A stretch of 64,000 nt of DNA from Yuukianura sp. NJ FZ-2021 (lineage: Eukaryota): contig CM102285.1 of assembly GCA_046563655.1 (NCBI GenBank), positions 12,214,001-12,278,000 of the forward strand. Direction: 5' to 3'. Position numbers and translations under genes: made by a program. Below, piece after piece: positions 1 to 64,000 of this stretch (its first letter is position 1; every line of letters starts with the position of its first letter). The notes beneath the pieces are model-generated. The model was given only the letters and a program-made list of their open reading frames with translations, ran no database searches and had not been told where the DNA came from.

Positions 1-1114
1 TTCCAGAAGAGGAATAAAACCATGTAGGGACTTATTTCTACCGTAAATTTCCAAATAGTACACACCAATCCCCAATAATACACTGGTGTATCATTTAAAA
101 ATAGGTGTACTATGTGGAAATCTACGGTAATGCCTGACTAACTGCTGTGCAGAGGATCCCTTAACAATATGGAATTAAATAGCCCCAAGGGTCAACAGTC
201 AATTCACAAAAAAAGTACTTTGAGAAAAGCACCAAAGCATAAGAAGAATAGTTCACTCTTCTTTTAAAAATTCAAACACAGTTTGAACATCCCAAGATTT
301 ATGGTACAACCTTGAAGCTAAATTTAAAAAATTCAAATTCAAAACAAGCAAACCCTCTTTGCTTGTTCAATTTAGAAAAGGAAGTTGTGGCTTAATGAAT
401 CCTCTAGCCGCATGTTATTGTTCAATTATTTTCTAAAAACAGGAACCGAACAACCATGTAAATTTCATTTAAAAAAATTTTCCTTAAAAAAACCCTTAAA
501 ACAAAACTGACAGCACGGTACTTTTCGTTTCTAAAAATGAATCCCTTGGAATTGAAAAATTAGACCACCAACACTGTATTATTCTCCGTGTTTTAAAATT
601 TTTCGAAATTTTCTTTTCAAAAAATGAAAATTGATATCTACCTCCCTAAAATATCCCACACGAACAGTACACCAATTAGTCTAAATCAATCTCCCACGTC
701 AGTTTGAAAAGCCAAGGCTTCAACCCTCAAAAATTCTCGCTTCTCCCTTCAACGTTCTTGAAATTTTCCCTTGAAAAATGTTAGAATTTTTTGAAATCTG
801 AAGTTATTTCGAAGGATTAATCTCCCGCAAAAACCACAATAAACTCAGATTTTGAACATAACTTTTGCCAAAATGCGTTTCCGGTAGCCTAAACTTGAAT
901 TGTTTGACTAATGCTGTCTAATGCCTTCTTTTCCTCCCACGAGCACCACAGGATAGTTGGCATTTTTGCAAAAAGTAATTTTGGCTAATTGGTCTCTACG
1001 CATTACCATTTGTTTAGATTCTGACAGTGTTTAGAGTAGGGATTTAAACAGTTTCCACTGTCGGAAGAACTTCATAAAGCAAAAGGTTTATGAAAATTGA
1101 AAAGATTTGCTTAC

Positions 1115-4100
1115 CGTAGTAAGTGCACTTGAAATTCCAGAAGAACACGGAAGAGACTTCGCAGCAGTAGAAGAGGCTGCCGTAGTATTATTGGCAGTCG
1201 AAGTACCAGGCCCTTCGTTTCTCTCAAGATTTATGGGCTCTTGCGGCAGTGAAAGGCTGCGGGAAAACAAACCAAATCATTACATTTTCTTTAATTTCCT
1301 CTCTTTTCTTTGTGGAAATTCACTTCCTTTCAGTAAAATCAAGTCATTTTTCTACAGATCAGCCATAATTGCATTAATGTATCAAAATTGTGTTTTCAAA
1401 AATAAATCGAAATAAAAATACTAAAAAAGCCTAAAAAAGTACACAAAAACCTGTCAATCACTTGCCTCACCAAACAGAACTGCAAATGTAATTCGTAAAT
1501 ACCAGGCAATCTTTGAGAAAAAATTCAACCGGCGTCAAACTAAGCTTTTGTGGCTAAAACTGAAAAATTACAAACTAAAATAATTCTGTTTGTGAAAATT
1601 CACCGCTTTTAGCAATTTATAGTAAACTTTTTTTTCTACAGCTTTTGGCCTACTTGGTCAATATAAGAATAAGAATTTTCATTAATCAAATTTTGAAGCA
1701 CAGCTTCCCAAACCTCCCACTCCCACTTCATATTGTAACTGTATTTTCCTGAATTCATAAATGGGAGGGAGAAATTTCAAAAAAGGTCAACTGGCGTCTT
1801 ACTATAAAATCACTTTTTCAAAAAAAAATCAAAATTACGAAAATACAGTACATGGAACTAAACTTTAGGACGAAGAAACAAAGTTTTTAGACGCGCGTGG
1901 GAGTGAAAAATTCTTGATTTTCTTTAGTATTCGAAATGCAGTAGCTCATAAAATTTATGATTTGTGAGAAAGGTGACGATTTGTTTATTTTTACAAATAA
2001 AAAACCTAAAAATTGGCAAACTCAGCAGAGAAATCCTAAACGTAAACAATGTTTTTGTCTTCTTCGAAGCATCGCAGCATAGTTTTTCCCAGAGCACAGA
2101 TTCTAGCTCAAGGTTAAAAATTGTGCAAATTCTAAAAACAAACAACGATTGAAGTTCCCTGCTACTGTTTGTTTTCAATCTCTCATTTTCTAACATTTCA
2201 GCACATTCCATGTTCCAGTTTCTCTGGAATGCCCTCTGGGTCACTTACTGAAAAAATTGGGTCGCAGAAACTAAATTTTACGATCCTGAAATTTTGATCT
2301 TGCGTAAGACAAATTTTAAATTCAGGAATATAAGATTTTTTTTTCAAAGTCAAAGTTAAATCAGATTTAAAATCAAGCCTTGTTAATCCGCACTTTGTAT
2401 GCTCAAGATTGTTTTTAAGATTCAAAAGAGAAAGACTATTTTTCCATTTTAAGTGTCCAACTTTTCGTTTTTTATGTCTTTCAATTCATTTTGAACACTT
2501 TGAACATTGAACTTATTTTGTCTGTAATTTACGATGACTGGGATGATGAGAAAGATCTTCCCTCATCCTCTACAGTGGCGGCCAAAATTATTGGGACACC
2601 CAGTGTAAAAATTTTTAAACAACGATAACTTTTTAACGAAGTGTCATAATTAATAACTCGATACGTCATTTTATTCAGAAAATAGTTCTTTCCAATCTCC
2701 CAAGTTTTTAGAACTTGAAGTCAAGCGGTTTATTTTATGGAATTTTTTAAACTCAAAACGTCAAAATTCTCGCGGTCAAAATTATTGGGACAGCTGGGGT
2801 TTTGGAACGAAATCAACAGTTATTGGCATTAATCTTCCATCGGTAAGTCACCTAACTTAATTTTTAGTACTTACTAACACTTGTAGTTAATTGTTGATTA
2901 GTTTTTCAGAGATGGTTGGCAATATCAAGGAAGTTCCAGGACCGATACGCGACCTAATCATTCAAGGTTGGGTTGGTGACGAAAATGGTACAAAATCAGT
3001 TCGTCAGCTGTCCGAATTGTACCACGTACCCAAGTCAACAGTACATAGCATCATACAAAGGTACCTCAAGACCGGCCATGTCGAAAACAAAGTCGGAAGG
3101 GGCCGTAAACCAATTCTTACTGAGAGGGAAGTTCGCCTGATCACCAAGAAAGTGAAGCTGGACAATCGAGTAAGCGCCGTAGCACTGTCCAAAACACTCA
3201 AAAGTGACCTTGACACGAAGTGAGCGGAATTTATCCATAATTCCGTTAATAAATTCCAAGGTTCCAGCCCCGTTTGTAGCCATGCAGCCCCAAACCATGA
3301 CACTGCCTCCTCCGTGTTTCACAGTCACATTGAGGTTCTTTGGTTTTAAGGCTTCACCAATACCTCTTCGGACATATTTTCGGCCATCTGACCCCAAAAC
3401 GTTGAACTTTGACTCGTCCGACAATAAAATTCTTTCCCAAAACGATACCGGCTTCATAAAGCGTTCTTTTGCAAACTTCAATCTCTTGGCTGCATTCTTC
3501 TTTGACACAAACGGTTTTCGCAACGGCTTGAAAGCTCTCAAATTCTGATTGCAAAGTACTCTTTGAACAGTACGGGGGCTGACTTCGGTGTCAAGGTCAC
3601 TTTTGAGTGTTTTGGACAGTTCTACGGCGCTTACTCGATTGTCCAGCTTCACTTTCTTGGTGATCAGGCGAACTTCCCTCTCAGTAAGAATTGGTTTACG
3701 GCCCCTTCCGACTTTGTTTTCGACATGGCCGGTCTTGAGGTACCTTTGTATGATGCTATGTACTGTTGACTTGGGTACGTGGTACAATTCGGACAGCTGA
3801 CGAACTGATTTTGTACCATTTTCGTCACCAACCCAACCTTGAATGATTAGGTCGCGTATCGGTCCTGGAACTTCCTTGATATTGCCAACCATCTCTGAAA
3901 AACTAATCAACAATTAACTACAAGTGTTAGTAAGTACTAAAAATTAAGTTAGGTGACTTACCGATGGAAGATTAATGCCAATAACTGTTGATTTCGTTCC
4001 AAAACCCCAGCTGTCCCAATAATTTTGACCGCGAGAATTTTGACGTTTTGAGTTTAAAAAATTCCATAAAATAAACCGCTTGACTTCAAGTTCTAAAAAC

Positions 4101-6908
4101 TTGGGAGATTGGAAAGAACTATTTTCTGAATAAAATGACGTATCGAGTTATTAATTATGACACTTCGTTAAAAAGTTATCGTTGTTTAAAAATTTTTACA
4201 CTGGGTGTCCCAATAATTTTGGCCGCCACTGTACTTTAAACGAAGCTCGTGTCCCTGTATTTGTGCTGAGTACTAAAAAATATTTGTGTAAGGACGTTTT
4301 TGATAGTTTATGACCTTTCTAAAAATTTCAATTCAATTTTAGATCTTATAAATTTTGGTCAAATTCAATTGTCAAACAAAGACTTTCATGATATGTCACC
4401 CTCCTCAAATAAATTATTCTCCCTAACGAATATAACCCTGGGCCTGAAAATTTTACTTTCTATAAAAACTGTAAAAGACAGAGCCAAGGGCCCTCCAAAA
4501 CCAGAAAAAGGGCCAAGGGCCCCCCGACTCTAACCGCTACTTGTGTGACCCATGTGTCACAATAAGGAATTTCAATTGTTCCTGGAGCCCTTTGTTCTGA
4601 ACAATGTCGGGAGAATTTGAAAAGTACTTTTGACTTACCACTTTCGCGGCTTTGTGGAATCCTTGACAATGGGAACTTCTTCAAAGCTACTGCAAGTCCC
4701 AGTGGATGCACCGCCATCGTCATCGTCATCTCCAGCATCAGCTTCACCCTCATCCGATTCATTCCTTTGATTTTTAGCAGCATCCTCCTCTTCCTCATCA
4801 GATAAATCTTGAGCTACTGGATTCTCCTCTTGTTTAAGGAACGGAGACAGCACAACTCCGCCCAAAATGTCATCAATATTTGTCATGTCGGTACTGATAA
4901 ACAGTTGGTCCTTCTTGTCCCGATTCACGACTTCAGTTGGACTGGTTAATTGTGGACTTGGGATTTCAGTTCCATCGGGACTCGTGCGATCTCCAAGCGG
5001 TTGACGTTCATTTTCATTGTCATGGTTATCAGTAAGATCAAGCTGCTGTAGCCCATCAGATGCTGCAAGTAGTTTTGGTCGTTGGATTTTGAAAGTTGTC
5101 ACTACATCTGAATCTTGTTTAGCGTTTTTGGACCAATTCGGATTTCGGAGAATAGTGCAAATGTTGTTGTCGCTGTCAGAGGAAGTACTTGATTTTGAAG
5201 CAGTCCACCACAGAGAGCGTTTTGGTTCAGGAGATCGCTTGATCCAGCTCATCTTGTCAGGCGAGGATTGTGGATGGGCAAAAGATGAAGAAGCTGAAGA
5301 TGAATCTCCATCGTCTTGGACATTCGGTTGACCTTTGCTTGAAACTGATGATGACCTGTCAATACTGCTACTGCGACTGCTTGTTGTAGATGACGAACTG
5401 GTGCCACTTCCACGGCGTCCCGCTTTGCCACTGTCACCAGGAGTCGGCAGTCCAGAACATTGAGCATCGCTATTGCTCGACTTTCTGGGCGGTGTACTTG
5501 TAGAACTGTTTCGTTTTTTGGTCAGTACCGGCGGAGGTGTTGGACTTTTGTTGCAGAGGGTTGGAATTGTACTTTTGCTTGAAGATCGACTCTGTGATAA
5601 TTTATTGGGATCTGCTGGTGGTCTTCTATTGTGTTGTCCGGCCTGCTGCTGAGCATCAGTCGTTCTGGCCAAAGAGGAGCTACTGGGCTTACCACTATTT
5701 AGGCAATTGGAAGAGTAATTAACGCCTTGACATGCTGAGGGTGAGGATGATGAAGGGCTCGTTTCCTCTTTATCTCCTACTTCTCTCCCTCCAGAATTTT
5801 TAATTGAATCTGATGAAGATGAAGATGATGAATTTTCACTATCTGAAGATGACTCACGTCTACTTGATCCTGTCAGTGTCTTAATCTTCGGCGAACTCTC
5901 GGCCAGTTTATTAGAATTAGATGATCCTGACTTCTGGTTCATGTCACCCCCGCCACCAGTGAAGTGACTCAGAGCTGAAGAAAAGGGGCTGTAGACAGTA
6001 GTTGATGGTCGTGGAATAGAGGAGACGTAGGGCTTACTTCCAGCCTTCATCAATTCGTTAACTTGAACAAGCGTTTTCTCTGTTTGATTAGCATCTTTGG
6101 ACGAGTCACGACAATTTTGACGAGTTTGGTCCAATTTCTCATCAGGTGTTGTAGCAGGCATCTTAGAACTGTGCGACATCTCACCATGTTGGCAAGAAGC
6201 CGTGGCGTCTTTGACCTGCGAAGACAAAGACCCAGTCAAAGCTTCTTTGTTTTCTTTGGACTTGGACAGACAAGAGGGGTCATCGTCACTACGTTGATGA
6301 CGAGACGATGTCGATGAGGATGGGGTTGAAGAAGCATATGTGCTGGCGCTTGAAGTGTAAGTAGAGTGAATGCCAACAGTTGTTTTGAGTCCATAGCGTG
6401 GTTGGACGGTTGGTCGTAGAGAGGCAATGGCACTACTTCCAATGGATCCATATGTTACGCTGCTGTTTGCAGTCGATGACTTGAGTTCTGTTGTGGCCCG
6501 AGTTCCTGGATTTGGCTGAGGCGAAGCGTAGTAAGGCGAAGAAGCTGGCTCAGACTTTTTGGCAAAGTTCCCTGAACTGTTGTTACTGTCAAGTCGACTT
6601 CCTCCTCCGGTTGAAGAAACAGCGGTTCGGGAATTCCCATTGCAGTTAGCAGTCCCAGGGCGTGAATAAGCTGTAGAGGAGTGGTATTTCGAAGTGTCAT
6701 TAGTAGCAGTCGCATTCGGTTTACTAGATCCGAATCCATCACTGGCACTCTTCTCACGTGTCAAAGTACTTGTCGATCCAAACGTAGACTTTTTCGTTCC
6801 TAGAAAAGAGCTAGTCGGTAGCTTGGAACAGTTTCCTCCAGAACTTCTCCCGGAATCGCTGGATCCAGGCAGTTTTGACACTCCTGGAACTGGTCCTGTC
6901 TTTAGTCC
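1115..6908 (-). CDS. Large Ser/Thr-rich, low-complexity protein of unknown function (partial; exons ~6908-4639 and 1256-1115, continuing to the left)
   Basis: 748-aa ORF bounded by a ttag acceptor (6910/6909) and a GTAAGT donor (4638). The phase-2 end (AAG TG) joins in frame to exon 1256-1115 (C CTT TCA..., KCLSLPQEP...), which has a cag acceptor and gtaag donor. No recognisable domain. Confidence 0.7.
2573..4231. mobile_element. Tc1-family (IR/DR type) DNA transposon derivative with two inverted copies of its 5' end; non-autonomous
   Basis: TA target duplication (2571-2572, 4232-4233), CAGTGG...CCACTG termini, ~648-bp near-perfect inverted arms, Tc1 transposase ORFs on both strands. Confidence 0.95.
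3035..3892 (-). pseudogene. Truncated Tc1 transposase (HTH DNA-binding domain plus first catalytic D; second D and E missing)
   Basis: Motifs GRGRKP, W..ILLSDESKF and KHGGGSVMVWGC. Sequence breaks after GIMDKFR and reads into the antisense arm. ATG at 3892, mirror copy at 2912. Confidence 0.9.
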
Positions 6909-7289
6909 CTAATCATAAGAATGCTGTTAGTAATTAGTTATAAACGCATAAACAGCTTCATCTCATCCTCACCATTTCTTCAAAATCAATCGTTTAACAT
7001 TCGCCTTTCCTTTTCAACTAAAACTAAACAAAATGAAAGTCTTTCATACATTTTTATCCTGCGCCTGCGCCGTCGCCATTTTCGATTAGTATACTCACCT
7101 CGTAAGGAACTTCCGTGTTAGAAATCAAGCATGACACTGAATACTTGCGTTAATGTCACACTTTGGAACTAAATGTAGACAGCGTATACTTTGATGGTTC
7201 GATTAATTAAAATTAAAGTTAAAGTTAATTAATAATTTGACGTCACAGAACCGAAAACCCGCCAAAGAGAAACTCAAAAATCAAAACTA

Positions 7290-7304
7290 GCCACTAGGTG
7301 GCGG
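7290..7304 (+). promoter_or_regulatory. CTCF-like motif
   Basis: GCCACTAGGTGGCGG closely matches the CCASYAGRKGGCR consensus; lies upstream of the Ser-rich gene. Confidence 0.45.
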
Positions 7305-9486
7305 GCGGATAGGAAAATTAGGAGAGTTTCGAAATAAAAAAAAGTTGAATGGCGTAAAGGTGAAAATTGGAAAATGAGTGGAAATTTTTACCTTTTTTTT
7401 TAAAAAAGCAAACCTTAAGCGTTAATTGAAACGATGAATGACTAATTAATGTTGTGTTTTAGTGTGTACCTGGTGACCGGAAGTGGTGTTACTGGTAGTA
7501 GTCTGTGAGTACTTGTCAGACAGATATGAAGACGGAGAGAAAGCAGAAGAGGAAGAAAGTAAAGATGAAAACTTGGCAGTTCCAATAGAAGATGCAGAAG
7601 AGATAGAATAGGAATTGGCTCTAGAAAATGATCCAGAAGCAGATCCAGAACTAGTCCGTAGTGCTGGACTTGTCTAAGAGCACAACGGTCAAAGGTCAAC
7701 AACTCTGTTTTAGCAATTAACAAGCTAGGTCAAGAAAACCCAACGTCAAAGTTATACGCCACTGCATTTAATTCAGGAATTCGTCATGCCTCATCAAATA
7801 ACTGCAGGTTATTTGTCTCGAGGAGTTCAGGAGAATGGCGTTAAATTTGGGCAGAAATAAATTTTTAGATTGCGTTTAGAACAATTTTTTGAAAAACTCA
7901 TCCAGAATCACTTCACAGGCAGAATTTTAGATGCTAGATTCTGGAAAAACTAATAACTTTTGTTTACATAAGTTTAATGGATTTCTGTCATAAGACTAAA
8001 AGATCCGGAAAAATAAGGGGGCTCCACGCTTCCAGTTTCTGGAAAAGTGCACTCTTCAGCATTTTCCGGATTTTTGACACTTCAATTTCAACTTAAGCTT
8101 GCGGCACGTTCCGACTTTTCATAAAATCTCCTGGAAGGCTCCATTTGAAATATTTGTTCAACCACAAAGTGGTATTTTTAGAAATCGATATATTTTTTTC
8201 ACATTTTTTAGATTTCGAAATCTACAGATTTCAGCGTTCCAGCATCATCTGTGCACAGGAGACTACTAACAAATAGGGGATATTTATATGCTTGGGTTCG
8301 CTTGGCTCGTCTTCCTTAAACAAATTAAATTTGTGCCTTTGAAATATTTTTTTTAGAAAAGCTACGGTTATGACCCCAACATGCCCGAGAAATGCAGAAA
8401 AAGTAAAAGATTTGCCAAGAAACCGGTTCGTTAATGCCGTAATCCACAAGAAATGGCGGCCGGCAGATGGTGAAATGCAAAACCATTTCAATAGTTGAAG
8501 AAGCTAAAGTATTATTAACTTTAATAGTAGTTTAAGTAATCATTAAACTTACGTAATTGGACCGATTGGAAGCCATGAGCCCAGTGGCAGTGGTTTACCA
8601 CACAAACCCGTTACACTTACAAATTATAACACGAAAAAAGCAACCACAGCTGAATTTTTGATTACAATCACTTCTGGTTTTTTGGACATGCCGAAGTAGA
8701 TGATTCTGCCACTGTTGTCCCCTCTTGAAAATTCAATTTCCATAAATCACTAAAAACTGAAACGATAATGCTGGCAATTTGTATACAAATATTCTTGAAA
8801 ATGCAAGATGTTTTCAAAAAAGAGAGTTTGTTCTTGGAATTTTTGAAGTGCTTTAGGTTCAACTTCCAGTTGCAAACAGAAAGAACCAGAAAATCAACTG
8901 AGTACATCCGAAAAAACAACCAGAAAAGTTCTTCACGGGAAACGGAAGAGGAATCTTCCCGTCTTTTTTTTACTTTCTAAAACTTCGGCTCCAAAGTTGC
9001 TTCTAGTATTGAGACTCTATTTTTAGAATATTAATCCGCTTTTGGCATCTTCACGAATATCAACTCAAATGGAAAAACGGAGAGCGTTAACTTCAGTGGC
9101 AGAAAAAAAAAGTTCAAGAAAGTCAATTCCAGTAAATCCGAAAAAGTTTTCAGAGGATTTTCTCTTTTTTTACTTGGTTAGCACGCGGCATTATCGTCAT
9201 AACGCATATGACACTTATATTGATGTTGTAGATTTTAGAATTGGACGTTAACCCTCGTCGTCAGTTAGTTTTCAGTGATGGTGGTACGGGAGCACTTCAA
9301 GTAAGACAATTGAAGTGATCCCTACAACTAACACTGCTTTCAATTGATCAAATGAAGTCTAAATTTAACAGAAGATCGGACATGATAAATGATAAGTGAT
9401 GAATTTAAAGTGAAACTAAATGCAAAAAACACTGCATGAAGGAAAACAAAATTAAAGTCGATCTCTTGGAAAAAGAGAGTATAGCC

Positions 9487-10511
9487 TCACTTCTCATCTT
9501 TACTGAGTACATCAAAATTGGAGACCAAATCGGGAACTTCGTCGTCACTGTCCTCAGCATCACCTTGTTCGCCAGCATCCGCCTTAGCGGCAGTCTCGAG
9601 AGTTTGACCAAACTTCTGTTGTGCTCCAGTGTAAGCGAATCGCTTGACATGCTCAAGACTCTCTGGTCCCATTTGACTCAGGATTTGTGGCAGCATCTCA
9701 GCGACCTCTACAATTCAGAAAAAAACGTCATTTTAGATTATGTTTTCTAGATATACCTTGAACAGTACTCGTAGTTTTTGAAATTGAATTGACAACTGGA
9801 AAGTTACCTTTCGTTTCACCATGTCCAGTTATAGCAAAGACATTTGAGCTAAGCGAAGCTTGAACCTTGGGATTGTTGAAGTGAATTACCGTACCGTCAT
9901 CCTTGATCATGTTTACCTAACATGAGAAAAAGAGAATAATGTAAATGAAACCTAGTTCCCAGGAAACGTTTCAAGATAATCAATGATACCTCCTCAATCC
10001 CAGGAATAGTGGTAACAGCTAGCTTCTTCAATGTGGATTGAAGTTTCTTGTCATCAGTTGTGGCACTTCTGTGAACGACCTTCTTCTTTCGGCGAACAGT
10101 TCCTTTGCCACCAATGCGGACGTTTTGGGACATCTTCGCAAGCTTGTCCATTTTATCTTTCTTATCCGTATCCATGATCTGCAAATTAAAATGACATTAA
10201 ATTAACATACAAACCATGCTGATTCATGATCACCACCATTGAAGATTACTAATGCTAAATTGAAGTTCAACCCTTGAATCATTCAAGTTGAATGGCCTTG
10301 TAACATGCAGAAACAAAGGAAAACACAAATCGAACGATACTCCTACTTGAATAGCCGTGGTCAGCTGATCTGACCAGTATATGAATTTCGTTGTTGTGAA
10401 CAAAACCACTGAAAACGATCGAATTTACTAATGATTAGCTTAGTACGCTTTAGCTTTGTACTAGAATAAGAAAGGAGGGGAAGAGAAACGAGATTCCTAG
10501 ATTCTTACCAT
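9487..10511 (-). CDS. BTF3: Transcription factor BTF3 / NAC beta subunit (bicaudal)
   Basis: [68 protein letters not shown] across spliced exons. Start is either an ATG at the end of exon 1 (10511) or 10175. Confidence 0.95.
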
Positions 10512-11076
10512 GAAGATGAGTTGTGACTACTGGAGAACGACCGCCTAAGTCCAGAAAGGAGAGGAACTGGCCAAGAACCAAGATTCTTCCTGGAGCTGTA
10601 TCAGTGATTAACTGATTTTTAATCTTCACTGATTACGTAACTTAAATTTTACACACAAATGACTACAAAACAGTACATTGTGAATGAGAGAATGGAAAAC
10701 ACGCTGCTCCTGCTTTTGGAGGATTCATCCAGAATTTTTTCTTGCAAAGATAATGCCCAATTCCTTAGCTATTCCCAGACTCCTTTCCAAACCCACATAC
10801 GATTCAGCACTGCTTTTTATGCAATGCCGTAATGCCGAGGATAACCAAAGGCAGGGGTCAGTCTGTACAGTATTTAGAAAATCTCAACCGCTGTTTAAAA
10901 GCACCGTTAGATTGCGCCCACCTCGCCAACCGATAAAAAAGCAAAAGAATTTACACTTTCTGTAATTTATTGTTGATAATTACAATAAATACAATAAATT
11001 CGTACATTCTTTATGTTTATTGTTACCATTTACACGTAGATTAACTACAAAAAATAGGTTAGGTTAATAAATATGT

Positions 11077-11447
11077 TTTTGTCGTACTTCCTCTCCCGTC
11101 AATAGTCCATAGTAAAGGAACTACTAACGAATGGAGAGTACAAGTACATTTACTCTTTACCCCGGGAACTATCCTATTAGATTACTCCGGAAGGGAATGC
11201 AGAATTGCTGCCTTGACCCTTGACCTCGACAACTGCTTCCACAGATATCGTTGAGTAGATCTTTAGATAAGATTCCTTACGGTAAATCGAGACTACCCAG
11301 GAGTTTTTTATTGCACGAAAACTCCGGAGCTGAAAAAACGTGTTCTCTGTCAGTGAAAGGTTTCGGTTAGGTGGAAGGATCGGTGACCTGGCAGAAGTTG
11401 GACACGTCTGCCCCCCATCCTGTCAGGACGACCAACAAATCTCGACT
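11077..11447 (-). ncRNA. Candidate telomerase RNA (TTAGG template, pseudoknot, box H/ACA 3' domain)
   Basis: TCAGTC initiator (11449-11444); 10-bp P1 (11447-11438/11294-11285); template ACCUAACC (11372-11365); pseudoknot CACG-UUUUUUCAGCU-CCGGAGUUUU-CGUG-CAAU-AAAAAACUCCUGG; box H AGAGUA (11156-11151); 25-bp hairpin; ACA (11082-11080). Folded manually. Confidence 0.72.
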
Positions 11448-11773
11448 GAATCAAAAAAATCAAAATTCTTGACATTTCGGATTTCTAAATTTTGGAGGCG
11501 GTAAAAAATCTAGCTTAAAAAATTCAAATTTTTCTTGGCGCGTTTTGCGTCTCAACACGTACAAAGTCTATTAAAATTTGCAGAACAATAGAGTAATGTT
11601 CTAAACTCACTATATAATTTAACTAATTTAATTATATAGTTTAATTAAATACTTAAATCAGCGTCTACTGATAAAATAATGGTGCCTGTACTTGAATAAT
11701 CAAGACATATAAATAAACTTGCGTTTATTCAACTGAAAACTGTAAATGGTAAAACAGAATTATATCTGAGAAT

Positions 11774-13281
11774 TTATGCTCCCTGTTTTTGAGCAGCTTC
11801 CTTGACCTTGGCTCGTTCAATCTTGGCAATTCTTGCTGCCGATTTGGATCCGAGCACACCACCACCCCAGTGTCGTCGGAGTTCATCGTGACGATCATTG
11901 AAGTTGGTCTTGATGGCTTCAAGGAGTTTGGAGAATTGATTCCGATCACCACTTTCGACCTGAGAACAAGAAATCAGAGTTTATCTTCACTATTCGATAC
12001 TAAACACAAATCGATTGAATCTAAATTTTGTTCTCAGATGGTAGTGCATGTTTGTATAATCAGACAGAGCTCATAAAATGTGGTAAGAAGTTGACATCAT
12101 GGAAGTCAATAAGCTAATGACATGGCGGTTACGAATCTTACCGAGGTGAGGGCCACGCAAGTGCAAGTCTTGCGATTTACTAATCTTCCAAGACGAGCCT
12201 TTCCTTTGATGATACAGTATGGAACTCCCATCTTCCTGCACAGGGTTGGCAAGAACAGCACCAACTGAAAAATAGTAAAAAGTATAGTTTATACTTTCGT
12301 GAGTAAAGTTTTAGAGTAATTTGAATAAGGAAATAGGATACTCAGGGTTAAAAAGCTCGAATTTTAATCCACATGATGAATTCAGGTGAAGAAATTCAAA
12401 AACATCACTGATTCAATGGAAACCTTTCGTAAATCAAGTAGATCACTCACCTCAAGTGGCTCAACATCATGCGAAATTACAACGAGCTGGGCTTTCTTCT
12501 GCTCGATGGCTCGTGTAACGCTATTGGCTCCTTGTTTCAATGCTACCAATCGCTTGCTTGGTGCTGGAGCAGCATCTCCTCCCTTCACCTTGCCTTCAGC
12601 CTTTGAGCGGAGTCGGGCCTTCTTTGCTGCTCTGGTTTCTGGCTTGTACTTATCCAATAACCGGAAGAGCGACTTGGCTGTAACAATTAAAACGAAATAT
12701 TAGCACAAATCTAGTGTCGAATTTTTTATACGATTCTCACTGTCACTGTCACTACCCTCTGACTAACGTCTTTTACTACGCTTCCGCAGTAATTTCAGAT
12801 GGATAAACATGCCTTACCTCGGCCGAGCACCGTCATTGTACCATTAGAGAAAGGTCATCAGATTTTACGCTTCACGGTAAAACCGATTTCCGATCTCCCG
12901 GTACTACATAGTGCAAATGAAAGGCTTTGTACCTGTTGCCCGGTCCACAGTATGGCGGAACTGGTTGATTGGTGGTGGAACCTTGAGTCTCTCCTGAAGA
13001 ACTCTCTGTTGACGTTGGACACGGATGTATCTTGGCCATTTTACAAATCTGCTGAGGTCACGGGTGGGTTGAATATCTTGTCCAATTCCAAAGTTTCGGC
13101 TTCGCTTCTCGAACAATGGGTTTTGCTTCTTCTTGGCCTCGGTTTTCTTGATAGCCAGTGTTGGTGGGGCTGCTACTTTCTTACCAACTCCCTTCTTCTT
13201 ACCCTGTAAAAATACGCAACAATGAATAACAATCTCAATATTACGGAAAGTAACGAGCTTCCTTACCTTTTTCTGAACCAT
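11774..13281 (-). CDS. RpL7A: 60S ribosomal protein L7a (eL8)
   Basis: [63 protein letters not shown]; five coding exons with GT-AG boundaries; AATAAA at 11729-11724. Confidence 0.97.
12031..12104 (-). ncRNA. SNORD33: Box C/D snoRNA U33 (SNORD33/snR55-like) in RpL7A intron
   Basis: Box C ATGATGT, box D CTGA, guide ACATGCACTACCAT-CTGA as recalled for vertebrate U33; complementary to 18S UGGUGGUGCAUG; short ttc/gaa terminal stem. Confidence 0.85.
12340..12411 (-). ncRNA. SNORD36: Box C/D snoRNA U36 (SNORD36/snR47-like), dual guide, in RpL7A intron
   Basis: Box C GTGATGT; D' guide TTGAATTTCTTCAC-CTGA (complementary to 28S GUGAAGAAAUUCAA); D guide GAGCTTTTTAACC-CTGA (complementary to 18S GUUAAAAAGCUC). 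Confidence 0.9.
12789..12868 (-). ncRNA. Candidate box C/D snoRNA (family unassigned) in RpL7A intron
   Basis: TGATGA (12860-12855) and CTGA (12798-12795) about 60 nt apart, internal ATGA, GTAA/TTAC flanking stem, in an enlarged intron of a snoRNA host gene. Confidence 0.55.
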
Positions 13282-13348
13282 TTTTGTGATTTCTAATTAC
13301 CGGATGGATGAAACGAAGAATCAACTGTCTTCACACTGTGTCCAGTAC

Positions 13349-13365
13349 CTTATGCCGAAAAGAAT
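13349..13365 (-). promoter_or_regulatory. TCT/5'TOP start and non-coding first exon of RpL7A
   Basis: attCTTTTCGGCATAAG|gtac: pyrimidine start at ~13362, donor at 13348, 56-nt intron to an acceptor just before the ATG. Confidence 0.7.
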
Positions 13366-13922
13366 GGACTAAAATCTCCCAGATGAAGATGTGCAGATCT
13401 TTGCATGCCTCCTCCACTGTATCATGGCCGCCGGTGCGCGAGGGGTCCAAAAGCATGCTTTTTTCGAAGGGGGTGGAATAGGGGAGGGAAGGGTGAGGAT
13501 TTCTACTATCCGCACCCAATGCCGCACCAACGTGTTGCACAAGCAAAATGTTTGTGTGCGTGAGATAGATAGTGACTTTACATTACTGCGCACATACAAA
13601 ACAAACAATGCAGAAATAACGGAGTAAACGCAATACTGAAACTTAATTACATTAATTTAACTCTATTTTAATTAATTTAACGTAAAATTAAATTCAAAGG
13701 ATGTTTATAGTATCCACTCCAATTAAATTCTGTTTCACACAACAGTGATGAGCACTAGATTGTACATGAGTGAATTCTGCAGAGTAGCTTCCATTCGACG
13801 AGAGGTGGCGCTTAAGTTTTAAGGAAAAAACAGCAACGACGCCTGCATAAAAATGAAATCCAGTATCCAATTTAATTTTAATGTTAATTAATTGTAAGGT
13901 TAAGCAATTGTGTTACAATTAA

Positions 13923-14977
13923 TTAGGTTTTCCTTTTGAAAGGCTCGTGTAATGCGTCGTGTAGTTTCTTGGCCTTGTGGGGTCCAAATCCAGGGCATAG
14001 AGCTAACTTGTGAACATTGGCTTTCACAATTTCTTCCAAGGAGCCAAAGTTTTGAAGAAGAATCATCGCATCAGTTTTGTTGACGGCACGGATTGACGTG
14101 AGAGCATCAATAACCTAGTAAAAAGTGCCAATTTAGAAGTTATAGAGCGCTTGATTTCATCAGTATTAGGCTAAATGAAGATGTGACAACTGACTTGTTG
14201 CAGTGCATTCGGATCTTGTTTTTCTTGAATGAAGTCCGGCGGTTTGTTTTCGTAAATCTTGTAATTTTCTAGGATTCTTCCGCCTTCTTCTGCCGAATTC
14301 GCTGGAATAATCGTCAGATCAGCCAGCATCCCAATGTGAGTCAAGCTCTTCAAGATTGGAAATGGATCGGTGACATCAATCTGCACATTGTTCATTAAAG
14401 CAGTGGTTTAAATTAAATTCAACATACTGCAGAATATTCTGTGACAGTTGACAAACCTGAACTAGAAGAACTCTCAGATTGTAAGAATGCTTGATCTCCT
14501 TCAATCGCTCATGGATGTAGTCAGGATGAAGGTTATGGTAACGAATGCTCAGGAAAAGGGCGCAAATACTTTGACCCATGACATAGTCCGGAACGATCTC
14601 AGCATATTCCCACGGAACATTCCGGATGAATTTCAAAACTGGATTCCCTCTCTAGAAATTGTTAAGGGTAAAACTTAAGTTTAAGTCAAGTTGGCCAATT
14701 CTTTTTAAACTCGAATTTGGATAACTGTTTTGCTTAAAACCTGTCGAGGGTTGACGAGAATTGCATTCTTTGACGTTGGTCCTCGAATGACAATCGGAGT
14801 TTCAGATGCTGAAGTTGAAGCAGTAGATGCAAGGGACTCTTGACTTGACACTGAAGGGTCACTGGCACTACTGCTCACGTTTCTCCCGGAATCAGAAACA
14901 GTTGAACTAGAAATGCTAGCCTGAATTTCGGTGTCATCCACTTCAAGTAGCATTTGGTCAAAGGAATCATCGTCCAT
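13923..14977 (-). CDS. ERCC1: DNA excision repair protein ERCC1
   Basis: [49 protein letters not shown]-terminal HhH2 ([12 protein letters not shown]...[12 protein letters not shown]); four exons. Confidence 0.96.
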
Positions 14978-15297
14978 GATAATGAGCTAAACACATCAAA
15001 AGATAATAAAAACAATTATTATTACAAAATTAATTTAATTTTTAAACATTTATGTTAGCTTAAAAATTAGATTTAAGTTTGAGGTTTTTGGAAATTCAAA
15101 AAACTCATTCTCATAAGAGTGTATCAAACGCAATAGCTCAGCGTCTTGAAAATTCAAAAGCGGGAAGCGATTCAAAAAGAAACTCTTTTTTTCAAAAAAA
15201 AAAAAAAAACATTAGCAAAAAAAAGTGGACCGAAAAATGTGTTTTCAGTTTTTTTCCCAGAGTAAAAAGCACTGAAGACTGAGTACTTACTGAAATT

Positions 15298-15880
15298 ATG
15301 GCAAGTGAGCAGATGCAAAAGATTGACCCGGTCAAGGACAAGGTAAACCTCAGTGAAGCCCAGATCAACTACATGCGATTAGCACAACAACAAAATCAAG
15401 GTAAAATTGAAATAAAACTTTTGAACAAAGCACTTCTTATTTCTGCGTTTTTGCTGCGCAAAAGTTTACAAAAATTCTATTCGCGCCGGAAATTCACGAC
15501 GGCTTTTCATGCAATGCCAGTCTCTTCTGAAGACGAAACGATTAATCGAATCTGAAATTCCAAAGCAAATGTCTTGCCACTCAGTCAAAATTAAAGAATA
15601 CATACAGCAGCAGTATGTACACCAGCAGTACGTAGCTGACCAGCATCAAAACAGACACCGCGCGCTAGCGTACTGAAATGTAAATGGCGTATACACACTT
15701 TTCTTTTAATTCTTTTCAGATCGAGTGAACCGTTTGCGATCCCTACGCCGATCAAATTACCGTGTTGCAGGACTGCTGGGAGTATCGGTTTGCGGAATAT
15801 TTGCGTACTCGCTGTGGGCAGTTGGATCAGAAAAACTTTGGGACGAGTTTGATAATATCAAGACTGGAGGAAAGAAATAA
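15298..15880 (+). CDS. COA3: Cytochrome c oxidase assembly factor 3 (CCDC56)
   Basis: Two exons (15298-15400, 15720-15880) give MASEQMQKID...QQQNQDRVNRLRSLRRSN-TM(GLLGVSVCGIFAYSLWAV)-GSEKLWDEFD, the COA3 pattern. Confidence 0.85.
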
Positions 15881-15970
15881 TTCGTAACATCGAGCACACT
15901 ATAATAAGTTCTAAGTTACTTAATTTTATTTCGTAGCATTGTTAGTTTAGTTTCCTCAGAATTAGCGTAG

Positions 15971-17355
<1,385 letters not shown>

Positions 17356-20300
17356 GTAAAACTTTGGTAATCATTACACTTTAAACTATCAAATTAAATT
17401 ATTAGGTTCAAAATAGTTCATCGTCCATCGTTTTATCTAAATTTTTCTTGGACTTTGATTTCAATTCATTTTGGAAAGCTATGCATTAGCTTTTTTACTT
17501 CCAGCATTTCCAGACAGTTGTTTTGATTCAGAATTGAATACTGCCAATTTATGATGTTTTTCTTTTGACGCATTGTTTTGCACAAGTACGACTAATTGAA
17601 ATATTTCTAAATTAACACTTTAGGATTTTTCCATAGTAATGAAACTGTCGTCGGCATTTTGGACCTGAGACAATGGTACAGTTAAAAATATTTCTGTGTC
17701 AAGTTTATGACCAATTCATGCTCGACATCACGTAAGTCACTACGTAATTTCGTTAATTGAAAAATAAAAACACTCCGCCGTTAGTATTTTTAAACCAGAA
17801 GCACTTTGATTCCTAGCCTTTTCCGTTCCTCAGAATTCAAAGTTCATCGTTTCTCTTTTTTAAGAAAATCAGTTTTAACTTAAAACGTGTCAAATTAAAA
17901 GTGATTAATTCTCAGTTTATATCGCAGGTTATCAAAAGTTATCGTTGCTGTTGAAAAGCCAATCACGTGGAAATGGAAACACAACTACTGCAGAAGCAGT
18001 CTAGGACTCCCCTCGTGCCAGGTCAAGAGGTCAACCAATCTCGTTAAAAAGTCCTTATTTACAAGGCTTGTCGTGAACCAAGTCTCTTCTACTATCTCTT
18101 GTGCACCGGAATTATATTGATGTAACAACTTAACTTGGACATTCGTTGACACGCTGAATGAGATAAACTTTGAAATACTTTTGTCCAAGTTAAAATGTGG
18201 GGTAGTTGGACCTTGGAGTGAAGCATCTTCGAAGTTCAACGTTCCTGATGCCACTGCATTGGAAGAGTGTAATCGCTGGAAAGATCATTCAGTTGGGTTT
18301 TAGAAATTAAAGTGAGGAAACAGGAGAAAGTGCTCTGGAGAGAAAGTAAACAACTTTCTTCCAGATCACCACTACATACTTTGCTAAAAGATAAATTGCA
18401 GTTCACGAACTTTTCTGCAGCAAAACACAACTTTACAATGGAAAAAACCAATGAGGTTAGTAATGTTTAACGCTAAAAATTACTTTTACTATACTTTTCA
18501 CTAACAATTCAAAAGCGAAAAACCAATTGCCCGTATTTTTTTTTCACATTTTTTTTGGAGTGTATTCAAAGATTGATTTCTTTACAACAAAAAATATAAA
18601 AATGAAAAACATGTAAAACTTTTCACTTTCTCCAAATTGACATTTGCCTATTAGGTTTGCATATCATAATTTAGAAAAATAAAATAACAGGAGAGAGAGA
18701 ATTTTCAGACTTGAACATTCAGGTGAAAGTTCAAGTCGTGCAAGGTTCATAATTGACTTGAAAAACTTTTTTCTGCAACAAAAAAAAATTCAGTTGGTTT
18801 AACTTTTCCAACGAATTCTGTTTTGTTTTTGACAAATTGAACAAAACTGAAACTGAAATTTATTTTTGGCAAAAGTCCTCACTATTCCAGTATTCCAGGC
18901 TTGTTTTTTATGGAAGTTAGAAAAAAGCGAAAGCCGCTATACTGGCGCCAGGAAGTCGCCCAATAACTTTCTCCAAGTCATGTCGTTGCTGGCTTCGCTT
19001 CCTTTCTCGTAGCCCAAACCAGCAAAAAATGGAAAACGGTTTTCACAGGGCATGTTTTCTGCAAAACGAGTTAAGCCTCAAGCGCTAATGTTCAGTTTTT
19101 TTTTTGCAAACTGAGCCATAGAGAGGTTCTCCATCTTTGTTCCAAATGCAGAACATGGAACGATGATTTTTTAAACCTTGTTTTCTAAAAATAGTCACAC
19201 CCATATGCAAGCAAATAAAAAACTTCTCAGGAACTCTATCCCTGCTCCGTCACTCTGTTAAGTCTCGCTTCGAAACGCAGGATTCTGTTTTGAAAAGTGA
19301 GGCTTTTCAAACCGATATTTTTAGAAACCCGTGTTCCATGTTCTCACAAACTGAAATCTTACGAGGATCTTTGAATCCTCTGCTTTCAAAAAAGGATTGA
19401 TGAGAAAGTGAGCTTTTAGAACTTTATGAGTGAATTGCTAGGCAGCCATGATCTGTCTCCACGTGCCTTTTGTCCGTGCAGCCTCTTTTGCTTCTCCGTT
19501 TTTACTTTCATTTTAAGGTGAAACGCTCCGCTTTTAGACGTGAAACCTCTCAGCATCTTCGTTATTTAAAGTGGAAATGCTTTTCCCACTTTCCCTTTTA
19601 ACGATTTCATCTACAAGCGCTCCAAATTGAAAGTGAAAACTTTTAAGTCTTTACCTAAACGATGCTTTCCAAAATTGAGACTTTTCGGGTACTTAGAAAA
19701 GCACAAGATGAGTCCAATTTCTGAAAGAAATGAAAGCAATAATAGTTAGACTCAAAAACATGGAAATCTTCGGTTTTTTAAAACTTTTTGCACAAGTTGT
19801 GCACAAAGGGCTTTAGATTTTCCATCTTACTACCCAGATTTGTGATGAAACTTGAAAGTAAATTGAAATGAGAGTAGTCTGGGTCGTGGGAAGGAAATGA
19901 GGTGAGGATTTCTGTTCGTGTCTTCCTCTGGGACTTTGACTTTCAGTCTTGTCCTGATCTTGTACCAGAAAACATAAGCTTTCAATCTTACAATCTGAGC
20001 GTCATCGTTGGATTTATAGGTTGACTAGATCTAGTAAGGGGAAAGTACAATTGATTTCCTGGCAGGCATAGAGTGTCCCTAGTGACGACTTTCCAAATTG
20101 GGTTTTAGTGACAAGGAAATGACAAAACAAGGCAAACTTTCTCCTGTGTCCCTGCTTTCACCAAAGACTTTTTGTGTTGAAATGGAACTGGTGAAACCTA
20201 ACCTAACTTCTATTGTGTCATTTCAATTGAAGTAGTCTGCCTAATCATTTAGTCAAATTCAAGACCTAATGTAAATTGGGATGTGATGCGCAAGTATATA

Positions 20301-20633
20301 ATTTGTGCAAGTTTCACCTTCATCTTCAATTCAGCTCATTCTCGGCAGCTAGGAGCGCTTGAAACGCTGTTTGATGTGAAGTGAACGCTTAAAGCAAAGT
20401 TATAAGGACACTTCACGGTCCTTTCCAAACCGTACTTGTTAGTTTTTGTGTTGCAGATTTGGTTTCAAAAATTTCAAACAAAATTGGTTTGAAAACAATA
20501 GAAGTTGTATAAATTGGAAAATTACATAGTACATGGGACCATAATTTGTCTTTTGTTGTTGGAAAAGTTACTTGTGCAAGTTGTAGTCTGCAACTAACGT
20601 GTATACTGTGTAAGATTGTTTAACAACAACAAT

Positions 20634-23478
20634 ATGGGTGACAAAAACAATTCAAATTCGACAGCATCTGAAAAACTTTTACCCTCTCAGCTACCAAATG
20701 ATGTAAGAAAATCAAGATTAATTGGAATGTCATCGTAACTTTAATCTAGATTTAGGTTGACTACCTGTAGCAATTCACGATGCTGTTAATTTCTGGGACT
20801 ATGTACTTTCATTGCAGACAGATTTTTGAAAAAAGCAAATCTTTTTTAAGATTTAGAACTGTTTTAAATTTTACATAGGGTACGGGACCTAGTACGAGTC
20901 AAGGAATTCGGCTGAAGAAGCAACTGGGATTGCTCGATGGAGCAGGAATTATTTGGGGGATGATCATGGGTAAGTGCAAAATTGTAGGCAGGTTTTCCTT
21001 TACCAAGAAAGTGGTCTCTAGACTACAATTAAACGCACTGTTGGAATAAATTTTGAATTTAACTTACTTTGAATTGATTTTGATTGTAGTTTTTGAATGG
21101 TTTTGCAGGAGCCGGTATTTTTATTTCTCCTCGGGGAGTTCTTGATCATGCTGGTTCAACAGGTGAGTTTCTCTTCTTACGCGTTTGGATAACACTAAAA
21201 CGCATACCAAGATTACTTCACAAACATTTCAATTCAAATGAAACCAAATTGAAATTCAAGTCAATTCTTTTGTGTTTTTACCGTTTAGGAATGGCTTTAA
21301 TTATATGGATACTGTCCGGAGCAATGTCCTTAATAGGAGCTCTTTGCTATGCCGAATTAGGTAAAGAAAGCAATATCTTCCTCAAGTGGGTTTCTCCAAT
21401 GAAACTCCAACTTTCACTTTCTCCTCTACAGGTTGCCTTCTTCCGCGTTCTGGAGGGGACTATATCTGTAAGAATCAAAATTTCGAAAAAATTAGGAAAA
21501 CAAGTTTAAAATTTGAAAAATTATTTTGGAATTGGAGATATGATGGAAGCGTTAGGTCCACTTCCAGCATTTCTGTTCCTGTGGGTAGCCTTACTTATAA
21601 TTATCCCAACGGGAAATGCTGTTCTTGGTCTCACTTTCTCCTACTACATGCTACAACCTTGGTGGCCGGATTGTGATCCACCCGAATGGGCCATTCGACT
21701 CCTAAGTGCTTGTGTAATCTGTAAGTTAAACAATTTCATAAACTTGTGCAAATTTCTAAATTTTCTAAATTTAATTGTTAATTGAAAATCAATTTTTCAG
21801 CGATGCTAACAGCTATTAATTGCTACAATGTCAAATGGACAGCCAAGCTAAATGATTGGTCAGTAAACGCTTTGAACCTTCTGATTGGCTGAAACGAAAT
21901 TAATTTTTCAGTTTATCTTGTTTTTCTAAACCTAGGTTTGCTGTAACCAAGTTAATTGCTGTTTTTGTAATTGTGATTGCTGGATTAGTGGTGTTCTGTC
22001 GAGGAGAAATTGACAATTTTAGTGGAAATCCATTTGAGGGAACAAAGACGAATGTAGGGGAACTTGCACTTTCACTGTACAGTGGACTCTTCAGCTACGC
22101 TGGATGGTAATGAAAATGATTTCTAAACCACAAAACTTTCTCCCTAAGAGAAAGCTTGTATCAATCAATTTACAAAATTACTAATAAATCCAAAGTAATT
22201 GAACTTTTTGATTTACAGGAATTTCCTTAACTTTGTGACAGAGGAGCTACAGGATCCCTATATGTAAGTAGATACATAAAAGTTAATTGTATTAACTAAT
22301 TCAATTAAATTGTTATGATTAATTCAGAAACTTACCTCGCGCCATTTGGATTTCACTGCCACTGGTGGCTCTCGTCTATTTCTTGGCCAATCTCGCCTAT
22401 TTTGTAGTCCTCAGCAAAAACGAAATTTTGATGTCCAATGCTGTCGCTGTGGTAAGCGATTAACAAGAGTATTGAATCCAAGTGTCAATTAACGTCAAAT
22501 TAGCCACCCAAAGTCAATTAACAATAGTTGATTCAATTTGTATTTCGTAGACATTCGGCGACAAGGTGCTCGGAGTCATGTCCTGGATTATGCCAATATT
22601 CGTTGCCTGGTAACAAAAATTGAGCATCAGCCATAAGTTGGCATATGTCAAATCAGTTTGTTGTCCTGCTGAGCTCTGGATTCTAGACTCTAGAACTTTG
22701 TCCCGTGTGTAATCAATGGATCTGTAATTTTATAATTGAAGATGTTTGTTCCAGTTCCATGTTTGGCGCTTTGAATTCAGCGATTTTTGCTCCGTCGAGG
22801 TTACCCCTGGCTGGGGCGAGGAATGGACAACTGCCGAAAGCTTTGGCCTTCCTCAACGTGGATACATACACGCCCATTCCCGCCTTGACCTTCCTCGTAA
22901 GTGACCTTGATGACCTTGAAGTAACAAAATGTAGTGAATTTTGGTTATGTTACAGGCAATTCTGTCCATAGCCATGCTGGCAGTCAAAGATGTTTATGTT
23001 CTGATTACTTACTTGTCCTACGTGGAGGCTATTGGCTGGGGGTCATGCGTCCTTGGCCTGTTGATTCTTCGCTGGAAACAACCCAAGGCCGAACGGCCAA
23101 TCAAGGTCAATTTGGCTCTTCCAATTATTTTTCTCATCACTTGTGTCTCCCTCATCGCTGCCAGTATATTTCTTAATCCCGCAAGAGAAATTATAGCTGC
23201 AACTTGCATCGTGGCATCCGGAGTTCCAGTGTACTTCATTTTCATTTATCCAAAGCAGAAGCCAGCGTGGTTTTACAGAATCGCGAGTAAGAACTACACC
23301 AAAGCTGCAATTCAGTTTCAAATGACCAAATGATAATATTTTGAATTGATTGGTAGATGCAATCGATTGGTATACTGCAATGATCTTTAACGGTGTGATG
23401 GTTCTGGAGGGCGACGAAGCTCCTGCTGCTGCTGTTGCTCCAGTTCCTGAAGCAAACTCAAATGGACTCAAGAAGTAA
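20634..23478 (+). CDS. SLC7 L-type/y+L amino acid transporter light chain
   Basis: [76 protein letters not shown]; many short introns. Confidence 0.92.
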
Positions 23479-23661
23479 ATTAAATATTTAGTTAGGACGT
23501 ACCATAACAAATAGTATCAGAAATTTTGTATTTACGTACACTGTGACAATACTAGAAGTATAATAATTTACAACAATTCATGTTGAGATTAAGAATTAAA
23601 TCAGATTAAGAATTTACATATTATAAGAATTAAATAATATTACCAACGAAAATTGAATTAT

Positions 23662-24933
23662 TTAGCGCCCTGGTTTAGGACCGATACCCAGCAGTTGCTT
23701 CTGTAATTTGTCTCTCTTCCTGACCTGAGTCAATCCACGGTTCTCCCACGTCGACTTCCGCAACTTTATTGGACGACTTCCGACGTATCGACCTGAAAAT
23801 TCAAAACAAACTCAATGCAAACCGGAATAGTGACAGAATAGTTAAATATTTTTATATCTAAGTACATGTAAAAATTACCATCAAGTTCTCTGATAGCTCT
23901 GACAAAATCGGCAGGATCCTTGAACGATACAAATCCATAGCCTTTCGTTTTGTTCGAGCGTTTATCCCGTACAACTCTGGCTTTGACGAAAGAAGGATAG
24001 CGTCCAAACACACGCGTCAAGACTTCATCAGTCACGTCGTTTCCTAAGTCGCCACAGAACAGACGGAAGTCCTCTGCAAAAAACAAAATTCTAAATACCC
24101 ACATTATTTTGAACCAATGGATTCCTATCTACTTTTAATCAGTTTTGCTTACTCGGATCCCAGTCCAAAAGAGTCGGATCTTCCCAAATTGATCCTCCTG
24201 CACTTCGAAGATGTTTCTTAGGTTTCTTCTCAACTCCATCTTGTTTCTTCTTCTTCTTTTTGGTGGTTGAACTACTGCTGGGTCCAGGAGTAGCGTCTTG
24301 TGCATGTGAAGAAGGCTTCTCCGGTTCAGAAGCCACTGGCGTAGAGCCCGGCAACGGTAGCGTTGAAGAACTAGCAGCAGAAGAACCCGCTTGGTCAGCA
24401 AAGTTTGGTGGAGGTGGCGGAATTCCATTAGGGAAGCGTAGGCCGAATTCGAGCGTAGAAGTTGCAGGACGCACAACGCTATGCCCAGTAGCTGGTGTGA
24501 TTGGAGGTGAGCCGGAAATTAGACCAGGACGTATGAGTCTTTGATTTATTTGAGTTGGACGTAAAGACGTAGACGTCGTGGTCGTAGCTGATGGTCTAGC
24601 GTACAACTGAGGTCCGCCACTGTAAACACAACAACCAAGAGCAACGACCATTAGCTTTAATATTAATATTGTTGGCGTTGGTTTGCAATGTTCCATTGTC
24701 AGACTTTGGTTAAGCAGCATAACTTACGCTTACCTAATTACAACCGGCGTCAACTTGGGTCGCGCGACAGCGGGTACTGATGGCTTCCTCAGAGACGCTG
24801 GAATAAACGACGGCACTGGAGCAGCCGAAATCGTTGGCGCTGACGAACTTGCGACTGCCGGTTTTCCCAACGATGAAATTTCGGCCTCAAAGCGATCCAT
24901 TTCGGACTCCATTGCTTGCCAAGATTCGCCCAT
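23662..24933 (-). CDS. RBM42: RNA-binding protein 42 (tri-snRNP RRM protein)
   Basis: MESEMDRFEAEI, RSAGGSIWEDPTLLDWD, DFRLFCGDLGNDVTDE, KTKGYGFVSF, RYVGSRPIKLRKSTW. Confidence 0.93.
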
Positions 24934-25984
24934 TTTGAAATTAGTTAAAACAAACGTGACGTATGTTTTTGCAAATCTTGACCTTCAATTAATTTAACTT
25001 GTTGATCTAGGAATGTAAGTATCTAGCTTTTTAGCATACAAAAAGCACTTTTTTTTCAAAGAAAGAACAAATTCGAATTCGAATTTTCGAAATTCAAAAT
25101 TTGAATTTGACAAAAAAAAAATAGAAATTCACATTTGAAATTGGCGCCATACACCAAAATCCGTTACTGTACGAATAGCATTGCTAAGATATACTGTTAC
25201 ACAGAGCCCCGCCCCTTTGTGCCATTTCGCGTGAAAAAAAAAACGAAAATTTAACAAATACCTATATCTCTATGTAGTACTAGTACTGTTGTTCTTACTA
25301 TAGGTACTCTCCTCTCAAACAATCCTCATTTCGTTTACACATATCCTGCTCTTCTTTTGAGAAAGTTTAGTGTTGAATTCTATCGGGCGAGAAGTTATCT
25401 AATTAGAAGCACAATTAACTTAAATTTAACGTTAGCCAAGTTAAAACAGAGTTAGAAACACCTAGATCAAGGCAGTAGTTAATTAGGTTTACGTTTAACC
25501 TTTCTGATTGTAAAATCGGAACTCCTTTCGGAAACTCGCGAAGCTCATTTAATTGAGATAAAAATCTCAATTAACTCAGTTTTTTACGCTGATTTCGAAT
25601 CTGTAATTAGTTTTGGCCGCTCGTTACCCTAACTTAACCTAACCTAACTTTAACTAAAATGTGCCCCCATGTATGAGATAGGGAGAAGTGAGATGCCCAG
25701 AGCTGTTACTCTGAGAGAAAGTGAAATTCCCTATCTCTCCCATAGAACCTTCGCGAGTTTGCAGAAGATATACCGTAAAATCTACGTTTTGCCTTTCGTG
25801 TTCGTCCATTCTTGTCTACACTCCGTTCCAGCTGATGTTCAGTTGATTTTGACGTGTACTGTTTGGTTTGCCATTGAAGGTTAGTTCACAGAAACAGCTG
25901 GTAGTTTGTATATCGTTTCAGTCGTGCGATCTAACTGTGTTTTATAACCAGATACTACTGAGAACACGTGAATCCAGGATCGAG

Positions 25985-30276
<4,292 letters not shown>

Positions 30277-30577
30277 AGGTAACATGATTTCAATTTTGTT
30301 GTGAATAATTTACGAAGCTTTCAGCTTCTTTCTCTGGGTGAAGCAATGCATGTCCTAGAGCTTCAGTCGATTTTGATTTTGAAAAACCTTAGCGTACTTT
30401 ATGAATTTAGTTTCAGGCTTATGAATTACGAGCAGTCAACATCTTCGTCAAGGATTCCATTTTAACTGTAAATCGAATAGTTTAGACTTGAGTTTTTAAT
30501 TATAAATACGATTGTTAATGTACGCATTTGAGAGAATGAAATAATATCGAATCTTTTAGATTTTAAAATGTTTCAGA

Positions 30578-31902
30578 CTAATTTGGATTTGGAAAGTGAT
30601 CAAGGACGATTCCATTTTCTAGACGGATGTAGTTGACGTAATTTCCCCACGGATCGTCGTAGATTGCTTCAACTATGCGCGATCCCCTGGTCCATTCGCC
30701 GTAGCCACCGTAACCGCTGTGTCTGTTGTAACAGAGTTCCAGTGTTTCGTAGTAGCAACACCAAGCATTTCCGTGGTCGTGTCCAACGAATGCAGTTTTG
30801 ATCGTTCCGGCATCGATCAGCGCTCTCATGAATCCAGTGTCTCTCTCTTGCGGAGTGACAGTGTCATCTGAAATCAATGTTAGGAAGATCAATTGATTCA
30901 GCAAATCCTTCGTGAATCACGAATCGTGATTGTCACCACTGCGCAGTGGAGAATGCTTACCAACTAGGCCAGTGCACTCTGGGTTGTCGAAGATCGTGTC
31001 CTGGACAGGTTCGTACTCTAGCCTGTTCAAACAGTGGCATTAAATGTGCATCCTTTAACTTTTTTTTTTAATTTTGTGTGTTTAGAACTTACGTCGGGAT
31101 ATGAAAGAAAGCCAAGGCAGGAATCTGGCCGTACGTCTCTGCGATGTCGCTGTTTGCCTGCTGGAACCACGATACGACAGATTCGTCAACACTTGCCTCA
31201 ATGTTGTGGGTAGCGTTTTTACCTCCGCGAGAATCAAAGAACCAAAGAACAAGAGCTGGATTGTCATTGGTCGGATCTACTGATTCCGGAGGGTACACCA
31301 GCAAATAGTAATTTGTAATTCCAAGCAAACTTGAATCACTCGATTGTGTATAACAGTTTTCATGTTTCTGTTCCGTAGCGAAGATTGCTTCTCTGGACAC
31401 GTTTGCACCAATATCGTGGTTTCCATAGGTGGAAGCCCAACTGCAAGTACACAAAGCGATCATCAGCATCAATCATCTATGAAAATCATGGCGACTTTAC
31501 CGATAACCTGACGATATAACTGGCTGCAGGAGCAAATCGATGTACTCCGTGGCATTGGGAAACATGTGTTCTCCGGTTATTAGATCGCCAGTGAATACGA
31601 CAAAGTCCGGCGTTTCCCAGGACAAGATATCCTTCATCACTCTTGTCGAACTGGTGTCTTGCATTGGCCCAAAAGAGTCTGGCGCTTCTCCATAATGGCT
31701 GGTATTTTTCAAAAAATTTGAAGAATATGATCAATGCAGATGGATTTAACGTTTCAAAAAATTTTTTGAAAACTTACAGATCAGCGAAGTTGACGATCTT
31801 GAACCTTCCGTTTTCGTTGAAACGCAGCTTTGGCTTTTGTTGGGAATATACTGTCGTGAGCCCCAAAATTATGAAAATTGCACAACTTTTTAAAAATGTC
31901 AT
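30578..31902 (-). CDS. Secreted calcineurin-like metallophosphoesterase, Dcr2/PAP16-like
   Basis: Signal peptide, KLRFNENGRFKIVNFADL|HYGE, PDFVVFTGDLITG, WASTYGNHD, LAFFHIP, FVGHDHGN, RHSGYGGYG. Confidence 0.9.
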
Positions 31903-32503
31903 TGTGCGTTTTACAGGAATACTTTCAGTACCACAACTGCAAACAGCCAAGCGTGCCTGCGACTAAATGAACATTGAACACTGAAAATCGTTTTTAACTC
32001 ATCAGCAGAATGAATTATGGATTCCACTTCTTGTGATCACTCAAAAAGAAGAGGAAGCGATTAGTGGTTAATGCTTTTTACATTTTTAATGAATTATCAT
32101 GTAAGCAGCCACTTAAGAGGTCATATCTTATCTAGTGTTTGAAACAATAGCCTAATTCTCTCCTAGCCTAGACATTTCCCTTCATGTTCAGAACATATTT
32201 GAACAATCATGTATTGGAAGGATTTGGATGCGTTTTCTAAAATTGAAATGAAGTTTGTGATCTTAATTTTTCTCTACTGGCTTAACTCGTTATGTTCATG
32301 TCAACGCTAGATTGCCATCTCTGTCTCTGGGCTTGGAGTGTGTACGGTTCCGTAGTAAAATTAATCAGCTGATTGGATAAACAATTCGGAGAGAAACAAC
32401 TTGAAAGTGTTTACGTAAAATTAAGCCGAACGTGAAGACTAATTGACTCTGGTAATTAGGTGTGGGGTGATTCTGAGGGCATAAGGTCAAGGTAAACATA
32501 ACA

Positions 32504-34135
32504 ATGTCCGTCCTTGAAGATACAAAGCGACAGACACGGAACGATGAGCATGACATTTCAAATACTTGTCCATTTCTGGAACTACCAAGGGAAGTGAGTA
32601 CCCCATTTTAATTACCTTAGTTGAGGATTTATGCTGAATCTGATTAATTTGTTTTCTAGCTCCGTGTACTGATCTACTCAAAATATTTGGCCAAAACGGA
32701 GCAAAAGGTGATGCGGCTGATAAACCGTCAGGTCAAGCTGGAAGTTGAGCAAAGTGTGGACTTCCATATCAAAATTGATTCTGAGAGTTTTCGCCAATGT
32801 CGCAGATTGATGGCTCTACGGGCAGACGCATTGACCATTTTGAGTCTTCCGAAACGGAAAGCGAAACCGTTAACGCCGAAGCATCCAGGAAAAATCAGGA
32901 AGATCACATTTGACGGAGCAGTGCAACCATCTTGCGCAGCAAGGATCCTCAAGAAATGCTTCTCGCTTTCTCATCTCAGCTTCACCAATGAAACCCTCCA
33001 CTACAGCAGCGACTTCCAACAATGTCGCCAACTGCGTGAAACTTTAGAATCGTCTTCACATCTCACCCATTTGGGCATCCAGTTTACCCGGCAGCCAGGA
33101 GCCAATCCATATTATCCAGTGGATTCAAACGTATCATTTTTCCTTACTTCCACATTCAAACATCTTACTTCGTTTAAATTATTTTACTCCCTCTGGGGAA
33201 ATTGGTTGGATTTGTTTCTTTTCCTAACAAGACACGCTGGATCTCTTCAGTTCCTGGAGCTTCAAGTGGGCGATCGCTGCGACGTCAACAACACCACGTT
33301 ATATCTACGCCGACACCCGCATTATAACCTACTCGAAATAATTGAACGCGATGTGCTGCGTAAGCTACAGCTCAAAGAGTTACGGTTTAGAGACGAAGTC
33401 CTTCATTTGAACCCGACAAGCAGTTCACTGATTTTCGAAATCCTGGCTCAACAGAAGTCACTGGAGAAACTTCATTTCCATTCTCAAGGGGACATGACCC
33501 AGCCAATGCTGAGCAGCATCGTAGCTGCGAATCAGACAACTTTGCAAGAACTTGTCGTCTACAACTTCACTGGAGCTGAAGTCCGATTGCCATTTGCTCC
33601 TCCTAAGCTAAACATGGACATGCGCCAATTCTCGGCATCGTCACACCTCAAAGTATTAGCACTCTCGTCAGTTTCTCCAAACCGCCGCAGCTTCTCTCCA
33701 ATTGCTGCGACAAGTATGAGCTCCCTTCCGTCATCCCTGGAACGAATCCACCTCACTGGCTTCAATTTGGAATTAGTTGACACTGTTCAACTGTCTACCA
33801 AACTTCCGAACCTCAAGGAACTGCTGATTGCTGATTGTCAATGTGATCTGCGTTTTTCCAAAATATTTGGATCCTTTCTAATCAATTGCCCAAGGTTGGA
33901 ATTTGTCAGCATCAGTCCAGTGGGTCCTCCGGAACCTGAATTTGCACTTCATGTGGAGGCTGACATCATTGAATTATGTCGAATGTATTCAAGATTTATG
34001 GCTGTTGATTATAATCCAATTGACAGTTTTGGATTTGAAGCTCGAAAGTTCACTGATCTGGACAGGGAGTGGGCTAAAGCAACGATCAACCTCGAAGAGT
34101 TTCGTATTTTAGTACCTCATACAACGGGACAGTGA
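32504..34135 (+). CDS. F-box protein with LRR/RNI-like C-terminal region
   Basis: Exon 32504-32593 splices in frame to 32660, giving FLELPRE|LRVLIYSKYL...MRLINRQ (F-box-like), followed by LxxLxL repeats. Confidence 0.75.
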
Positions 34136-34580
34136 GGTCGTACTAAACCTGGATCCGAAGATTAATTTTTCGTGACCTAATTACTAATCATAGTTTGCAG
34201 TGACGCTTAAAGATAACGTGACTTTGTGCACTATGCACTACTAAAGATTTCTGTATAACTTTCTGGAGGTTATGATCTCATTTCTCTCATTTTCTCATCA
34301 AAACTTTAGAAATAGTTAATTTTTCATCCATTTACAGATATTTCGACATGTTTGCGCATTAAAAAGGCATTGGTATTAATTATGTCAAATTATGTGAAAC
34401 ACTTCAAACTATTTCGCAAAAAGCTGCGCCCCTTTATCACTTTCGCTAAAATTTGGACTTGCAAAAGTGAATCTTTTGATTTGGTTGGCGGCTCTTTGAG
34501 ATGGCACGCGAGATCAAAAATTGAAATTCGATTTATTTGAACATTTGAAGTTCCGCTCTTCCGCTTGCTGCACGACAAAA

Positions 34581-35961
34581 ATGGCAGACACTCCAACAAA
34601 ATGGGGAATTTTGAGCTGTAAGAAATATACTTTTTAAGTTAGCTCAAGTATTAAATAGTGGCTTTGTTTTACCTTTTTCTTAAAAATTTCCGTTTGTTCA
34701 TTTCAGGTGGAAAAATTTCTCAAGATTTTGTATCAGCGTTACTTTCGGATCCAGCCAAAAGTCATACTCTAATTACCGTTGCAGCTCGGAACTTCAGCGC
34801 AGCTCAAGAATTTGCAGCTAAATATGGATTCCATCATGCCTCCACTTCATACGAAGAACTCACGCAAGATCCAGAAGTGGACGTTGTCTACGTTGGTGCA
34901 ATCAATCCAGAACATCACCGATTAGTCAAAATGGCCATCAGCAATGAAAAGGCTGTTTTGTGCGAAAAGCCACTCGGAATGAACCTTAGGGAAACTACGG
35001 AATTGGTGGCACTTGCTAAGCAAAAAGGCGTGTTCCTCATGGAAGTAAGTTAAAGTTTGCGTAAAACCCGAATTTCGAGGATGATAGACTTTGGCAATTG
35101 ACGATTTTGAAAAATTTGCAGGGACTTTGGAGTAGATTCTTTCCAATTTATACCAGAATTCGAGAGGAAATCGACAGCGGGAATCTCGGAGAAGTTCTCC
35201 AGGTCATAGCACCGTTCTGTACAATGATTGCTCATAAGGATAGATGCGCGTAAGAAAACAATGAATTTGCACAAGTATTTGTTCGATTAGGAACTTAAAT
35301 TATAACTTTTGCTAACAGATTGAAGCAGCTTGGAGGTGGTACAGTTCTGGACATTGGTGTTTACTGTGTCCAATTTGCTTCGTTCATATTCAATGGACAG
35401 AAGCCACTCAAGGTCATTGCTGGAGGTCACCTAAATTCGGATGGAATCGACGAAAGTACAAGCGCTACAGTGCTCTATCCTGGAGGTAGGACAGCCACGC
35501 TCATAACACTTGGGAAGGCTAAATATGAAGGCGACGCTGTGATCATCGGCACTAAAGGAGTCCTCAAGGTATTTATCCAAATACAGCTCAACTTTAAGTT
35601 CACAAAATCGTTAAATTACGATTTGCTTTAGGTTCCATTTAGGTTTTGGTGTCCAACACAACTGATCACTGAAAAAGGGCTGGAAACTATTGACCTTCCT
35701 CCGTCAGATAGGAGTTTTAACTATGCCAACAGTGTAGGATTACTCTATGAGGCCCAGGAAGTTAGAAAGTGTCTTCAACAAGGTAAGTGGCACCCTAAAC
35801 ATTAGAAGTTCAACTGTCGCAGACCATAAATCTAAACTTTTGTTTAATTCACAGGATTAATTGAAAGCCCGCTACTGACACATGACGAAATTTTAGTCAT
35901 CTCGGAAATCATGGAATCGATTAGGAAGCAATCTGGAGTTGTATATCCTCAGGACTTGTAA
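34581..35961 (+). CDS. DHDH: Trans-1,2-dihydrobenzene-1,2-diol dehydrogenase-like (Gfo/Idh/MocA)
   Basis: KWGILS.GKISQDF, DVVYVGAINPEH, VLCEKPL, FLME|GLWSRFFP, LGGGTVLDIGVYCVQFA. Confidence 0.92.
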
Positions 35962-36356
35962 TACCAACAGAAATCCAAAAGCAAGGAGCCGTTAATGGAT
36001 GAATGTTATTTTAGTTACCAGAAATCGCTGGCGCTGGCATCATCAGCGATGTCTGTTCATAAAAAAGTAACTCAAGGCAGCAAAATAAAAAAAAAATACG
36101 CTTCAACAAGGAATTTATTCTTGAAAATCGTCCATTTCTCAAATTCATATGATAGCGTTTAAAATTGTCATGGCAACGGTAGCGACCAACACCACTCTAC
36201 CAACTAACTATCCACGGCTGCCAGTATTTCGGATCAGCAGCAGGAATGTCTGTGTGGTGCGAATTCCGTCCAGCAGCGACAACACTCGGATTCCGCTAAA
36301 TCGTTAGATTACTTCGTCTTTGGACCATTTCCGCCCTGCCATTCCGAAGTGAAACG

Positions 36357-36800
36357 ATGGGCGTCTTCGATTGCGTCATTTGTGGTGAGAACTACATCAA
36401 CAGTGCCAACTTCTGTGAAGGAGTCGTTTGGTCCAGAAAATGCGGCCATGTTTACCGTAAGATTCTAAACAAGTCTAGATCCAAATATTAGTTGCAGTAT
36501 GCAATGTACTCATACGATTCTCTTCTACTAGACCGAACTTGCCTCTCCAAATGGCTGGCAGCATGTCGATTTCATCAGAGTCCACCAATCTGTCCAAAAT
36601 GTAGAATAGAAATGATCCCAAAGGATCATGTGCAGCAACTCTACACTGGACCAAAGCCAAACCTCAAGCGATCAAGTGAAACCGACGCCGCTGAGCAATC
36701 CGAAGTGTGCATGGACCCAGATGAAATGGATACAGCAGCGAATAATACAGGTTCAGGGGACACTGGACGTCCTAAGTTCGACAAACGCAACAAAAAGTAA
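36357..36800 (+). CDS. Small RING-H2 finger protein (TRAIP-like RING)
   Basis: Spliced 36357-36456 + 36532-36800: CVIC...CGHVYH|RTCLSKW...CPKCR. Confidence 0.8.
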
Positions 36801-36944
36801 GATTTGATGTCCAAAGCTCCGCAAAATGCAACTAAAAAGCTTCATCAAACGAAAACTACAAATCAATTAAGAATGAGCATACTAAAAAAATTGTCATTGT
36901 AATTGTTTGATCATCAACGAATTTTTATTCTTACTTTTGTCAAT

Positions 36945-39162
36945 TCAAGTGGTATAATGTTCCATAATGTTCCTATATTTGTATTGATCCTTGAGCAGTT
37001 CCAGAAATATTTTGTACTTTCCATCGTGATACCTAGAATAATATTCCAATAATCAAATCTAAGTCCAATTTCTCAATCAACTTTATAAATGCTAGTAAGA
37101 TTCAAACCTCTTCACACGCTCGTTCTTCACTCGAGCTGGAAATTGGCGGCGAGGCGCAAGAGCAGAGAGCTTTAGCAGCGCTTGATTGAGAACAGAAGTT
37201 GTTTCTCCATAACCATGATATGGAGTGCAAGCGGCTATCGCTGACAGTGCAGCTCCATAAAGAACAGGTTCTACGGAAGTTGAGTCTATTTGAATGTCCA
37301 AGACATCTTCAAGCGTCTGCAAAAATAGCTTCGATTTCACCAGTCCACCACAAACTTGAACTAAATTGAAGCTGTGTCCAGACGCTTCCAAAGTTTCCTT
37401 GATATGGCGAATTCCATACTGCAAAGTTTCATGAGAACAAATTAGCGGACCGGAAAATGAAAGAAGATGTTTATATAGAGTATCAGTAGAGCTAAATTAT
37501 TATTGGACTGACGGAAAGTGCTTGTAGCGTGGCCAAGTATAGGGTAGCGAGATCATTCAAATCCGTGGAAAGTGTCAACCCGATCACCTAAGCATTTCAT
37601 TGGAAACTAAATGAACTCTTGCAAAATGATTTGTGAGGAAGCGTTAATTCCTAAAATCAATTAATCCATATCTTGTACCATTCCTTTGAGTGTGGTGTCC
37701 CCTAAAGGTGAGCGATTTCCATGAAAATCTGGCAAAACGTGTAAATCTCTTGTTAGCTCGGAAATGGTGACATCTCCTTTGGCAATTTTGCCAACAGCTT
37801 CCTCTAATGCAATCAGCACCGAACTGAAAACGGAATCAGCAGCATTTTACTTCCAAAAATGAAGAATTAAATGTTTCAGCATTATCTTACTCATGAGATC
37901 CGCATAACGTTAAGAGAGATGAATATGCAGGATGAGATTTGACAATATGATCAACTAATTTTCCAGAAGCGCTCTGTCCTCCTTCAGACACGTAAAAGTT
38001 GTCCAAAACTATTCCATAGTAAGGTCTGAAATGAATCCAAACAAATTATGTTAGAAAAAAATGAAACATAAACCAAAATAATATATTCCATAAGCATGAA
38101 TATAAAAAATACTTCAAATATTACCCCCAAACGCCCGTTGTTGTGATTGGCTGTTGAGATACAGCCATGACACAGTTGGAAGTACCACAAATTAGCACCA
38201 GAGAGGAAGTAGCATCTTGTACACTGTCCAAATTCCTTCCAGCGATCAATCCAAGGAGTCCAGAGTGAGCATCAATCATGGAGAATCCCACTTTCGTTTC
38301 CGGTTTTAGCTTCAGATCAGCAGCCGCTTCCTGAGAAATGTCATCTGAGCCTCCAGGGAAACTAACTTCGGAACCAAACTTCAAGCAATCATCAGTCTGG
38401 AATCCGAGCTGCTCCAGAAATGTCTTGTCCCATTCGCACCTTCCCACTGGCTCATAAACAAAGTTCCACTTGCACACCAATGAACAAATGGAGCGCTTGA
38501 AGCAACCTGTGGCTCTCCAGCGCAAATAGTCGCTGAGGTCGAAGAAGTGATGTGTTGAGTTATAACTGGATTCCAAGTTTCTTTTCAACCAGAGAATTTT
38601 CGGTATTTGCATCTCCAGAGAAATAGTTCCTCCGACAGTTGAAAGAACGGGATGCTTCAAGGCATTAATTTCGGCCGCTTCGGCGCTGGCTCGATGATCC
38701 ATCCACATCATAACGTTCCATTTAGGATTTCCTGGATACACAAATAATTCAATAAACTTTCATCGCGCCATTATAAAACAAAGATTTCGTTTACCTGTTT
38801 TGCAAATGGAAATCGGTTGATTGTCTTTCCCAATAGCGACAAGAGAACAAGTAGCGCAGAAGGCGACGGCAGCCACATCCAGATCATCGTTGTTAGTCAG
38901 CAGTTCCTGCAAAATAGACACAAAATAAATGATACAATGCAATTTCATTCTTAAATGACAAAGGTCAAAGGTATTCATTCACCTGTACTGTCTCGCAAAC
39001 GGCAGCCCAGATCTCTTCGCTACTTTGTTGATAAAATCCAGGTTCGGGATTGTTGATCTCAATATTTTTAGTGGAAACTTGCTTCAATTCGCCCGTTTCC
39101 GAAAATATGCCTGCGCGGACGCTCCCTGTTCCAACGTCCACTCCAATGAAATACTGAACCAT
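36945..39162 (-). CDS. FGGY: FGGY carbohydrate kinase (ribulokinase-like)
   Basis: [53 protein letters not shown]. Confidence 0.94.
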
Positions 39163-39578
39163 TTTGATATTCTTCCTAAGAAAAAACTAATAAGGTTAGA
39201 TTGAACTTCTTGTGTTAAAATTACTATTAAACTAACCTTTAGTTTTGAGGTTATGAGGTTACTGGTAGCAAAGGGAAAGTAAATTTTCAACTGAATAGTT
39301 GACCTTGGAAATGAAAACTAATCCAAGTCTTTGTAAAGCTTATAGCGTATCAGAGTTAAGCTATTAAGGAAATCCCGTTATAAGCTTATCGCATCTCCAG
39401 ACTGAATCTCGTCATGAGAGACGGAATAAATTCAACGAAAATGCTTGGTCTTCACCTATCTATCACAAAAGTTAATATTAATTCCTTGTACTTAATACAA
39501 AGAGTGAGAATTAATAGGGCAGCCTTAATTTAAATAACTTTGAGAGTGTTAATTGTATTCCTGTTATAAAATTAGTGC

Positions 39579-41927
39579 CTATGTCTTTTGTGGAGGTGTG
39601 TTTCCTGCTCGTTTCATTTTCTGGATGTGCTGGCGTTTGTTGGGTTCGTTCAAGGATTCACTTTTCCGTCTTTTGACGCCTTTTTGATCTTTCTCAGTTT
39701 CCACCTAGAATGAAATTGAAATACGTTATCAGTTTAGTGATGCGTTCGAATTTGAAGAGTAGGGGGTTAAGATTTTCAGAATATTTACTTGGATCTGATC
39801 CTTGAGTTTAACCAATGCTTCCTTGAAGTCGTTTTCCAGTGGTTTCAATTCTGAATTTTTGATTCGAAGTTTGTCTATAGTTTTGCCTGCAGTCTTCATC
39901 GTTTTCTTGAATGCTCCGATCTGAAATGCAAATAAATCGATAATCAGGGCCACGGGATGGAAACATTGTTTGGGAAGAAGGTAGTAGGGGAAAAGGTGAG
40001 CTAACCTGATCTTGCGTTACAATTGAAAGTGCAGTTCCTTCTCTCCCTGCTCGCGCAGTTCTTCCTATCCTGTGGATGTACGTTTTCGTATAAGGTGGAA
40101 GGTCATAGGAAATGACGTAGTCCACCAAAGGAATATCGATGCCCCTAGCCATTTGATCAGATGTGACCAAACTGCAAAGAAAGAATGTGATCAACATTAG
40201 TGTTCCACTCCTGGAAAGAATTTTTGAATATATATATTAAGAATTTAATACTGGAAGCTTACATGTCAATGGATCCATTGGCGAACTTTTTCAAAACGAG
40301 ATCTCGTGTTTGTGGACTCCATTTTGATGAAATCTCTTTCACTTTCAAGTTACCCAGAAACGAAAGTAGGAGACAAAGGCGATGGGTGTTGTCATTTGTG
40401 TTTACAAAACACAGCACTCGTTTCCACTTCATTTTGATAATTATGTGGGCCAAAACCAATGGTTTAGTTTCTTTCTGGCAAAGGACGAACAATTCTTTGA
40501 GTTCATCCGGAGTTGTAAACTTTCCAACGAAGCTGTCGGAAGTAGAAGTATGCGGCTTGGGATCTGTGCTGGAAGCATTTCCGGAGGCTGTAGAAGGTGT
40601 AGAAACGTTCCCACTTTTTTCAGTTATGGATGTAAACAGTTTGGGTTGAAATAGGTTCAGACTGGCTAATGTTTCTGGATTCTGTGACAGGGTGGCTGAG
40701 AATAACAGTTTATGGAATGCTATCATGTGAAGTGGCATAGACTTGACGTTTAGCTGTAACGATCTTGGATTGACGGTATCTGCAAACGGAAATTACGAAT
40801 ATTGTAGCTTTCAAAAACTTCAGCGTTTTAACAATGGTTCCTCGAGCTAACCTGTTGAGTGGTAAGACCAAAACTTTGTTTCCAGTCGTTGGAGCCAATC
40901 ACCTTGTTGATCATCTAGAGTTCGGTCGGCTTCGTCCACTACCAAAAATCGGAGCTGGGAGATATCAAATCCTTCAGTATTTTCTAAATGGTCCACTAGC
41001 CGTCCAGGAGTAGCAACGATTATGTCATAAGAGCACAGCAATTCTCCTCTGCCGTCCCGTCTTATTAGAGCCCTCCTTTCAGCCGTCATCGTGAGCCGTT
41101 TGGTCATGAGAAATACTTTTAGACGAGTTCCTTTGCAGTATTTTACACAAACTTCGGCAACTTGGGAAGCCAACATCTCTGTTGGAAGAATTACTATGGC
41201 ACGTATCTGGGAATAGGCTGCATCTTTGAGGAGCTAGTTGGAAAATAATCGATTAGAACACAGTAAAGCCATACGCAACAACTAAATTATCATCAAGTCA
41301 GTACCTGAACAAGGGGCAACGCATATGCCAAAGTCTTGCCACTGCCAGTAGGAGCACTCACACAAATGTCAGAAGGTCTCATCAGTTTCGGACTGTGAAC
41401 TTTCAGTAACCAAGGAATAACTTGCGCTTGAACTAAAAGAGGAACAAAACAGTATTCATCCAATGATCAGTTCAATTGTCATTAGGTAAAAGAGTAGTCG
41501 TTCGTGAAGTATTCTAAGAGATTGCTGATTGATGATGCATACCTGGAAACAGATAGTTGATAAGGTTTTGTTCCAGCACTTTCTTTACATCCGGAGTTAG
41601 GTTGGACGATGACACAGGATACTGCGAATCTCTCAGATTTGACGAAACAATTGACGGATTCGCTAACCATTCCGGCAAAATGCGTTTTACCTGTAAAAAA
41701 AAATACCAAACTTTCGTTTTTCGCTTTATATTTTTCGCCAATTCAAACTCTTTCAGTTTTCATACCACTCGATTTTGAGCACTGTTTAAATCTCCAATGA
41801 CGGTGAATCCACCAACATCAGTACTGATTTCATTGTCGTGTGATTTCCTCTTCCGGCTTTTCTTCTTGACCTTCTCTTCTGCTTTGACATCGTCCACTGC
41901 CTCTTCCTTCATTTCCACTGACTCCAT
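39579..41927 (-). CDS. DDX51: DEAD-box RNA helicase DDX51 (Dbp6/Dbp73D)
   Basis: [64 protein letters not shown]. Confidence 0.93.
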
Positions 41928-42440
41928 TATGCGATTATACTGTTAAGAATTAATCGGAATTCAATAATTTTTTAACAAATGATTTCTATTTAATCAATTA
42001 ATTAACAGCACTAATAAAACTGCTCAAACAAAAAAAACATTAAAACTTCAATGGAAGGGAAAGCTAATCAGCTGGTGCAAAATGAAAAGCACATGCGATT
42101 CAAATAGAGAATTTTCGCGGCTCAAGTTATACGGGAATAAAAGCTTCCTTTTTCTGCTTCAATGGTTTGTAAAACTATAAGCTTTATAAATACAATAAAC
42201 ATATAAATAATACTAAATATAAATAAAATAAATAAGAATGTGTGTTTTCTATAAAAATGTGAGTAGTGAAAATGCCTAGATCAAAAAAGCTGGATCATAA
42301 GATTAGATATGTCCAGTTCGCAGCAGTACTAGCATTGCGCAGTAAAGTCACGTGGTTGTTCGAATCCAAAAAAAGGGTTCATTTTATCCGTGTGTGGCCC
42401 ACTTCTCTCTTATCTTATCTCCTTTTCTGTCACCCTGAAA

Positions 42441-42540
42441 GTGTGAAAGGTAACACTTATCGGGTGTTATCTCACTTCTGAGGTGTGAAAGGTCACACTT
42501 ATCGCGTCTTATCTCACCCCCGAGGTGTGAAAGCTTACAC
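42441..42540. repeat. Imperfect ~42-bp tandem repeat (~2.4 copies)
   Basis: GTGTGAAAGGT(A/C)ACACTTATCG...TTATCTCAC...GAG repeated. Confidence 0.7.
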
Positions 42541-43077
42541 CTACCGCCCTTTGACGGAAGGCAGGGTCCCACCAATGGAGGCAATACACTTTCAAAGGGA
42601 CTTAGGATAAAAATCAATATATTTTTACAGTTGTTTTTACTTTGAACTTTCCCACGCGCGTAGACATTTACTGCCTACTGTCGAAACAAATGGCACGTGA
42701 CTAGAATTACGTCTTTCAATTGAAATAATATAAAAATTTTATATTTTTTTTTCTTATTTTATTTCATATTTTCTTTCAGTTGAAAATGTAAACTTTTTAT
42801 ACAACATAGGCGCACTTTTTAGAACTTTTATAACACAAATCACAAACACGAATTAAACTTGTTCTGCAGATTAATTATGAAAATCAATTACAGCGATAAT
42901 GAAGTTTCAAAATTTAATGAATTTTAGAAAATGACAAAATTGAAAAGCTTTCGACTTCCCTTGTGAAATCTACCAAATGCTCGAGCAATTTGAAAGTTGC
43001 CGAAACGTATAAAACTGATCACTATTTTCTAAAATTGAAACAGATCCTTGCACTAGTTGTTCTAAAAGTTTTCAAAA

Positions 43078-44457
43078 ATGGACAGTGTAACATTTAGAAT
43101 TCAAAGTGGAATTGGTTGGGCCAGTGGAACAATGTTTCTGTACAATCCGTTAGATCCTAGCCTTTTTGAGTCCTGGGTCAACTGGAGCAGCGTCTATGTC
43201 CTAGTTGTCAATGCAATTCAAGTAGTTCTTCACATCATTGACTACGCCTTCTTAAACGTAACGATTCAGTTACAGCGTCAAAAGTTTGAATCCTACGTTT
43301 CTACAACACTTGCAGCATTCGGAGGGGTTTCAATTGTCTTGATTCGGTTATATTTTGTTTCCAAGGCCAAGCGAATTGCCACTTTCATCACCGAAGCTAA
43401 GGCGTTCATGAAGTCCTGCAGCGAAACTGACGCTGAATTGACACACTTCGAGCATTTTATCATCTGGTTTGGTCTATGCGTCCGGGTCATTTCAGGAGCC
43501 GCTTTTACGCTGGCAGCGATCAACTATGGTGGAACAGCTTATGGTGACAGTGACGTTTCTCTTGCTGCAACAAGGAACACATCTTTAGTCGTTTCGGTTG
43601 CTTACTTTATTCTATCCGCACTTCCGTATGAATTGACAGCCTATGTCTCATTTACCTTCATTTTGTTCCTAACCAAGTTCATTTCGGCAGCGTTCAATCA
43701 GTTTTGTGCTGAAATGGAAGCGGCAATTCTTGGAATCCGGAGAGCGACAGCTAATATGAAGGAAACACCACCAAAATTTTCAGATTCAGTTGCACCGGAG
43801 ATGTACTTGGTCAAGTCGGAATTGCATAACGTAATGTCCAGTAGAGTGCTGAAACACATCCTACTGAAGCGATTTACCAAAATGTACGACCTGTTCCAAC
43901 TGTTTGATGAAATTGTTGGACCAATCTTGCTTGGAATATTTCCAGCCATGACAATTTCTTTGGTCCAAGTCATGGATCGACTCCTTGTACATGACCTTTC
44001 CCCGTGGATTGCTGTCCATGAAGTAATGTCCTTGGCGTTCTGTGTTGTTCAAATGTACTTGCTTCAAATTGGATACAAAATTCACAATATGGTAAGATCC
44101 TCAGCTTAATTCAATCTGAAGTTGTGAAGAGTTGATTGAAATTATTCTACTTTACAGATTGACACAAATAAAGCTATGTTGGCGGAACTACTTCATCGGT
44201 CTCCAAAAACTTTAACCAGAGAAAATATATCTAAAGTCTACAATATTTTGGAAGCTTGGAATTGGAATCTCTCGGCATCTGGATTCTTCACAGTGGATCG
44301 CACGCTGATGTCCGGGGTAAGAACTACAAAAGTTTAACTATATCAGGAGTTAATTACTTATGGATAACCAAACTTCTAATCTTGTGATTCTGATTGACAG
44401 ATCATTTCGCTTATGTTGGCGTACACTGTCGTGTTATTCCAATTACAAGTAAATTAA
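43078..44457 (+). CDS. Gustatory receptor (7tm_7 chemoreceptor family)
   Basis: Long multi-TM first exon plus two short phase-0 3' exons; C-terminus SASGFFTVDRTLMSG|IISLMLAYTVVLFQL fits the GR TM7 motif. Confidence 0.85.
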
Positions 44458-44804
44458 AACTAAAAAGCACTACTGCGCAGCTTTTCTCACGCTTTCATCA
44501 CGCTAGTCTTCATTGCCCATCCCGGAAGAACCTGCGAAACGCAAACGACAGCAACCGAACTGGATTTTTTTATCTGGAAAATTTTGTGAGATCTCATCGT
44601 TCGTTCTTGCCATAACACCGAAAACTTAGCTGTAAATAATTCCATCAACATTGTCCGATGTGAACCGAACGCGTTCTTGCATCAACGCAAACCGTCCGGA
44701 ATTGGAAGTTTGATTTTCAACTACATATAATCAATTTCCGGTTGTTTATCGATTGAGATACACCAAAAACTCCTGGTTTTGATAAGATTTGAACGAAACT
44801 AATA

Positions 44805-47800
44805 ATGTCGGACAAGAAAAAGCCGTTTGTGCCTCCGACTCCACCACCGATGCCACTGAGAAGTGGAGCCGTTTCGGACGCTTCTCAAAATGCTCCCTCC
44901 ACGGTTGTATCAATTCGACGGTTTTCTGTAGAAAAGAAACCGTCGCTCACAAATATCCAACCGATGGCTCCATCAAAGCCACCATCGAAAAATGCTTCCA
45001 ATGAAAGGAAATTGCCAGCCGAATCTACCCGGAAGTCATCCAAAGATGAAACCATCGTGCGCCGAAATTCCCAGACTCAAAACCAACCTGGGCCGTCAAA
45101 TGCTCGTCCACCTCAAATTCCAGTGACGACTCCAGGCCGTCCTGGAACTGTCAAATCAAATCCAAATGTTGGTCCAGAACGGAAACCGAGTCCTCCTACG
45201 CTACCTTCACCAGGACCTGCTCCTCCCGTAATTCCATTTCCGAAAAAAACTTCTGATTCTTCAGTGATCAAACGTCCATCGCCCACTTCCGTGCCACCAC
45301 AGCCTCCACGACCTCCGCCGAAATCTTCCGAGAAGAAGCAGATTCCGCCTCGGAAAAATTCGGGGTCAAAGGTCACGCTTTCTCCTCCTCCACCACCGCA
45401 ACAGAAAAGAAACAAAATGGAACTGAATGCAAACTACAGTATTCTGATCAGTGGAACTGAAAGTGAATCAGACGCTTCCAGCGTACGAAATTTCCGAATT
45501 TTGAACTTTGGAACTATATTTTAATTTTTTTTAAATCAGGCAAATTCAAACCGATGTTTTTCAGATTGACGCTGATGCAATTCAAAAAGTGAAAGAATTG
45601 TCGGAGAGAGAAACTGCCGTTTTTGATGCCGTTTCGGCTGGAAGTCTGCTTACAACCAAAGAAGCTTTGGATTCGTTTAAATTCGATTTTAATCGACGAA
45701 ACATAGTTGTAAAATTCAAATTACTTTAATTAATTGTTAATCAAAAGTTGATTTTGATTGCCTTTTCACCTAAATTTCATTTTCTGTAACAGGGATACAC
45801 TATTCTGCATATTGCCACTCGGCGTCAAGATGAAGATATGGTCAAACTAATTTTGGTAGAAGGAAGTAACAGAATTTGGCCATCCGTACTTAGAGACACG
45901 CTTTTACATGCCATCAAAGAGGTCAATGTCGACTTGGTTCGAACTATTTTGGCCGAATTGGATCAACGAGGACTCAAAGTTGACGAATCATTTACAACAA
46001 GGTTAACCTAAGTCAAAAACAAGCACCGATTTTTTAAAAAAAATGTAAGTCTGTTCTAACTTTGAAATTTAGACGACTGCGCAAGGATTTTCTGGAGAAT
46101 CGCAAATTGATCAACGAAGAAACGGAGTTCATAAATTCTGAATTCCATGAGGACATGACTCCACTAAAACTCGCAGCAATTTGTGACTCTTATGAACTAG
46201 TTCAGCTCTTCCATGAACGAGGTCACGTTTTGCGTGAACCCGAACCTTATGTCCAGAGGACCAAAGAGAGTCAAGCTGCCAAAAATACTGAGTATGACTA
46301 CTCCAAATTTTGAAATTTAAAAGTTGACCTTTGACCTCAACTGATCTAAATTTGGTTGTGCTAGTGACATTGGACCACTGCGAGCTTCTTATCGTCGTCT
46401 GCACTACTACCAGGCCATTAGCAAACCAGCCTACATTGCCTTCAAGGCCAACAATTGCAATCATGGCAAAGACACAAACTGTGACCCCATTTTGGTCGCA
46501 TTTACGCTTATTAAGGAAGTGAGACAAGTAAGGTCACTTGTGTCATTTTGGTTAACAAAATTTACACAAACAAGTGCAAAAAAAACCTCACTTCTAGCTT
46601 TCACTTTTCAAAATTTCACTTTTAGCTTGCAGATGACGATGTTTTTAAAAAAGAGTATTTAGAGATTGCCGATGAACTTCAAGAATTCAGTTGCAGTATC
46701 GTTCGTAAGGCCCGAATTTTAAAAATTCTGGACAAATTGGAACGAATCTTCAAAAATTTGGGACGCTGAACGTTCTAAAATAAAAATTTTTTAGAACAAT
46801 GTCGAAAAACTGAAGAGATTGAGGAAATTTTGGAACAGACGGAAGGATACTTCGAAGCGTCACCGTATCCGCGACTGTCCATGGCCATTGACATGGAGCT
46901 GAAAGATTTTGTGTCCCATCGTCATTGTCAACAAGTAATTCAAAAATTTGTGTCCAAGTATCATGTGACCTCTTGCCTCGATTTGTACATTTTAAGTGCT
47001 GTAATCGATTTTACGACAGGCTTTAATCACTATTACCATTTGTAGACACTATACAGGTATTGGGCGGGTAAAGATTGGCCAGAATGGAGAGTCAAAGATT
47101 TGTTGGCCCTATTTGGTCATGTCGTTCTGCGCATCTTCATTTGGCCTTTGATTGCTCTCTGGTCATGTTTGGATCGAAGCAGTAAATTCGGCAGATTACT
47201 GGCTTGTCCAGCATCGGCGTTTCTCAACAGCCTCGTGTCATACCTCTACTTTGTTGCGTTCATTTTTGTCATGAACGTTTACAATCCTGATGGACCAAAT
47301 CATCGTGGTTTACCACGCACAGGTCAGCAAATTTAGTGACTCGACCTGACATAAGGTCAAATCTCATGACCTTGATGAAATTCGACCTGAATCGGTTCAT
47401 TTTTATAACAGGAGTGGAGTATGCTGTGATGGTTTGGGTCGCAGGTCACATTCTGAGTGTTGTGAAGCAAGTTGTGACAAGGAGCAGTTCGTATCTGACA
47501 AATCCTTGGGCGTGGTTCGACATTTTCACCAACATTTTCTTTGTTGCTGCCTTTGTGTCATGGCTTTGCACCCCAACAGACGTAAATTTTCAAAAAAAAA
47601 TATGAAGATTTCGAACTTCCTGTTTTCATAATTTTCGATTTTGCTTTCTCCAGCCTGCACTTGACCGCAAGCACTGGAAGCAACACGATCCTACGCTGAT
47701 TGCTGAACTTTTGTTTTCAATCGCTTCGACAATGGCCTATGTCCGATTGCTCCGAATTTTCCAACTGAATCCAAAAATTGGTCCATTGCTGACAGCAGTT

Positions 47801-49568
47801 GGTCGAATGCTCAACGATATCCTCAATGCTATGCTCTTTTTTGTTGTCATCGTCCTTGCCTTTGCTTTGGGTTGGTTTGAAAAGATCATTTCCATTCAAA
47901 ACCAAAATTTCACGAAATAGAGATCAGATTTCCAAAAAGAAGCTTTGAAATGACATCAAAATGTCTTGTTTCCAGGACTTTCGCGTCTCTACCGTCCTTA
48001 CAATGGCTGGTCCGACGTGGATCCCGCTACAAAAGAAAACATCACCCAATCAGAAGCATTTTCCAGTTTTCCAGTAGCAATTGAATCTTTGTTTTGGAGC
48101 ATCTTCAGCATGGGATCTTCTTCAGACACAAACATCATCCCTAGAACAATCGTTTCTATTCGAAATCCCGAGATTAAGAGCGTCGTGCACATGCATTTTG
48201 TGGAACAAACTGGAAAAATCATGCACGCTGGTATTTAAAAAAAATTGTGTTAAAATTTTTCCAAAAATTCAGTTTTGAAAACAAAAAACTACTCTTAGGG
48301 TACCATGTCGTCGTGTCTCTCATTCTCCTCAATATGCTTCTCTGCATGATGTCCAGAACTTATGAACTTGTCAATGGTAACGTCGACGTCGAATGGAAAT
48401 TTGCGAGGTCAAAGGTACGAATTTTCAAAACACAAACAGTTTCTCCACTACCTTAAGCTCCAACCCTCACAAATCAAAATCAAGTTTTTCTAATTGAAGT
48501 ATTCAAAAACATAATTTTTTATTTTATTTTCTATTTTTCAGAGAATTTTGAAGAAATTTATGTTTTTGTTCAAAAATGAAAGTTTTCGTTTTTTTAAACA
48601 GATTTGGCTTTCGTATGGCTTGGATTTTGTGAATCCAAGTCCGTTTAACTTCATTCCATCCCTATCGGCGTGCATGAAACATGAAAAGGTAGGAAACTAA
48701 AGATGATGGAAAGCTTCTGCTTTTTTTCTAAAACTTCCGATTTTTTGAAAACTTCCAAATTTGAAAACGCTTTTTTTAAATTCTCGTTCCAGAAAGGAGA
48801 CGAGGCTATTCGAAAAGCCGAGTACTACAAATTGATTAAGATTTTGATCCAACGTTACTTTCGAGACAAAGCAGAACTTGCTAGTCAGGAACAAGCAACA
48901 ATGGAGTCAATAGAAGCTCTTCAGGAAGATATCGCTGAATTCCATTCCCTTTTGGAGAAGACAGAAGCAGAACAATACGAACGGAACAAGACAAAAGCAG
49001 GAACTGGTCCTGTCCGTTCTTTCAAAGAAGCCACTCCCAAAGGAAATGTAATTTAACCCCCAACAATCAAAGTTTACTTGGGCAATTAACACTAAAGATT
49101 AATTCAACACCTTGTTAGGACACGGATAATACAATGACCCCGCCGCCACCCTGGCCAGTGGCCAAAATGGCACAAACTGCTGCTCACCGGTTCCTAAAAA
49201 ACCGTCCGCAACCAAATGATGTCCAGCAGACGCCAGTCACGTCGCCTAATGTCAGCAGTATTTATAGCGACACGAGTGATGATGATTCACAATTTGAAAC
49301 GGTGGCTTCATACAATCGACGACTGAGTCAAACCACTATTCCGCCTACTCCACCGCCTCCACCGCCGGCTCAAATGTCGCCATCGGCTGGATTCTCTCCT
49401 GGACAAGGATTGCCATGGCCTAGCCGGCCTGTTTTGCCAAGCCAACCGCCGTCACTGCCAGGTCAGCCTGGCAATTTGGCCGCACTAGGTCAAGGTGAAC
49501 GACGTGACTCCGGATCGCGTAACGTCCGATTTCCACCCAGCGGCTCACCATCAAGCGGTGGAAACTGA
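44805..49568 (+). CDS. Divergent TRPC-type cation channel with Pro-rich termini
   Basis: Ankyrin repeats, EFHEDMTPLKLAA, RLSMAID..LKDFVSHRHCQ, IGPLL..VGRML.DI, pore ESLFWSIF, TRP box DVEWKFARSK|IW. Confidence 0.9.
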
Positions 49569-51125
49569 ATCTTTTACAAAGAAAATCCAACACTATGGAT
49601 ACACGACAAATCTCGTATTTCATCAAACTATAAAATGTAATCCAAAACGCATCAAAAAACTTGCCGACGCTACGCATCAGTACACAAAAGAACATTTTTA
49701 TAACATTTTTACAAAAAATGTAGACAATACAATGATTATCACCCGCAAGCATCTTTTTTAGCAAAAACATTGGATCTGCTCAATGACTGTTCCGCTCAGT
49801 CGGGAAGCAGCAATTGGCCAAAAATTTATGACATAAAAATATGCTTTTAGGTTCTCATAAATTGTCCAATTTTTGTGCTCATGTAACCACACAATACATT
49901 TTTATTTTCCAAAACTTCATCTCAAGTGATGAACCACCCAAAGAAGGCATAAAAACCAGCCAGACGCTTCCAGTTTACACTTCACCTCCTCCAGGAAAAG
50001 ATGTTCATTCAGCCTTTATGACTCAAATATTCAACGCAAGGAGCGATGACGCTGATTACCATAACATACCCATAACCTAAACTGGGCTCCCCATGCTTCC
50101 TTTGGACAAAACTTTAACAACATACCTTAGAGTAAATATGTTGTCAAACCACATGGCATGTAATTCAATAGGCTTTGCATCACAGCAGGATTCCTTTCTA
50201 GAAAAAGTCTCCTGCAATTCCCATTTAGTGACTTTTCAAAATTATGGTCCAGAATTTCCATCTGCAAAACTACTTTTTCATTGGTTGGATGAAAATCATC
50301 CAAACAGAGACGCTTTGGATACAAATCTGATTATGCCAGAGAATGCTGCTTCTGGAACATAAAAATCCAAATTGTGGAGCTTGTAGAAAAGAAAATGCTT
50401 CTGAAACAGAATCATGGAGCTTCGATGTTAAATTCTTGTTGAATGTTAAAGGTGCATGCATTGAGCATCTTCTTGAAACTAGAACTGTGTCATCCTAAAT
50501 TTTAATCCAGAGTCTCAGGGGGACGCAGGATGATAAAAATGAAGTTTTGAAATGATCTCAGAGTCAGAGGGCAAAAAAGACTGAGATGTATCTTACCGTA
50601 AGAAGGCGTTAGGAATAATATAAGATGTACCTTAGGTGTGTTATAAGAAACCTGTTTTTATGGGTGGTCAAAGAAGATGCGAGCTGGTGTGCTTCCAACT
50701 AAAATTTTGTGGCCTTCCAAAAAGATTTGTTCTTGTAAAAGATTTGAAACAATCAGCAGCAGAGCCAGTTGACTACGGAAGATCATCACATTTCGAAATA
50801 GGGAGATTCTGAGAACTTTCAGGAGAGGAAGATGACGTTAAATTCCATTATTATTCCTTACTCATCCGCTACTCAACGAACCACCACCACCTGAATAACT
50901 ACTTCCCACAGTTGAACAGTTTTTGAAACATTCTACAACAATTTTTCAAACACGGCATACTACAAATACTGTCAAGAAGTTAAAAGAAGGAGCTAAAGAG
51001 GAGTTAAGTGCCTTCTCGTGTTCATCTTTAGTGAAATTTCAATTATCCCTACTCAACCCAAACAGTTTCTAATTTTTTGGAAAAGGAACAACATTTTTTG
51101 AAAAGTGGAAAAAACTGAAAAAGAA

Positions 51126-52238
51126 ATGAAGCCAAACGTGTTTTCAAAAAGTGGACACGCTTCTGTCTCTATTTGGTGTCGGAACAGGATGTTGGTCCTT
51201 TCTGTTCTTGTTGCGACGCTGATAAGCGGTAAGTGTTTTTAAAACAACAAAAACTTTTCAAAAAACTTTAAAAAAGATTTCCAAAAAAATAAACAAAACT
51301 TTTACACTCCCAAAAACAATGCATAAGAATAACGTCTTCCAATAAAAACCGAAAAACCATCCAGGTATTTTTTAATTTTCATTAGGTTTTTTCGCCTCAA
51401 TGGTGGAATAGTTATGCATTTTTTTTTCACCTAATTTTAAAATTTTGAAACAAAAACTCAAAATTTTCTTTTTTATGCAGGAGCAAATTCTTTGAAATGC
51501 TACCGATGTTTGAATTTGGACTGTCCACAAGGTGACCTGGGAGAGGTCAACGAGCGCCTGTGCCAATCAGTTCGATCCCACATTATCAAATCAATTAACC
51601 ATTTTTACGAAGTTGGACCTGCTGGATACATTCCACCATGTCCAGAATTGGACGAAACCGTTCAATGGACACTTCTACAACATACGACCAATGAGTGTCC
51701 AGAAATTCGGGAAATGGCGACATGTTCTCTCGGGAGAATTCAAATCATAAGTGAATTCAGTGGTCGAACGGTCGTCTCCCATGCAACTATTCTTGGATGT
51801 CTGAAATCAGCTCTCTTGTACTACATGCAGAAATATGGAAACAATGTCCAAAGTTGTAGCATTTTCAGACAAAATAGTACCGTTGGTGACACATTTCAGC
51901 ATTCACTCAAATTGGAAAATTGTCCAAAAGTAACGGACTATTGTAAAACCAAAAACTACTGTGTCCCATTTAGTGAAAGCGTCGTTAGGCCCTTCCAGGA
52001 CAAAAACAGTAGCAGTTCCTTTGAGTCTGGGATTGTCATTGCAATTATTGTTGTAATTTTGGTCGTTGTGAGTATTGTTCTTTTTGCAAGTTTTTGCAAA
52101 AATCCGTTAAACAGAGGAGCCAATTACTCACCAACGGAAGTCCAAAATGCTGCGTCAATTCGGGACGTCGAAACGCCAGAATCTGAACTTCCGTCAACTT
52201 CCAGTTCTACCAAGGAGAAAGATGACGTGTTTACATGA
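51126..52238 (+). CDS. Cys-rich single-pass membrane protein, paralog 1
   Basis: Signal-peptide exon (51126-51228, phase 1) then LKCYRC...; 12 spaced Cys, TM helix, short cytoplasmic tail. Confidence 0.8.
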
Positions 52239-53620
52239 ACCATACTATGCAAATTGCGCATAACCTTAAAAGTGTAACCTAACTTGACCTCATATTTGTA
52301 CACAAGCAAAAATTTAGTTTTTTCCATTAAGTTAGGTTATACTCATTAACTTGGAGCTGTAAATGAGGCAGTTCTATGGAACGCTATAAGTGTAAAGTGG
52401 AATGATGACGCCTTGAGTTTAAGTACTTTGTTTCAACAACAACGTATATTTCTGTGATGACCATTATGCCATAACTTTAAAAGTGCAATTACGTTGTAAT
52501 TTAGGCAAATCGTAAATAATGTAAAATATTACTTAAAGAGTTGTTAAAGATATTAAAATGCAAATAATATGTTAATATTACATAATAAAAGTTTCGGAGA
52601 CTGTTAATCAAATGGTTTTCGATTTCGAGGAACCTTTTAAATTCTGATTCTCGTTTGTTTAACTTCTATATTTGGTGGGATGATGTCTGATTGTTTGATA
52701 CTGATGCTGACGCTGCTAGTGGCATGAAACGCGATACCCACGATTAATCCACTTTTCACTTGACGTCAAATGTTTATCAAGATAAATTTAAAAAAAAACG
52801 TGTTAATTTTTAATTTCGAATAGTTTTGCAGCTTTTTCCAGCGTTAGAGAAGAAAACTTCGGCCGAATTTGTGACATGTTATGTTAGTTTTGGCTCAAGT
52901 TCAAGCGATGCGAGGAGATGAAATGGTTAATGACAAGACAAGTGACGAGAGAGTGAAAAATTGTTTTTAAAACAAAATTTTATAGCAAAAACAACACTTT
53001 TTTCTAACTTATTCGAAAATGATAACTTCCGCATTTCTAAGTTTTCCCGAAGATATTTTCGTGCAACTTTTTCAACAGCACTTTCTGTAAAAAACGAAAT
53101 TGCATAAGTGCAGTTATAATAAAATTTTGATTTCAGGGAATTTTTGAAATGAACTTTACCATTTTGTTTCATCAGATCATTGAACTTGACTTTGACCCAT
53201 CGCCAATTGGCGTGACCAACTTCGTTTTCAAATTCTTTTTCCAGGAATTGGTCGAATAAATTCATGTTTTTCGTTGTTAGAAAAAACATTTACAAAGGAT
53301 GATTGGTGACGATGAGGGATTAGAAGATTAGTGTTAGTCGGCAAGGATTAAGTAGGATTCGCAAAATCTTGTGAAAGTGACATTGACAAGTTCAATTGAT
53401 CCGGACCCACGTCATAGGTCGTTGAAGTTTGTACATTTGCACAGTTTTTGCGAATATTGATAGCTTTTAGAAAAACAAATTAGCAAAAAGTGATCACCAC
53501 TACTTCAGACAATGCTTTAGAGTGGAAATTCCTGGACAAAATCAATCTTGATTTTTAAATTCTAGGAAGATTAGCGAAGTAAAGCTTAACCAAGATAGTA
53601 AACTGATTTTGATCAGTTCA

Positions 53621-53628
53621 TATAAATA
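53621..53628 (+). promoter_or_regulatory. TATA box of the peritrophin/mucin gene
   Basis: TATAAATA 77 bp upstream of ATG 53698. Confidence 0.55.
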
Positions 53629-53697
53629 TGTCATATTCTAAGTGTTTGAAACGTTACTTTTTAAACAATAACTGTCTTTTAGCTAAGAAGATTCAAT

Positions 53698-56006
53698 ATG
53701 AACAAATTAGTTCTTGGGTTCTTTGTAAGTTTCAACATTCATTTATTAGAGTAATACTTTTTTTTTTAATTTTTCAATTTGGTGACGTTTGGATTTGAAT
53801 TTAGGCGGTGATTGCGGTTTTGGCAATGACTGCTGATGCTGGAACTATAGGACATCGGAAGTACAAAGGAGACGACAGTGGCGAACATAACAGTGGCGAA
53901 CACGACAGTGGGGAACACGACAGTGGTGAACATGACAGTGGGGAGCACGACAGTGGTGAACACGACAGTAGCGAGGAGGACTGGGATTGGAATTGGTACG
54001 ACTGTGAATCAGAAGGGAAGTTCCCGCATCCAACGAAATGCTGGAAGTACGTCTACTGCGTCGACGTAGGGTTTACACTATTGCCGATCTCTCTCCCGTG
54101 CTTGCCATTCCATCACTTCAGTGAAGAAAGAGGACGATGCGTCTTTGGCCCATGTTAGTCAAACTTTAAAATTGTTACATCTACTTCTAAATTGAACTAA
54201 AGTAATCTAAAATGCTACGTTGTATCTTCAGGCGAAAATCCAACACCGGCACCGACTGACGCTCCAACAGAAGCTCCAACTGAGGCCCCAACAGATGCCC
54301 CAACTGAAGCTCCAACTGAGGCCCCAACTGAAGCACCAACAGAAGCTCCAACTGAAGCACCAACGGAAGCTCCAACTGAAGCACCAACAGAAGCTCCAAC
54401 TGAGGCCCCAACTGAAGCACCAACAGATGCTCCAACTGAGGCCCCAACAGAAGCTCCAACTGAAGCACCAACAGATGCTCCAACGGATGCACCGACTGAA
54501 GCTCCCACTGACGCTCCAACTGATGCCCCAACTGAAGCACCAACAGAAGCTCCTACAGATGCTCCAACTGATGCACCGACTGAAGCTCCCACTGACGCAC
54601 CAACTGAGGCCCCAACAGAAGCTCCAACTGATGCCCCAACAGATACTCCAACTGAGGCCCCAACAGAAGCTCCTACAGATGTTCCAACTGATGCACCGAC
54701 TGAAGCTCCCACTGACGCACCAACTGAGGCCCCAACAGACGCTCCAACTGATGCCCCAACTGAAGCACCAACAGAAGCTCCTACAGATGCTCCAACAGAG
54801 GCTCCAACTGAGGCCCCAACCGAAGCTCCAACAGACGCTCCAACTGATGCCCCAACTGAAGCATCAACAGAAGCTCCTACAGATGCTCCAACTGACGCTC
54901 CAACTGAGGCCCCAACCGAAGCTCCAACTGAGGCCCCAACCGAAGCTCCAACTGAGGCCCCAACAGACGCTCCAACTGATACACCGACTGAAGCTCCCAC
55001 TGACGCACCAACTGAGGCCCCAACAGAAGCTCCAACTGAGGCCCCAACCGAAGCTCCAACTGAGGCCCCAACAGACGCTCCAACTGATGCCCCAACTGAA
55101 GCACCAACAGAAGCTCCTACAGATGCTCCAACAGAGGCTCCAACTGACGCTCCAACTGAGGCCCCAACCGAAGCTCCAACTGAGGCCCCAACCGAAGCTC
55201 CAACTGAGGCCCCAACAGACGCTCCAACTGATACACCGACTGAAGCTCCCACTGACGCACCAACTGAGGCCCCAACAGAAGCTCCAACTGAGGCCCCAAC
55301 CGAAGCTCCAACTGACGCACCAACTGAGGCCCCAACAGAAGCTCCAACTGATGCCCCAACTGAAGCTCCCACCGACGCTCCGACGGAAGCTCCAACTGAT
55401 GCCCCAACTGAAGCTCCCACCGACGCTCCGACAGAAGCTCCAACTGATGCCCCAACTGAAGCTCCTACTGAGGCCCCAACCGACGCTCCGACAGAAGCTC
55501 CTACTGATGCCCCAACTGATGCCCCAACTGAAGCACCAACAGAAGCTCCAACTGAGGCCCCAACAGAAGCTCCAACTGATGTTCCAACCGATGCTCCAAC
55601 TGATGCCCCAACTGAAGCACCAACAGAAGCTCCAACTGACGCTCCAACTGATGCTCCAACTGAGGCCCCAACAGAAGCTCCGACTGAGGCCCCAACAGAC
55701 GCTCCAACAGAAGCCCCAACTGATGCACCGACTGAAGCTCCCACTGAAGCTCCTACTGATGCACCAACAACACAAGCTCCATCCGGCGAATGCACTAAGG
55801 AAGGGTACTTTGTCAACCCGAGCAACTGCAACCAATTCTATCGCTGTTACGACAACGGTTACGAATTGGTCCGAACACCAATGGAATCCTGTTCCGAAAA
55901 ATGGCTCATCTTCTGTGAAGCGAAGCAAACATGTGCCGATCCCAACTACGTTTCATGCCCAAATAACCCGTGTGACCGCGCATATCATTTTTGGAACCTG
56001 TTTTAA
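53698..56006 (+). CDS. Secreted mucin-like peritrophin: CBM14 domain, (APTE/APTD)n mucin, CBM14 domain
   Basis: Signal peptide, DSGEH repeats, [19 protein letters not shown] (ChtBD2), intron at ~54153-54231, long PT(E/D)A repeat, second ChtBD2 ([19 protein letters not shown]), stop at 56004-56006. Confidence 0.9.
54249..55770 (+). repeat. 12-bp coding tandem repeat (~125 units) encoding A-P-T-E/D
   Basis: GCNCCNACNGAN units, directly visible. Confidence 0.97.
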
Positions 56007-56875
56007 ATCAAAGCGTTTACTCGTTGATTAAAATTAAATTGCATTCAAATTTATAAGTAAATAGAGAGGTGGTGGGTATGCCATATTTTTTGACAAACGT
56101 TTTACAAGCACAATCGTTGTTTCCTGTCCAGTTATTGTGCCATATGCTTAGCAAATGATTTGCTAAGAACAACCGCTTAATGTTGGAACATAAACGCATT
56201 TAAAATTAGTTTTAATTTTAATTATAAGTTGAAATACATGACGAAGGTGTTATTTCTTCACGTACTCAATGCACTGCGGAGGTAAGTCGAAGGACCCCGT
56301 GTTCGTAAACAAGAGTTTGTTTACATCGCACTTGTTAGCTTCTATCCCCCTCCCCCCACCCAGAGCATTCACATCATCTTCTTCGTATCTTTTGCATAGG
56401 AAGCAGCTGCTCCTACTACGAATTTTTGACAGCTCATACGAAGAACTGGTGAGTCACTGGCTATTGGCATCATCAGTTACGTCCATTTCATACATTATAG
56501 ATCAGGGGAACTACCAATCCATTTAGTTCGTTCCGAGCTTTCTATTTGACAATACCTGAACGGGATAACGGAACTTATCAAGAGCGAGGGAAACGCATAT
56601 CGGAAATCGGGTTTACTTTACATTACTTACAACGGAAATAAGGTTGGTACTTAACCACTACATACGTCAATTTATTTACATTAGAGTTGCATCATTTTTG
56701 GATACACTTTGACCTCATGTAACGAATTATGGCCGTTGTATTATAACTGTTATAAAGGATTTAGGGAGTTTTTAACAAGGAATGTTTTTGGGAAATAAGA
56801 TTGATCATTGATTGCTGTTTCTTGGTGGATTTCTAGGCAAGGTAAACTTACGTCGGGTTCCTGAACCTGGATACT

Positions 56876-58349
56876 ATGAGTCGTGCACCGATAAAAGTGT
56901 CCCATTCGATTACGCTGAGCCAACCACCGGCGGCAGCATTGCCCAGCAAGCCACCCATGGGAGCTCCCAATATGGCTACTGCAAAACCACCAAGAGGCAG
57001 GTCACCATCGCCATTGCGTTTGCCTAAACCGCTGTCAGCTTCGACTCCGCAGTCTGCTCGCAGTAGTAGTAGCAGCAGCAGCAGCGCTGGAAGCTGGTCA
57101 GCAAGGTCATATGGAAAATCAACACCAAGGGCTCCCAGTCCTAGCACGGAGTCGGAGATTACTGCCTTCAATTTGACTCCGATGGAAATCCTTCAAGTAG
57201 CAAAACTAATTGAACAAGCTGCTTGCGCTAGGGGTAAAAATCCACGGGAGTCATTGAAAGCCATGATTCGCAAAGTACGAGCTCCGGATGACAATACTGG
57301 AATCTGTGATCTGGATCATTCGTTTGCAAGCTTTCTACCTTATCCTTCATTTTCAACTGCTGGTTTTGGGAGTATCGTACAACCTAACTTGAATGAAACT
57401 GTTGATTCAACTGCGGGGAATCTAAATGGTAAGTGGTAAGGATATCACCTTTCACAATTTATTTTTTTAATTTTGTTGATTACTAACTAGAATTGTTTCC
57501 TTTTAGACTCTGAGGATCGTGTACCGAAGATACCGCACAACAAGAATGCAACGCTCCTAGAAGATATCGATAAACCCGAGGAAATTGCCCAAATGGAACG
57601 CTTAGCTAAAGCCAGGAAAGAGCTTAGACAACAACGCTTGGAGAGAATGAGGCTAAAACACATTGCTGAACGAAATGAAATTCTCTCACCGAATCTAGTT
57701 TGTAAGTTTTAGAATTCAGCGTAATTTATGATTTCCGGTTGGCTTGTTCTCAGGCGATATGATAAATGATAATGATACTATAGTTAGGCCGTTTTCATTT
57801 CATGATCCGATCCGAAGTTTTGTATGGAGGAGATGGATCTCCTCCACACAAAACTTCGGATCATGAAAACGGCCTGACTTAAACATAACTAACACTGTGC
57901 TTTACCTTTTTTAGCTTCCGTACATAAAGGGATTGATGCTATGACAGAATCACTGGACAAGTTCTACGCATCTCCAGCATTCCAAACGATGAAGTCAAAT
58001 GGTTCAGTTGAACAGGGAATCCCGTGCCCCATTGCAAAAAGGAAAGAAATGATTCAAATCTTTGAAAATCTGGAGAGGATCAGTTCTACGCAGTTTTCCA
58101 CTGATCAGAAGATTGATTCGGCAAAGCTCGAGGAGTACATTCAGCATCTAATTACAAAAACGGTAACGCTCATACCGTTTTCATACAACTTCTTACTCAA
58201 TAAGCTTCAACATTAGTTTTACAACATTTGCTGTGTTTTTGCAGAATTCAAAAGCTACTTCTCTGGATAAGTCAATGGCAGAGTTGAAGAGTACTAGCAA
58301 GAGGACTGCGGAACTGTTGGACCAATTAGAATTAGTGAAACGACTTTGA
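56876..58349 (+). CDS. Uncharacterised four-exon protein (Pro/Ser-rich N-terminus, coiled-coil-like C-terminus)
   Basis: Exons ~56876-57428, 57508-57701, 57916-58162 and 58245-58349 with GT-AG boundaries; last junction checked in frame; no recognisable domain. Confidence 0.6.
57787..57874. mobile_element. Short palindromic MITE-like element (Harbinger/Tourist-like ends)
   Basis: GGCCGTTTTCAT...ATGAAAACGGCC with internal GATCCGAAGTTTTGT.TGGAGGAGAT/ATCTCCTCCA.ACAAAACTTCGGATC; flanks TTA/TGA. Confidence 0.6.
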
Positions 58350-59558
58350 AGATACGGGAAACGAAACTTTACTTTGGAACAGCAGAAACATTACACAAAA
58401 AAGTATAAATTACGACATGCTAACATAAGGTTAAGAAGTTTTTCATTCACTACTTTTCATAAGTTAACTAAATAAGTATTACTGTCTTTACTTTAAACGT
58501 TTAAAAAGGCCAAGGTCATGTTGGATCTGTGTGTCTCAAAGACCAATAATCGCAAAAGCTGGAAAACTTTAAGAGGAATCAGAGAAGTATGGGTTGATGT
58601 ATCCAGTATTTTATTTCAGAAGAGTTCTCTCGATTTCCCATACTTTTTAGAATTCACCATTCCATGTTATGTTAAATTAACTTCCAATTATTAATTAAGT
58701 TATATACAATGCATATAACTTAAGAGTTCTTATGTAAATATTGTCTCTTCGCAACATTTGTTTGAAATAACGTTTTTAGTGTTAGATTTCCAAAAATTGC
58801 TCCGAAAATGGGAAGAATATGCCACTCCCTTTCCCAATTCGAAATGTATTTTAATACTTTATCAATAAACGGGATCATGTAAACTGTTTTCCCTGTTCAA
58901 CTCAATTGAAGTGACAAAATTAAGTTAGATTAACGTTAATTGAATTGAATCTAAAGCCAATTGAATAACTGTAACAAGTTGTTTAGAAAAGTAGAACGGG
59001 GGCGGGGGGTTGTTTTTTGCATGTGTTGAGAGGTGTGAAGTGGAAGATGAAAGGGGTTGAGAGGGGGAGGTGATAGTTTTCTTAAAACTTAATCCACTCT
59101 GCAGTTTAAATCTCGATATCAATCTAACATCGTAGATGCTGGAGAACGAACGGGATTCTATAGAAATTAGAGGTGAGAATACTCCAGCTGATCGTATTAA
59201 ACTAATTGATTAACGGTGAGGGTTGATTCGTTGATTTTTCATTTTAGTTAAAGAAATTCTAAAAACATGAATTTTTGACGATTTATTTTAGGACCTAAAA
59301 TTTAGGTGGATCGAATGTAAACAACACACGAAAAAGGTCATCTCCGTCTCGCACTAGTCTACAAATTCGTAAGTGAATTGTGTTAATTCTTTAATTTGCT
59401 GTTAAACTAAGAGTTATAAGGAATTTAGAAGTAATTAACGTTTCATTATAACCCAAGGCAGACAGCAAAACCATAACACTTTTGTGTTTAGGAAGAATGA
59501 CAATTGGGGCTACGTGACCTGAATTATTTTTGGAATACTTTTTTTTAGGTGCAGCAGT

Positions 59559-60420
59559 ATGAATCGTCATCCCTCGGTAATTCGTTGCTGGATCTGGACA
59601 ACGTCTGTCATCATCGTTGCGTTTATGAGTGTTAGTGTACTACAAGTTGGTGAGTGCGTTTTTACTTTTGCGGAAAAGTAACTGATTGAGATCAACTTTT
59701 TTACTACTAGATCAAGTACAACTGTGATTTTTTGTTCCAGAATGTGCAGAGTTCAAACCCCTCAAATGTTACAGATGCATTTCCATGGAATGTAAAACTT
59801 CTCCAGAAATTTGTGCCTTGGCAAAATCTTTTGTCCAATCAGAAGTAGAGCGACATTACTATACCGATGGCTATCCGCTTCCAGACTGTCCAGATCCATC
59901 CAATCTAGAAGAATGGGCCATCCTAGAAACAAAGGCACCAAGTAACATCGCTTGCGGAGAATTTGCAACTGGGCAAGCGACGTGTGTTCTTGGAAGGTTC
60001 CAAGTCAATTCCCTCGTTGTCGAAACTGAGACAAATCAGACGATCTACGGAAATGTCATGGGATGTGCAAACAAACGTTTGCTGGAAGCCGTCCGAGCTA
60101 CAACGCTTGTCAAAGAACGAAAATTCGAAAACCCGACGGACACCATTTACGGCTGCCACTCCGATTTCAGTGAAAGTGGTGTTCGGAATTCCTTGAAGCA
60201 TTATCTCCGCTTGGAACACTGCGCCCAAATCGCTTCCATGTGCTACCAGAACAATTACTGCATTCTTCCCGCCTTGACTGGTGTTCGTGACTTTACTACC
60301 AATCGGTATAACGAACTGAATGCACCAGGAATAGGATTGTTCACGATTTTCATTGTGGCAGCGGCTGTTATCGGCATAATAGTGGCAATAATGACGTTCG
60401 CGGGCATCAAGTATTCTTAA
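59559..60420 (+). CDS. Cys-rich single-pass membrane protein, paralog 2
   Basis: Signal exon, phase-1 intron, LKCYRCISMEC...CVLGRFQV...GC...LEHC...C...YC, C-terminal TM ending GIKYS. Confidence 0.8.
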
Positions 60421-60617
60421 GTTCCTCAGATTGCTTTCTAACTTAACACGATAAACGTAACCAATACTTAAAACTAACTGTTTCTGGCAGCTTGTTATAT
60501 TAAATGTTAACTCTAAACGACAACGCAGTTTCTTACACGAGTTTATACGACCAAGGCTAACCGCATTTCGATTTGGTTGGTGTCACATCCGGTTTCCTCA
60601 TTAGTTTCTATCTAGAC

Positions 60618-61439
60618 ATGGACCAGAACACTGTACTAGATATCAGAATCCTTGCACTGTTTTTTCTTTTAACTTTTGTATCTCAGACACTGTCACAATT
60701 AATTGGTAAGTATACTTTAATCTCAACTTTTTCAAAATTTTTCTAACCAATCAAAATTCAACTACAGTATTTTTGATTTTCAGGACCCCAACCTGCAAGA
60801 CTGAATTGCTACAAATGCGTAAACTACAAATGTTCCGACACTGACGACTGTAACTCCCTTCAGCAGTTTGTCCAGCATTCTCTGAAACGATTTTATCAAG
60901 TTGAAGCTCCAGAAATACCAGAATGTCCAGACCCGTCAGATGAAGTTGGCTGGGAGAGCCTGAAAGTGGAGCAACCAAATCCAGTTCCATGTCAAGGGCC
61001 ATGTACTCTCGGCCGATTCCAAGTGACCTCTACGAGTACAAGTGACGAGAGGAAGACTGTTAGCTTTGGAACAGTATTCGGATGTCCAAAGGCACAACTC
61101 TACTGGGACATTTTATATCCGAAGAGGACTCCAGAAATCAAAGGAGCGCGGCCAAAGATATGTCGCTTTGACAATGTCACCTCGGAGTCCATTGGAGTAT
61201 TAAGTTGGGGCATGCGCAATGAAATGGCATTGGAACACTGCGCTAGACTTGGTGATATTTGCAATTCCAAAAGTTTTTGTATTAGCCCTCAGGCGAGTAA
61301 GATTTTGCCGTTTGTCCAAGCGACAAGCGATGACGCTTCGGGATATTCTGGATTCATTTTCTTCGTAATTTTATTCGCAGTAATCATCGGGGTGTTGATT
61401 ACGCTCGTCACTTTTCTTGGAATTAAATATGACGTGTAA
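60618..61439 (+). CDS. Cys-rich single-pass membrane protein, paralog 3
   Basis: Signal exon, phase-1 intron, LNCYKCVNYKC...CTLGRFQV...GC...LEHC...C...FC, TM ending GIKYDV. Confidence 0.8.
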
Positions 61440-62136
61440 AGACAAAAGATTTCTTGCGAAATTTCATTGTTCTTAGAATTTGCAAATTTTTATGCCAATA
61501 ATCTCAGCGGTCAGCGTCCTTTTTTGCAGGTTTTTTGCAAAAGTCGAAGTTTGGTTTGATTCTTCAATTTTTTGAAACCTTACCCTTGTCGACTACTGTG
61601 CTGCAAATGTTTGCATTTTTTGCAAGGTTTTGCAAATGCTACCATTCTCACTCAATGTTGAAGCACGCAACAATTTAGCACGTATGATGAATAAACGCCC
61701 TAAATATCTTAGTACTAACTTTTTTTATAGACGTTTTATAGACATATTTCAATAGACACTTTAGATAACAGTGGTATAGAATCTGCAAAATGATCCCGAG
61801 TCTTACTAAACTTCTGTTTTCTTCTTCACCCCGCCAAACCCCTTCTGATTTCTGCATGTTCACAGAAGTGTTAAGTGGTAATTAATTCCTAATTAAAACG
61901 ACTAACAAACCCCTCTTCTTTTGTCTTTTTGTTACGTTAACACAAACAGCTAGAGCTAACAGTTATTCCTTTCTTGGAATGTTAAGTGCAGGCTTTATAT
62001 GGTAAATGAGTGGCATTCATTGTTCATGGACTGAGAGTTGAATATGTCCAGAGTTCAATGGTAACGTCGACAAGGTTGTTATTTAGAAGGTTTCGGTTTG
62101 AGGTCAAAGGTCACGATCACTTTGGAGCTACAGAAA

Positions 62137-63131
62137 ATGTTAAAGTTTGTAGCCGCTGGAATATTTTTGTGCCTTCTGGCTGCCATCATACAGGGTAAGA
62201 ATTTTAGCTCATCGTTTCCACGGAGGGAGTTAGTTAACCTTACCATTATGCTAACTTGCTACTTGCCAACGCTACTTGCTACTTATTATTGCTAATACAT
62301 CTTTGTTAATTAGTAATCATGAAGGCAAATTAATAGTTAAGTTAACGATTTTTGAGTAAAGATGAAACGTTAATACTTTTTTCAGGGACGGAGTCTCTCA
62401 AGTGCTACAAGTGTCTTAGCTTGGACTGTCCCGAAGGTGGCTTCGGAGAAAAGAACGAAAGACTGTGCCAATCCGTCCGCAGCTTTATCATAACCTCGAT
62501 TAACCAATTTTACGAAGTAGGAGTTGCCGGGTACATCGGAGTTTGTCCAGCAAGGGAAGAGACACTTCAATGGACTCTGTTGCAACAGAATCCAACTTCG
62601 GAGTGCTCAGAAATCCGGGAAGGAGCGACATGTTCCTTAGGCAGACTTCAAATCCTGACTGGCGGAAGTACTGAGGAACCAGTCGTATCTCATGCAACTA
62701 TTCTTGGATGCTTGAAACCAGCTCTTTTGTATCACATGAAGAAGGCAGCACCCAGTAGCAGTGCAATGGCGTGCAGCATTTACAGACAAAATAATACTGG
62801 AGCAGCACAGGCCCATTTTGTCCATCACTTGATGCTGGAAAACTGTCCGAAAGCTACTGACTACTGCAATGTCAAGAACTTTTGTGTTCCTTTTGAAGAG
62901 AGCGTAGTCAGAGTGTTTCATAGTCGGAAGGTGGATCATTCCTTTGAAAATGGACTGATCATTGGCATAATTGCGCTCATCGTGGTCCTTGTTCTGGTGG
63001 CTTATATTAGTGGAACTTGCGTGAATCCGCTAAGTCGCAGCTCAAATTACACTCCAGCGGTCATGGTCAGAACTGATGAAGAAAATAGTCCTGCAGTGGA
63101 ACTGGATGCCAAAACGAACGTCATTGATTAA
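62137..63131 (+). CDS. Cys-rich single-pass membrane protein, paralog 4 (closest to paralog 1)
   Basis: Signal exon, LKCYKCLSLDCP...NERLCQSVRS...CSLGRLQI...SHATILGCLK...LENCPK, TM, NPL..SNYTP tail. Confidence 0.82.
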
Positions 63132-63147
63132 CCAATTTAACTTAAGG

Positions 63148-63223
63148 AAATACTTGGATACTTGGTGAAATGTTAACCAAAATACTTGGATACTTGGTGA
63201 AATGTTAACCAAAATACTTGGAT
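63148..63223. repeat. 32-bp tandem duplication (~2.4 copies)
   Basis: AAATACTTGGATACTTGGTGAAATGTTAACCA repeated between two convergent 3' ends. Confidence 0.85.
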
Positions 63224-63308
63224 CCTAATTGCAGTCAGAGCAGCAGACTTTGTTACCAGATTTACATTAAGTTATTTAATAAAATTGGTTTAATTTTTGT
63301 AACTTTTG

Positions 63309-64000
63309 CTACCTCTCTTCTAAGAGGTCAAAGTTTTTCACTGTGAGGTCAATCCGTTTCACTTTGAATGTAGAAAGGTTAGAATGCTTAAAGTTCTTCC
63401 AGACGTGTGCTTGAATTTGATTCGCAGATAAGAAGGATACTTCCGGAACTCTGATGCCTTCTGTTGGTTGATCTTCCAGCTTGATTGAAACTGTTACAAC
63501 CCTGGAACGTCGCCGGTTCCAGTTGATTTCTTCTTCAATCCGGGTCACCAGCTCTTCACATAATCCTTCAAGGTCATCTTGGAGATCAGTGGCAGTCAAG
63601 GTAGATTCTTCTAAAATTGGAAAATATTCTACACTTTTGGCCATAATTTTTTGAAAATCTTACTTTTAGATCTAAAACTTACTTGGATACTGCTTGGCGA
63701 CATTGATGCTGCTGAAGTATGTCAACTGCGTCACTTTCGCGGAACAACATCCCTGACAAGTACTCAAAAACGCCAGTGCTTGGTCAGGCGAAACCGTTCC
63801 ATTTTCAACTGCGTCGATTGTGTCAACAGTAGCTGCTCCAAGGTCAGCCATCGTTTTGAACTGCTTGGACAAAATCTCTCCAGCTTTTCCACCCAATCCA
63901 GGAACAGAAGTCAACGGAATCTTGTCAGCAATATTCTGGAATCCTTCTTCGTTTGCCACAATCGTCAATCCCGCTGGTTTTCCAAATCCACAAGCCAGTT
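63309..64000 (-). CDS. Y-family DNA polymerase, Pol eta-like (3' part; runs off the window)
   Basis: LACGFGKPAGLTIV, IPLTSVPGLGGKAG (thumb HhH), little-finger-like LCEELVTRIEEE...VTVSI; intron 63682-63611. Confidence 0.8.

Follow-up and report, generated by a model that had tools for sequence, protein, structure and literature searches.

Among the closest described counterparts of the RNA reported here are the H/ACA-type telomerase RNAs (TRs) of protostomes. The validated TR of the apple snail Pomacea diffusa has 408 nt, of which the T-PK occupies 1-146 and P4/5/6 occupies 162-335; its template is 8 nt long and is bounded by a stem of the P1.1 type. In the P4-P6 arm of protostome TRs, one or two stems replace the vertebrate CR4/5 (PMC8480181). 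Structure-based searches for arthropod TRs, as reported in 2020, failed (PMC8480181). The arthropod TRs found since then, from Hymenoptera, Lepidoptera, Trichoptera and Coleoptera, are small RNAs without H/ACA and CR4/5 (PMC9841428, PMC11892584, PMC13023368). In particular, the 135-nt lepidopteran TR has no P1, CR4/5 or H/ACA and keeps P1.1 along with a pseudoknot with a short P2 (PMC11892584); beetle TRs possess the same core (PMC13023368), and snRNA-type promoters are reported for the TRs of Lepidoptera, Coleoptera and Hymenoptera (PMC11892584, PMC13023368, PMC9841428). According to a 2025 review, which asks for data from other arthropod lineages, the RNA type changed 'coinciding with arthropod divergence' (PMC12133305), whereas the opposing view holds that the insect TR has descended from the animal RNA by degeneration (PMC11892584). 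Two of these papers, which describe the hymenopteran type, state that the TR types of other arthropods are unknown (PMC9841428, PMC12133305). In the literature that we could consult, subscription journals and bioRxiv supplements aside, no report of an H/ACA-type TR in any arthropod was found, as judged by titles and the openings of abstracts.

Analysis of a 64-kb stretch of DNA, hereinafter the window, suggests that such an RNA is encoded at positions 11077-11447 on the minus strand: with a probability that we put at roughly 0.72, this segment is the TR gene of the host and belongs to the classical animal H/ACA type. The same reading had been proposed in an earlier note made from the letters of the DNA, and is supported, albeit unproven, by the agreement of P1, an unpaired template, the pseudoknot and an RNA contig; every test performed here pointed in its favor, and none contradicted it. 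The direct observations are the sequence elements themselves, the thermodynamic plausibility of their fold, a pseudoknot that seldom arises by chance, and an RNA-library contig that contains the central 232 nt; from these we infer the rest.

The locus and its host

The predicted RNA is 371 nt long (11077-11447, minus strand); its 5' end is placed by the initiator and the start of P1, and its 3' end by the ACA box plus 3 nt, so that both ends are inferred. RNA positions are given below as 11448 minus the window coordinate, in the minus-strand reading. The minus strand of the segment contains no open reading frame with a start codon. The candidate is flanked by the last exon of RpL7A on one side and by BTF3 on the other, the two neighbors that the earlier note had named, and shares its minus-strand orientation with both. 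The stop codon of RpL7A is located at 11774-11776 and its AATAAA signal at 11729-11724, about 277 nt ahead of the 5' start of the candidate; an intron of RpL7A harbors SNORD36 (12337-12413; Rfam, 70 bits). On the other side, the 5' exon of BTF3 (approximately 10509-10571, minus strand) is joined by splicing to 10178, and the start codon (ATG) follows at 10175. Judged by the spliced BTF3 contig, the candidate is intergenic rather than intronic.

Two genes in the window were used to place the host, for which the protein collection contains no close relative with a name. In a maximum-likelihood tree, the TFB1M exon falls within a clade with 100/99 support whose sole named member is the springtail Orchesella, with six pancrustaceans, a mollusc, two hemichordates and six vertebrates outside that clade. 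The best named match of the FGGY-kinase exon comes from another springtail, Allacma fusca (55% identity, E = 4e-64; next match, 2e-53). Because both genes tested point to Collembola, the host is probably a springtail, a placement that, given the deep divergence within the group, stops at the level of Collembola; this corresponds to the case of a 'basal hexapod' that had been entertained beforehand. The window also contains a lineage-specific 474-aa open reading frame, which was rejected as a taxon marker since it had a single, unnamed match.

Sequence elements and predicted fold of the RNA

The minus strand of the segment folds with an energy of -120.2 kcal/mol (z = -3.49), and none of the 100 shuffled sequences folds as well, compared to z = -1.45 and 8 of 100 shuffles for the plus strand (ViennaRNA). 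All of the motifs and complementarities listed in the earlier note, including P2, both loops and P3 of the pseudoknot, were found on the minus strand at the coordinates given there; two sub-elements, the 5' three-way junction and the GGAAG/CUUCC helix of the arm, do not belong to the favored fold, as specified below.

The predicted 5' end is placed by the motif TCAGTC (11444-11449, minus strand, read from 11449 to 11444), which, going by the promoter consensus, we take to be initiator-like and which places +1 at A11447; GGAUG at +28 to +32 presumably fits the downstream promoter element. RNA polymerase II would initiate at this A. The first 10 nt, AGUCGAGAUU (RNA 1-10; 11438-11447, minus strand), are complementary to AGUCUCGAUU (RNA 154-163; 11285-11294, minus strand), which begins 2 nt after P3. 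Nine of the 10 pairs of this helix, P1, appear in the minimum-energy fold (2-10/154-162), with a mean pair probability of 0.91 and a duplex energy of -10.8 kcal/mol. A P1-like closing helix of at least 9 bp is common by chance, being found in 2109 of the 20000 shuffles of the upstream 125 nt. The first 163 nt would constitute the catalytic core, a loop closed by P1 (1-10/154-163).

Immediately inside P1 lies a long hairpin of 58 nt (RNA 12-69; 11379-11436, minus strand), a P1.1-like candidate for the template boundary element. Its basal helix (12-17/64-69) has a pair probability of 0.93, and 6 nt separate it from the template downstream; judged by the computed fold, the hairpin has the position and form of a boundary element, and its base would be expected to stop reverse transcription there. 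The complementarities originally noticed in this region are present and so is the basal helix; the three-way junction into which they had been assembled gives way to the single long hairpin, with energies of -27.8 kcal/mol for the junction versus -51.5 kcal/mol for the minimum-energy fold of the T-PK, a fold that also includes three small extra helices.

The putative template, ACCUAACC (RNA 76-83; 11365-11372, minus strand), comprises 1.6 copies of the complement of TTAGG, and each of its bases is unpaired with a probability of 0.90 to 0.98. It offers 5 nt to be copied and 3 nt for realignment, so that in each round TERT would reverse-transcribe five bases, adding T-A-G-G-T, after which the new 3' end, GGT, would pair again with A81-C83, yielding TTAGG repeats. 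The repeat (TTAGG)n has been reported from Collembola, with confirmation in Folsomia candida (PMC8977481). The word CCTAACC itself occurs five times in the window versus approximately 5.5 occurrences expected by chance (a hand estimate). Short (CCTAA)n tracts of at least 11 nt are found three times in the window; since the control units TTATG (three tracts) and TTGGG (two) are about as frequent, these tracts are weak evidence of TTAGG telomeres. Two of the tracts, at 20195 and 25635, were considered as rival small TRs and rejected, with z values of -1.65 and -1.13, respectively, and no match to the pseudoknot descriptor at either site.

The segment downstream of the template is predicted to fold into an H-type pseudoknot (11297-11342, minus strand). 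P2 consists of CACG/CGUG (RNA 106-109/131-134, minus strand), which is only 4 bp with -2.6 kcal/mol; it is followed by the U-rich loop 1, UUUUUUCAGCU (RNA 110-120), by P3, CCGGAGUUUU/AAAACUCC(U)GG (RNA 121-130/141-151), and, between the 3' strands of P2 and P3, by the A-rich loop 2, CAAUAA (RNA 135-140). The 8-bp core of P3 (123-130/141-148) has a pair probability of 0.96. In the vertebrate pseudoknot, the order is the 5' strand of P2, a U-rich loop, the 5' strand of P3 ending in U, the 3' strand of P2, an A-rich loop, and the 3' strand of P3 starting with A. As in the human P2b/P3, the first U residues of loop 1 could form U.A-U triples with the four A-U pairs of P3, and loop 2 could run along the short P2. 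In silico, the core is predicted to be closed by P1 and to contain an H-type pseudoknot able to form such triples.

To estimate how often a pseudoknot of this kind arises by chance, we used a descriptor modelled on the vertebrate P2b/P3 plan: a P2 of 4 bp with five or more consecutive U immediately after it, a P3 of at least 8 bp with the 5' strand ending in UUU and the 3' strand beginning with AAA, and a loop 2 of 3 to 10 nt. The candidate pseudoknot is the only site in the window (128 kb, both strands) that matches the descriptor, and remains so when the descriptor is relaxed to a P3 of at least 6 bp and a U run of at least four. Matches were detected in 2 of the 200 dinucleotide-shuffled windows, whereas 47 unrelated eukaryotic loci, which add up to 257,078 bases over both strands, yielded none; this chance rate is optimistic because the descriptor was written after the candidate had been seen. 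The single site begins 23 nt downstream of one of the five CCTAACC words of the window. The predicted vertebrate-style triple-helix pseudoknot is the strongest single feature of the locus and is rare by chance.

The core is followed by a long arm (RNA 163-291; 11157-11285, minus strand), a candidate eCR4/5 (P4-P6) in which a stacked stem opens into a junction from which the hairpins 198-221 and 223-259 emerge. The probabilities of the arm helices range from 0.73 to 0.99, with one isolated pair at 0.51. The complementarities listed in the earlier reading of the arm are all there; one of them, GGAAG/CUUCC, has a pair probability of 0.00 and is replaced by the two-hairpin junction. A 4-bp stem with a 5-nt loop (237-249) is perched on an extended stem and does not form a free P6.1. 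By analogy, the junction with its two hairpins fits the description of the protostome eCR4/5 (PMC8480181), and the arm might serve as the second TERT-binding element.

At the 3' end, box H, AGAGUA (consensus ANANNA; RNA 292-297; 11151-11156, minus strand), has unpaired probabilities of 0.79 to 0.99 and precedes a hairpin (RNA 301-364; 11084-11147, minus strand) with helix probabilities of 0.91 to 0.98, which in the minimum-energy fold consists of 6+6+10+2 bp compared to the 7+6+12 bp counted originally. Box ACA (RNA 366-368; 11080-11082, minus strand), which is mostly unpaired in the ensemble, is separated from the hairpin by 1 nt and from the predicted 3' end by 3 nt. With the 3' end thus assumed, the RNA has the hairpin-box H-hairpin-ACA layout, and box H, the 3' hairpin and ACA could bind the dyskerin complex and thereby support 3'-end formation and stability. 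The CAB box UGAG is absent throughout the candidate RNA, which, like the short P2, counts against the reading as a TR.

Transcript evidence and competing explanations

RNA data came from one public metatranscriptome run (0.31 of sampled words), the contigs of which were placed on positions 9400-13400 of the window. A contig of 233 nt, for which the strand is not given, covers 11143-11374 (RNA 74-305), wholly within the predicted RNA, and is 96% identical to it, with differences at 9 of the 232 positions (3.9%). It spans the template, the pseudoknot, the 3' strand of P1, the entire arm and box H, and reaches a few bases into the 3' hairpin. Because it extends from the template to box H, a single long RNA fits better than a 130-nt snoRNA; transcription by polymerase III is disfavored by an internal run of six U (110-115), which the contig crosses, together with a run of four U. 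Two BTF3 contigs in the same run cross GT..AG introns and show 0 and 1 coding differences, indicating that the run contains RNA of the species or of a very close relative; a piece of the BTF3 5' UTR in the run carries indels. The introns, both flanks of the candidate, RNA 1-73 and 306-371, and nearly all of RpL7A are free of contigs, which is uninformative either way.

The substitutions in the contig were also considered as a covariation test, and this use was rejected: 3 of the 9 differences are visible to such a test, and their pattern, which would arise in about one case out of four by chance given that 33% of the stretch is unpaired, is not significant. Two of these, G209U and U216G, fall on positions with an unpaired probability of 1.00, and G274C breaks a terminal G.U pair; the other six differences are located near the ends of the contig.

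The most serious alternative, which we nevertheless consider unlikely, is that the locus encodes a different structured ncRNA, for example, an H/ACA scaRNA or snoRNA that is transcribed independently and greatly extended at its 5' end, so that the CCUAACC word and the pseudoknot-like complementarity would be coincidences without a role in telomerase. No Rfam family, including the vertebrate telomerase model RF00024, matches the candidate at E <= 10, and the family-model search advised in the earlier note accordingly came back empty for the telomerase families, a point in favor of this alternative; the H/ACA snoRNA families came back equally empty, which counts against it. The H/ACA part of the structure is generic, with a loose H/ACA-like layout found in 1869 of the 20000 shuffles and at 9576 of the 127400 real positions, the template word occurs at chance frequency, and RpL7A already hosts a snoRNA, SNORD36, in one of its introns. 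Guide H/ACA snoRNAs and scaRNAs are about 130-160 nt long, consist of two hairpins only and in arthropods are usually intronic. They are not known to possess a 161-nt P1-closed 5' domain with an unpaired template and a U-rich/A-rich pseudoknot ahead of the 3' strand of P1; the candidate departs from them both in this structured 5' domain and in its position, which is intergenic by the spliced BTF3 contig, and the pseudoknot is rare by chance (2/200 shuffles, 0 in 257 kb).

The search for a homologue at the same locus involved 47 metagenome loci with the last exon of RpL7A. None of these shows similarity to the candidate (blastn, nhmmer), which counts against the TR reading, and none has a BTF3 match by tblastn; most of the top RpL7A matches in the metagenomes are intron-less contigs of about 1 kb. 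On the RpL7A strand, the 47 loci contain CCTAACC once, at position 175 of locus L013, ahead of the RpL7A match there; on the opposite strand the word occurs four times (L017, L019 and L046).

A second alternative, which appears improbable, is that there is no functional RNA at all, that is, intergenic or UTR-like sequence has a fortuitous structure, and the contig stems from read-through, from an unannotated isoform of BTF3 or RpL7A, or from DNA. Contigs come without strand, ends or abundance, and DNA may occur in RNA libraries; against this, the contig lies entirely within the predicted RNA, and the other contigs of the species in the run are spliced mRNA. Equally low z values are reached elsewhere in the window, where 2 of the 34 random 371-nt stretches, one of them a tandem repeat, have a lower z, so that the fold energy by itself is not decisive. 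More generally, scanning very many windows yields some attractive false positives, and most features of the candidate are weak when taken singly, the pseudoknot being different in this respect. A rough product of chance terms, namely, the pseudoknot (about 0.01 per window), its location no more than 100 nt downstream of one of the five template words (about 0.004), P1 (about 0.1) and H/ACA (about 0.09), amounts to approximately 4e-7 per window; this is a rough estimate, to be set against an estimated prior of about 3e-4 that a 64-kb window holds the single TR gene of a genome of a few hundred megabases. By this rough estimate, a real gene would remain the favored outcome with a tenfold higher pseudoknot rate.

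Finally, it is very improbable that the locus holds a paralogue or decaying copy of the TR rather than the active gene. In favor of this alternative are the coverage of a single 64-kb window of the genome, the differences of the contig at 9 of 232 positions versus 0-1 in the BTF3 contigs, and the occurrence of TR paralogues elsewhere, such as the two in Tribolium (PMC13023368). Against it, no domain is damaged and the template is free of errors, and the 3.9% difference may represent strain divergence in a fast-evolving RNA, the BTF3 5' UTR piece likewise carrying indels.

Relationship to known telomerase RNAs

If the locus is the TR gene of the host, it would be the first classical TR (P1-closed, with eCR4/5 and H/ACA) in an arthropod and in Ecdysozoa, found in a springtail, and the hexapod ancestor would have kept the ancestral type, a scenario that we regard as fairly probable. 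H/ACA and CR4/5 would then have been lost inside Insecta, after the split of Collembola, and not at the origin of arthropods, and the same would hold for the change to an snRNA-type or polymerase III biogenesis, with the state seen in Lepidoptera, Coleoptera and Hymenoptera being derived within insects. A hexapod outside the insects that has a canonical H/ACA TR and a TTAGG template would favor the view of descent followed by reduction, and might reveal insect telomerase as it was before miniaturisation. Furthermore, the candidate could provide a seed sequence and structure for finding TRs in springtails, other entognathans, crustaceans, myriapods and chelicerates, and it leads to the prediction that the springtail TERT retains CR4/5-binding features lost by insect TERTs.

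With the small insect TRs, as these are described in the cited reports, the candidate shares a template of the TTAGG type, a P1.1 stem close to the template (the spacing is 6 nt compared to 4 nt in the S. frugiperda TR) and a pseudoknot with a short P2. Unlike those RNAs, it contains P1, an arm of 129 nt and an H/ACA domain; its length is greater by a factor of about 2.7, and the insect P2.1 is not evident. The structure of the candidate falls outside the small insect class, which is defined by a length of about 130-200 nt, the lack of P1, CR4/5 and H/ACA, and a PSEA promoter; no snRNA gene was detected in the 64-kb window with Rfam. The likeness to the human and vertebrate TRs (RF00024) encompasses the P1-closed core, the order of the pseudoknot strands, the H/ACA 3' domain and probable transcription by polymerase II. 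The differences from the vertebrate TRs are the 4-bp P2, the boundary of the P1.1 type instead of P1b, and the lack of a clear P6.1, of the CAB box UGAG and of an Rfam match.

The H/ACA TRs of molluscs, annelids, brachiopods and phoronids (PMC8480181) have the same order of elements as the candidate, namely, the T-PK with a boundary stem, the P4-P6 arm (in the candidate, the putative eCR4/5) and H/ACA. In this comparison, which is one of layout and not of sequence, the candidate differs from the protostome TRs in the template, which encodes TTAGG rather than TTAGGG, and in the length of the boundary hairpin (58 nt). Set beside the Pomacea diffusa TR, the candidate is similar in overall length (371 versus 408 nt) and in the extents of the T-PK (1-163 versus 1-146) and the arm (163-291 versus 162-335), and both RNAs have an 8-nt template.

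CCTAA tracts and the folding of random windows

Three tracts, each with at least two units of CCTAA, the complement of the TTAGG repeat encoded by the template of the predicted telomerase RNA, are present at 11055-11066 (-), 20195-20207 (+) and 25635-25648 (+), the last within a degenerate run at about 25628-25660. Interstitial telomere-like sequence is one possible identity of these tracts, a promoter motif another; the excess of CCTAA is weak because control repeat units yield 0 to 3 tracts each in the same window, compared to 3 for CCTAA. The RNA folds at 20195 and 25635 are unremarkable. All three tracts are located in gaps upstream of genes, namely, those for BTF3, an amino-acid-transporter-like protein and PRP4 kinase, and the tract at 11055-11066 (-) is located 11 nt beyond the 3' end of the predicted telomerase RNA.

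Among the random 371-nt windows with which the candidate (folding z-score relative to shuffled sequences, -3.49) was compared, 57777-58147 (+; z = -4.9) and 55488-55858 (-; z = -5.6) fold better than the candidate. The latter is contained in the PTEAPTEA tandem repeat.

Open reading frames and a transposase

Four paralogous single-exon ORFs (51441-52238, 59728-60420, 60777-61439 and 62346-63131, all +) encode cysteine-rich products with a C-terminal membrane span; no Pfam family was detected in the two of the four that were scanned. A chitin-binding domain of the peritrophin-A type (CBM_14, E = 5.6e-6) terminates a long mucin-like (PTEA/PTDA)n repeat at 54201-56006 (+). Another single-exon ORF, of 474 aa (32711-34135, +), contains no Pfam family, and its single relative among similar-length proteins in a collection of 5.8 billion clusters is a metagenome protein (47% identity). 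The Tc1/mariner-type transposase ORF at 3035-3913 (-) contains HTH_Tnp_Tc3_2 (E = 6.4e-16); its catalytic part looks degraded because no DDE family was matched in the domain-family search.

A snoRNA in an RpL7A intron

The C/D box snoRNA SNORD36 was identified at 12337-12413 (-; 70 bits), inside an intron of RpL7A, which is also the host gene of human SNORD36.
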